Positions 1 to 64,000 of a DNA stretch of 64,000 nt are shown here, in pieces. A program made the translations under genes and the position numbers. Position 1 is the stretch's first letter. Each line of letters starts with the position of its first letter. Origin of the DNA: Chiloscyllium plagiosum (Eukaryota); the NCBI RefSeq assembly GCF_004010195.1, contig NC_057759.1:2275199-2339198 (forward strand). The letters are read 5' to 3'. Below the pieces are notes generated by a model. The model searched no databases and was not told where the DNA came from. It saw only the letters and a program-made list of their open reading frames with translations.

Positions 1-1458
1 TCACAACATCTTTCCGATAGGAAGGAGACCAGAATTGCATGCAATATTCCAACAGGGGCCTAACCAATGTCCTCCCAACTCTTGTTCTCAATACTCTGAA
101 CAATAAAAGAAAGCATACCAAACGCCTTCTTCATTATCCTACCCATCTGTGACTCTACTTTCAAGGAGCTATGAACGTGCATTCCAAGGTCTCTTTGTTC
201 AACAACACTCCCTAGGACCTTACCGTTAAGTGTATAAGTCCTGCTAAGATTTGCTTTCCCAAAATGCAACAGCTCGCATTTATCTGAATTAAACTCCATC
301 TGCCACTTCTCAGCCCATTGGTCCATCTGGTCAAGATCTTGTTGTAATTTGAGGTAACCCTCTTCGCTGTCCACCTTCATTTCCATTATATAAATGATGA
401 AAAGTCGTGGACCTAGCACTGATCCTTATGGCACTCCAGTAGTCACAGGCCTCCAGTGTGGAAAACAACCCTCCACCAGAAACCTATGTCTTCCACCTTT
501 GAGCCAGGACTGTATCCAAATGGCTAGTTCTCCCTGCATTCCATTGCTAACCAGTCCCCCATGGGGAACCTTGTTGAATGCCTGACTGAAGTCCATAAAG
601 ATCACATCTACTGCTCTGTCCTCATCAATCCTCTTTGTTACTTCTTCAAAAAGTTCAATCAAGTTTGTGAGACGTGATTTCCCACGCACAAAGCCATGTT
701 GACTATCCCTAATCAGCCCTTGCCTTTCCAAATACATGTACATCCTATCCGTCAGGATTCCCTCCAACAACTTGCCCACCACCGGCATCAGGCTCACTGG
801 TCTATAGTTCCCCTGCTTGTCCTTACCACCCTTCTTAAACAGTAGCACCACGTTTGCCAACCTCCAGTCTTCCAGCACCTCACCTGTGACTATCAATGAT
901 ACAAATATCTCAGCAAGAGACCCAGCAATCACTTCTCTAGATTCCCACAGAGTGCTTCGGTACACATGATCAGGTCCTGGGGATTTATCCACCTTTACGT
1001 TTCAAGACATCCAGCACTTCCTCCTCTGTAATATGGACATTTTGTAAGATGTCACCATCTATTTCCCTACAGTCTATATCTTCCATATTCTTTTCCACAG
1101 TACATACTGATGCAAAATACTCATCTTGTATCTCCCCCACTTTCTCCGCCTTGCTGATCTTTGAGGTGCCCAATTCTCTCCCTAGTTACCCTTTTGTCCT
1201 TAATGTATTTGTAAAAACCCTTTGGATTCTCCTTAATTCTATTTGCCAAAGCTATTTCACGTCCCCATTTTGCCCTCCTGATTTCCCTCTTAAGTATACT
1301 CCTACTTCCTTTATACTCTTCTAAGTATTCACTCAATTTAACCTGTCTATACCTTACATATGCTTCCTTCTTTTTCTTAACCAAGCCTTCAATTTCTTTA
1401 GTCATCCAATATTACCTATACCTACCAGCCTTTCCTTTCACCTTGACAGGAATATACC
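1..1458 (-). mobile_element. CR1-clade LINE ORF2 fragment (RT region), frameshifted
   Basis: ORFs 60..419, 426..992 and 1121..1405 carry CR1 motifs DKSPGPD, NYRPVSL, QHGFVRGKS, DVIFMDFSQAFNKVPH, WQMEFNSDKC; an internal deletion removes the FADD motif. Confidence 0.93.
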
Positions 1459-1469
1459 TGGTCTAAATT

Positions 1470-2092
1470 TGGCACATATCCCTTTAAATCCTTCCTGTTC
1501 ATTTACCCATTCAGGCTCCTTTTAAATGTTGTAATTGTTTCCACCTTCATCACTCATTCCATATGCACATCACCCTCTGCATGAAAAGGTTGTTCCTCAG
1601 GTTATTTTTAAAATCTTTGCCCTCTCACCTTAAACCTATGCCCTCTATTCTCCTCCACCCAAGGAAAAATACCTTGGCTTTTCATCCTATCGATGCCCCT
1701 CATGATTTTATAAGCATCTGTAAAAATCACCCCTCAGATTCCGATGCTCCAGGGAAAAAAGCCCCAGCGTATTCAGCCTCTCCCGATAAATTCAAACACT
1801 GGTAACATTTCTGTCAATTTTTTTGCACCCTCTTAAGATTAACAACATCCTTCCTATGGCAGCGCGATCTAAACTGTACGCAGTTCTCTAACAGTGCCCT
1901 AACCAATGTCCTATGCAGCCCGAACATGATGGCCCAGCTCCTAAACTCAGTGCACTTACCAAAGGAGACAAGCATGCCAAACACCTTTTTTACAACTTTT
2001 TCTAACCGCCACTCCACTTTCAAGCAGCTGTTCATATGCACTGGTGGTCTTATACAGTAAATGGTAGGACTATGGGGAGTGTTGCCAAACAA
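1470..2092 (-). mobile_element. Degenerate CR1 3' fragment
   Basis: ORF 1814..2092 (RTLVRALLENCVQFRSRCHRKDV) resembles the CR1 C-terminal domain; same 3' sequence as other CR1 copies in the window. Confidence 0.85.
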
Positions 2093-3399
2093 TAAGTCCT
2101 GCCCTTTTTTGAGCTATGAGAATGTATATGTAACTACATTCTCTCTCTGTCAGCTTCTGCAATGTGAATATGTGGGAGCAGCTTAGTCAGTTTCTGCGGT
2201 GTGACTGTGGGAGTGAAGTTCTCAATCTGTATTAATCAGTTTCTACTCTTACATACCAATTTGGCTTAATTCCCTGGCAGCCACTAATATTTTCCGTGAC
2301 TGTGATTTATTCCATTGGAAAAGTTATGAGGATGTTGAAATGGGGTCTTTATCTTAACCTCTAAGCATTTTGTGAATTCTGAGTTTTTGCTTAGTCTGTG
2401 GGTTAAGGAAGAGGAAAGCAGACGGGCATATAGTTCAGAATCCCAACAATTACTGAAAACTTGTATGCAGAACAGTAAAATAATAGAATGGGATAAATGG
2501 CCTGCGTTTGTACTGTACCAATTCTGTGATTCAGGTGAATAAAAGGCATTCACATCCTATTGTACATAGTATCAGTATAAAACTATCATGTAGCAATGGA
2601 CAGATCAGTTTATTAAAAAAAAAATGGTCCTGTCAATCAGTGTAGGATATTTCCTTGCTTTGGGTTCTGTGTTATCACTGAGACATTTGGTTTCGAATTG
2701 AACGTAGACATTGTTGAAGTTTCTTTTGTTTGAAAGTGAGATTTATTCTGCATTTGTCTATTCATCCTGCATGTTTTTTTTAATTGTTGCACATTATTTA
2801 ATTATTGTGTCTTCAGTCCCGTTTCCCCTTGCTGGGGAGCATATGAGCACTCGTGAGTCGTTTTTCAGCTGTTTCTATTTCTTGAAGTTACACTTTAACA
2901 CTTGATCAGTTCCGGAGCCACCATTCACGGTGGGATATGAACAGTGAATAATACTACAGGCAAACGAAAAAGAAACGTGCCCCCGTTTTTGAGTACGAGG
3001 AGCAGATGGCGCTGTTTTCTCCGATTCCAGATGACAGTAAATGAGGCTTTCTGCTGTCGGTGAGAGATTATCAAAATGAACCGAGATCAAACCAGAGCAG
3101 CTGCAGGACTGGGATGGCAAATGTGGAGCTTTTGCTGATGTCAGAACTAGTGCACAAAGGCTAGGCGACATTAAAATATTGTCTAAAGACGATTAATGAG
3201 CTCAGCCGGAAGAACGTTCTGTAATGTTTAATCAACATTTCGGAGTGTTTTCGAAATGTGAAATGAAGAGATTAATTGCAGATTGCAGTTCTTGGCGCAT
3301 GCTTTTGTTTCTGCCAGTTCTTCAGGTCCAGAAAAGAGAAAAAAGTAGAAAGAGATAGATGCAGTTAGGCAAATGGATGAGCGAGAGAGATTGCCTGAA

Positions 3400-3578
3400 G
3401 TATGGTTTAGAGATGCCGGTCTTGGACTGGGATGTACAAAGTTAAAAAAAAAACACAACACCAGATTATAGTCCAATAGGTTTATCCACCTGATGAAGGA
3501 GCGGCGCTCTGAAAGCTAGTGTGGTCCCAATTAAACCTGTTGGACTATAACCTGGTGTTGTGTGATTTCTAACTTTGT
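3400..3578. mobile_element. Short fold-back (inverted-repeat) Penelope-type tail element enclosing a hammerhead motif
   Basis: Arm 3436..3484 is the near reverse complement of 3532..3578; hammerhead core lies in the spacer. Confidence 0.75.
3487..3521 (+). ncRNA. Minimal type I hammerhead ribozyme motif (family A)
   Basis: CAC-CTGATGA-A-GGAGC ggc GCTCT-GAAA-GC-TA-GTG: complete catalytic core, stem II, stem I CAC/GTG, palindromic AGCT in place of stem III. Confidence 0.75.
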
Positions 3579-4345
3579 CTGAGGTATATATTTGTAACCG
3601 AATTAACAAGTATTGATGGATTCTCCTCTGAACAACGTCCTCTTTTTCAATGTAAAACATACTCCGTTGTTTGTAAATCGGCGGGCTTTTCAAATCGGAA
3701 AGAAAGTTATTGATGATTTGGCGCTGGCTTCAAGAGAAGGGAACGTGCCCTCTCTACTCCCTGCCTCTTGGGAGCATATTAAACACCAGTAAATCTTTTT
3801 TTCTTCTGTTTGCTGCTATCTGCTCAAGTTACTCTCTAACATTTGGTTATTCCAGGAGCTACAAGCCCCGGTTGGGATGTGAGCCCTGAGTGTCAACCCC
3901 GGGAAACAGATCCATGGGTAGATACATTACACACTGATTTTTCAATTTCCAAAACTCCGCGGGGGCGGCAATGATGATTGAATGATGTAAATGAGGTTTT
4001 CTGCTGTCAGCTAGAACCAGAACAGTTGCCGGACTGGAATAGTTAATGTGGAGCTTCTGCAATAAGGGAGCACGGTATTAAAATAATATCGAAAGGCAGT
4101 GTTCGTTATCAATGCGCTCACGGACAAGAACGTTCATGAAATCCTGACAGGGCTGAATGAGGGCATTCGGCCCATCGAGACTGAAACTTCCCTTCGAAGA
4201 GAATCTCGAATCCTTTAAATAGCTTCTGGACTCAGTACCCTAAAGAAAGACTGTGTGAATTGGACTTTTATAATCGAAAAGCAAATTAACGACGAAGTAC
4301 GAATGCGTTGTGTTCTATAAAACGGCCTTCTCTGATCTACATCGT

Positions 4346-4405
4346 GGCGGGATTTTCAAATGTGAAAGAAAACGGTTGATGATTTTGGCGCCATGTTTTC
4401 CCGCC
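4346..4405. promoter_or_regulatory. Cluster of E2F/CHR-like cell-cycle motifs
   Basis: GGCGGGATTTTCAAA (4346..4360), TTTTGGCGCC (4383..4392), TTTTCCCGCC (4396..4405); motif match only. Confidence 0.4.
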
Positions 4406-4701
4406 TGCTTTCTCAGCAAAGACAGCTGGTGGGAACACCAAGGGAGACAGTGAGGACAGAGGAGATGTCATCCGGAATAAACATTCCCCGACCTAATATA
4501 TAATGTAATAATTGCATAACATTCATGGCAATGTACTAATCGGTGCCGCAGAAAGCCGTGTCTTCCAACTAACTCCCCTCCCGGCTCGGCTAGATTCAAA
4601 ATATATTGAAGAACAACAGAATTGACTTCGTGCGGAGGGAACAAATTAATGTCGTGCTCTCAGGTCCCCTATCGCTTCCCGCTCCCTCTGGATGGTTTCG
4701 T

Positions 4702-4717
4702 GGCTCTGAAAAGAGCC
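4702..4717 (-). terminator. Histone mRNA 3' stem-loop
   Basis: Minus strand reads GGCTCTTTTCAGAGCC, about 50 nt after the H3 stop, followed by purine-rich HDE-like CAGAGGGAGC. Confidence 0.96.
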
Positions 4718-4768
4718 GTTGTGCTTTTCTCTGTCTCGGGGTGAATGTGCCGGGAGGCCAAGCTCCGT

Positions 4769-4851
4769 TTAGGCGCGCTCCCCGTGGATCCGGCGGGCCA
4801 GCTGGATGTCTTTGGGCATGATGGTGACCCGCTTGGCGTGGATGGCACACA
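4769..4851 (-). CDS. H3: Replication-dependent histone H3, C-terminal part (remainder in assembly gap); gene or pseudogene
   Basis: Translates CAIHAKRVTIMPKDIQLARRIHGERA*, the canonical H3 C-terminus except R131H. Confidence 0.95.
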
Positions 4852-5007
4852 NNNNNNNNNNNNNNNNNNNNNNNNNNNNNNNNNNNNNNNNNNNNNNNNN
4901 NNNNNNNNNNNNNNNNNNNNNNNNNNNNNNNNNNNNNNNNNNNNNNNNNNNNNNNNNNNNNNNNNNNNNNNNNNNNNNNNNNNNNNNNNNNNNNNNNNNN
5001 NNNNNNN
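4852..5007. other. Assembly gap (156 N)
   Basis: Run of N. Confidence 1.
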
Positions 5008-5037
5008 CTGTCAATGCTGAGGCTGCTGCGGTGCTGC

Positions 5038-5162
5038 CTATTTAAGGGAACGGAGAGCCCGCCCTAGAGCTGGGATTGGATACAGCCCTGTCCCTTAACC
5101 CACAGATAAACAGCTCCGGAAGGAAAGAAAAGGCAGGAAAAGAATTGTTGGAGTCTGATTGG
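5038..5162 (-). promoter_or_regulatory. Histone-type promoter facing the gap and H3
   Basis: Minus strand: CCAAT boxes (5158..5162, 5075..5079), GC box GGGCGGGC (5057..5064), TATA-like TTAAATAG (5038..5045), in the expected order. Confidence 0.7.
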
Positions 5163-5169
5163 TTCACTG

Positions 5170-5250
5170 GAAATGACAGTTGGTCAGGGTGGACAAAGTT
5201 AAAAATCACACAACACCAGGTTATAGTCCAACAGGTTTATTTGGAAGCAC
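5170..5250 (-). mobile_element. Second, truncated copy of the family-A Penelope-type tail
   Basis: acaaagttaaaaatcacacaacaccaggttatagtccaacaggtttat matches the arms of 3436..3578. Confidence 0.8.
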
Positions 5251-5259
5251 ACTTGATAT

Positions 5260-5299
5260 GCAGACGTTTCATTACCTGGCTAGGTAACATCATCAGTGG
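5260..5299 (-). ncRNA. Minimal hammerhead ribozyme motif in Penelope 3' terminal repeat (family B)
   Basis: Minus strand: CCA-CTGATGA-T-GTTACCT agcc AGGTAAT-GAAA-CG-TC-TG; GUC cleavage triplet. Confidence 0.82.
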
Positions 5300-7444
5300 C
5301 GACCTCCAAGTGAAGTGAAGCTGTTGTCTCCTGCTTTCTATTTATATCTTTCTCCTGGATGGGGTTCCTGGGGCTTGTGGTGATGTCACTTCCTGTTCGT
5401 TTCCGGAGGGGTTGATAGATGGCATCTAGATCTATATGTTTGTTTATGGCGTTGTGGTTGGAGTGCCAGGCCTCTAGGAATTCTCTGGCATGTCTTTGCT
5501 TAACCTGTCCCAGGATAGATGTGTTGTCCCAGTCGAATTGGTGGGTTTTTTCATCCGTGTGTAGGGCTACGAGGGAGAGAGGGTTGTGTCTTTTTGTGGC
5601 TAGCTGGTGTTCGTGTATCCTGGTGGCTAACTTTCTTCCAGTTTTTCCTACGTAGTGTTTGTGGCAGTTCTTGCATGGAATTTTGTAGATGACATTGGTT
5701 TTGTCCATGGGTTGTACTGGGTCTTTTAAGTTTGTTGGTTATTGTTTGAGAGTGTTGGTGGGTTTGTGTGCTACCAGGATTCCGAGGGGTCTTAGTAGTC
5801 TGGATGTCATTTCTGAAACTTATTTGATGTATGGTAAGGTGGTTAGGGTTTCTGGCTGTGTTTGGTCTGCTTGTCGTGGTTTGTTCCTGAGGAATCTGCG
5901 CACTGTAATTTTTGAGTATCCGTTCTTCTTGAATACGTTCTCCTGTGTTCTCCTCTGTTTTCCGAAGGTCGTCTGTGATGCAGCGTGTGGTGGCTCGTTG
6001 GAATAGTGTTCTGATACAGCTTTGTTTCTGTGTGTTGGGATGGTTGCTGGTGTAGTTGAGTATTTAGTCAGTGTTTGTCGGTTTTCTGTATACACAGGTT
6101 TGTAATACTCCGTTGTCCTTTCTTTCTACTGTGACGTCCAGGAATGCGCGTTTGTTGTCGGTTTCTTCCTCCTTGATGAACTTTATGCCTGTGAGGGTGT
6201 TGTTGATGATGTTAAATGTCTCTTCTATATTGTTTCGTTTTGTGATGACAAAGGTGTCATCTACGTAGCGGACCCAGATTTTTGGTTTGATGGTTGATAG
6301 GGCTGTTTGTTCTCGCCTTTGTATTACTGCTTCGGCTGTGAATCCTGATAGCGGAGATCCCATGGGTGTGCCATTGGTTTGTTTGTAGACTATGTTGTTG
6401 AAAGTGAAGTGGGTGGTGAGACACAGGTCCACTAGCTTCATGATATTTTCGTTGGTAATGTGATTGATGGTGGTTGGTGTGTGTGTGATGGTCTCTTCTA
6501 AAAGTGTGGTAAGTGTTTCCTTTGCCAGGTCGATGTTGATGGAGGTGAAGAGTGTGGGGTTGTGGGGTCTGGTCTAGCACCACCTGTTGGTAGGTGTTAG
6601 TGTCTGCGAGTAGTGCATTGGCTTTCTCTATGTAATCCCTTCTGTTCAGGATGACTGTGAGCCGACCTTTGTCTGCAGGTAATACAACGATGTTTTTGTC
6701 TTTTTTGAGGTTTTCTAGGGCTTTCTTTTCTTGTGTGTTCAGTTTGTTTCCTTCCCTCTTTCGGCTCAGAGTAAGTGCAACTGTCTGTCTGATCGTTTGT
6801 TGTGTTTCTTCCGTGAGATTGTTGCCCTTCAATGTGGTTTCTAATGCCGCTAGGAAATCCTTCCTGTCAGTGGCTCGGTAATTGAAATTTAATCCTTTTA
6901 CTAGTACCGCTTTTTCTGTGTCTGATAGGGTCCGGCCTGATAAGTTCTTTATCCATGCCCCTGTGTTATCGGTTTTGTCTTTTTTTGTGTGAGTTTGTCA
7001 AGTTTTTTCTTCAGGTCCCGATTTTTCTTTATCTGTGTTTGTCGTTATTTGGTCTTTGTGGCTCGTTCTACCGGGTCTGTCCATTCTTGATTTGTTGCTT
7101 GTTTGAATAACAGTTTTTGGCGCGCAATTTCCCGGTTGTATTTTCGCAGTCTGTGGTGGGCGTCATTGATTAGTTCTCGGAGCATTCTGCGGCCGTTTTG
7201 TTCTGTTAAACTTCTGGCTTGAGGTGTTTTTATCGGCGGTTTATATTGGAGACATTTTGGCAATACCTGTTTTCTGAAACATTCATGCAGGAAGTACAGT
7301 TGTTCGTGGGTGGAACTTTCTCGGATGGCATTCCTTTCCCATCTTCGGGCAAGTTGTAGCGTGTTGCGCCCATAGGTTTTTGAAGGTTTATGAAGGTTTG
7401 AGGTTTAGGGTGTAGGTTTGCTCGCTGAGCTGTAGGTTTGATAT

Positions 7445-7484
7445 CCAGATGTTTCATTACCTGGTTAAGTAACATCATCAGTAG
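7445..7484 (-). ncRNA. Hammerhead motif in Penelope 5' terminal repeat (palindrome mutated)
   Basis: Minus strand: CTA-CTGATGA-T-GTTACTT aacc AGGTAAT-GAAA-CA-TC-TGG. Confidence 0.72.
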
Positions 7485-7564
7485 CGACCTCCAAGTGAAG
7501 TGAAGCTGTTGTCTCCTGCTTCCGATTTATATCTTTCTCCTGGATGGGGTTCCTGGGGTTTGTG

Positions 7565-10500
7565 TTGTTTCTGCTGCAACACCATTAGTCTTTCAAGGCT
7601 AAACACTTCTGCCTGACCCACTGCCTGTTTAGGTATTTCCTGCACCATGACATCAAACAGTCTGTCTATTAACTGCACCTCAACACCTTTATCTTTCTCC
7701 TTAATTTTTTTCTTCTGTCTGTAGCTTCTGATCGTGGGATTTGTTACTACACAGTCTGGAAAAAAATCCACTAAATCGTTCCAAAGATAAAACTGGATTC
7801 CTGGAACTGACACACTGTCAGTCATTCCCACTAATCTTGAATTGGCACTGCAACCTGATGTTAAGTGAAGGACTGCAAAAGTTCTGTCCATCTATCCCAC
7901 AAATTACCACTCATTCGTGTATCAGATCAGAAAATGTGCAAATAAGTTAATCTTTTACTATTAGAGACTGATTAAAATCTGTATCACTCAAAATTATAAC
8001 ATCTTTACCCCTACTCCCGCAGTTCTTACTGAGTAAACTTTACTCACAGTGGTGAAGTCCTTATAGAGCTCAGGCACTAACTGCACACATAGCCCCTGCC
8101 AGGCTGTGCAGTCTGCTGCAGCTTCTCGACCTTTCTTCGGGTTTCGTTTGCTACTTTCATTATGCCACTGGCTTAGCTTCTTTGACCGCATCTTTTCCCA
8201 CAGCGTCTTTCTTCACCAATCAGCACTATGACTTCCTTGTCCCACTTTCTGGCAGTGAAAACGCATTTTTCCAGTGCCTTTCTTAAACCACGGGCACTGT
8301 AATTTTCTGTGTCCCACCCCATTACAATGAAAACACCCAAGGCCTTTCACCTCCTTTCCCCAATCTTGGCTTCTTTTTTAACCTTGGGTAAACTATTACC
8401 AGTGTGCTCTACTCTTTGTTTTATATGATAGAATACCCCATATCCCAATTTCTATCCCTTACTAGATGAATTTCTAGCCAGAGGCTAAACCTTTTCTCAT
8501 GCACAAATGTATGTTCATTTGCAATCTCTGCTGCGCTTCTCACTTCTCGAACTTTCTGTTCATCCAAATGAATTCTTAACATTTCTGGAAATGAGTTTTT
8601 AAACTCCTCTACCAGAAACATCTGTCTTAGAGCTTCATAGGTCTTAAATATTTTTGTGTCCTGCACCCATCTATCAAAAATATTTTTAATTCTTTCAAAC
8701 TCAATATAAGTCAGAACTGGTTCCTTCGTTATGTTTCTGAACCGTTGTCTATACGCTTCTGGTACCAATTGATCAGCACTCAAAACAACGGATTTGTGAG
8801 GTGTAGGACTTGCCTTACAAGTCTTATTGAATTCTTTGAGGAGGTGACCAAGCATGTGGATGAGGGTAGAGCAGTGGATGGAGTTTAGTAAGACATTTGA
8901 TAAGGTTCCCCATGTAGGCTTATGTGGAAAGTCAGGAGGCATGGGATAGTGGGAAATTTGGCCAGTTGGATAGAGAACTGGCTAACTGGTCGAAGTCAGA
9001 GAGTGGTGGTAGATGGTAAATATTCAGCCTGGAGCCCAGTTACAAGTGGAGTTCCGCAGGGATCAGTTCTGGGTCCTCTGCTGTTTGTAATGTTTATTAA
9101 TGACTTGGAAGATGGAGTCGAAGGGTGGGTCAGTAAATTTGCAGACGATACGAAGATTGGTGGAGATGTGGATAGTGAGGAGGGCTGTTGTCGGCTGCAA
9201 AGGGACTTATATATGATTCAGAGCTGGGCTGAGGAGTGGCAGATGGAGTTCAACCCTGTCAAGTGTGAGGTTGTCCCATTTTGGAAGGACAAATAAGAAT
9301 GCGGAATACAGGGTTAACGGTAGGGTTCTTAGTAAAGTGGAGGAGCAGAGGGATCTTGGTGTCTATGTTCCCATAGCTCTTTGAAAGTTGCCACTCAGGT
9401 GGCTAGAGCTTGGAAGAAGGCCTATGGTGTATTAGCGTTCATTAGCAGAGGGATTCAATTCAATAGTCGTGAGGTGATGTTGCAACTGTACAGGACTTTG
9501 GTTAGGCCACATTTGGAGTACTGTGTGCAGTTCTGGTCGCCTCATTTTAGGAAAGATATGGAAGCTTTGGAGAGGGTGCAGAGGAGATTTACCAGGATGT
9601 TGCCTGGAATGTAGAATAGGTCGTACGAGGATAGGTTGAGTGTGCTAGGCCTTTTCTCAATGGAACGGTGAAGGATGAGGGGAGACTTGATAGAGCTTTA
9701 TAAGATGATCATGGAAATAGATAGAGTAGACAGTCAGAGTCTTTTTCCCCGGGTACAACAGAGCGTTACAAGGGGACATAAATTTAAGGTGAAGGGTGGA
9801 AGGTATAGAGGGGAATGTCAGGGGTAGGTTCTTTACCAAGAGAGTAGTGGGGGCATGGAATGCGCTGCCTGTGGGAATGACAGAGTCAGAATGATTGGTG
9901 ACCTTTAAGCGGCAATTGGATAGGTACATGGATAGGTGCTTAAGCTAGGACAAATGTTCAGCACAACATCGTGGGCCGAAGGGCCTGTTCTGTGCTGTAT
10001 TGTTCTATGTTCTATGTTCTAACCTATTTGACATTTTCATAATCTCTTGACCCCTCATCTGACAGCACTGCAAATACATAACCTGCTCTCCCTACCAGTT
10101 TAGTCTGAACTAGTATTACCCACAAGTTCTATGACCACTCCATCTGCAAAGCTAATTTCTAAACTGAAATAAAGAAGGCCTCAACATCTTTTTCATCAAA
10201 ATGTGGCAGTTTTTATAACATACTGGTCGATATCACTACATTCCATTTTCACCTTCATCCAGTTAACTTGACTTTATTGACTAATTCGCAACTGCTGAAG
10301 TTCGAGTCTCTCTCATTTTCTCTTTCTTTTCTCTCTCCCTTTCTCCTCTCTCCCTTTCTCTCTCTCTTTCCTTTTCTTCTTTCTCCCTTTTATTCTCTCA
10401 CTCTTTGCTCATTTAAGAACCTTCATTCTTTCTTTTTCCTCTCTCTCTTTCTCTCTCTTTTCTCTCTCTTTCTCTCTCTCTTCTCTCTCTCTTTCACTCT

Positions 10501-11710
10501 CTTATCTTTCTTTCTCTCTCATCTCTCTCCTCCCCTTTCTTTATTTTCTACCTATATTTTTCAAAATGTAATTTCAGTTTTTTCTAACTCTACTGCCCTT
10601 GTCTATTTCTCTGACACACCTAAGTGCTTGACAAACCCCCTTACTTTATTTATCAGCTTCACTTTTATCGTTGATTTAACCTAATTCTAATCTCTTTACT
10701 AATTCTAAAAGTATGACCTTTTTCTGTTTTTTTAAACTTTCTTGGGAAATTTGGAAAATATCTTCCAACCACAGAAACTCTTTAAAAATCTTAAGAGCCA
10801 TTCTTCTTACTTCTACTTTAATCAACCACATGCAACTGAAATGAAAGAAATTGTCTCACCTACGTTCTATTTAAAGATCTAGGACAGTAAATGGCGAGTG
10901 TTTAAATCTGCTGGGATCTTCCGTACACCAAATCTATTCAAATCAGTCCAAATATAAGGCAAGCTGTGCCTAGACCCATCCAAATCATGCACCCGAACCC
11001 CCAAACTCTTACGACACGGCGGTGAACCATTCTGCTAATTTAAGCAGAATTAGGAACACTCACAATCTCCTAATCAATTAAAGTATGAGTGACAAAGACC
11101 TCTCAAATTTCAATATTTACAGAGAAAAAAAGTCAATTTATGTTTTATCTCTAAAAGTGAATGCTAGACAGTTTCTGCTTACAACTCTAAGACTCCTGTC
11201 TCTGAACTGCTTGTTATGTGCCTCCCAGTTTCTCACAATAATAGCTAGTCGTATTATTGTTGTATCAACTAAACTTCAAACCACACAGCAGCTGTCGTCT
11301 ACGGTGTCCTTCTTCTTTCAGCTGTGATCTCCCTGGGCCATCTTCTGCGTTTTCCTGCAAAGATATTTCATATGAATCAAAGGTACAAAAGATGGAGCAA
11401 GTTTTGAATGCCAGTCTCTTTCTAGAAGGCAATTATTATATGTCGATGGCAGTTGGGCTCTGTCTAAATTTTAAAATGTCTAAAATCTTTTAAAGATCCA
11501 AACTTCTGATCATCTGATTAGTTTGAGGCTATCAAAAAAGAATAACTTCAAACTCAAAGGGTTTTAATATCCCGAGGCACAATTTAAACTTATTGGTTAG
11601 GTGCAAATTGTGGTCAAAACAATGTGAAGTATCTAGTGTACAGCCAAATGTTAAATATTTTCAATTTTCCAGTACACTCTAAGACTGCCAATCAGTCACA
11701 TGACAGGTGC
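7565..11710 (-). mobile_element. Gypsy-type (Gmr1/SCAN-like gag) LTR retrotransposon remnant: 5' LTR, PBS, gag, protease
   Basis: LTR ~11007..11710; Pro-tRNA-like PBS TGGGGGTTCG (10991..11003); gag LVPEAYRQRFR...VEEFKNS; zinc knuckle CFHCNGVGHRKLQC (8294..8335); decayed protease IILSDT..QSLI and GIQFYLWNDL; homologous to 41047..42675. Confidence 0.85.
8771..10021 (+). mobile_element. 5'-truncated CR1 LINE inserted into the Gypsy gag
   Basis: GVPQGSVLGPLLF, SKFADDTK, LVRPHLEYCVQFWSP; (TTCTATG)n tail; gag sequence resumes on both sides. Confidence 0.95.
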
Positions 11711-11759
11711 CTGCAAGATCTCAGTGCAAAACAGATTCTACTCACTCTTAATGGTACAG

Positions 11760-12390
11760 TACACGCCATCAACTCCATAACACACTGACCACAGGGACAG
11801 GAGACTGACCCCACTGTGTGCGTGCCACTGAATCCGGTGATCAGACTGACCTTTCTGAGTCCATATCACTTTCCCAGAGGAGTGCAAAATCACCCCACTA
11901 TGTATGAATAACTGACGCAGGGGAGAACAGATTGACCTTTGGGAGAGCAGACGTATATCACTCATCCAGGGGAAAGCAGTCTGGCCCCACTATGTCTGCA
12001 TCACTGACCCAAGAGAGGCGGCAGACCGCACCCATCCACCTGTGTCTGTATCTCTGAAGCCAGGTCGAGCAGACTGATCCCACTAGGCCTGTGTCACAAA
12101 TCCAGGGAGAGCACACTGACCCATTTGCATTCGTGTAACAACGTGGAAGAGAGCAGACCGAACCCATTGTGTCTGCATCATAGACCTCGGGGAGAGTAGG
12201 TTGACCCTCAATATGTATGTGGCACTGACACAATGGAGAGCCGACTGCATCTAAATTGAGTGTCTGATTGATGCTGGGGAGTATAGGCAGACCTATTGTG
12301 TCTGCTCAATTACCAAGGGGAGGGCATTCTGATCGCCCGTGATGGTTCCTTGACTCTGGGAAGAGCAGACTGACCCCAATTTGTCTGCAT
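11760..12390. repeat. Degenerate minisatellite, ~43-bp unit
   Basis: Recurring GGGGAGAGCAGACTGACCCCACTGTGTCTGTATCACTGACCCA-like unit. Confidence 0.8.
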
Positions 12391-12929
12391 GGTGGTTTCC
12401 GACGAAATAAGAAAAGATATCCTGATTGTCTCAAAAATCCAGTTTTGTATCTTATAAATTGCCTATATAATTACACTTTAATTATTTCTCAGATCTAGCT
12501 TTAATTATGCTCTTCATACACTGTTTACTTGTTCCTCTCAGAAAATGAGAAAACCGGACCATCCATTCCATTAGTCGATTTATTTGGAAGTTATTCCCAC
12601 AATCAATAAAATCTCAGGAAGACGAAGTTTATCACTTACTCTCCTGTCTGCTTCGAACAGATTTCAACTGCACTTGAAGTCAGCCTTTGGAATAGACTGT
12701 GTAAACTTAACCTTTGTTATGCTGTAGCTTATTTATATAATTTTCAGATTTCAAAGCAAGCTAAGAATATAGACATGACCTCCAGTGTTGAAGAGTAGTT
12801 ACATGCCGAAATTTAGCCATCAGCATTTGCTGATAACTTTTCGCAACAATAAAAATACAGAAATAGAATCGCAGGAATATAGATTAGTGTGATCAACTTC
12901 TCCATCTTGGACTAATGTAACAATTTCTA

Positions 12930-13640
12930 TATACCTGAGTGTCCTTGTGCATCAGTCACTGAAGGTAAGCATACGCGTGGCAGCAGGCAGTAGGGAATGC
13001 CAAATGCTATGTTTCCCTTCTTTGAAGAGGTTTCGAGTAGAGGAGCAGGGATGTTGTTGTTGCAGTTAGACAGGACAGTGGTGAAGCTACGCCTAAAATA
13101 TTATGGGCACTTTTAATCTCATTTTCTGAGGAGGGATGCTCTTGCCCTCGAGGAAGTGCAGCAAGGGTTTACAAGGCTGATTCTGTGGATGACGGGATTG
13201 ATGCATGACTAGAGACTGACGAGGTTAGAATTGTTTTCACTGGACTTCAGACGAGAGGATGGGAGAGCGATCTCAAATACACTTACGAGAGAGGGTAGAT
13301 GCAGGCAGGATGTTCCTTATGGTAGGTGCATCTAGAATCAGGGATTAATGTCTGAGGATTCTGGGTGGACCATATAAGAAGGAGATGTGGAGCTATTTTT
13401 CCACGAAAAGCGTGGTGAGCCTGTGGAATTCATTACCACAGGAAACTGCTGATGCTAAAACCTTAAATGTATTCAAGAGTCAGCTTGATAGAGCAATTAA
13501 GGTTGATAGAGCAATGAATGAGATTAAAGGTTCTGGGAGAGAAAGCAGGATTAGGGTTTTGAGTTGGATAATCAGCAATAATCATGATAAATGGCAAAGC
13601 AGGCTGCTCCTCCTTCTGTTCCTATGTTTCTATGATTCCT
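12930..13640 (+). mobile_element. Old CR1-like LINE 3' fragment
   Basis: VVSLWNSLPQE C-terminal motif and CCTATGTTTCTATG tail. Confidence 0.8.
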
Positions 13641-15139
13641 CTTGTGCAGCCGTAACTGTGGGAAAACTCTTTTGTTTCAGGAACGCTGCCCTGAAAGCTG
13701 TTCTCTCTCTCTCTCGCCCTCTCTCTCTCTCTTTCCCTCTCTCTCTCTATAATTCATTTCCCTTTGCAGCCATTCCAGTTAGTTCCAGGTACTTAAGCAT
13801 CCTCTTTTGGGATTGGGAGGGTTAGTGGTTTGGACAATTTATCTCCCATCTTTGGCAGCGAGCGGTCATGTCCATGCCAGCTGGACCGTTTGTATCTGTA
13901 TTCAATCCTCCCCCATTTTAACATTTTGTTTTGCTGGGACTGTATTTTGTGTTGTTTGATCAATAAGGGGAATAAACAGGGCCCTTAGTCATTGTTGAAT
14001 TCAGTGGTGGATTCAATTCTTTTTCTCTTTCTCATATTTCACTTTCCAACTAGCTTAGTGAGGAGTACTATGGTCTTCTACTGAACTCCTGGATGATAGA
14101 GTTCGGAGGAGTTGTTTGGGGATCTCGATTCCTTTGTTTGGGGATTTCTTCTGGTTTCTCCAGAATTAATTTGAATTGCTCACAGACATCATTTCATTGG
14201 AATTTGATCTCCCAATCATGACTTATCTTCTGTATTATCTCATTGCGTATCTGGGTATATCCCATTAGGATGAGAGGCCATCTTTTCACCAGTTTGGGGT
14301 TGGGAAGATTATTGTTTGCCCATTGTGCATGTTCATATTTAACGTAAAACTTTTTGCCCTCTGTTTTTATTTTTCTTTCTGAATCCTGCTCTGTACTGTT
14401 GTTAAAACTGGCTAGTCCTCTTCTTCAGACTCACTGGATCTGCGACCAGATTGTTTGCCCCCATTTTCCAAGACACTCACCATATCCAGGTCTTGGAGTG
14501 TCCCAGAGTCTGTAGATAATGGAGTATTCGCATATGGTGAAGGTTAAGGATTTTTCATTGATAGACACTTCTCCCTTTCAGACAATGTTTTGTTTTGCCG
14601 TTTTAAGTTATTCACAAACAGCTTTAAATTGTTCCTTTAGATTATTCATTTCCCGATCATGATTGGATTTGGCTAAGATCTCTTGTCGCTGTCTAATTTG
14701 TTGCATAACCAGCGAATGCATTTTGTAACAGATGTCTTTCCTCCAAATAATTTTAATATCATCCAGGGACCATTGGCGTGTGGAGTTTCCATACTTCTTT
14801 TTAACAAAATGTTTGAGAGATCACAGTATTGTTCAATGTATTCCTTTAATTTTTGGAGAACTTCCTTTAGAAATATCTGGTGGAAGCCTGTCCTCTTTTT
14901 ACTGTTATTGTTAATTCGGGCTGACTCATTGTTTCTGAATATTTACATGGACTCAATAAGCAATAGGCTAGACTTCACAGATTCTCTCTCTGCCACTGTT
15001 AGATGTCGGTTAGGAGGCCATGAGTCGCACTCCACTCGTCAATGGGTCGGTCTCAGCTGATAGGTTAGTCATATCAATTTGTTTTAGGGGAGATGCCTAA
15101 TTATTGCTTTCTCTGATAAGTACAGATGTCTGTACCTAT

Positions 15140-17380
15140 TTGCCGAGAGGTGCGAGGGAGGAGCGAAGGACTTCTCGGAAGGTGAGTCTAACAGTTTAAA
15201 ACACTTTCTTCAGGCGTGGGGGCCTCCATTTGCCAAGAGGTGCGAGGGAGGAGCGAAGGACTTCTGGGAAGTTTGTAAGTTGGTGAGATGTAAAACTGAC
15301 TACAGGGAGTTTGGTTGGAATCTGAAGAGCAGGACGAGGAGAGTAGTGATCTCAGGTTTGCTACTGGTGTCACGACTTAGTGAAATGAGGAACAGTCAGT
15401 GAATGCAGCTTAACACGTGGCTGCGAGGCTGCTGCAGGAGGGACGACTTCAGATACCGAGACCATTGGGATACCTCCTGGGGAAGATGCGACCTGTACAC
15501 AAAGGATGGGTTGCACCTGAATTGGAGGGGAACAAATATCCTGGGTGGGAGATTTGCTTGTGAGATTCGGGAGGGTTTAAACTAGTTTGGCAGACGGTGG
15601 GAATCAGAGCCACGTGTCTGAGAGGGGATCAGTGACAGGATATATTGAATCTATCAGAAAGGTTTGTCATGCGACGAAACGTAGGGATCGGTTAAAGTGT
15701 GTCTGCTTTAATGCAAGGAGTGTCCAGAATAAGAGTGACAAATTTAGAGCATGGATCAGTACTTGGGGCTATGATGTTGTGGCTATAGCGGAGACGTGGG
15801 TTTCACACGAACAGGAATAGTTGCTTGATATTCCAGGGTCTAGAATATTTAAAAAAGAACAGGGAGGGTAGAAAAAAAATGGGTGCAGCATTGCTAATCA
15901 GAGAGTACATCACAGCTACGGAAACGAAAGTTGCTGAGGAAGGTTTGTCTACTGAGTCAGTATAGGTGGAAGTTAGGAACAGCAAGGGAACAGCCACCAC
16001 ATTTGGGGATTTTCTACAGACCACCTAATAGCAGGAGAGAGATTGAAGATCTTACAGGTGGGCAGATTCTGGAAAAATGCAAAAGGAGCAGGGATGTTGT
16101 TATGGATGACTTCAACTTTCCCACTATCGACTAGAACCTCCAAAGTGCAGATGGTTTGAATGGAGCCATTTTTGTCAGGTATGTTCAGGAGGTTTCCTTA
16201 CTCAGTATGTAGACAGACCGACGAGGGGAGAGGCCATTTTGGATTTGGTGCTCGGCCCGAAACGTCGAATCTCCTGTTCCCTGGATGCTGCCTGACCTGC
16301 TGTGCTGTTCCAGCAATAAAGTTTCAACTGCCTCACATTTAGCATAGCCTTGGAGAGTGAAAGGAGTAGTTACCGAGGGAAGATAGTTAACTGGGGAAAA
16401 GGAAATTATGACGCTATCAGACAGGAGTTGGGAAGTACAGACTGGGAGCAATTGTTCCACAGAAAGGGCACAGCAGACATGTGGAGATTATTTAAGGAGC
16501 AGTTGTTGCGAGTGATGCACAAATTTGTTCCTCTCAGACAGTTAAGAAGGGGTAAGATTAAGGAACCTTGGCTTACGAGAACAGAGGAAGTTGTCGTCAA
16601 AAGGAAGAAGGCAGCTTACGTAAGGTGGAGGAAGCAATGATCCAGCACAGCTTTAGAGGATTACAAGCTTGCTAGAAAGGAGCTCAGAAATGGACTGAGG
16701 AGAGCCAGGAGGGGGCATGAAAAAGGCTTGGCAAGTCGGATTAGGGATAATCCAAAGGTATTTTACTCATACTTGAGGAATAAGAGAATACTCAGGGATA
16801 AGGTAGGGCCGATCAGGGACAGCGGAGCGAACTTGTGCGTGGAGTGTCAGCAGATGGGGAAGCCCTAAATGAGTTTTTTGCTTCAGTTTTCAACAAAGAA
16901 AGGGAACTTGTTGTAAATGAAAGCTTAGAGGAGCTGGGATACAGTCTTGACCAGATCAAGATTGATGACGTTGATGTGCTAGAAATTTTGGAAAACATTA
17001 TGATTGATAAGTCCCCAGGAGGAAGAGAGGAAACCTGATGGAGGTGTACAAAATAATGAAAGGAATAGCCAGAGACTTTTCCCCATGGCAGGATTGACTG
17101 GTATGAGAAGTCATAGTTTGAAGATATTATGAGTAAGGTATAAAGGAGATATCAGAGATATGTTCTTTACGCAGAGAATTGTGAATGCATGGAATGCATT
17201 GCTAGCAGTGGTGGTGGAAGCAGAGTCATTGGGAACATTTATGCAACTGCTGGACATGCACATGGATAGCAGTGAAATGAAGGGTGCATAGGTTAAGTTA
17301 CCATATTTTACATTAGGATTAAATCTCGGCACAACATCGTGGGCCAACGGGCCTGTTCTGTGCTGTACTTTTCTATGTCT
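15140..17380 (+). mobile_element. CR1 LINE with 5' UTR and 3' tail but large internal deletions
   Basis: ~40-bp direct repeats at 15142 and 15231; ORF1 esterase end DGLHLNWRG; endonuclease FNARSVQNK..VAIAETW; jumps from DKSPG (~17020) to the extreme C-terminus. Confidence 0.9.
16255..16329 (+). mobile_element. Family-C Penelope-type tail fragment (3' half of hammerhead) inside CR1
   Basis: gcccgaaacgtcgaatctcctgttccctggatgctgcctgacctgctg matches the arms at 24379..24540. Confidence 0.8.
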
Positions 17381-18889
17381 GTTAGTGATATGGCCTCTAG
17401 TGGGAGATCATGGACAAGTTATGAACTGTGTCGGATATAGTGGATCTTGGTTTTCATGATCACCTGAAGACATTTAAAATCGAGAAGAGTCCTTACCTTC
17501 AGGCACTAATATGGTATAGGGATTCTTCACTGTTCCAACATTTGACTTTGAAAACCTGTCAGCTACGCAAAATTGTTTGGTTCCTCGGAATTGAGGAATG
17601 AGACTGTGATCTTTTCAGACATCTGGCTTTATTTCCTCTATATATAGACTACGAAAGTGCAAGACACATCTTCAGCAACAGCTTTGATTATGCTCCTTCC
17701 ATATGTTTTACTTGATCCTTCCTGAAACCGCAAAAAGCGGTCAGTGTATTCTGTTCGTCTACCTACTCGCAAGCTGTTCCTCGCATTGTAACTCCAAGGC
17801 CTCGGCAACAGTCTGTTTGTCACGAATGTGTCTCATGTGGGCTTCAACCAGATTTTCAACGGCATTTGCAAGCCAGCTCTTTGCAATTGCATTTGGAAAT
17901 GGAACCCTTGTTATGCTTTAGCTTAATCGCCCAAATTTCAATGTGCTCCACAGTTGAGTTGACACAAATACATAAATATGGATGTTTTCCTTTGTTCGGG
18001 CACAACTCTCTGGATTTTCTACCTCCGGGTAGAAAATCTTTGATGCTAGATTGAACTTCTGGTTGTTAAGTAAACCATTTGGTCGTCCCACCCTAACTGT
18101 TCAGTGTAGATGAGTTGGGCCAAAGGGTCCGTTTCCTAGTTGTATAACAATAACTCTATGACTGAACTTCCTCCAAGTTAACAAAGAAGGGTTCCTGGAC
18201 TAGGCAATTTAACACTACCTTTTCTCTACATATATTACAGTGCTCCCCCCAAAAAATCTGTTGTTGCTTCAGATCTTAGCAGCAGCAGTTCTTTGTTTTT
18301 TTCCTAAATGGCATCACCTCATCCCTCACTGCACCACACTACCTATACTAGATTTCCTAACCATAGGGAAACATCTTCCATGCTTCCAGCCTGACTATCT
18401 CTTTCAGTAATGTGTATGTGTCAATGAGCTCATCTCTAAGACATAAGAAGGGAATGAATGGAAAAGCCTTCACGCAATGCCCCACTTCCCCATACCCTGA
18501 GCTAGAATTGGGCTGGGCGGGGGGAGAGTCGGGTTGAGCAAATCCCCTAGAGGCTTATCACTCTGGAGAAATGACGCTGGTCAAAAAACTAAAGCTGCAA
18601 TAAATATGAGCTGAAACCACCACAGCTCCCCTCTGGAACTTAGATCCTCATTGGGAGCTATGAGAATGAACAAGACCCCTCACGTATTGCTATCAAAATC
18701 TGAAGCAGTAACAAAGCTGTATCATGATAAAGTTGGACTTGAACTTACCAGCAGTATTGGACTCTCTATGAAACATAAGGTCCAACAGTGTGTCAATCCA
18801 GCTGCAATGGCTTTTTATCGGATCCAGACTTTGCTGCTCTATTAACGATGTCTGAATCCATCCACACTCAGTACTCCTAGTAAGGACTG

Positions 18890-21350
18890 TTTAAATCCAT
18901 TGTCAAACTGTTCGCCTAGCAACAGCCTGCAAATCCATCCGAAGTCTGTTTCCTTAGCAACAGCCTGTGAACGCATTTCAACTCTGTTCCCCTAGCAACA
19001 AACTGTAAAACCATCCTCACATAATTCTCCCAGCAACAGCCTCTCAACCCATCCCCATTCTGTTCACCTAGTAGCAATCTGTGAACCCACTATTACTCCG
19101 TTTCATTAGCAAAGGGCTGTGGAACTGTCCAATGGCTGTTCCACCCTAATGGCCAATAAACTCATCCCAACTAAGTTCTCCTGGCAACAGCCTGTGAATC
19201 CCAGCCATCTTTTCCCACGAGGGATGTCCCGTGAAACCATGCACACTCTGCTTCCTTAGAAACAACCTGTGACCCATCCCCACTCTGTTTCCCTAACAAT
19301 AGCCTGGGAATGCATTGTCACTCTGTTCCCATAGCATCAACATGTGAACACATCCCAACTCTGTTCTCCTAGCAACAACCTGGGAACATGTCCCCATTCT
19401 GTTACCCCAGCAATGGCATGTGAAACTACCCTAGTCTGTTCGCTTAACAGCGACCTGGAACCTAACCCTGCTGTTATCATCTCGCAATGATCTGTGTACC
19501 CATCATTTGTGGGATGTCCAAGCAAAGACGTTTGAACTCATACTCAGTCTGATCACCCAGCTTCATCCTTTGAACCCAATCTGTTCGATGGCAATGGAAT
19601 GTTATGTGCCTGCACTATATTCACATGGTAACAGCCTGTGAATCCATCCTCATTCTATTCTCCAAGCAAAAGTCTGACACCTCATCCCCGCTCTGTTTCC
19701 TAGCAATGGTCTTTGACCCCATTCTCTATTGGTTCTCCTAACAATGGCTGTGAACCCATTCCCACTTTGCTGTCCGAGCAACGGCCTATAAATCCACCCC
19801 AACCCTGTTCTCATAGGAACGCCTGTAAACCCATCCACACTCTGTTCACAGAGCAATGGTGTGCGACGTTGTCCCCACTCTATTTCCCTTGCAACGACTG
19901 TAATCGGATTTCCACTTTTTCCCCCAGCAGCAGCCTGTGAACCCATCCCTACTCTGTTCTTCTGCCAATGGTCTGTGAACTCATCCCCAAATTGTTTGCC
20001 TAGAATGGGCCTGTGAACAATCCCCACTCTGTTTCACTGGCTAAAGACTGTGAACCCATCCTAAATATATTCCCCAATAACGGCCTGTGAATCCATACCC
20101 GCATAGTTTCGCCAGCACCATTTTGTGACAACATCCCCACTCTTTTCCTTTGACCACATCGCCAGCCTGTGAACATATCACCACTCAGTTCTCCTAGCAT
20201 TAGTCTGTCAAACCATTCTCTCTCTTCTTCTAGCAACTGCCTGTGAACATAATCCACAAAGTGGTCTCCCAGCAACAGTCCATGACCCTCATCCCTCTCT
20301 GTTTCCCTTGCAACAGTCTGTGATCACATCATCGCCCTGTTTTCCTAGCAACGGCCTGTGGACTAACCTCCACTCTTTTCCTTTACCAACGGTCTCTGCA
20401 AACATCCCTGCGCTTATTTCCTAGCAACAGCCTGTAACTCCATTCCCACTCTGATCTCCCAGCAACAGCCTGTGACCCAATCGGCGACATTGTGTCCCCA
20501 GCAATGAACTGTAATTTAGTCCTCACTCTGTTCTTCTAGTAGCGGCCTGTGAACTCATCCCTACACTATTCCCTCCATGGCATTCTCACGAATTGTCAGT
20601 GAAGCCATCGCCAGCTGAATATCCTAGCAAAGGCTTGTGACCCCATCCCCATTCTGTTCCCCAAACAATTACCCCTCTGTTCCCTAGCAACAGTCTGTGA
20701 AACCTTCTCCACACTCTTCTCCTAGCAACAGACTGTAACATTATCGTCAACTGTTCTCCTAACAACGGCGTGTGAACCCATCCCATTCTGTTCTCCTCTC
20801 AACAACTTGGAGACTCATTCACAATCTTTTCCTATAGCAATGGCCTGTGAACCCATCCTCACTCATATTCCCCAGAAACTGCCTGTGAACTCATTGCCAC
20901 TCTGTTCTCCTGGCAACGACAAGTGAACACATCCCTACAGTGTTCCCATGAAAATGGTCTGTACACCCATCCTCACTCTGTTCTCCCAGCAATGACTTGT
21001 GAATCCATCCCACTCTGTTCTCCTAGCAACGGCATGTGATCCCTTCTGCACTCTGTTCTCCTAGCAATGGCCTGTGAACCCATCCCCACTCTGTCCCACT
21101 AGGCACAGCCTGTAAACCCATCCTCACTTATTTTCTCCAGCAGCTACCTGTGGACTCATTGCCACTCTCTTCTCTGAGGAACGAATTGTGAGTGCATCCA
21201 TACTCTGTTCCTGTGACATCAACCTGCGAACCCATCCACATTCTGTACCCTTAGCAATGACATTTGAACTCATCACCATTCGGTTCTCCAAGCATCAACA
21301 TAGGAACCCATCCCAACTCTTCTCTCCGAACAACGGCGATTGAGCCCGTC
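18890..21350. repeat. Degenerate minisatellite, 38-bp unit, roughly 60-65 copies
   Basis: Consensus CCTAGCAACAGCCTGTGAACCCATCCCCACTCTGTTCT; e.g. CCTAGC at 21022 and 21060. Confidence 0.93.
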
Positions 21351-21808
21351 CGTACTTCTAAGAACAGATCCCATCACCATGGAAGGGAGCACAAGCGTGA
21401 GGAAAGTCGGAGAGAAGGAGAGTGGGAGACAGAGAGAGTGGAAGACCGAGAGAGAGCGAAGGAGAATGGGGCAGTTTGTGTAACACCAGAGGTGAAAGCA
21501 AGGGCAGAGTGACTTAAATTCAACTCCTGAGCTCGGGCTCGGTGCCCTCCCCTTTTCAATACAAAGACCACCAACAATATACTTCACTCTGTTGCTTGGC
21601 ACTTTGTGATGAACATTTCTGTTGTTTAAAAATTGAAGTGATAGATACTTTCAGTGGGATGGTGGCTTTTTGCAGTGATCCATGATTTGAGAGAAATGTT
21701 GAAATTCCCTCTGTGTATGAAGGTTGGACAAACCAGCACTACCCACACTCTGCTACCATATCGATAGGCTGCTTCATTTCTGAAGCACTGAACTGGAATG
21801 GGAAAATA

Positions 21809-22728
21809 TCAGATGGATTGATTAATGAGTGTATTTGTCGATTGATTAATTTGTGTAAAGTGATATTTCAGCACATTTTTCAGCTACTTTCTGAACTTAG
21901 TCTGTGTCAAAGCATAAATTGTGGTGTTTGGGCAGCAACCGAACAGCTGCAGAATTAAAGGCAATTCCTGCAAAAAGGACTGTAGATTCACAGTATCATG
22001 CCCAATCCAATACACCCGGTTCCATATGGAATACAACATTAGCGTAGGTCAGAACAGGATGAAATTGGCTGAGATCACAACAGTAAAATGTTGGATTTTT
22101 TTCGGTTTCTCATTTCTGTGTCAGATTGAGCGTCCCCATTCGGGTGAGCGCGGATTGTCCTGCGGGCTCTGCTGGTCACTAAAATGTGTCTGACAGTGAA
22201 AATATTGAGCAGCAGAATCAGGAGAAATGGGAAGGCCAGAGTTAAAATGTGGTGGAGGAACTCGATTGTAATTCAGGCAGGAGACTCATAAAAATCGCAT
22301 ATTATCTCACAAAACCAGGATTGCTTCTCCAGCTGATTTAAGGTACTAGCATAAAATATCAGATAATGATCTTTTAAACAGCTCAGCACCGTCACTACTC
22401 CCAAAACTGCAGCCACCATTTTCCCACTGCAATATTTACGTTTTAGTTTCTGGCAACAAATGGCCACAAGTTGATCAAAGGTGAAAGTTACGTTGAATCA
22501 GATAGAACCGTCAACGGCTGCATAAAGCAGGAAGATGTGGATGTTACACACGAGGATGTACCACATGAAATAAAACTGTTCATCATAAACAATGTCAGTT
22601 TGAGTCTCAATATCAGTTTGGTGATAATGACCAGTAGATCCGCTACTGCAATGGCCCCCAGTAACATCTGACACATGGAAACAATCTGCAATCGTTATAA
22701 AGCAGGACACGGATAGTCACTACGTTAA
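21809..22728 (-). pseudogene. GPR139/GPR142-like class A GPCR pseudogene, main coding exon
   Basis: Splice acceptor tttttcctttctcacag at 22729; reads (V)NVVTIRVLL..AIAVADLLVII..VCNIHIFLLYAAVDGSI*FNVTFTFDQLVAICCQKLKRKYC..PFLLILLLNIFTVRHILVTSRARR..CCPNTTIYALTQTKFRK*LK; several stops and frameshifts. Confidence 0.9.
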
Positions 22729-23274
22729 CTGTGAGAAAGGAAAAACAACAAATCATACATCAGACTGGAGGCAAAGTTACGAGTTTGATTGAGGACACAG
22801 TGAGATTTCCAAATTTGTCACATCATTCAGAAATTTATTGAAATACTTGGAGCTGAAATAACAAAGGTGAAGGTCTGAATTAATGAGAAAAGTGTGTCAT
22901 AAAACACAAGAATCCCTGCCTGTCCAAATACACAGACACATGTCCATAAGTAAGATGGTTTCGAGAATATTACAACACACTCGATCAATCAAGGCCAGAT
23001 ACTGGTCACTTCTTTATAATTCATAATACGGAGGGTGAAAACGTTGCTCTCCTGAAGGATTCTCACCCAATTCCTTGAAGAAAAGCGAAGGGTGAAAATT
23101 TGTTTTTTATTCTACATTGAGGTTGACCCTTCATAGTGAAGAAATGTAAACGCAGGGAAACGTATTCACCTCTTTCACTGCCTTTGAACTTTCGAACTGC
23201 TTTCGAACGGAATGTCTTCCTTCGGGATCTGATCTTTTGTTTAAAACACTGATATCCGGCCGTTCACAAGTAAT

Positions 23275-23472
23275 GTCTGGTACAGAATGTTCCAGGGAAT
23301 GTCGTTCATAGAATGTTCCGGTGAACGTTAGGTACAGAATATTCTGGAGATTATCTGTCATAGAATATTCTATGGAATGTCATTTACAGAATGCTCCAGG
23401 GAAAGTCAGTCATAGGATATTCCAGTGAATGTCGGGTTCAGAATTTTCCACGGAATGTCAGGTATAGAATGT
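23275..23472. repeat. 26-bp tandem repeat, ~7.5 copies
   Basis: Unit YAYAGAATGTTCCAGGGAATGTCAGT with alternating TACA/CATA starts. Confidence 0.9.
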
Positions 23473-23629
23473 GATAGAGTCATGAATACCCACATCACAA
23501 ATGCCCTTCTGTCCTTTACGTTTGGTGATAACCAACTCAGCCTCAGGCTGGGAATCTCTCCCCAAAATTAATTCAACTGGCAGTTTGCAACAAAAACAAT
23601 AGGGGTAAGGCAATATCTCGATCATTTGA

Positions 23630-23900
23630 TGTAAGGTCCCTTTTAACAAAATTACAGATGCTATGCCTCACTCAGAGACGTTGCCCACCTCCATTTCAGT
23701 TTTGTATAACACTCCCAAATATATAATGTCCTGGATATTCAAGTTCCCATTGTCCGTCACCCTGTCGCTATGTTTCTCTAATGCCATTGAATCATATCCA
23801 TTTCCCTGAATGTATGCATTTATTCCTTCATCTGTTTTGCGAATACAACACACATTCAGACAGAGTTCATTTCATTTAGCTTTTTAACCCGTTATTCCCT
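23630..23900 (-). mobile_element. Decayed CR1 endonuclease fragment
   Basis: CCIRKTDEGINAYIQGNGYDSMAL resembles the NARSI..DEL..YD.VAI endonuclease N-terminus. Confidence 0.55.
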
Positions 23901-24169
23901 GCTCCATTATTACCTCTTTTCGTCATTTGGACCGTTCAGGAAGCAGTGTGACATCGTCATACTCACGGAATTAAACCTGGTGGGTAAAGTTTCATGAAAA
24001 CCCATCATCATTCTGGGTATATCCTGTCCCATCGATGTGGGGGCACCATGGGCTACAGTCAGGGAAAGGGTTACACTGGAATTCCCAAACATTGATTCCA
24101 GAGACCGGGAAATCTCATGGTAACAGGTTAAAGATGGACAAGAAAATTGATTGATGATGGACATTGATG

Positions 24170-24797
24170 ATGAAGGTCTTATAAGGAAAGGATTCCGAAC
24201 TTGAGGCTGTTTTCGTTCGAGAGAAGAATGTTGAGAAGTAACTAAATTGAGACATACAAAATAATCAGTTAGATAAGCTGAACAATGAAAGCCTTTGTCG
24301 TCAGATGGTGATGGCTAGAACGAGGGGACATGGATGTAAATTGATGGGTGATCGATATTGAACAGATATCAGAGGTAAAAGCTGAAAATGTGTTGCTGGA
24401 AAAGCGCAGCACGTCAGGCAGCATCCAGGGAACAGGAGAATCGACGTTTCGGGCATAAGCCCTTCTTCAGAAACGTCGACTCTCCTGTTCGCTGGATGCT
24501 GCCTGACCTGCTGCGCTTTTCCAGCAACACATTTTCAGCTCTGATCTCCAGCATCTGCGGACCTCACTTTCTCCTCAAAGATATCAGAGGTAGTTTCTTT
24601 ACTCAGAGAGTAGTATTTACGTGGAATGCACTGGCTTTAGTAGACTCGCCAACTTTAAGGTCATTTAAGTGGTCACTGGATAAACGTATCAATGAAACTG
24701 GTATCGTGTGGTATAGATATGCTTCGGATTGGTTCTACAGGTTGGTGCAATATCGAGGGCCGAAGGCACTGCACTGCACTGTAATGTTCTATGTTCT
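24170..24797 (+). mobile_element. CR1 3' fragment interrupted by a fold-back element
   Basis: DIRGSFFTQRVVFTWNAL motif; ATGTTCTATGTTCTA tail. Confidence 0.88.
24378..24578. mobile_element. ~200-bp fold-back element with hammerhead core (family C) and 14-bp TSD
   Basis: AGATATCAGAGGTA at 24364..24377 and 24579..24592; ~70-bp inverted arms; minus strand CTGAAGA-A-GGGC ttat GCCC-GAAA-CG-TC at 24443..24470. Confidence 0.88.
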
Positions 24798-25229
24798 AAA
24801 TCTCCTGCCCTCCACATCTCGGTGATAACTCAGTTCCCCTCGATGTTGAAACAAATAGGAGTAAGCACTGAGTGTGACAAGAAAACAGAACGTACTCTGG
24901 GTGTGGGACTTCAAACTTCATGACAAAGAGTGTCTCCACAAGCCCAACATTGACTAAGCAGGGCGAAGCCTCATATGCACAGCAGCCAGACTGTGGGAAG
25001 TGATGGGGGAAACAACAAGAAGGAAACATTGTCACCAAACTATTTGTTGTAAATCGATCTCTCCCTAACAGTATCTGTTGGAGCACCCAGTACACAGTCC
25101 TGGCCATTTTGAAGTTGCCACCCCACTGTATTATGGGGCACTACCTCCACAAGGTTGAGGAAGCAAGGGCTTGAAACAGCTTTTGAGTATTACACGGTAG
25201 CTAGAAAATAACACAGAAATGGACAGAGA

Positions 25230-25870
25230 ATACCCAGGTTGATTGTGTTGTTCAGAAGGCATGTGGTGTTTTGGCTTTCATTAACAGGGAAGTTCATTTT
25301 AAGAGCCACGAGGTTTTGTGGCAGCACTATTAAATCCTAGGTAGACCATACTTGAAATATTGTGTCCAGTTCCTGATCACCTAATAATGGAAGGATTCAG
25401 ATGTTCTAGAGATGGTGCAGAGGCGATTTAACAGGAGACTGTCTGAATTGGAGGGCTTGCCTTTTGGAGAGAGGTTGAGTGAGCTTTTTACATTGGTGAG
25501 AAGGAGGAAGAGAGGTGAGTTGATCGAGGTGTACAAGATAATGAGAGGCATAGATATAGTAGATAGCCAGAGACTTTCCAGAAGGCATAAAACATCTGTC
25601 ACAAGGGGCAATAATGTTAAGGCAATTTGAGGAAGATAGAGGAAGAGGCTAGAGGTAGGTTCTTTACGCAGAGAGTGCTGGGTGTATGGAATGCATGGCC
25701 AGCGTTGGTGATAAAGTCATTAGGGACATTTTTAGTGACTGCTGGACAAGCACATGATTGGCAATAAATTGAGGGATGTGTAGATTAGGTTGAATTTAGA
25801 TTAAGATAAATGCTCGGCACAGCATCGTGGACTGAAGGGCCTGTTCTGTAATGTACCGATCTATGTTCTG
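25230..25870 (+). mobile_element. CR1 3' fragment
   Basis: VQRRFNR..RRRKRGELIEVYKIMRG; CR1 tail. Confidence 0.88.
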
Positions 25871-26234
25871 CCAAATTTGTCAATGACGTTAACATAGACA
25901 GGAATCTAAGTTATCAAGAGGAGTTAGAGTATGTGTAAATGGTTAAGCAGACGGATGTATTATAACGTGGGTACAATGAACCTGTGAATTTTTCAGGAAG
26001 AATAAAAGGCTGTATGTTCTATAAATGGAGAACGATTGCAGGACTTAGCGATACAATGTGCACTGGACGGTTCATTCCAACTCATTCAGACATTGGAAGT
26101 GCTGCTATATCTCCCTGATTATCTGCTCCCCGATATTTCCAATAACCCCATTGCCCTCTGTACACACGGGCTATTTTGATATGGTTGGTTGGTGGTGGGG
26201 ACGGTGTTTTCAACCAGGTATCAACGGGACAGCC

Positions 26235-26705
26235 TTTAACCAAGAGCGCAGCACAGGCCCTTCGGCCCTCGATGCTGTGCCGACCTGTGGAACTAATCTG
26301 AAGCCCATCTAAACTACACTATTCAATTCTCATCCATCTTCCTATCCAATGACAATTTAAATGCCCTTAAAGTTGTCGAGTCTACTACTGCTGCAGTTCC
26401 ACACCCCTACTACTCTCTGAGTAAATAAATTACTTCTAACATCTGCCCTATATCAATCACCACTCAAATTAAAGCTATCTCCACTTGTGCTAGCCATCGT
26501 CGTCTGAGGGGAAAGGCTTTCACTGTCCAACGTATCTAACCCTCTGATTATCTTATGTGTCTCAATTAAATCGCCTCTCAACCTTCTTCTCTCTAATGAA
26601 AACATCCTCAAGTCCCTCAGCCTTTCCTCCCAACACCTTCCCTCCATACCAGGCAAAATCCAATTAAATCTTCTCTGAACTCTGTCCAAAGTTTTCACAT
26701 CCTTC
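26235..26705 (-). mobile_element. CR1 3' fragment
   Basis: RVQRRF..FSLERRRLRGDLIETHKIIRG. Confidence 0.9.
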
Positions 26706-27299
26706 CATATCTGTCCAGCTCCAGAAGCCATGCAAACCACAGCAGTGCATTGATCAATGAACCCGTACTAGATATCTGTCCACCACGAGGAGCTATGCAG
26801 CCAAAGCTGTCCAATTGCATCCAGATTACTCTGAGTGAAGTACGTTGGAAGCGGTTAGCATAAAGTTTATTACATTTCCTCTAACTTTAAAGATTTTTTT
26901 TCTTGATGTGCTCTTCAAATTTCACTGAGAATGGATTGCGAAGTCCTGAAGCAAAAACTATGGTAGCAAATGGGATGCATTGGGCATGTTAATCTCCTAC
27001 TGTTAATACGTCAGGGAGAGCATTCCAAAGAATCGGACAAATCTGCTCTGAATCTCCAAAGTCACTGTTAAAAGAAGGAAACAGCCATAAGAAGTACTAA
27101 GTTTGGGACTCGGAATTTTCCAGCCAAAGCTCCTCTGCTCCACCCGTTCTTTCTTTTTCTTATTGTTTTCTCTATTCTGAATTGATTTCCCCACATACTA
27201 TTAAGTTTTTAAAGTTATAATGAGAGTAGCAAAGGAAGTGAACCCCAGACTGGAGGCTGGCACGAGGAAATGACACCTCGAAATTTAAAGCAAAATGTT

Positions 27300-28040
27300 T
27301 CCTGGAGACTGGGTCCAGTGGGTCTGGAGACTGCATCCGATTTTCTTGAAGGATGACCACGGTGTGGTCTGAACTCTGGGCTGGGTGCAGTCTGGCGATG
27401 GGGCCAGATGCGGTCTAGAGACTGGGCCGAGTGCAGTCAGGAGACTGGGCCTGGTATAGCCCGGAGCCTGGGTCAGGTGCAGTTTAGAGACTAGGACCAG
27501 TGCGGTCTGGAGTCTCAACCCAGAACGGTCTGGAGAGTGGATCCACTTCAGTCTGGAGACTTGGCCCAGTGTGCTCTGGAAACATGGACCAGTCCTGTCG
27601 GGAGAGTGGGGCTTTTCTGGTCTCGAGACAGGGTTCAGTGGTCTGGAGACTGCACCCGGTGCATTTTGGAGACTGAGCCAAGTACGATCAAGAATCTCAG
27701 CCCGGTGTGGTCTGGTGATTCAGACGGGTGCAGTGTGGAGACTGGGCAGGGTGGTTCTGGGGACTGGTCCTGATGTGGTCTGGAGTCTGGACCCAGCTCA
27801 GTCTGGAGACTGGGCCCTGTTTCGTTTGGAGACTGGGTCTTAGGTGATCTGGAGACTGGTCCCAGTGTGGTGTGGTGACTGAGTCTGGTGCAGTCTGGAG
27901 ACTGTGCCCAGTGCAGCACGGAGACAAGGCCCAGTGTGGTAACAATTCTTGGTCCATTGTGGCCTGGAGACTGGGTCCAGTACAGTCTGGAGGTTGGACC
28001 TGGTGCATATTTGGAGATTCAGTGCTGGCACAGACTGGGG
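27300..28040. repeat. Degenerate minisatellite, 23-bp unit
   Basis: Consensus TCTGGAGACTGGGCCCAGTGCAG; GGAGAC recurs at ~23-bp spacing. Confidence 0.9.
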
Positions 28041-28514
28041 TGAAAAAACTGGTAATTAAGTCTGTTCTTTTGTTTCGTTTTTATTCTTCTGCTGGGCTTT
28101 AACTCATTATACTTTCAGTTTTACAGCAAACACTTAAGAACTTATACATGGCTATATTGTTTCTAAGATTGTGCCATAATCGTGGACATTGAAAACATTT
28201 CACTGCACCCATTGGAATGCACGTGAAAATAAAGCTAATTCAATTCAAATGCGAGAAAGTCACTGTGTAAAAGCTGCTGCGTGTGCAGTAGTGTGGCCGG
28301 CCAGAAGAGGGTGGTATTACAACACTTTAAACAGAAGAGGAGTGTCAGGCAAAGTGAGAGAGTGAGGAGAGACATTTTTATACCCATTTTAACAGATTCA
28401 CTCCCGAAACAACAGAAACTCAAATGTTCAGCGACACAGAGGCACAGGTACACACACTAACACATGGAAGCACACACAAAAAAACAAAAAATGATACACA
28501 AACGCATACACGCC

Positions 28515-29164
28515 CTTGGAGTCCGTGTACATGTATCCATGAAAGTTGCCACCCAGGTTGATAGTGCCATTAAGAAGGCATACAGTGTGTTAGGTTTCAT
28601 TGTAGAGGGATTGAGTTCCGGAGCCGCAATATTATGCTGCAACTATACAACACTTGGAATATTGTGTACAGCTCTGGTCGCCATATTTCGGGAAGAATGT
28701 GGAAGCATTGGAAAAGGTGCAGAGGAGATTTACAGGGATGTGGCCTGGTCTGTAGGGAAGGTCTTATGAGGAAAGGCTGAGAGACTTGGGTCTGTTCTCA
28801 TTGCAAAGAAGAAGGCTAAGAGGGGATTTGATAGAGACATACAAGATGATCAGAGGATTAGATAGGGTCGACAGTGAAAGTCTTTTTCCTAGGATGATGA
28901 CATCAGCTTGTACGAGGGGGCATAACTACAAATTCAGTTGATAGATTTAAGACAAATGTCAGAGACAGGTTCTTTACTCAGAGAGTGGTAAGGGCGTGAA
29001 ATACCCTACCTGCCAATATAATTAACTCAGCCACATTAGGGAGATTTGAACAATTCTTGGATGATGATGGGATAGTGTAGGGGGACGAACTGAGAATAGT
29101 TCATGGGTCGGCACAAAATCGAGGGCCGAAGAGCCTGTTATGCACTGCATTGTTCTATATTCTA
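28515..29164 (+). mobile_element. CR1 3' fragment
   Basis: LGVRVHVSMKVATQVDSAIKKAY; CR1 tail. Confidence 0.9.
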
Positions 29165-29214
29165 ACCATGAACACACATATATACACAGACATCCGGCCC
29201 CTCAAGCCTGCCTT

Positions 29215-29633
29215 TGTTGTGGTTGATAGCACATTTAGGAATGACCAGGAGACGCAGATAATTCCTCAAGATGATGAGCCTTTGCTTGCAAACAAAAGCT
29301 GTGGCCACCAGAGCAGACAATCCTGAAAGCCTGCGAAAAATGATAGTATTCGAATATTTATGCTGTTCTAAAAGACACGCCCTAAGCCTGTTACATTAAC
29401 ATAATCAATCGCACTAAGCCTGCATTTCATCCCCTTAAACAATCAGATTTTTGCGACATTGTCTTCTGGTTTGCTGCAGACCATTATGTTGTGCCGTGGT
29501 CATGTTCCTTCAGCTTTTGTCAACTGACGGGATGCAGTCAACTAAGGCTGACTCGAACACGCAAGCCAGACCTAACATTTATGCATAATTTCAACATGTA
29601 TTACTTTGTAGTCATACGTACATATTTACCATA
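29215..29633 (-). repeat. ERV 3' LTR
   Basis: Colinear diverged direct repeat of 36324..36733; preceded on the minus strand by a polypurine tract. Confidence 0.92.
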
Positions 29634-29635
29634 TG

Positions 29636-29653
29636 TCTCCCCCTCCCCCCTTT
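29636..29653 (-). other. Polypurine tract
   Basis: Minus strand AAAGGGGGGAGGGGGAGA next to the 3' LTR. Confidence 0.85.
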
Positions 29654-29989
29654 GAGAACTATTGTTCCCACACAAAGAAAAAAAAAGCACCATGAGGCAA
29701 GACCTTCAGAACCTAATTAATGTGGCTGAAAAACGCGCCAAGCAATTTAGAAATTCAGTTCTCAAAGGGTTCTTCCTCTATTTCTGGAGTATCTGGGCCA
29801 AAAACCCTTCCCCCATTGTCTACAACAGGAAAAAAAAACAGAATCCCTTGCAGACTATGTCAAAGGAAATATGAAACTGAAAAAAAAATCAAAAAGTCGT
29901 GGCCCCACTTGTTGTCTGCACTTCCATGGACAGCGGGTCATAATAACTGGAACCTGGCGCTGAAACCTCTTCTGCGATGGGAGACAACT

Positions 29990-31190
29990 CAGAACAGACT
30001 GGCACGACGAGGCGTTGCTCTGCAGTAATGCACACTAAAATTTCTTAAGCAGAAATAAAGATCAGCACAACACAACGGCAAGGGCTTTTAAAACAATAGC
30101 AGCAACGGTTGCAACCTGGCCAAACCAAGCCCCCCCCCCCCCCCCCCCCCACCCCAACCTCCCAAGACGCTGCCTAAACACTCAAAGAACTGATGACCAG
30201 ACCTACATTTTCCTTAAGCTCTCTTCTCAGAATTTCTCAGCTTTTCCATTGCCTTAGTAAACGAGCCCTCAGGACAAATGTTATTAGATATGAAGGAACA
30301 GCAATGTTCCCCAAACTTTACACAGACACCACCTTCTTCAGCCACCAGCTAGTCCCAGGTTTGCCAATTTTACATGCCATTTTGTTGGTTGCATCCAACT
30401 GCACACCTAATGCTGAGATGGCATCATCGGTGTAATTAATAAATCTCTGCTGGTTACAGTAAATAAAAATAATCCATTCAGCATTTTAGCTAACACCAAA
30501 GGCAGCGAGAAGCATTTCCCAGCCCTCAGCAAATCTCGTTTCTGGCCTTGAATTCATTAGGAATGCTCCTTGGCTGCCGAGTATGGTCAATGTGGTTCAC
30601 CGGGTCCAGGATATAATCTCCCCTATGGCGACGTACTATCTGTTGAAGTGGAGTGTCAAACAGAGCCTTCAGGGAAATAACAATTTCCTGTCATAGCATT
30701 ACACCGGTGCAGGTGCCTGGCCATTCTAGGAGAATTGTCAGCCTCAATCTTCCTTCCATGCCACACAACCAACAAGTATGTGCTATCGGGATAAGCTGGG
30801 CATCCAATGCACGATCTGCGACTGGGACACCTGCAACAGGCACAACGCCAGGTGTGACATCCCATGTCCAGGTGCACTTTCCCACAAAGTGGCCAAACAG
30901 GACATCATCACGTCACGTGAAACACTCAAAGCCCAAATGGTGATGGAGTGCAGGGCCTTGTATTGGGGACACGCGTTTGTTTTTGAAGGTAGACCACGGC
31001 GTACCATATTTACATTTTCAGATGAGTTCACGTTGATCATATAGAGGAGATTCCTGGTACAATATACACCAATCTGGGCAATATGGCACATTGCTAGTGC
31101 ACTTGAGGTAAGAGGTGCCATTTATGAGGCAGTGCTTTCTTCTGTAAGACATAATTTCATTAGGGCATTGCCTATCACGTTGACCTCCTT
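29990..31190 (-). pseudogene. env: Retroviral env remnant (SU C-terminus + TM)
   Basis: WLCG..WPGTC; furin-like RRHR; QPRSIPNEFKARNE; NQQRFINYTDDA; decayed immunosuppressive domain ..LVAEEGGVC; CX6CC CVKFGEHCC at 30298..30324; hydrophobic anchor; stops and frameshifts. Confidence 0.9.
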
Positions 31191-31430
31191 CATTTGTTGA
31201 AAAGTTCATATCCGTTCCAGCACCTGAGTCTTCAAAATGTGTTGCCTCCACCCCTCTACTGAATCTATCAATCGCCATTATCAGATATCGTTTCCCTTTC
31301 ACTGTCTTAGTCATGTCCACATAGTCAACCATCAAATGTTTAAACTGCTCTTCGGGCACTGATATGCGACTTATGAGGTTCGATATTCCATTTCTAACAT
31401 TATTCTGTTTGCATACCGTGAGAATTCTGG
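31190..31430 (-). pseudogene. pol: Retroviral integrase core fragment
   Basis: VCKQNN..PEEQFKHLMVDYVDM..KRYLIMAIDRFSRGVEA. Confidence 0.88.
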
Positions 31431-33152
31431 TCCCAATCAAGCCTGTCCCAATCAACTGTGTTTGAAATCACGAAGGTGCTGGACATACTCAATTTTACCT
31501 GTATCCTGGATCGTGGTTCAGTCTGGTTCTGGCCATCCCAATAGAAAATCACTGCTCACCTTTTCCAGAAGACTGGGAAATCATGGGCTAGTTCTTATTG
31601 TCTGTTCAGATCATGTCTACGACACCACAAGGAATACATAGCAAAAGCATAGGGTTAAAGAAAGGTGACTCGGTTTCTCGATATTTTTCAATTGTGGGCT
31701 GTATACCACTTCCATCAAAGAGACGGCCACTCACGTCAGTCTTATAACACAAGCCATTCGTTTTAAGGCCACTCCTAGAATTTTTCTGCATTTAAATCTG
31801 TATCATTCTTTGAGCAAATTGGGCCAGTTTCTTCTTGTAGTTATGGATATACATCATTAACATTACTCAGATTCCAAGGATGGCCCCTGGTTAGGAAGGC
31901 TCAGGCCGCTCATCCCCATCATATAAGCTATGAAGATGGATGCCTCATTTTCAAAATACGGAAAGGTTTGTAATTGGGGGGGAAGGTGGGTATACTCGGG
32001 GAAATCAGGAGATGTTAAGGGCTCATCGAGTATTCAAGAATAAAATCCTCATCTCTCATCCCTACCAGCGTCACCCCATCTTCAAACAGGGTCGACATGC
32101 CAGAAGTTGGCTCGGGATTACGATTAAAATGTAAGCTATCTTTTACAGCATTATTGCTTTAACACTTTTTATATTCCTCAGCCGTAGTGACCTTACTCTG
32201 CTTCTCCTGTTCCTTTTGTTTTGCATCTACCCATTCGAAGTCAGCTATGAACATCTCCCAGCTGTTGGGAGTTCCATCTGCTGTACGTCATCATTCCTTC
32301 AACTGGGCAGTAAAGTCTCTTTTCATTTACTAGCAGCTTTAGCCTTCCACTCTTTAATTAGTAATTAATCAATGCTGCCATTCTTCAAAGTAACCATGAG
32401 GCAATGACACAGATTACTGACAATGTGTTAAGATATAAAGCCAATCGATCCTGCCAATTAATTCTGATTTTGTGATTCAAGGCTAATGCAATTGGTTATT
32501 TTTTTTTAAAGAAAGCTAATATAATCATTGCTTGTAATTCAGAGGTGGAAACTGAACAAGTAATTAAAACCTTGTAAAAGCCATCAACATAAACCAGAAA
32601 TTAATTTATTCAAATATCAATTAGAAAAATGTAAAATGTACACAGTTTCCAACTCTGAAACCATTATAATTACCTGGTTCTCGTCCCTTCATTTAAATCC
32701 CAGATTAGGTACCTTGAGCAGTTCTGACCAGTCATTGCTCATTTACAATTTTAAAGCCTGTGAAATAACAACAGCTGCACTAAAAGGTCTTGTCTACTCA
32801 CATGGTAACAAAATCCTTCTAATGCACAAATATTGGCCGAATCCAAAGACACAGTTAATAACAATAAGATATTAAGTTTTTTCACACGATTTTCACAACA
32901 TAATGTTCAACCAAAAATTCAATTCTTAGTGAGGATTGGGAATTGATTTTGAATAAAGTTATAACTGGCACTCCGTAATAACTAATGAGACGCAACGTTT
33001 TAAAGTGGGAGCAACAAGTGGGAACAAAACAACGAAGAACTTAATTCTGCCATCATAATTTTCTGAAAACAACATTGTTGGGTCAGGATATTTTGGATAT
33101 ATCCTTATTCTTTCAGTTCTAATTCATTTTAAAATAAAATCTAAAAAGTTCA

Positions 33153-33445
33153 TGGCAGCACGGTGGCTCAGTGGTTAGCACTGCTGCCTCACAGCACCGG
33201 AGACCCGGGTTCAATTCCCGCCTCAGGCGACTTCTCCCCGTGTCTGCGTGGGTTTCCTCCGGGTGCTCCGGTTTCCTCTCACAGTCCAAAAGATGTGAAT
33301 TGGCCATGATAAATTGCCCGTAGTGTTAGGTAAGGGGTAAATGTAGAGGTATGGGTGGGTTGCGCTTCGGCGGGTCGGTGTGGACTTGTTGGGCCGAAGG
33401 GCCTGTTTCCACACTGTAATGTAATCTAATATAATCTAAAAAAAA
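33153..33445 (+). mobile_element. tRNA-derived SINE (HE1-like) inserted in the ERV
   Basis: A box TGGCTCAGTGG, B box GGTTCAATTCC, V-SINE-like core, CR1-type 3' end GGGCCGAAGGGCCTGTTTCC and TAATC repeats. Confidence 0.9.
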
Positions 33446-35774
33446 TCCTCCATTCAATTAACAAATGTTAAACTCTGACGTGACTTTCCATAATGCTAGG
33501 TTTAGATTATTATTTTAAAGAAAAATGAGCAGGCACCTACTGAGGTCAGGATTTACAGTGCTACTGCTTTTACTGCCTTTAGTCAAATCTTTGATTCGTC
33601 AAATAAGGTGAAAGGGGTGAAACTGATCTTTGGCAATAGCATGGAATTATAGGGGATCTGAGAGCAGGTTTATACTGGTGTCAAATTGTCGTGTCGTCTT
33701 CCTCCATATTAAACGAATTTGAATTTAAATAAGATTGGCTGTCATGTAAACATAAAATGCCACTAGTTGGAATTTGACAGTAGAGCAGTCATGGTCTGTA
33801 GAAAGAACGGGTGGGTTAATATTTCATTAATATTTTTTCACAAGATTTTCAGTCTCTCTCTCTCTCTTTCTCTCCCCCTCTCTCTTGCACACACACATGA
33901 AAATGTTCCACCTTTCTTCCTACCTCAGTTTGTAGCTTTTGTTTAATTCTTGCTTGCAAGGGTAATGAAGCAGTCACATTGCAGAACAGTCAAAGTTAGG
34001 GAGTTGAGCCTTATACATCCTAGCTGTGACACGTAGCTGCTTAACCAAATGTGCAAAATCTAATACCGCTTAGCCGTTCCATGTGCAATTCTAACAATAT
34101 TTTCAAGGCAAGTTGATTGTGCCCCTGCATTAGTCTGCGACCTAACTTCTGGAGCCCTGTCACCCATAATAGCAGACCCTTCACCACTCCCATAGCCAAC
34201 AATCGTCCTATCGTTTTGTCTTCAAAGGCTCTAATCTACTTCCCTGCACCCTCATAAATGTACGGGACAATGCATTTCTGAGCCCCTCCAGATGTTGGAT
34301 TCCCCAGGTAACATATTGCGACTGTCTGCGCCCCCAACCCCTTCTTTTATGTTCAAGGGCATAATTCGTTTTGCACGTGAGGATTCTTTGTCCCGACAAT
34401 CAAACTCATCCATGGAGTCCTTTTCGGATGCTGACCCTGATTCTATATCCATCTCATCCCATCCATCCTGTGATGGCTCCCTTCAGACACTCTACTGATC
34501 ACGCTGTTCTAAAACTGTTTGCTCCTTCCATGGGTCACATTCTCCCTGACTCCAATCAATAGCCTGTTTAAAGTTTAGAAACTCCTCATACTCTTTCTGT
34601 TCTCATACTGTCCACAGTAAGTTAAGTTCCTCTTCCAAGTTCTTGCTTGGTTTATTTCTTTCGACTGCGTCCCATAACAATTCTCTCTCATGTTGCCTTT
34701 TCTTAATTCCTTCATTTCCTCCCTTCTCTAGTTCAGTTTAGCTTTATCGTCGTTGTCCTCAAACCATTCAATCTCTCCTCCTATTTACACCATTCCATTA
34801 ATCAAAGGATATTGCTGTGTGTTTCATCTGTTCAATTAAGGCGGGAGTTCATCTAGCTCCAGCAGGCCAGGATAATAAAGAGACTTATCTGCCTGACCAC
34901 CAGTTACATACTGCTTTTGTTGTCCTTTAGTAGCTTGCCTGGTATCTGCATATGCCTGGTATGCTCTTATCAATTTTACTCCCTCTTGTGTCTGAAAAGT
35001 TTTAACATTTCTATCACCTGTTCCATTCTTATTATTTAAATCATCTTTTGGTGTGAGATTTTTAATTAATCCTTCCATTTCATCACATATACTTATATCA
35101 AGAATATCTGATTTGGGCCACTTAGTTAAAAAGTTCTTAGTTATTTGTTTCCCATTTCACTGAGATGTTCACGATATAATGTTTGGATACAGGGACCTTT
35201 TTTACCGAATATTTCGACTTGAGCTTCTTTGTCCATCCTGACATATATTTCAGTCCAGCTAATCTATTGCCTTTGTTCTCACAGTTCACTCCTCTTTTCC
35301 TTACAAGTCTGGTAGTGCCTCGTCAATTAGGGAATATTATAAGTATTCCCTAACTCTACAGTTTGTAATTGTCTCTTAGTGATCTGTCAGTCCCCAAACA
35401 ACCTTGATTTCAACTAATTAATAAAGACCATCTAAGCTCGTTTCTTCTGCCAATGCAGACCCCTAATGTCTTGGATGGTATCCGTGGAACTTACTAATCA
35501 CTGCTGGTTCATTAAAAACAGTTAACGAAATTATCTTAAATTCAAAAAGTGCAAATCAAAATAAAAACACTCCCGGATCTCGAGCTCTGTGAAAAAAGAC
35601 ATAAACCTTCAATCACGATAAAGCAAGTGTGCATTCAAACCAGATTACAAACGGTTAAACTCAGAGTGCCTCTGTGTCTTTCGCTCTCTCTCTCTCTCTG
35701 TCACACACACACACGAACTTTTCTGCAAGCACTCGGAAACACAGCACTGAACCACAGTTTCTCTCTCTCACACG

Positions 35775-35968
35775 CATACAGAGCCCTGCCCATTCAGGCC
35801 CTCGCGACTTGCGAGGCAGTAAACCCATGGACTTAGTAACGCAACACAGCCCTGCCCGTGCATACTCTCGTGACTGGCCAGGCAGTAACCACAGGGACAT
35901 ACTAACACTACACAGCCTGCCCGTGCAGGCACTCGCTGCTGGCGAGGAGGTAAACTCACGGACTTAAC
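35775..35968. repeat. Three ~66-bp tandem repeats in the ERV leader
   Basis: AGCCCTGCCCGTGCAGGC..GGCGAGGCAGTAAAC..GGACTTA repeated three times. Confidence 0.8.
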
Positions 35969-36300
35969 ACCAAATGGAATTTCATATCAGACAATTTATC
36001 CTTTCTATTGTTACTCACCCCACTGCGCAGTTATCTTGACCAATCCTCTGAGTCTTCAAAAATTTCAATTTCTTGCCAGTCTTTTTGGTTCTTTGGATTC
36101 GAAAGACTTTTCACCAGCTTTTCTGCACTTCTGCATCTCCAAGGACCTCTTTGACTCAGCAGAACTTAATCAGAATTATCAGCAAAACGCTTATCTCTTT
36201 TTGAGGGTGGTCAGACTTTATTCTGTCAGACTCGGGAGGGTTGCGGATGTACCAGGAAGCAACCTCGGGCTACTGCCTCCTTTGTGTAGGTCTCTTTCCC

Positions 36301-36318
36301 ACCCTGCTCGCAGTGCCA
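36301..36318 (-). other. Primer-binding site, tRNA-Ser type
   Basis: TGGCACTGCGAGCAGGGT vs TGGCGCAGCGAGCAGGGT expected from vertebrate tRNA-Ser(UGA) as I recall it; 5 nt from the LTR end. Confidence 0.78.
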
Positions 36319-36323
36319 TATTC

Positions 36324-36733
36324 TGTTATGGTTGATAGCATCTGTTCGGAATGACCAGGAGACGCAAAGAACGCCTCATTATGATAACTCTTTATTTGCG
36401 AACAAAAGCTGTGGCCTTCAGATCAGACAACCCTGAAAGCCCGTGAACAGTGATAGTACCCTAATGATTATGCTGTTCTAAAAGTCTAGCCCTATCCCTG
36501 TTACATTAGCATAAACAATTGCTCTAACCCTACATTACACCCCATGAACCAATCACACTCTGTCACAATTGTCTTCTGTGTTGCTGCACATTGTGCCGAG
36601 GTCATGTTTCTTCGTCTTTTGTTTTCTGACAGCTTGCAGTCATGCAAGGTTGACTCCAACACGCAACCTGAAATAAACTTACACAGCATCCCAACATGTC
36701 CTACTTTGTAGTTATGTATTCATGTATACCATA
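36324..36733 (-). repeat. ERV 5' LTR
   Basis: Direct repeat of 29215..29633; ends in CA before the PBS; AATAAA on the minus strand near 36391. Confidence 0.92.
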
Positions 36734-37921
36734 CCTGATCTAGGCCTTAACGTTAATTACTCTTAGGAAATAAGGCAGGGCAAATGACTGAGTTGGTAGA
36801 GTGTGGGCACATTTGACCAATGACATTAATTTTATTAGTTTGAAAATAGTTCTGAAAAGTATAGACCTGTTCAACAGATTAATGTTCTAAATTAGGGCGA
36901 AGCCAGTTTTTATGGTAATAGGGAGGAACTTTCTAAAAAAATGATTAGGGATTTTTTTCGCAAGTAGAGGGATGCCTGTCAAGTGCGAGTCTTTCAAAAT
37001 GGAGATATTGAGAGTTCAGGGACAGCATGTTCCGGTCAGTGAGAAAGGCAGTACGAGCAGGAGTAGGGAAAAGAACATAACAGGGGATATTAAGACTCTG
37101 GTCAAGAAAAAAAAAGGAGGCATAAGTCAAGTATAGGCAGCGGGGATCCAGTGAATCCCTTGAGGATCATACAGGATGTAGGCATACATGTAGGAGGGAA
37201 ATCAGGAGGGATAAATGGGGCATTGAATAGTTTTGGCAAATACAATTAAGGAGAATCACAAGAGATTTTACATGTATAATAAGGCCAAAAGAGTAACTAC
37301 GGAGAGAAAAGGACACCTTAAAATTAAAGAAGCCATCTACGAATCATGAACTACACGAAATGAATTGGGTTTATTCGGTTTACTGTCACATATACTCCAT
37401 GAATACAATGAAAATATTTCAGTCGCCACATGAGACGTGCTCTTAGGTTCCCTACCCCGCTATCCCCACTCCAAAGTACAGAATGAGTGTACAAAACACA
37501 AAAGTAAAGAAAACAACGTTAAAATGTAAACATTACAGACTTTCCTGTAAAAGTCGTAAAGCGGAGAAACACTGTAAACAGATCAACAACACAGTCCATA
37601 AGCATCTAGCAATGCTGGGTTAACACTCTTCACATGGACTCGATCTTCTCCACTCCGCTGCCTTATAGCTTGTTACTGCTGGATGAATGAGAAAGTATAC
37701 AAACACGTCTCATGAAGACATGGGAGCGAGTGAACTCGTAGAAATACATACATAAAATGATGTTTTGAAACGAAGCCAAATTACAGAAGAGGAAGTTCTG
37801 GAGGTTTTAAAATGCTCAACCATAGATAAAAACCTAAGAAATGTTCAAGTGCATCCGACATCATTGTGGGATGCTGTGGAAGAAATTGTGGGGGCCCTCC
37901 CTGAGATATTTATATCATTCC

Positions 37922-38055
37922 TCACAGTTCTAAGAAAGGGTCACTTGACCCAAAGCATTAACTCTGATTTCTCTGCACAGGCACTGACAGACCAGCTGAG
38001 CTTTTCCAGCAAGTCCTTTTGTTTTCTGACTTACAGCATCCGCAGTCCTTTCAGA
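37922..38055 (+). mobile_element. Decayed Penelope-type tail with relic hammerhead
   Basis: AGTT-ctaagaa-a-GGGTCA ct TGACCC-aaagcatt-AACT keeps stems I and II but the core is mutated; followed by cttttccagc..cagcatccgcag like family C. Confidence 0.55.
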
Positions 38056-38389
38056 TTTGTGTTTGTATGATTGACAGCCACGAACAAGGTGCTGGAGGAA
38101 TGGAAGACAGCTAATGCTGTTGACGTTATGTTTAGAAAGGATGCAAAGAAAAACCCGGGATCTACAAACCCGTGAGTCTGATGTCAGGGGTGGGGATGTG
38201 TTTGGAGGAGATTCTGAGAGACAGGATTTGCATGCATTCAGAAAGGTAAATACATATTGTGGATAGTCAGCATTATCTTGTACAAGCTAAAATGCGTCTC
38301 ACAAACTTGCCTGATTTTTTTCAAGAGATGACCAAGAAACTAGTCAAAAGCGAAGCAGCACACGTTGGCAACGTGGTCCATAGTGAGAC

Positions 38390-38820
38390 CCAGAGTCAAA
38401 AAGTGTGGCACCAGAAGAGCACAGCTGATCTGATAGCATTCAAGAAGCAGGAGAGTCGGCGTTTGAAGCATAAGAATTTCAGCCGGAATGTGGGGTGTGT
38501 CCCCAGCGGACTGAAAGGTACTTGGGAGTGGGCTTGGCTGAGGGAAAGGCAGGTGATAATGCGATTGGTAGACAGAGGTGGGGGTAAAAGTATACATCAT
38601 AGAGGTGAGTGGAGCAGACAAGTGGGAAGGAAGATAGACAGGTAGGACAGTCCAAGACAGCGGTGGTGAGTTGGAAGGTTTGGTCAACCATTCCTGATGA
38701 AGACCTTATGCCTGAAATGTCGACTCTCTTGCGCATTGGATGCGGCCTGAGCGGCTGTGCTTTTCCAGCGACACACTTTTTGACTGCGGATCTCCAGCAT
38801 CTGCAGTCTTCCTTTTGTCC
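38390..38820. mobile_element. Older, longer family-C fold-back element
   Basis: 38390..38490 is the diverged reverse complement of 38690..38790; CTGATGA at 38694 and GAAATGTC at 38714. Confidence 0.75.
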
Positions 38821-39252
38821 TTTGTTAACTGGTTAATCAGATTAGATCACAGAGAATCAGGGAAAGCCAACCAATTAGATTTTTTTTAAAAAAAACTTAT
38901 CTGTAGGAGACATAGCGTGGTGGAAGAGATTTGTTGGTCCAGCTTGAGCTCTGTTACCAGCAGTATGCCATAGGTTCAGTTCTGGCTCTCTAGCGTTTGT
39001 TATTTTGATAAATGATTTGGATGGGAACATAGGAAACATGGATAGTAAGTTTGTAGATGCCACTAAAAATTGTTTTATAGTGGGCAGTGAAGAAGTCCAT
39101 CTAAGAAGACAATGGGATCTTGATCAACTGGACCAGTGAGCCACGGAATGGCAGATGGGGCTTCATGCAGACAAACGTGAGGTATTACATTTTGTTCGAC
39201 GAAACATGGCAAGATTTACACAGCCAATGATAGGGCACTCAGAATGTTACTG

Positions 39253-39424
39253 ACCAGAGAGTCGAAGGGGATCATGGTGCATAGTTCCTTAAAAATTGGA
39301 ATCGCAGTTCAACAGGTCAATGAAGAAGGCGTGAGGCACCAGAGAGTCGAAGGGGATCATGGTGCATAGTTCCTTAAAAATTGGAATCGCAGTTCAACAG
39401 GGCAATGAAGAAGGTGTGAGGCAC
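39253..39424. repeat. 85-bp tandem duplication
   Basis: Copies start at 39253 and 39338; two mismatches seen. Confidence 0.95.
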
Positions 39425-40289
39425 GCCTGTGTTCATCGGTTAGTATGTTAAGTATACGAGTTGGGACATTATGTTGTGGCTGTACAACACAATGGAAAGG
39501 CCACATTTGGAATATTGAATACAATTCCTGTCACCCTGCTATACGAAGGATGCCACACATTAGAAATGATGCAAAAGTATTTTAAATGATGTGACAGTCT
39601 GGAGGTTTTGAGATAGAGTGGACAGGCTTGGATGTATTTCCATTTACGTAGGAAATGAAGGGGCGACCTCATAGAGGTTTATAAAATTATGAGAGGCATG
39701 GATAAGATGAATAGCCAAAATCATTTTCCCCAGGGGACTGGTGTCCAAAACGAGAGGGCATAGTTTTAAGGTGAGAGGGGAGAGATTTCAAAGTGATCAA
39801 AGATGCAGCTGATTCTCACAGAGGGTGGTGTGTATATGTCACGAGCACTCGGAAGAAATGGTAACGGGTGAATACAATTACAGCATTTAAAACACAATCT
39901 GATGTGTACTTGAATAGGAAAGGTTTGGAAAAGTCTTGCCAATGCGGGAAACTAGGACTCGTTCAGTTTTATAAAACTGGTGAGCGTGGATATGTTGGGC
40001 CGAAAGGTTTGTTTTCATATTGTATGACTCTCAGAGTTTATGACTGCACAACTCCTCTTTCATCAACAATTCTTCACTGTCCTAAATTAATTCTCGGATC
40101 AAAAGCCCACTGTAAATAGTGACCCATCTATCCAACCCTCTTAAGTAGAGAACGTCTGACACTGATGTGGTGCTGTAAACCCTGCAGAAGCAGGATTTTA
40201 TTCAGCTGCAATCTGAAATTGTTGCCACAGGACTATCCATTAGTCTATTAAAACCATCAAACCGATCCATGGTTCAGTAATGAGCTTGG

Positions 40290-40870
40290 GTGAACTTGCC
40301 AGGGTCAGAGCTTTGTATACCCATAAATGTTGAAAAACCATTAAAACTACTGCACTTGACTGCTTATATTCCAAACAGCAGAATTAACATTTGATAGAGA
40401 GGACGAATTGATTTCAAGACAAACAGATGCAATTGAAGCTCTGCAGTCCTCCCATGTTCAGTCATAAATAGTAATCAACTAATAACCAACTCACTGGAGA
40501 AGGCGTCACCCCAAATATCTCTATCCTAAATAATGGAACAACCCTGTACACCAGTGTAAAAGAAAAGTTTGTGCACCATCGACTGCCACAAGTATGGATT
40601 AGATGATCCACTTCCACCTCGTCATGATGCCCACAGATTCACAGATTGCTATCATCAAGCAATTCAGTTCGCTGCATGTGACATGAAGGAATAGCTGAAC
40701 ACAGCACATACGCCGAAGGCAATGGGCCAAGACACCATTCCTGCAATAAGAGTGAAGACTTGTGCTGTACAACAAGCCATGTCCCTGGGGAAGCAGTTTA
40801 ATTCCAGCTCCAACTCTGACATCTACCTGGCAATGTGGAAAATTACCCAAATATGTCCAATCCTCGAAGA
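40290..40870 (+). mobile_element. Decayed LINE ORF2 fragment of a second family
   Basis: GQDTIPAIRVKTC..IYLAMWKITQICPI, the pre-RT GPD..WK.A.V.P motif. Confidence 0.7.
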
Positions 40871-40954
40871 GGAAATTAATTATTGTTATGCAGTTGAAAA
40901 CGTGTACTGTACCTTGAAGACAGAGTGAAAGCTGAAAGCTAGAAAGCGCCCTCA

Positions 40955-41047
40955 TTATTGCCGAGGGGCTTTTGCCCAAAACGTCGATTTTCCTCTTCCT
41001 TGGATGCTGCCTGACCTGTTATGCTTTTCCAGCACCACACTCTCGAC
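40955..41047 (+). mobile_element. Family-C Penelope-type tail, hammerhead core mutated
   Basis: GGGC tttt GCCC aaaacgtcga..ggatgctgcctgacctg..cttttccagc. Confidence 0.75.
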
Positions 41048-42675
41048 CTGTCACGTGACTACCGAGCAGTGAAAGAGTCTGCTGGAGAATGGAAAGTTGT
41101 AACATTTGGCTGTAATCTGGATACCTGAGTTGTTTTCACAGCACTTCCAAATTTAACCAAGCAGTTTAAATTACGCCCTAAAATACTAAAACACAACAGA
41201 ACGGGTATTTTACAAATTTGACAAATTGAACCAATTAGACTATTCCATGTTTGGGGTATTAAAAACAGGCATTTGGACAGTTATCCAGAAAGAGCAACAA
41301 CTGACATTGAAAGACTACTATTCACCACATTCTCTGTCAAAGGTACCTTTTTACTATGAAACATCTTTGCAGCAGGAGACCAAAGAAGACTCAGGGAGAT
41401 CTACAAACAGAAGAAGATCAACACTGGAGACGACATGCAGTCTCGTTTGAAAGTGAAGTTGCAGAAAATTTAATAGGGCTTTATTCGATCGGTAGGTTGT
41501 TATACAGTGGGAGGGAGATAACAGACTTTTCCGAAAGAGGAGGCTTAGAGTTGTAAAAAGGTTGTTGTTTAATACTCATTTTATGGTTAAAAACGAACTC
41601 GATAACTTTTGTTCAATAATGGAACTTGTTGAGTTCTCTGTCACTCGTACTTTTACAGAATACAAGATGAGGTGAGGTTTTGAGTGTGACGTGTTTAATT
41701 AGAGGAAGAGTTCGCAACCGTGTCGTAACAGTTTCTGGGCTCACGTCCTTCATTTAGACAGGTTTAGACAGATCTACTCTGAGATTTGGACAGATCTGAT
41801 CAGACGTGGAGTACGAAGGATCCAAGCAAATTTAAACATTTGCTGATTAGTGTCATAGTTCTCAAAATAAAACGTAGAGGAGACAATTTATTTAATTACG
41901 ATTACATATAGTTGCTTAAATTAAAAGTGAAGGAAATGCCTCTTAGAATTGGTAAAGAGGTTCTAGAGGTTTAAAATGATTCCCAAATTTGCAAATAATT
42001 TTAGAAGGAAAGAAAAAGAGCTTAGTTTTAAAATTAGCAAAACGTTTAGAATTGGGTTTAATCAAGGACGAAAATAAAGCTGACATGATAAGACAGTTAC
42101 TGAAACACTCAGGTGTGTCAGAGAAAGAGACATATGCAGTGGAGTTAGAAAATCTGAAATTACGTTTGAAGAAAATGGAGTTGGAAAAAAGGGACAGAGA
42201 AAGTGAGAGAGAGAGAGAAGGAAAGCAGAGAGAAAACGCCAAAAGAAAGAGAAATGGAGAGGGTGTTTGAACTCCAGAAGTTGCTACTCAGTCAGCAAAG
42301 ACAAGTTCAAAGGATAGAGATGAAGAGAGAAGGTTGGAATGTATACAGATACGTTAAAAATAACTGCCATTTTGATGAGGAAAATGTCGAAGCCGTCTTT
42401 ATTGCATTTGAAAAATTGGCTTGGCAGATAGAGTGGTCAGCATACTTGTGGGTAATTTTAGTTCAGACTAAACAGGCAGGCAGAGCGAGTGAGATATTTG
42501 CAGAGCTGTCAGATGAGGGATCAAGAGATTATGAAGAGGTCAAACAGATGACTTTGAATGCTAATGAATTGGTAGCAGAAGCGTACAAACAGTAGTTCAG
42601 AAACATAAAGAAGAAACCAGGTCAGACTTATATTGTGCGTGAAAGAATTAAACAGCTACTTTGAAGGTGGATGCG
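41047..42675 (+). mobile_element. Second Gypsy-type remnant: LTR, PBS relic, gag N-half
   Basis: LTR 41047..41730 (ends GTAACA) homologous to reverse of 11007..11705; gag FDEENVEAVFIAFEKLA..DYEEVK..ELVAEAYKQ. Confidence 0.85.
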
Positions 42676-43199
42676 GGGACAGACTTTGATTGTTTTCATT
42701 ACTGCAGGGGGAATTCAGAGGAGTATTATTGAGATGTGTAAAACTCTGAAGGACATAAATAGAGTAGACAGGAAATAACTTATCACGTTGATCTTTTGAA
42801 CAAAGACCGCCAGAGAGACATGGATTTAAGTTAAGGGACAAATGAGGCATCTGCGGAAAAGACTTCCCACACAGACCATGAATGGTATATAGATCTCCCC
42901 CCTGCTGTACCGGTGGTAGAGACAGTGATAAAAGGAGTATGTATTTGTGCCCTTGGACTTTCAAGATATGCAAATATGTTGGCCACAATTTGGAAAATTG
43001 GATGGAACCGGTGTGGTATTGCCTACCTTCCCAAAACCATAGTTGTTGCACGAGTATGCTTTACTAGCCACCTGTGACGTTTTGAGAAGAGGTTTGGCAC
43101 AGAGCCGTTGTCACATCGAACGGTTTAGCCCTGGGCCGGCATCTCACATCATAAGAAAGATTCAGTCATTTTGTAGCGCCAGGAACAAAATTAAATGCG

Positions 43200-46100
43200 C
43201 AGATTCCACTGACCTTACTAAGAGTCTGTAAACTCAGTACGTTTTCAGGTTTTCTTACTTTTTCTCTTTTCTTCACTTCCTCGTTTAGTCCTGTGTGGGC
43301 TTTCAGCTGAACGGGGTATGGCTGATCGGGCAGCTGTATGCTCCTCCTGCAGAATGTGGCAGGAGAGAGACACATGTCTCTGCTGAGCACATCTGCAGTA
43401 AGTGCACCCAACTCCAGCTCCTCAAAAATAAAATTAGGGAACTGGAGCTGGAGCTGGATGAACTGCAGAACATCCAGGAGGCTGAGGGAGAAATTGAGCT
43501 GATGTACAGGGAGGTAGTCACTCCTCACACACAGGATAAAGACAGCTGAGTTGCGGTCAGAGGGAGGAAAGGGAACCAACAAACAGAGCAGGGATCCCCT
43601 GTGGCCATTCTCCTCAGCAATAAGTGTACCATTTTGGATACTGCTAGTGGGGACAGCATATCAGGGGAAAGCCATAGTTGTCAGGTCTCTGGCAGAGCCT
43701 GGCACTGAGGCTCAGAAGTGAAGGAGGGCGAATAGAAAAACACTAGTGGTAGGGGACTCAATAGTTAGACGGATTGCCAGGAGATTTTGTGGTCAGGAAC
43801 GGGATTCCTGGTTCCAGGATCCGGGATTTCACTGATCGGGTTCACAGGATTCTGAAGGGGGAGGGTGAGCAGCCAGAAATCGTGGTATGTCTTGGCACCA
43901 ATGATATAGCCAGGAAAGTGTTTGAGGATGTGAAAAGTGCCTACAAAGAGCTGGGTTGGAACCTGAAGAACAGACGAGTAGAGTCGTGATCTCGGATTTG
44001 CTACTGGCGCCACAAGACAGTGACGTCAGAAACAGTCAGCGAGTGCAGCTTAAAGCGTTGCTGCGAGGCTGGTGAAGGAGGGAGAGTTTCAGATACTGAG
44101 ACCATTGGAATGTCTTCTGGGGAACGTGGGGCCTGTACGGAAGGACAGGCTGCATCTGAACTGGAGGGGCATAGATGTCCTGGGTGGGAGATATGTTCGT
44201 GTGGTTCGGGAATGTATAAACTGGTTAGGTAAGGGAATAGGAACTGAGAGGGAGTTAGTTGTTGATGGGGGCAGTGACAGGGTATAGTGAATCTACGAGA
44301 AAGGTTTTTCACATGATTAAACAAAGAGAAAGATTGAAGTGTGTCTGCTTTAACACAAGAAGTGTCAGAAATAAGAGTGATGAACTTTGAACATGGATCA
44401 GTACTTGGGACTACGATGCTGTGGCCATAACGGAGATGTGGGTTTCGCAATTGCCGGAATGGTTGCTAGATGGTCCAGGGTTTAGAACGTTTAAAAATAA
44501 CAAGGTGGGTGGCAAAAGAGCAGGGGATGCAGCATTGCTAATCAGAGAGTGCATCCCAGCTACAGAAACGAAGGTTGTTGATCGCAATTGCCGGAATGGT
44601 TGCTAAATGGTCCAGGGTTTAGAACGTTTAAAAATAACAAGGTGGGTGGCAAAAGAGCGGGGGATGCAGCATTGCTAATCAGAGAGTGCATCCCAGCTGC
44701 AGAAACGAAGGTTGTTGAGGAAGGTTTGTTTAAAGAATCAGTGTGGGTACAAGTTAGGAACAGCAAGGGAGCAGCCACCTCATGGGAGGTTTTTCACAGA
44801 CCCGCTAATAGCAGTAGGGAAATTGAAGAAGTCATAGGCCGGCAGAGTTTGGGAAAATGTAGATGCAGCAGGGTTGTTTTTTTATGGATGACTTCAACTT
44901 TCCCAATATTGACTGAAACCTCCTTTGTTTGGATGCATTGGATGGGGACATTTTTTTCGGGAGTGTTCAAGAGGGTTTCCTTACTCAGCATGTAGACAGA
45001 ACGACGAGAGGAGAAGCCATTTTGGATTTGGTCCTCGGCAATGAGCCAAGACAGGTGTCGGATTTCGCAGTGAGAGAATACTTTGGTGACAGTGAGCACA
45101 ACTGCCTCACATTTACCATAGCCTTGGAGAGGGAAAGGAGGAATTACGAAGGGAAGATATTAAATTGGGGAAAGAGAAAATTATGACGTTATCAGGCAGG
45201 AGTTGGGAAGTACAGATTATGAGCAATTGTTCCGCAGACAGGGCACAAAAGACATGTGGAGATTGTTTAAGGAGCAGTTGTTGCGAGTGATGCATAAATT
45301 TACTTCTCTGAGGCTGTCAAGAAAGCGTAAGATTAACAAGCCTTGGATGACGAGAACAGAGGAGCTTCTTGTCAAAAGGAAGAAAGCAGCTTACGTAAGG
45401 TGGAGGTGCAAAGATCTAGCACAACTTTAGAGAATAAGAAGCTTACTAGAAAGAAGCTCATAAATGGATTGTTGAGATCCTGGAGGGAGCATGATAAAGG
45501 CTTGGCAGGAACGATTAGGGAGAACCTAAAGGCATTTTGCTCATATGTGATGAATAAGAGGATGATCGGGGAGAATGTATGGCCGGTCAGGGATAGCGTA
45601 GAAGGACCTATGCGTGTAGTCTGAGCAGATAGGGGTAGGGCCAAATGAGTTTATTTTTTGCTTTGGTTTTCACTAAGTAAAGGGACCTCGTTGTGAATGA
45701 AAACTTTGAAGCTGGGAAACAGGCTTGAACAGATCAAGATTGTTGAAGTTGATGTGCTGGAAATTTTGGCAAACATTAAGCTTGATAAGTCGCCAGAGAC
45801 AGATCAGGTTTATCCTAGGCTGCTCCAGGAAGCGAGAAAGGAGATTTCTAAGACGCTGACGATGATCTTTGCTTCCCCACTCTCCGCGGGAATCGTACCA
45901 GAGGATTGAAGGGAAATGAATATTGTTGCTCTTTTCAAGAACGGTAATAGAGAAATTCCTGGCAATCACAGACCAGTCAGTCTTATAGCTGTGGTCAGCA
46001 AGGTTTTTAAAAGAATTCTGAGGAATAGGATTTATGACTATTTGGAAATACATAATGTGATTAAAGTTAACCAGCATGGCTTCGTGAGAGGCATGTCATG

Positions 46101-47148
46101 CCTCATGCATTTTATTGAGCCTTTTTTGAAGAGGTGATGAGGCAGATCAGCGAAGGTCAAGCAGTGGATGTGGTGTATATGGACTTCCGGCATTTGATAA
46201 GGTTCCCCACAGTAGGCTCATTCATAAAATCACGAATTAAGGGATACAGGGAGATTTGACTGTCAGGATTCATAGTTAGTTGGCTGACAAGCATGGAAAG
46301 CATTCTGCCTGGAGGTCAGTGGTGAGTGTTGTCCCGCAGGGTTATGTTCTTGAGTCTCAGCTCACTGTAGTATTTTAAAAATGACTTGACTGAGGGTGTT
46401 GAGAGATGGGTTTGTAAATTTTCCGATACCACAAAGGCTGGAGGAACAGCTAATAGTATCGAGGGCTATTGCAGGCTGCAACGCAACATAGACAGGGTGC
46501 AGAGATAGACTGAGAAATGGCAGATGGAATTTCAATTGGATACTGCAAAGTCATGTGTTTTGGAAGGTCAGACTTGAATGCTGAATATAGTATTAAAGAC
46601 AGGATTCTTGGCTGTGCAGAGGAACAGCGGGTGTTCAAGTGCTTAGATCCTCCAATGTTGCCATCCAAGTGGATAGGGTTGTTAGGAAGGCATATGGCGA
46701 TTTGACTTTCGTTAACAAGGGGATCGTGTTTAAGAACTGCGAGGTTTTGCTGCAGCTCTTCGAAACCCTGGTGAGACCACATTTCAAATATTGTGTCCAG
46801 ATCCGGTCGCCCTATGATAGGAAAGCCACGAAGGCTTTGTAGAAGGTGCAAAGAAGGTTTACCAAGATGCTGCCTGGACTGGTAGGCTCATCTTCCAAAG
46901 AGAGGTTGACTAAAACCGGACTTTTCTCTCTGGAGAGATGGAGGAATAGAGGTGACCTGATCCAGGTATGCAAGGTAATGAGAGGCATGAATGGAGTCGT
47001 TAGCCAGAGACTTTTCCCTAGGCCAGGATTGACTGGCACGAGGGCCATAGTTTTAATGTGTTAGAAGGAAGGTATAGAGGAGAAATAAGAGGTAGGTTCT
47101 TTATGTAGAGAGTTGTGACTGCATGGAATTCGTTGCCAGCGGTTGTGA
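43200..47148 (+). mobile_element. Nearly full-length CR1 LINE, defective
   Basis: ORF1 zinc finger/coiled coil (HICSKCTQLQLL), esterase GDS, endonuclease AITEMW and AILDLVL, RT QHGFVRG, C-terminal domain. Confidence 0.93.
44445..44718. repeat. 137-bp tandem duplication within CR1 endonuclease
   Basis: Copies start at 44445 and 44582; three mismatches seen. Confidence 0.95.
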
Positions 47149-47399
47149 TGATCTATGTTACAGCTGATTCTCACTCACTGAGTTACTCTCAAAGACGTAA
47201 CAATAGCAGGCAAACTAGGGAGCACTTTTATGGTGCTAGTGAATGTACCTATCTTTTCTCCAGGAGGCTTACATCTTCACATCACACAAAGGAAGCCCAA
47301 AGCCCAATTTAAAACTGCAACAATGATTTGATGAGAATTAATAATGGCGCTGTATGTTCAGGCCTCCATTGGTATTTGAGAAAGGAGCAACAGTCTGTG

Positions 47400-48240
47400 T
47401 TTTAGCCCATTGCAATTCTGCAGAGAATCGTCATTTTAGATCTTTGAAAGGGGCTGGAAGATTATGCCTTTTCACAATTGCTCTACTGAATATTTCCTTT
47501 CGTGTTCCACATCCAATTCCAGTATTGCATTGCATAACTGAGTGAGCATCCATCTCCCCTTCGTGTGGCTGGTCACAGTTAACCAGCCTTGAAAATAAAT
47601 TTCCTCATTCTCCAACCCAGCCTTCTCTCAGTTTTCATCGGTGTATCTCTACTGGTGAATGGAGCTCCACCAAAGTCAAACTTTCTTGGAAGCAGACATT
47701 GAGGTTTACCCCCACTGCTGTGGCACCAATAACTAAACTTGACTAGACGAGCAGATACATTTTTGCTAACGTTGGGAATTGACTGCATGCAACTGGCAGC
47801 CTCATATCCCCATTTAAAACAGTGACAGCATTCTTTAGTCATTAAATCTCTGTCCAATACTCTGAGAAGTTCTGGCATCTGTAAGGTGTGGTCAATTATT
47901 TCTCTTAATTCTTTACCTTTCCTGCTTTAACCCTTTCCCACAGCTCTCTCTGATTTTCCCTCTCTCATCTCCTTCTTGTCTCTGTCTTGATGCATCTACC
48001 TGATTATTCTCTCTCTCTGAATTTCACTTTCTCTTCCCTTAAGTGTGTTATTTTATTTATAAATTAGTTTCCCAGGCTCTACCTTGCACTATTCATATTT
48101 ATCACCACCTGTGAACAGTCTTTCAACTTATCATCTTCATATCACTGCTGTGGTGTTGCAGGCATGAGGCAGTTTGGGTGATGGCTTGTAATACAGAGTG
48201 ATGCCAAAAATGAATGTTCAATTCTTGAACCAGCAGATAT
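47400..48240. repeat. Diverged duplicated segment, copy 1 (paralogue of 62570..63320)
   Basis: Shared colinear blocks tgcaattctgcagagaatc, acagttaaccagccttgaaaa, tttcttggaagcagac, ttaaaacagtg.cagcattc. Confidence 0.85.
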
Positions 48241-48409
48241 AAAGCCAGTAAGATAAAGGATGAGGACTAGGCCATTCGGCCCCACACATCTACTCTGATA
48301 TTCAGGAGAATGAGGGCTGCTCTGACAACTCTCAATCCACTTTCTCGCATTTGCTTGTTGCCTGTCACCCTCGATTTCTCTCCCTATCAAGAATCGATCA
48401 TAGAGTCGG

Positions 48410-49468
48410 AGCCATAGAGTCATAGAGATGAACAGCAAGGAAACAGATCCGTCGGTCCAACTCGTCCATGCTGACCAGATATCCCAACCCAGTCTAGTCA
48501 CATCTGACAGCACCTGATCATATCCCTCTAAACTTTTCCGATTCATATACCCATCCAGATGCCTTTTAAATGTTGCAATTTTACTAGTCTTCACCACTTC
48601 CTGTGGCAACTCAATCCATACACCTACCACCCTCTGCATGAAAATGTTGCCCTTTAGATCTCTTTTATATCTTTCCACTTTTACCCTAAGCCTATGCCCT
48701 CTAGTTCTGGACTCCGAAACCCCAGGGAAAAGAGACTTTGTTTATTTATCCTATCCATGCGCCTCATGATTTTTTACACCTTTATAAGGCCACTCCTAAT
48801 CCTCTGACGCTGCAGAGAAAACCGCCCCAGCCTATTCAACTTCTCCCTATACGCTCAAATCCTCAATCCCTGGTAACATCGTTGAAAAATCTTTTCTGAA
48901 CCCTTTCAAGTTCCACAGCATCTTTCCGATAGGATGGAGACCATAATTTCACGCAACATTCCAAAAGTGGCCTAAACAATGTCCTGTACAGCCGCAACAT
49001 GACCTCCCAACTCCTGTATTCAATACTCCGACCAATAAAGGAAAGCATACTAAACGTCTTCTTCACTATCCTATCTACCTGCGACTCGATATTGAAGAAA
49101 CTATGAAACTGCACTCCAAGGTCTCTTTGTTCAACAGCACTCCCTAGGATCTTACCATTGAGTGTATAAGTTCTGCAAAGATTTACTTTCCAAAAAGGCA
49201 GCATCTCGCATTTATATCAATTAAACTCCGTCTTCCAATTCTCTGCCCATTGACTCATCTGGTAAAGATCCCGTTGTAGTCTGAGGTAACCTTTTTCACT
49301 GTCCACTACACCTCCAATTCTAATGTCATCAGCAAACTTACCAGCTCTACCGCGTCTGCTCACATCCAAATCGCTTATTTAAATGATGGAATGTTGAGAA
49401 CCCAGCACCGATCCTTATTGCACACCACTGGTCACAGGCCTCCAGTCTGAAAAACAACCCTCCACCGA
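48410..49468 (-). mobile_element. CR1 3' ~1 kb
   Basis: ORFs 48863..49204 and 48142..48678; (CTATGACT)n tail. Confidence 0.92.
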
Positions 49469-49479
49469 TTTCAGCCTTC

Positions 49480-50260
49480 ACTAGACATAAGAGTTTTGCA
49501 TCCCTTCTCCCCTCTCCAAAATCTCTCCGTAAGAGTGAGTTCTAAACATTGACAAAACTCTGAAAGAGGAATTTCTTCCTCACCTTCATCTTAAATTGCT
49601 GCTCATATGTTCTGTGACTGTGGTCATGAACTCTCTCAGCACTTACCCTGTAGAGCCCGTTATGAACGTCATATATTTCAGGTGAGAGCACCTCTCATTC
49701 TTCTCAACTCCAGTGAAAGAGTTCTAAATGTTTTTGCCTTTCCTCAATAAGATAATCCTTCCAAATCAGAATCGTCGTAGTGAACTTTTTCTGAACTGAC
49801 TCTAAATGATAGAATATCCACCCAGTAATAAGAGGAAAAATAGTGCTCACAGATGTGGTCTCACCAGCACCTTGTAAAGTTGCAGATCCACTTCTCTACT
49901 CTGATATTCCCACCCCCTTTAAGTAAGGATCAATATTCCAATAACCCTTCCTGATTATCTGCTTCACCTGTCTGTTAGTTTTCCGTGTTTATTGCACAAA
50001 TTCCTCTAAGTCGCTTTGTGTTGCAGTTTTCTCCATTTTACTAAAATCCTGTTTCTTGTTCGCCCTTCCAAGGTCTTCACATCTTCCCACATCATCCAAC
50101 ATTGGCCAACCATTATTCCCACTGACTTAAATAATCAATATTTCTCTGTATTGTAAACTGTGAGCATCCTTTCACAACCTGCTTTTCTGCCTATTCTTCT
50201 GTGATTCGCAATTTTGGCGACAGATTAATCACTCCCTTGCTCCAGGTCATTAATATCATG
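49480..50260 (-). mobile_element. Very decayed CR1-like 3' fragment
   Basis: Remnants such as atgtggtctcaccagcaccttgta (reverse of YK.LVRPH). Confidence 0.6.
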
Positions 50261-50914
50261 CAGGTTCCACCTTATCAAGCTCTTCCCTCACCTGGGGTGT
50301 TGTGGTCGTCAGATTAAACCATAAACAGATGTCCTCCATTAGTTACACGTTTCTTATGAATTGCTTTGTTTTCTTCAATACTTACCTCTGAAGCAGAACC
50401 AGTTGCCATCCTGTCTAATCAGCTTTCCCAAGCTGTTTGGAATTTGTGTCCTCATTATGAGACAGCCATTTGCTCCCAGCCTCACTTGCAGCATACCATG
50501 AGGAAGACAAATTTTGTTTTAGCGTTCATTGGAAGAGGAAAGGATTTTAGAGGTCGTGAAACCTCACTGAAATTTCATGGGGACTTGGCGAGACTCCCAT
50601 TGGACAATTGTGTGTATTTTCGTCTCCCATATCAAACAGGACATTCTGTCGAAAGTGTGATTGCTCATCAACATAGCCTGACCATTCAATGAGATTGTGG
50701 CTATTTTTGATCATCGTCCACCTGATATGCAGTTATGGTGCAAGGCATGCCACGACGTGGGCCAAGAGTTGGGTTAAAAAAAAATGTTAGATTGGGATTA
50801 CGTTATTGGGAATTGATGGTCTAGTGGCATTATTCCTATTTGTTCATCTAAAGTCCAATTGTCATCCTGGGTATTTATATTCTATTTGGGCCTTAGCTGA
50901 TGGTAGAATTCGAA

Positions 50915-53900
50915 TAGAACATAGAACAAAGAACAAAGAAAATGTACAGCCCAGGAACAGGCCCTTTGGCCATGACCTGCTGTGCTTTTCCAGCACTACT
51001 CTGATCTAAACTCTGGTTTCCGGCATATGCGATCCTCACTTTTGCCTCCAAGCCTGAGTTGATCCAAATCTACTGTCCAAACCTGTCGCCCAATTTGTAA
51101 GCATCTGTATCCCTCTTCTCTCCACCTGCTCATGCCACTGTCCAGACGCATCTTAACTGAATCTACTGTGCCTGCCTCTACCACCTCTGCTGGCAACGCG
51201 TTCCAGACGCCCACCACCCTCTGTGGGAAGTACTTGCCCCGTGTATCCCCCTTAAACGTTCCACCTCTCACCTTCAAAGCGTGACCTCTCGTTATTGAAT
51301 CCTTTGCCCTGGGAAAAAGCTTGTCTCTATCCATTCTGTCTATACCCTTCATGATTTTGTAAACCTCAATCAGGTCCCCCCATCACCTTTTTTTCTAGTG
51401 AAAACAAACCTAACCTACTCAACCTCTCTTCTTAGCTAATACCTCTCACACCAGTCAACAACCTCGTAAACCTTCTCTGCACCCTCTCCAAAGCGTCCAC
51501 ATCCTTTTGGTAATAAGACGATCAGAATTCTACACAGTATTCTAAATGCGGCCGAACCAATGTCTTGTACAATTTGAACACGACTTGCCAGCTCTTATAC
51601 GAAACACCCTGTCCAGTTAAGGCAAGCATACTATATGCCTTCTTGACCGCTCTATCCACTTGTCCAGCAACCTTCAGGGCACAATGGACCTGCACTCCGA
51701 GATCTCTCTGCCAATCAACTTTTCCCCAGGCTCTTCCATTCATTGTATCATTCTCTCTAGAACTAGTCTTGTCTAAATGCAACACCTCACATTTGTCTGG
51801 ATTTAAATCCTTCTGCCACCTTTCCGCCCAACTCTCCAGTCTGTCTATATCCTCCTGTATTCTTTGACAGTCCCCTATGCTTTCTGCTACTCCACCAATC
51901 TTCGTGTCATCTGCAAACTTGCTGATCATACCAACACTGCCCTCTTCCAGATCATTTATACATATTACAAACAACAATGCCCCCAACACTGACCCCTGTG
52001 AAGCACCTCTGGTCCCCTTTCTCCATTTTGAGAATTTCATTTCAACTACTACTCTCTGTCTTCTGTTGTTGAACCAGGTCTTTACCACCCAGTTAGAACA
52101 CCCTGCATACCATGTAACTTCACTTTCTCCATTAATCTACCATGGAGAACCTTATCAAATGCCTTATTAAAGTCCATGTATATGACAGCAACAGCCCCTC
52201 CTTCATCTAACAACTTGGTCACTTTCTCAAAAAACTCTATTAAGTTGGTAACGCACGACCTCCCTGGCACAAAACAATGTTGCCTATCACTGATGAGTCC
52301 ATTCTTTTCCAAATATAAATAGATCCTATCCCTTTCCCACCACCGACGTCAGGCTCACTGGTCTGTAGGTACCTGGAATATCCCTACTAATCTTCTTGTA
52401 CAGGGGGACAAGATGAGCAATCTTCCACTCCTCCGGTACCTCAGCTGTATTTAAGGATGCCACAATTATATCTGTCAGGGCCCCAGCTGTTTCCTTTCTC
52501 GCCTGCGCCAGCAACCTGGGATAGATTCCATCCGATCCTGGGGATTTGTCCAACTTAATAACCTCTAGCTTACCTAACTAACCCATCTTCCCTACTTATT
52601 TCAACGCGATCCAGACTAATCAAACTTCTATATCTAATCTCAAGATTCAACATGTTCCTCTCGTCAGTGAACACTGATGCAAAGTAATCATTCAGAATTT
52701 CACCCATTCTCTCAGGTTCGATACACAGCCTTCCCTCATTATTCTTTGTGAAACAAACCTTTTCTCTAGTAACCCGCTTGCTTCTTATATAAGAATAAAA
52801 TGCTTTGAGATTCTCCTTAATTCTGCTCGATAAAGCTATTTCATGACCCCTTTCAGCCCGCTTGATTCCTCTTTTAAGACTTATCCTCCTCTTCCGATAT
52901 TCTTCCAGGGTCCGTTCTGTTCTTAGCTGCCCAGACCTTATATATGATTTCCTTTTCCTCTTGGCTAGTCGTACAATTTCTCCTGTCGTCCATAGATCAG
53001 GAATCTTGTCCTTCCTATCCTTTGCCTTCAACAGGGCATGCCTATTCTGCACTATCTTTAACCTATCTTTGACAGCCTCCCACACATCAAAAGTGGACCT
53101 CCGTTCAAATATCTGTCTCCAATCCACATTTCAGAGCTCCTGCCTAATTTTGATATAATTGGCCTTGGCCCAGTTTAGTACTCTTCCCTTAGGACAAGTC
53201 TCATCTTTATCTACGAGTATTCTAAAACTTTCAGAACTGTGTTCACTGTTCACAAAGAAATCCCCCACTGCAACCTTTACCACCTGTCCTGGCTCGTTCC
53301 CCAGTACCAGGTCCAATATGGCCCGTTCCCTTTTCGGACCATTGACATACTGCTCTAGAAAACTCCTGGACGCTTCTTACACATTCTGCCCCATCCAGAC
53401 CTCTGACGCTAAGCGTATCCCAGTCAAGTTTGTGAAAATTAAAATCTCCCATCACCACTACACAATTGCCTCTATATATTTCCATAATCTGTCTACCTAT
53501 TTGTTCTTCGACCTCACGCTCACTGTTGGGAGGTCGGCAATAGAGGCTCAACAATGTAACTGCACCATTCTTATTTCTCAGCTCCACCCATAATGCCTCA
53601 CTACCGAAGACATCCATAGTGTCCCCCTTCAGTGCAGCCGTGATATCATCCTTGACCAGCAATGCAACTCCAACCCCTTCCTCCCCCCCCCCCCCGCTTA
53701 ACTTCCCTCCCTGTCCTGTCTGAAGGATCTATATTCTGGAACATTTAGTTGCCAATCATCCCCTTCTTTCAACCAAGTCTCTGTGATTGCAATAACATCA
53801 TAATCTTAGCCACCAATCCAAGCCGTAAGTTCATTTTCCTTACACTCTATACTCCTTGCATTAAAATAGATGAATTTCAGGCCACCAGTTCTTTTGTGTT

Positions 53901-55270
53901 CGTCTGCTCTCTGCCTACTATTCCCCTTATCAATGCTATCTTCATGATTCTTACAGTCTCCAGTCTCCACCTCGCTTCCTATTTTTTTTTCTAGTTCCCA
54001 GTTCCCTGCCATATTAGTTTAAAACCTCCCCAACAGCAGGAGAAAAATCTCCCCCAAGGACACTGGTTCCAGTCTGGTTCAGATGGAGATCGTTCATTTT
54101 GTAATAGTCCCATCTTCCCCCGAACCGGGCCAAATGTACAACAAATCTGAAGCCCTCCCTCCGACACCATCACTCAAGTCACGTGTTCGTCCTGACTTTG
54201 TTTTTTCATTTCTACGCTGGCTAGCACGTGGCACTGGTAATAATCACTACCTTTGAGGTCCACCTCTTTAACTTCTCTCCTAGCTCCCTGAATTCTTCTT
54301 GCAGGGCCTCATCTCGTTTTTTAACGAGATGAGGTCTTGTCTATATGCACCAAGATAACTGGCTGTTCACCCTGCCCTTTTAGAATGCTCTGCAGCTGAT
54401 CGGTCACATCCCTGACCCGAACACATGAGAGGCAACATACCAGCCTGGAGTCCCGTTTTCGAACACAGAAACGCCTATCTACTCCCCTTACAATAGAATC
54501 CCCTATGACGATGGCCCTACGAGTCTTTTTCCAGCCCTTCTGAACAGTAGTGCCTGCCACTCTGCCATGATCTTTACAACCGCTGGCCTCTCCTGATGAG
54601 CCATCTCCCCCAACAGTATCCAAAACAGTATACCTATTCTGGAGGGAGATGACCGCAGGGGACACCTGCACTGCCTTCCTACTCATTTTCTGCCCTTTGG
54701 TCACGTATTCACTGTCTCCCTCAGTAACTCTAACCTGCAGTGTGACCAGTTCACGAAAGGTGCTATCCACGACCTCCGCAGCATCATGGATGCTCCTCAG
54801 TGAGTCCATACGCAGCTCCAGAGCTGCAGTCAAACATGAGTTGCAGCTCGACACACCTCTTGCAAGCGTTAGAGTCAGGACCATCAGACACGTTCCTGAG
54901 TTCCCATATCAAGCAAGAGGCACAGGTCACGAATCTGAGGTCTCCGGCCATAGTAAGCTTAGCTTTACATGAACTAACTAAAACCAAACAATGAACTTAA
55001 TTAGATGAAAAAAATATAAAGACAAAAACAATGCCTTACATTACAGAGTCTTTTTCTTCCAGTTAGAGGAGGGGCGCAGAAGGGAGATACTGGACGAGTA
55101 GTATCTCGGGTTTAGCCACTGCCCAAATATAAATTAAGCCCATACCTTCCCGGCAGCCCGCCCTTCACTCCACCTTGTCTCCTCGTCGCTCTGTCCAAAT
55201 GGAGGGCCGACTTCCCAGGTAAATCCCTTTTAAAGTGGGAAAATGTACCCTTCCCAGCAGCCCTCCCTTC
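50915..55270 (-). mobile_element. Full-length CR1 LINE (~4.3 kb), defective
   Basis: 5' UTR repeats; ORF1 VTCASCLIWE..CKRC and IVIGDSIVRG; endonuclease FNARSI, CRPPNS, MGDFN; RT SKFADDTK; (TTCTATG)-like tail at 50915. Confidence 0.95.
50974..51047 (+). mobile_element. Family-C-like tail fragment inserted in CR1 3' UTR
   Basis: gacctgctgtgcttttccagcac..gcatatgcgatcctcacttt interrupts the CR1 tail. Confidence 0.7.
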
Positions 55271-56149
55271 TCTTCATTTCGAAAATTGGGATAGAAAAGT
55301 AACAGTGACAATGAAACTCTTATCCCTTCTTGGCCAATGTCTCAATCTAGTTCACAGCTCCCCTTAAGGGAAAACTTCAATTCATGTGACTACAAAGACC
55401 CAGCGATGTGTTTGATTTACAATTTCCCTCTGGGCAATAAGGGAAGATAATAAATACTGGCTTGGCTAGTGATGCTAAATCCCGTAACTGAATAAAACAA
55501 TAGCTGGGGACATATATTTGACTGGCACACGGTTGATGGGCCAAAGGGCCTTTTTTGTGTGCTGCGGATCAGTATGACTGCACTTGATACAGGGTCGTTC
55601 GATAATGTATGTTTCAGCTCGTCTGTTCACACTGAGCATTGCATCATGTAACTGGGACGGGAGAGTTTGGACGAGAATCTCTACTAAATGTTCCCCTTTT
55701 CCATATTGACCTGAAGCTATAAGGTAGTGGCTGGTATCAGCGTTGGAATTCCCCCAGGCTCAGCAGTACTCATGGTGCTGTTCCCTCTGGCGAAGGCTTT
55801 CAATCAGTGGAGAAGGACCATCTCCAGGAATTGTGACAGAACAATTTGGGACATGAGCTCTGGAAACCATGACCATCCTGGAATATAGGTTTTGGGTCTT
55901 CAACGCATTGGCTGTAGTCCTGCTACTTTCTGACCACCCTCTCTCCCGTTTAATAAGGCAAACCACCAAGCCACTAGGAATTAGTGGAAGATTGAATTTA
56001 ACTCAGATAAATATGAGATGACACACTTTGGAAGAAGTGAAATGACAAGAGAATGGCAGGAGACGAGGAAGTTCAGGGAAACAGAGGCATATTGGGATGT
56101 TCATCCACAGATCTATGAAGGCAGCTGGACAGGCTGATAGTTTAGTTAA

Positions 56150-56720
56150 GGCAGCCACAGTGCAATGAACCGAGATACTGCTGCCTTCCCCTGGTGAGTC
56201 ATCTCCGCTAACAGTATTCAAAACAGTGTATCTGTCCTGGAGGGAGATGACTGCAGCAGACACCTGCACTGATACCCTGCTTTTTTCTCTGCCTTTTGGT
56301 TGCCCATTACTTTTCTCCCTCAGAAATCCTAATCTGGAGTGTGACAAATTCTATCCACAACTTCCTCAGCATCGCGGATCCTCCAAAGTGAGGCCATTCG
56401 CAGCTCCAGAGGCATCATGGTGGTCTAACAAGAGGTGCAGCTGGACACATGTCATGCATATAAAGGAGCCAGAGGCAGCAGCCCCATCCCTGAGCTCCCA
56501 CATTGATAAGAGAGCATAACACGCGTTTCAGATCGCCTACCGTTGTTACACTTAAGCTTAACTTCATCCATCTATGATATAAAATAACAGATAAATGAAT
56601 GAAGACAAAAAAATCGCAAATACACGAAAGGAAAGAAATAGAAATACCTTACCTTATCAACACACCATAGTCTTTTATCTTGGTTATAGCAAGGGGCGGG
56701 GTGGTTGTCAACGGAGCCTG
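56150..56720 (-). mobile_element. CR1 5' UTR/ORF1 fragment
   Basis: SVQVSAAVISLQDRYTVLNTVSGD matches ORF1 at 54321..54884. Confidence 0.85.
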
Positions 56721-57069
56721 AGACCGGACACCAGGGCAGGTTTGCATGTTATTGTCATCAGTATGTTTCTAGCAATTGCCTAATAGGTAAGGTGCATGAT
56801 GATATGAAGGATTCCATTTCTGGTTCCTGCTGTGCTTTCTTTTGCACCGTAAATCTGGATGCTGTGCCCAGATGGAAACAAATACCCTCTCCTCATGCTA
56901 TGTTCAACTAGCTGCTCCTCTCTGTGCGTTCTGTTTAAATTGGCTCAACTACCTAGTGTCCATTCTCTCTTTATAATTCTGTCTTCTTAACTGTTGCACT
57001 GTTCAGAATGAAGCCATTCAGCACGCAGTGCACACCTATGAAACTGGCCACGACCTGCTAGGAAGGAAA

Positions 57070-57630
57070 CCACTCCACTCTCACTTCAGCAGTCAGACTA
57101 CAAGTGGAATACTGTGAACAGTTTTGTAAACTTTATCTCAGAAAAGATAGTCTGCCATTCGACATAGTCCAGTGAAGTTTTACTAGGCTTGTAGCTGGTA
57201 TAGCGGGGCTGTCAAGAATGGTTGAACACAGGGACTGTGCTTATTGAAACGTAAAAGTTACCTTCTTGAAAATACATAATTGTTTGAGAACGTAACGGGT
57301 AGATGCAGAAAATTTGTTTCCCATGTCAGATTTATTAGGAGTAAAGGGTAAAGTGGCAGAATTTACGATTGCACATTTCAAACAGAGATGTAAGTATTGT
57401 ATCTTTGTGAATCTTTGGAATTCTTCATTGCAGAGGCTGTCAAAGATTGATCCTTAAGTATATTCAAGAAATGGATAATTTCCCTTTGGATTAATGAAAA
57501 ATTCAAACTTCACGAATAAAAGGTAGTAAAGAGGAAACGAGGATGATTAGTTAAGCCAGGAAGTCAATTATTGAAGGAGCAAACTTATTGAGTTGACAAA
57601 CCTCCTTTTGCCCATGCGCCTTATGGTCTT
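57070..57630 (+). mobile_element. Very decayed CR1-like 3' fragment
   Basis: gtcagactacaagtggaatactgtgaacagttttg (VR..LEYC.QFW relic), gtgaatctttggaattc. Confidence 0.6.
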
Positions 57631-59809
57631 TATAAACGAAAGTGATGCTGTCCAGAGAAGTGCGATCAGCTGGCTGTTGTTTGGTCTGTATAAAGGTGCA
57701 TCTAAACGGTGTAGAGGGGCTAATTATTTCTGAAGGACACATAGACGAGGAAATAAAGGTGAAAGGGAATGGAACCACGTCAGAAATTAGGCAATTATCG
57801 GGTAGTAATGCAATTCTGTTACAGATCTGGAAAGTTCAAACTTATGAACAAACAGACTTTATTGGACTCAACTGGTCTTTGTGCATTGGGAGAGTGCATT
57901 GACTGTTTCCCCTCCTGGCTGCCCGATTCGACTGTCTGCCGATCGCTGTTCTTCTGGTGTCACCTCTTCTCAATCCAGTCCCTTTTTTCAGTCGTTTGTC
58001 CTCAATCCATCACGGTGGCTTCCATATAGGAGTGACGCCATAATTATTTAACATATTTATCATAAAACTGAATTACCAAAACCAAGAATAGCAATGAAAG
58101 AAGCAGGAGTGTATGAGCAGGATGGAAGTAATAATCTAAAATGAAGGAAGAAGCTGTGGAATGGATAGAAATTTATTTGTGCCTGTCTTCTTTCCCAGCG
58201 AGCATTGTGCAATGTCTGTGGTTTGGGACATGGATGGCAGCCTGGAATTTTGGGAGCAATAGCCACCATTTCGCTATCTGCTGCCCAGACCGACAATCAC
58301 GCATAGAAATAGTTACAGACGTCGAGATGATAGACATAAATTTTATAAAATTACACATCACCCATGAAAGTCATCAGAATTAAATGGGTGATCCACTTCA
58401 TCGTCTGTAGCTCCCTCTGTCATTATTTGAAGTCGCTGAGTGACACAGATGTGTCTACAAATTGTTAAACTCAGTGCAGCATGAATCACTGCACTTCCAA
58501 CAATCTGCTGGGATTTTGTGTGTGCCTCACACTCCTGTATTCGCACAAACGCTCACTCTCACTTTCATCTCCCTTTCTGAACCAGAGTGGATAACACACA
58601 CACACACACACACACACCCTCAGACACAGTCTCAGCTCCATACTCAGAACTCGACACTGCAGAAATTCAAGCGGTCTGTCTCTGTAATGTATTCCTGCAC
58701 TACTCATAATGACTGTCTCACCTTCAGACTCACAAACCCTCATATCACTCCATCCTCTTCAAACCCTGGAAAACATGCCATTTTAATATGATACTCAATA
58801 TAGAACATTTTGCCTCATTTGTGATATACTTCATGCATTACAACTACATCTACATCTGAAATGTACCATAACACTTACATCCCCTCCTGTTTTCTTGCCT
58901 TTTTCAATTCTAGTTTCATGCATATAGTCTTTCTATTGATATCACTGCCTCTAGATGCTTGTATGTCAATGATGCTCACTTCATTTCTTGTGTGCTTAAC
59001 CTTTATTCTCGAAGAAAGATTTCTTACCAACATTCACAAAATATGCTCCCATCTTTGAAAAAGTTAAATTTCATTATTTTGACTTCATTTTGCATAACAC
59101 ATTACCATCAATATTACAATGTGTGGTTGTTTAAATTGTACTACATTATTACTCTAAGCAATTGAATTTTTTTAGCCGTTTTACTACTCATTCCACTTAT
59201 TTACAGAATACACCTTCAATTTAAAGTGAGAACATACACGGCTGTCACATGACAGAAGGCATACCTGGTGGAGCGAATTAATATCCTTAATGTGATTACA
59301 ATCATTTGGGCTGTTTTGTTTAAGATGGTGTTAAGCTTATTGAGTCTTCTTGGAACTCTATTCATTGATGAGTTGCCGCAATTCTAGCCTGTGCCATCCA
59401 GGTAGTAGACTGGCTTTGGAGAGTCGTTAGGGGGCGAGTCCCTCGATGCATGACTTCCTTCTTCTGTATAAACTTGCAGATACATTATATGCATGGCTGT
59501 GCTTATTCACTTCCTGGTCAATTATAACACCAGGCTGCTCAAAATGGTGAATTTATTTTTCATGCCATTTCATTGGAAGACAAGGGTTGTTAGAGATGAC
59601 TATTGACTGGCAACTGTGTGGCACAAGCAATGTTTGCGGTTATCAGCACAAGCTTGGGTATTTTGCAGATCGTGTAACATTTGGACATGGTTTTGATTGT
59701 TGGGGCATTGTTCTCTATAATGGTTTGTTGAGGGAGGTCAGTTGTTCACAGTATTCACTCGCACCTTGCTAATATGGTAGAACAGAAGTCCACATCTCCA
59801 AACTTCGAC

Positions 59810-60145
59810 CCTATTACAGAGAACCCATACAGTGTTATAGCAGGCTATTCGACCCAATAAGTCCACAGTGACTCTCTGTAGCGCACACCCTATTACTCGA
59901 CATTTGCCCCTGACTAATATATAGAAACTAGGCATCCCTGAACACTTTGGACAACTTAGCATGGCCATTTCACCTAACCTGCACATTTTTGGATTGTGGG
60001 CAGAAACCAGAGCACCTGCAGGAAAGCCACGCCAACACGGGGAGAAGGTGCAATCTCCACGCACACACACAGTCACCGAGACTGGAATCGAACCCAAGTC
60101 CTTGGTGCTGTGATGCAGCAGTGCGAACCCCCGAGCCACCGTGCC
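59810..60145 (-). mobile_element. tRNA-derived SINE (HE1-like)
   Basis: Reverse-complement homologue of 33153..33445. Confidence 0.88.
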
Positions 60146-60654
60146 TTCGCATGGTAGAAGCATTATGGTAGCAGTGTGAGAGGAAGTGTAACGATAATAG
60201 ATATTGATAGATGGAATGAATAGACAATGTAAGTTGACAAAGATGTTCCATTTGAGTCAGCCTGAGTTAATTCACGGGAACATGCAGCTGTTCTCCTGCA
60301 TCTGCTTCCTGGTGCTCCAGGTGGATGAGTCAAAATCCTCTATACATTGATCAGCCACCAAGTTGGGGATCAAACCTCAATCATATCAGTGAGGAGATGT
60401 AAACATGGAGAAAATTAAGTGATAGGGAGAATTAGAAGAATTTCTTCTCTAATTGTTATTCGGGTGAATTGTTTTATTGTTGTGGTCAGTTGGACAGTTT
60501 TATTTTACAATAAGGTGGCATGTTCTGAATCTGCATCTGAGACCAGAACTTTTATCTCCAATAATAAATCAGCGATGAGTTGTTCACAGAAACCAGAAGC
60601 CAAATATTTATTCTTTATGTAGTTATTTTATTTACGTACCTATATGCATATATG

Positions 60655-61165
60655 TGCGGCAGAGTGGCTCAGTCTTTAGCACTGCGGCCTTAGAGTGTCA
60701 GGTAACCAGGTTCTCTTACAAACTCGGGCAATTGCCCGTGTGGAGATTGAGCATTCTCCCCATGTCTCATGTGTTTCCATCAGGTGTTAAAGTTTCCTCC
60801 CACAATCCAAAGATGTGCAAGTTAGATGAATTAGCCATGCTAAATTACCCAAGTCCTTGGTGCTGTGAGGCAGCAGTGCGAACCCCTGAGCCACCGTGCC
60901 TTCGCATGGTAGAAGCATTATGGTAGCAGTGTGAGAGGAAGTGTAACGATAATAGATATTGTTAGATGGAATGAATAGACAATGTAAGTTAGACACTGTG
61001 AACAACTGACCTCCCTCAACAAACCTCGAGATGTGTAGCTTCGGTGCATTAGTCGGAGAAATATAGAACAATAGCGTCGGGCAATGGTTATGGGTGGGTT
61101 ACTCTTCAGAGGGTCAATGTGGACATGTTCGACTGAAGGGTCTGTTACCACACTGTTTCAATTCT
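60655..61165 (+). mobile_element. Decayed HE1-like SINE interrupted by a templated insertion
   Basis: Head agtggctcagtctttagcactgc; tail gactgaagggtctgttaccacactgt; 60847..61025 copied from nearby DNA. Confidence 0.8.
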
Positions 61166-61432
61166 ATGAAAATTTATGAATTTATTTATTTAAGTACTAA
61201 TGTATTTAATAAGGTATTTATCTATTTATTTATTTATTTATTTCCGAGTAGAAACTGTGTGGATTGAAAGAAACCGAAACACCAGGAGTAGGAATTTACA
61301 AACAGTCGATTCTCAATCAAGAGTTTTTTAAATGAAATTCAAATTTCTCCATCGCACTGTTGACTATTTTGCTGAATTGTCGAACGAATAACAGATTGAT
61401 AGAAATGATCAGAACAACAATCTAAGAATTAC

Positions 61433-61810
61433 CCGTATATACTCGTGTTAAACTCGAACTTTTGGACAGCATTTTTTTAGATGAAATTAATGGTCGACTA
61501 TAACACAAGAATTATTTTCAACGAGATGAAATTCATGCTTGGTATGAGTCAATAAAATTGACAAACAAGAGCCAGATCTCTACATAAAGAATAAACTACA
61601 AAAAGAGACAGAATTATGACAACAATTGAATACTTATCCACAAAATAACTGCCTCCTTTTCGCCTGTCATGGTAGAATGGCATTGTCATACCGTATTCCA
61701 GTTACCAGTACCGTAAGTGCATATAGGTCTTAACGTACCATATATATGCGAGTAACAGTTGAACTTGTTGACTACTTTTTATGTTTAAATTTATGGGGTC
61801 AACTATTACA
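61433..61810. mobile_element. Possible Tc2/pogo-like DNA transposon terminal relic
   Basis: CCGTATATACTCGTGTTAAACTCGA resembles CCGTATATACTCGAGTATAAG-type termini; diverged direct copy near 61738. Confidence 0.35.
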
Positions 61811-62569
61811 GAGATACTACATTTGAGGGGTTGCAATCCATGCGTGTCAAAATTAGTAGAAGCTGAATTGACGTCTAAACGAACAAAGAAAAAACATAAT
61901 TCAGTAATTCAGAAAAATCTGGAACGGAGGTTGACAGCTGGTGGATTGGAAGACCCGCAAAATATCTTGTCTACAGTAATACAATATCCACAATGTGGAA
62001 AAAAAAAATGAGGTTTGGGCACTCAGTTGTGTGGAGCCTGTGTACTCAACAACTGAGTGCAAAATCAAATGCTGGATTCTTTCCCGTCTACACTTTGGGA
62101 TAATGCAGTCCTTTTTTGAACTCTGAGAGACTGAATGGAACCTTGTGGCCGTAGAGATCCACCTTAGAGGCATATATTTAACAGACCAATCCACTCTGCA
62201 AATGATCAGAGATTGTTCCCCTCGCATCTCTAAATGAAACTATTTCTGTAAATTGTATCTGCCTCCAGGCTTTTAGCCTGCTCTTGGATCCCTCAGGAGA
62301 GATTAATCTCCAGCCGATTCTTACCCAGTGGGTTCCTCTTAAAGGGCTAACAACAGCAGGTAAGCTACTGAGACCTCTAGTGGTGACATGGAAGTCTTCC
62401 CATCTCTCATCCAAGAGGTTTGGGTTTATATGACACATCCCCTCAGACCAAGGAAGCACAAAACCAACTTTAAAATGGCAGCAATGTTTTAATCAGAATT
62501 AAGAATGTCTGTTGTTTGTTCAGGCCAACATTGGCATGGGGGAAAGGAGCGACAGTTTGAGTTTAAACC

Positions 62570-63320
62570 CAGTGCAATTCTGCAGAGAATCATGCATTTA
62601 GATATTTTTAAAGAAGCTGGGAGATTATGCCTACACCACCGCTTCTCTTTTCCTCAACTGTTCTGCTGTGTCTTTCCTTTCCGTTTACATATCTACTTCC
62701 AACATGGTAGGTAACAGTTAACCAGCCTTGAAAACAATTTTTCTCATTATTTAACTCAACGTTCTCCTAGTTTCCATCAGTGCACCTCTACCAGTGACTG
62801 AGTCTACCCCACCTCAAACGTTTCTTGGAAGCAGACTTCGAGACTTACCCACAGTGCTCTGTCACCAATAAAAACCTTCGACCAGACCAGTCAATATTTT
62901 GTTGTTTACTTTGGAATAGACTGTATGTGAATTCGCAGCCTTGTTAGTCCTGTTAAAACAGTGGCAGCATTCGTTAGTTATTACATGTCTGACTGATACT
63001 GAGACGTCTTGGCATCCTGGGAGATGTCATTTATTTATTTTGATTCTTTAATTGCTCTCTCTCTCTCTGAAACAATTCTCTTTCTCTTCAAATGTCCCCC
63101 TCCACATTCATCACAATCCTTCCTTTTATGTTTCTCAATTAGTTTCCCTGGCTCTAGCTTGTCCTATCCCCATATATCACCATCTGTAACCGTTTCACCA
63201 TGTAGCATCATTATATCACTGCTGTTGTGTCAATGTCAGCACTGAGCAGCTCAGTTATCAGGGTAGTTGGTTTGGAATGCAGAGTAATGCCAACAATGGG
63301 GGTTAACTTCCTGTACCAAC
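62570..63320. repeat. Diverged duplicated segment, copy 2 (paralogue of 47400..48240)
   Basis: Same colinear blocks as copy 1. Confidence 0.85.
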
Positions 63321-64000
63321 CAAGGGAAATATCGTAAGTGAGAGGACGAGCAGCAGACCATTTACGCCCCCCGCCGCCTCCCCACCAAACCTGATCTGCT
63401 AATCAGCAGGATCATGGCTGCTTCAACAGTTTTCACATTCATTTTTCTGCCCTTTCTCTGTTACCCTTTTATTCTCTGACTGATGAAGAGCCCATCTCAG
63501 TCTTAAATACAGACAAAGATTATGATTAACTCAGTGCGCATCTTCATACTAACAGTTATATCATGTGTTGGGAGCACTGTAGATAGAACTTGAATCGCTG
63601 CCAAACGTTCCCCCTTTCCGTGCTTGAGCTACATCAGTGAGGGAGAGACGGTAAACAAAGCCAGAGACTTCCCAAGCTCTGCAGCACTCAGGGTTCTGTT
63701 GCAATCCACTGGGTCTGTCCGATTCGAGGTACAGGACCATTCCCAGGAAATGGAACATTCCAATCTGGGCCCTGAGGAAGCAACAGAGTCTTAATTGTAA
63801 AGTTGTAAAAGGAAGCTTTAGAGTGGTTTTCTGGAAGCATTGCATAATCCAGAAGGTAGGGTGCAATGGACAGGAAGGATTGGAACCCACAGCCTGGGAT
63901 GTGGGCACCACTGTCTGGCCACCACTTATTCCCCGTCCCTAGTTGCCTTTGAGAAGGTGTTTGTAGCCTACATTGCCTTCTGAGACCACTACAGCGCATG

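Follow-up and report, generated by a model that had tools for sequence, protein, structure and literature searches.

The closest described counterparts of the locus analysed here are insertions of endonuclease-bearing (EN+) Penelope-like elements (PLEs) and the minimal hammerhead ribozymes (min-HHRs) of metazoan PLEs. Insertions of Pen2a_Av show an inverted pLTR, a 31-bp tail on one and a 9-bp target-site duplication (TSD) (PMC3846280), and for PLEs in general an inverted 5'-truncated copy together with a 30–40-bp tail has been described (PMC8557442). The protein of the Poseidon element of the anole cuts and extends both target strands in vitro, the tail corresponds to the distance between two internal RT start sites, and ribozyme cleavage is protein-assisted and dispensable for insertion (PMC11167929). 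As monomers the min-HHRs did not cleave and as dimers they cleaved weakly, and pairs on opposite strands 100–700 bp apart were also noted (PMC4209133). Among sharks, an expansion of PLEs has been reported in the whale shark (10.1101/443036).

In the window, by which we mean the whole 64-kb stretch of DNA that was analysed, we find a 175-bp fold-back element (3404–3578) whose limits are fixed by a flanking 9-bp duplication with one mismatch, and we conclude with a probability of about 0.85 that it is a dead-on-arrival, stump-sized insertion of an endonuclease-bearing PLE. An inverted 82-bp copy of the repeat end, with a tail, is joined head-to-head to a forward 93-bp copy that has no tail, and the 3' ends of both copies point to the flanks. 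The sequence-only reading had reported inverted arms of about 48 bp, and these are borne out: the arms, 50 and 48 nt long, pair with six mismatches and one 2-nt gap, the best ungapped pairing being 37 nt at 89%. They are asymmetric because the left arm runs 32 bp past its partner; its truncated end lies about 13 nt downstream of the position where the ribozyme is predicted to cut. The boundaries first proposed for the element, 3400–3578, hold at the right end, whereas the left end is corrected to 3404 by the 9-bp duplication. A TSD score equally good was reached by 450 of 20,000 random site pairs (p ~0.02), which taken alone is suggestive. Four of the five features of EN+ PLE insertions are present at the locus (the inverted pLTR, the tail, the TSD and the hammerhead in the terminal repeat), and the fifth, a repeat joined to an RT and GIY-YIG ORF, was seen only in the distant relative L005/L003 described below. 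The earlier claim that the element is RNA-mobilised is upheld. A diverged direct duplication (2832–3219 and 3767–4135, spacing ~920–950 bp) flanks the element on both sides.

Features of the fold-back element and of related sequences in the 64-kb window
Feature	Position	Strand	Details
Left TSD copy	3395–3403	+	9 bp, 1 mismatch; position agrees with the tail end seen in other contigs
32-bp "tail" extension	3404–3435	-	inverted copy only; same sequence behind 3579 in contigs of four runs
Left arm, inverted 5'-truncated copy of the repeat end	3436–3485	-	self-alignment
Forward PLE terminal repeat end, 93 bp, without tail	3486–3578	+	starts 4 nt before C3
Minimal type I hammerhead motif	3487–3521	+	descriptor search after PMC4209133
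Fold-back right arm, part of the forward copy	3531–3578	+	self-alignment
Right TSD copy	3579–3587	+	
Second fragment of the element's family	5192–5253	-	93.5% over 62 nt; 1.7 kb away
Element B, decayed Penelope/Poseidon-type PLE, 2.3 kb	5254–7567	-	broken RT and GIY-YIG frames
Fold-back of another repeat family (internal control)	24378–24578	.	own minimal hammerhead at centre, 24470–24443 (-)

The forward copy contains a PLE-type minimal hammerhead with a palindromic AGCT, as had been read from the letters alone: the min-HHR descriptor gave one match in the window, at this site only, and none in 300 dinucleotide shuffles of the whole window. No hammerhead model in Rfam matched the element, the best matches being generic hairpin models far below cut-off. 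Core positions C3 to A9 lie at 3490–3496 and are followed by an unpaired extra A (3497) between positions 9 and 10.1, a 5-bp stem II (3498–3510) whose core-proximal pair is a G10.1.U11.1 wobble, GAAA at 3511–3514 and the palindromic AGCT at 3514–3517 (15.1–16.1), and stem I consists of 3 bp (3487–3489 / 3519–3521). The hallmarks of PLE min-HHRs that are present are the CUGANGA core, the extra base between 9 and 10.1, GAAA, the palindromic 15.2–16.2, UH and the short helix I. N17 is A3518, and the motif layout supports the position at which cleavage had been predicted, after this nucleotide. The description of the hammerhead as intact was right for the core and overstated for stem II, where the G10.1-C11.1 pair is replaced by G.U; G-C stands at this place in L005 and in the consensus built from loose ends of other copies, and judged from these sequences the pair is a feature of the family that has decayed in this copy. 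A working ribozyme in this copy is probably not to be expected, and the predictions depict a decayed motif that is unlikely to cleave. In the predicted fold C3 and U4 are sequestered (probability 0.94–0.95), while the pairs of hammerhead stem I have a probability of 0.01, ~4.7 kcal/mol above the minimum. A two-strand cofold, a weak computation, pairs through the stem II strands and not as a double hammerhead.

The search of the window gave no second ribozyme in cis, and the window contains the first 12 bases of the core a single time, a count that speaks against a non-LTR retrozyme monomer spreading via self-cleaved circular RNA from tandem repeats. The hammerhead is of type I, as that origin would have it, and vertebrate retrozymes derive from PLE pLTRs and are present in the one chondrichthyan sampled (bioRxiv 10.64898/2026.07.22.740005). 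However, no tandem array with a period >10 was found at 2000–8000, the ribozyme is minimal whereas those in the tandem retrozymes of PMC7229834 are canonical, and retrozymes are not characterised by tailed arms joined head-to-head. Neither this locus nor the window shows the tandem arrangement, and we consider a retrozyme origin very unlikely.

The folding energy of the fold-back is -66.9 kcal/mol (z = -9.9), and none of 200 shuffles was as stable. A fold of this strength, together with matches to miRNA precursor models with E-values down to 5.9e-6, could be taken to indicate a host-selected hairpin RNA at the locus, either a miRNA-like precursor or a regulatory ribozyme. The miRNA model matches, however, reach 38 bits against a cut-off of 94 and are such as any long hairpin would give. 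The arms have diverged through mismatches and an expanded poly-A run, a single G.U is present, and none of the changes looks compensatory. The low pair probability of hammerhead stem I also speaks against host selection, which at this locus is extremely improbable, and the hairpin would be an integration product of the PLE insertion, not a selected structure.

Two further sets of PLE sequences in the window bear on this conclusion. The sequence-only reading had missed the second fragment of the family, which at 5253–5192 is fused to the 3' repeat of element B, 10 nt behind B's own hammerhead cut site. The 5' end of the fragment (5253) falls on N17/1.1, that is, on the predicted cleavage site, and at the chimeric junction, 5253–5254 (-), the B repeat and the fragment overlap by 1 nt. 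No common target duplication was found around the composite of B and the fragment, and the junction is possibly a template switch between two PLE RNAs. Insertion of B into a copy of the element's family was rejected, since neither a 5' half upstream of B nor a duplication shared around the composite was found. In element B the RVT_1 (E=7.6e-7) and GIY-YIG (E=8.7e-4) matches both fall just under the Pfam cut-off, and no Cys linker was seen. Its direct terminal repeats of 130 bp (7438–7567 and 5253–5382, 93% identical) each carry a minimal hammerhead with a 7-bp stem II (5296–5263 and 7481–7448), unlike that of the fold-back element; B was rejected as the parent of the fold-back on account of its different ribozyme and repeat sequence. 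Nearby, 4682–4851 (-) is presumably the end of a histone H3-like frame; after it lies a match to the histone 3' stem-loop RF00032 (27.1 bits, cut-off 34), and a 156-N gap (4852–5007) holds the remainder of the histone H3-like gene.

The internal control in the table, a fold-back of another repeat family, pairs at 87.6% over 178 nt and is flanked by an exact 14-bp duplication (24364–24377 / 24579–24592). With this second fold-back, which has a hammerhead of its own, the geometry is not special to the 3404–3578 element, and the TSDs of 9 and 14 bp in the two families of the window fit target-primed insertion. Further sites of the control family lie at 16255–16329, 38385–38490, 38686–38830, 40963–41041, 50968–51052 and 37984–38049, and two decayed copies are inverted about 200 bp apart (38385–38490 / 38689–38794). 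Diverged satellite-like arrays with many self-matches of 63–74% occupy 18866–21351 and 27302–28017.

To place the element among its relatives we aligned public contigs from 4 of the 24 listed sequencing runs (four studies; organism labels A, A, C and D) to 3340–3640. In these four runs 39784, 9104, 36535 and 7202 contigs aligned, nearly all inside the element; counts here are of contigs, and summed depths were not taken as copy numbers. The family is of very high copy number, with thousands to tens of thousands of contigs per run. Among the loose ends listed, the sequence behind 3579 continues into the tail in 966, 191, 832 and 137 contigs of runs X5, X1, X11 and X12, and ends near 3568–3577 are heterogeneous (agreement 0.36–0.41); therefore two 3' ends exist. 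Upstream of 3486, 80 X1 contigs among those listed have a common sequence, with an agreement of only 0.52 and a median of 42 nt. Joints to the opposite strand lead from 3486/3487 to four different places, 3528, 3534, 3537 and 3543, none of them in more than 6 contigs per run among the joints listed, and no piece among those listed spans the whole locus. This junction evidence comes from 15 of 98 joints and 24 of 779 loose ends, and it carries moderate weight because few joints and ends are listed and contigs break at repeats. It points to fold-backs that are made anew at each insertion. The varied inversion junctions and the sequence continuing upstream do not describe one amplified MITE-like unit, and, together with the asymmetric arms and the lack of a tandem array, they contradict the earlier proposal of a MITE-like or retrozyme-like fold-back family.

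We give almost no credence to a MITE derived from a DNA transposon, with terminal inverted repeats that picked up a hammerhead, even though the element is short and non-coding, with inverted arms and a 9-bp duplication. The inverted repeats do not extend to both ends, 32 bp at the left being unpaired; arm sequence stands alone, without a partner, at 5192–5253; arm and ribozyme form one continuous repeat end in hundreds of contigs among those listed; the duplication of the control family is 14 bp; and the varied junctions, at the weight just given, reveal no uniform unit. Searches outside the four runs gave no locus with the 23-nt arm motif in viral contigs or in metagenome contigs, and no match to the ribozyme patterns in viral contigs or in GTDB genomes. 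The literature search, which did not extend to Repbase or Dfam, found neither this precise family nor cut-site breakpoints described, and the supplement of bioRxiv 10.64898/2026.07.22.740005 could list a chondrichthyan match.

No ORF of the element's own family was found in the 64-kb window, in agreement with the earlier statement that the window holds no autonomous partner. It had also been suggested to look for a Penelope ORF ending in the element's sequence; the window has none, but a GIY-YIG ORF does lie upstream of a 94%-identical ribozyme elsewhere. A degenerate ribozyme pattern search of metagenome contigs gave 13 loci, two of which (L003 and L005) have a near-identical ribozyme, 94% over 35 nt, and represent one family (99.6% alike over 677 nt). 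The search pattern fixed 20 of the 33 matched bases of L005, and 11 of the 13 others agree. Ten of the 13 loci, having no PLE frame, were set aside as pattern-only matches. The remaining locus, L012, belongs to another PLE, whose hammerhead differs in stem II; it contains a frame with RT-thumb and GIY-YIG (263–1265, -; PF01541 above cut-off) and then a minimal hammerhead sharing the palindromic AGCT.

In L005 the ribozyme lies ~750 nt downstream of a C-terminal GIY-YIG frame with the conserved residues and a CX3CxxC linker, and this frame is 44–47% identical to two RT-domain proteins (P0001 and P0002). Pfam placed no family on the L005 endonuclease, and the GIY-YIG call rests on motif alignment and homologues. 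A CX2-5CxxC linker before a C-terminal GIY-YIG marks Neptune/Nematis elements (PMC8557442); it is present in the distant relative L005, and no ORF of the element's own family was seen. The sequence downstream of the L005 ribozyme has a weak similarity to the arm, scores as high being reached by 115 of 5000 75-mers of real sequence and by 293 of 5000 shuffled ones, and for its comparison with the second fragment the corresponding numbers are 33 of 5000 and 137 of 5000. L005 is closer to the element in the core than in the arm, but it was selected on the core. The per-site table from the four runs is incomplete near contig ends. Because no ORF of the exact family was found, the link to an autonomous parent rests on this distant relative, whose linker suggests that the parent element is probably of Neptune/Nematis type. 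The related marine contigs start with an inverted piece of their own, 1–109 in L005 (3' UTR) and 1–373 in L003 (RT).

The same ribozyme type behind a GIY-YIG ORF in L005 weighs against a dedicated non-autonomous family, in which an ORF-less ribozyme-tipped RNA (or a fold-back unit) from master loci would be moved in trans by a PLE protein in the manner of SINEs and LINEs. Such a family would account for the very high copy number of the short end and for the shortness of every copy that the two families have in the window, the 5' end of each lying within the ribozyme or close to it; pLTRs are sufficient for trans mobilisation (PMC3846280), and non-autonomous PLE derivatives exist (PMC8557442). 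Against it, the junctions vary and no piece among those listed spans the locus, which argues that the fold-back is not the replicating unit, and in other copies the sequence continues upstream of 3486. The literature search turned up no non-autonomous, MITE-like Penelope with inverted repeats, and we regard this explanation as improbable.

Insertion of a PLE stump would proceed as follows. The element's RT/GIY-YIG protein would make a staggered cut in the target, and reverse transcription would be primed from both target strands; one start, at the distal site, would yield an 82-nt cDNA with the tail and the other, at the proximal site, a 93-nt cDNA without it, and the joining of these two short cDNAs would give the head-to-head fold-back. 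The hammerhead would then lie in the "loop" for no other reason than that one cDNA extended across it whereas the other ended before reaching it. An alternative route with similar products is self-priming on an antisense template, which has been proposed for the inverted arrangement in PMC3846280. Arrangements of this kind are already described for PLEs, and the single locus is ordinary.

A more speculative reading concerns the 5' ends. The stumps could be run-off copies and not random truncations, with 5' ends that mark where actual RNAs ended, one class starting just 5' of stem I (the pLTR transcript start, with internal RT starts ~95–125 nt downstream) and another exactly at the hammerhead cut, so that the copies would form a fossil record of in vivo cleavage of the transposition template by PLE min-HHRs. 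In the forward copy the start lies 4 nt ahead of C3, the second fragment starts at 5253 on N17/1.1, and 1 of 12 junction rows among those listed (X12, 3446–3527) starts at the cut or at most 2 nt after it. Two copies of the control family start within ~3–6 nt of their core, but none of four copies of this family in the window starts at its cut site; the numbers are tiny and post hoc, and in Anolis the RNA ends described do not include the cleavage site (PMC11167929). We hold this reading only tentatively and consider it rather unlikely. As one decayed copy of an abundant retroelement end the single locus matters little, and its worth lies in the data that it offers. Stumps of this kind number in the thousands, and should their 5' ends and inversion breakpoints cluster at the transcript start and the ribozyme cut, they would provide a test of how inverted pLTRs arise and of whether weak minimal hammerheads cut in vivo.

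Compared with known systems, the element resembles non-LTR retrozymes (PMC7229834; bioRxiv 10.64898/2026.07.22.740005) in being small, non-coding and pLTR-derived with a type I hammerhead; however, retrozymes are head-to-tail tandems with at least two ribozymes and a circular RNA, whereas the element is a single head-to-head insertion with one minimal ribozyme. With the metazoan PLE min-HHRs (Cervera & De la Pena 2014, PMC4209133) it shares the full core, the extra nucleotide between 9 and 10.1, the palindromic 15.2–16.2 without helix III, the 3-bp helix I and the occurrence as dispersed single copies by the thousand, and it differs in G10.1.U11.1 and in the A at position 17; its exact ribozyme is not among the representative motifs in Fig. 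S3 of that paper, and no cartilaginous fish is named for those motifs. Poseidon PAc of Anolis (Frangieh et al. 2024, PMC11167929) likewise has two 3' ends a tail apart, which in the element's family lie ~60–90 nt downstream of the cut site, and short ribozyme-bearing insertions. The PAc ORF starts in stem II, whereas the ATG in the element's core meets a stop 8 codons on; the nearest ORF-linked relative of the element is, unlike PAc, of Neptune/Nematis type, with the Cys linker; and the PAc RNA-seq data described have no ends at the cleavage site, whereas here one DNA copy starts at it. From EN+ PLE insertions of the Pen2a_Av type, as described in PMC3846280 and PMC8557442, the element differs in that its halves are both <100 bp, no ORF is left and the ribozyme lies in the loop, but it shares with them the head-to-head 5'-truncated repeat end, the tail of 31–32 bp on one copy and the 9-bp TSD.
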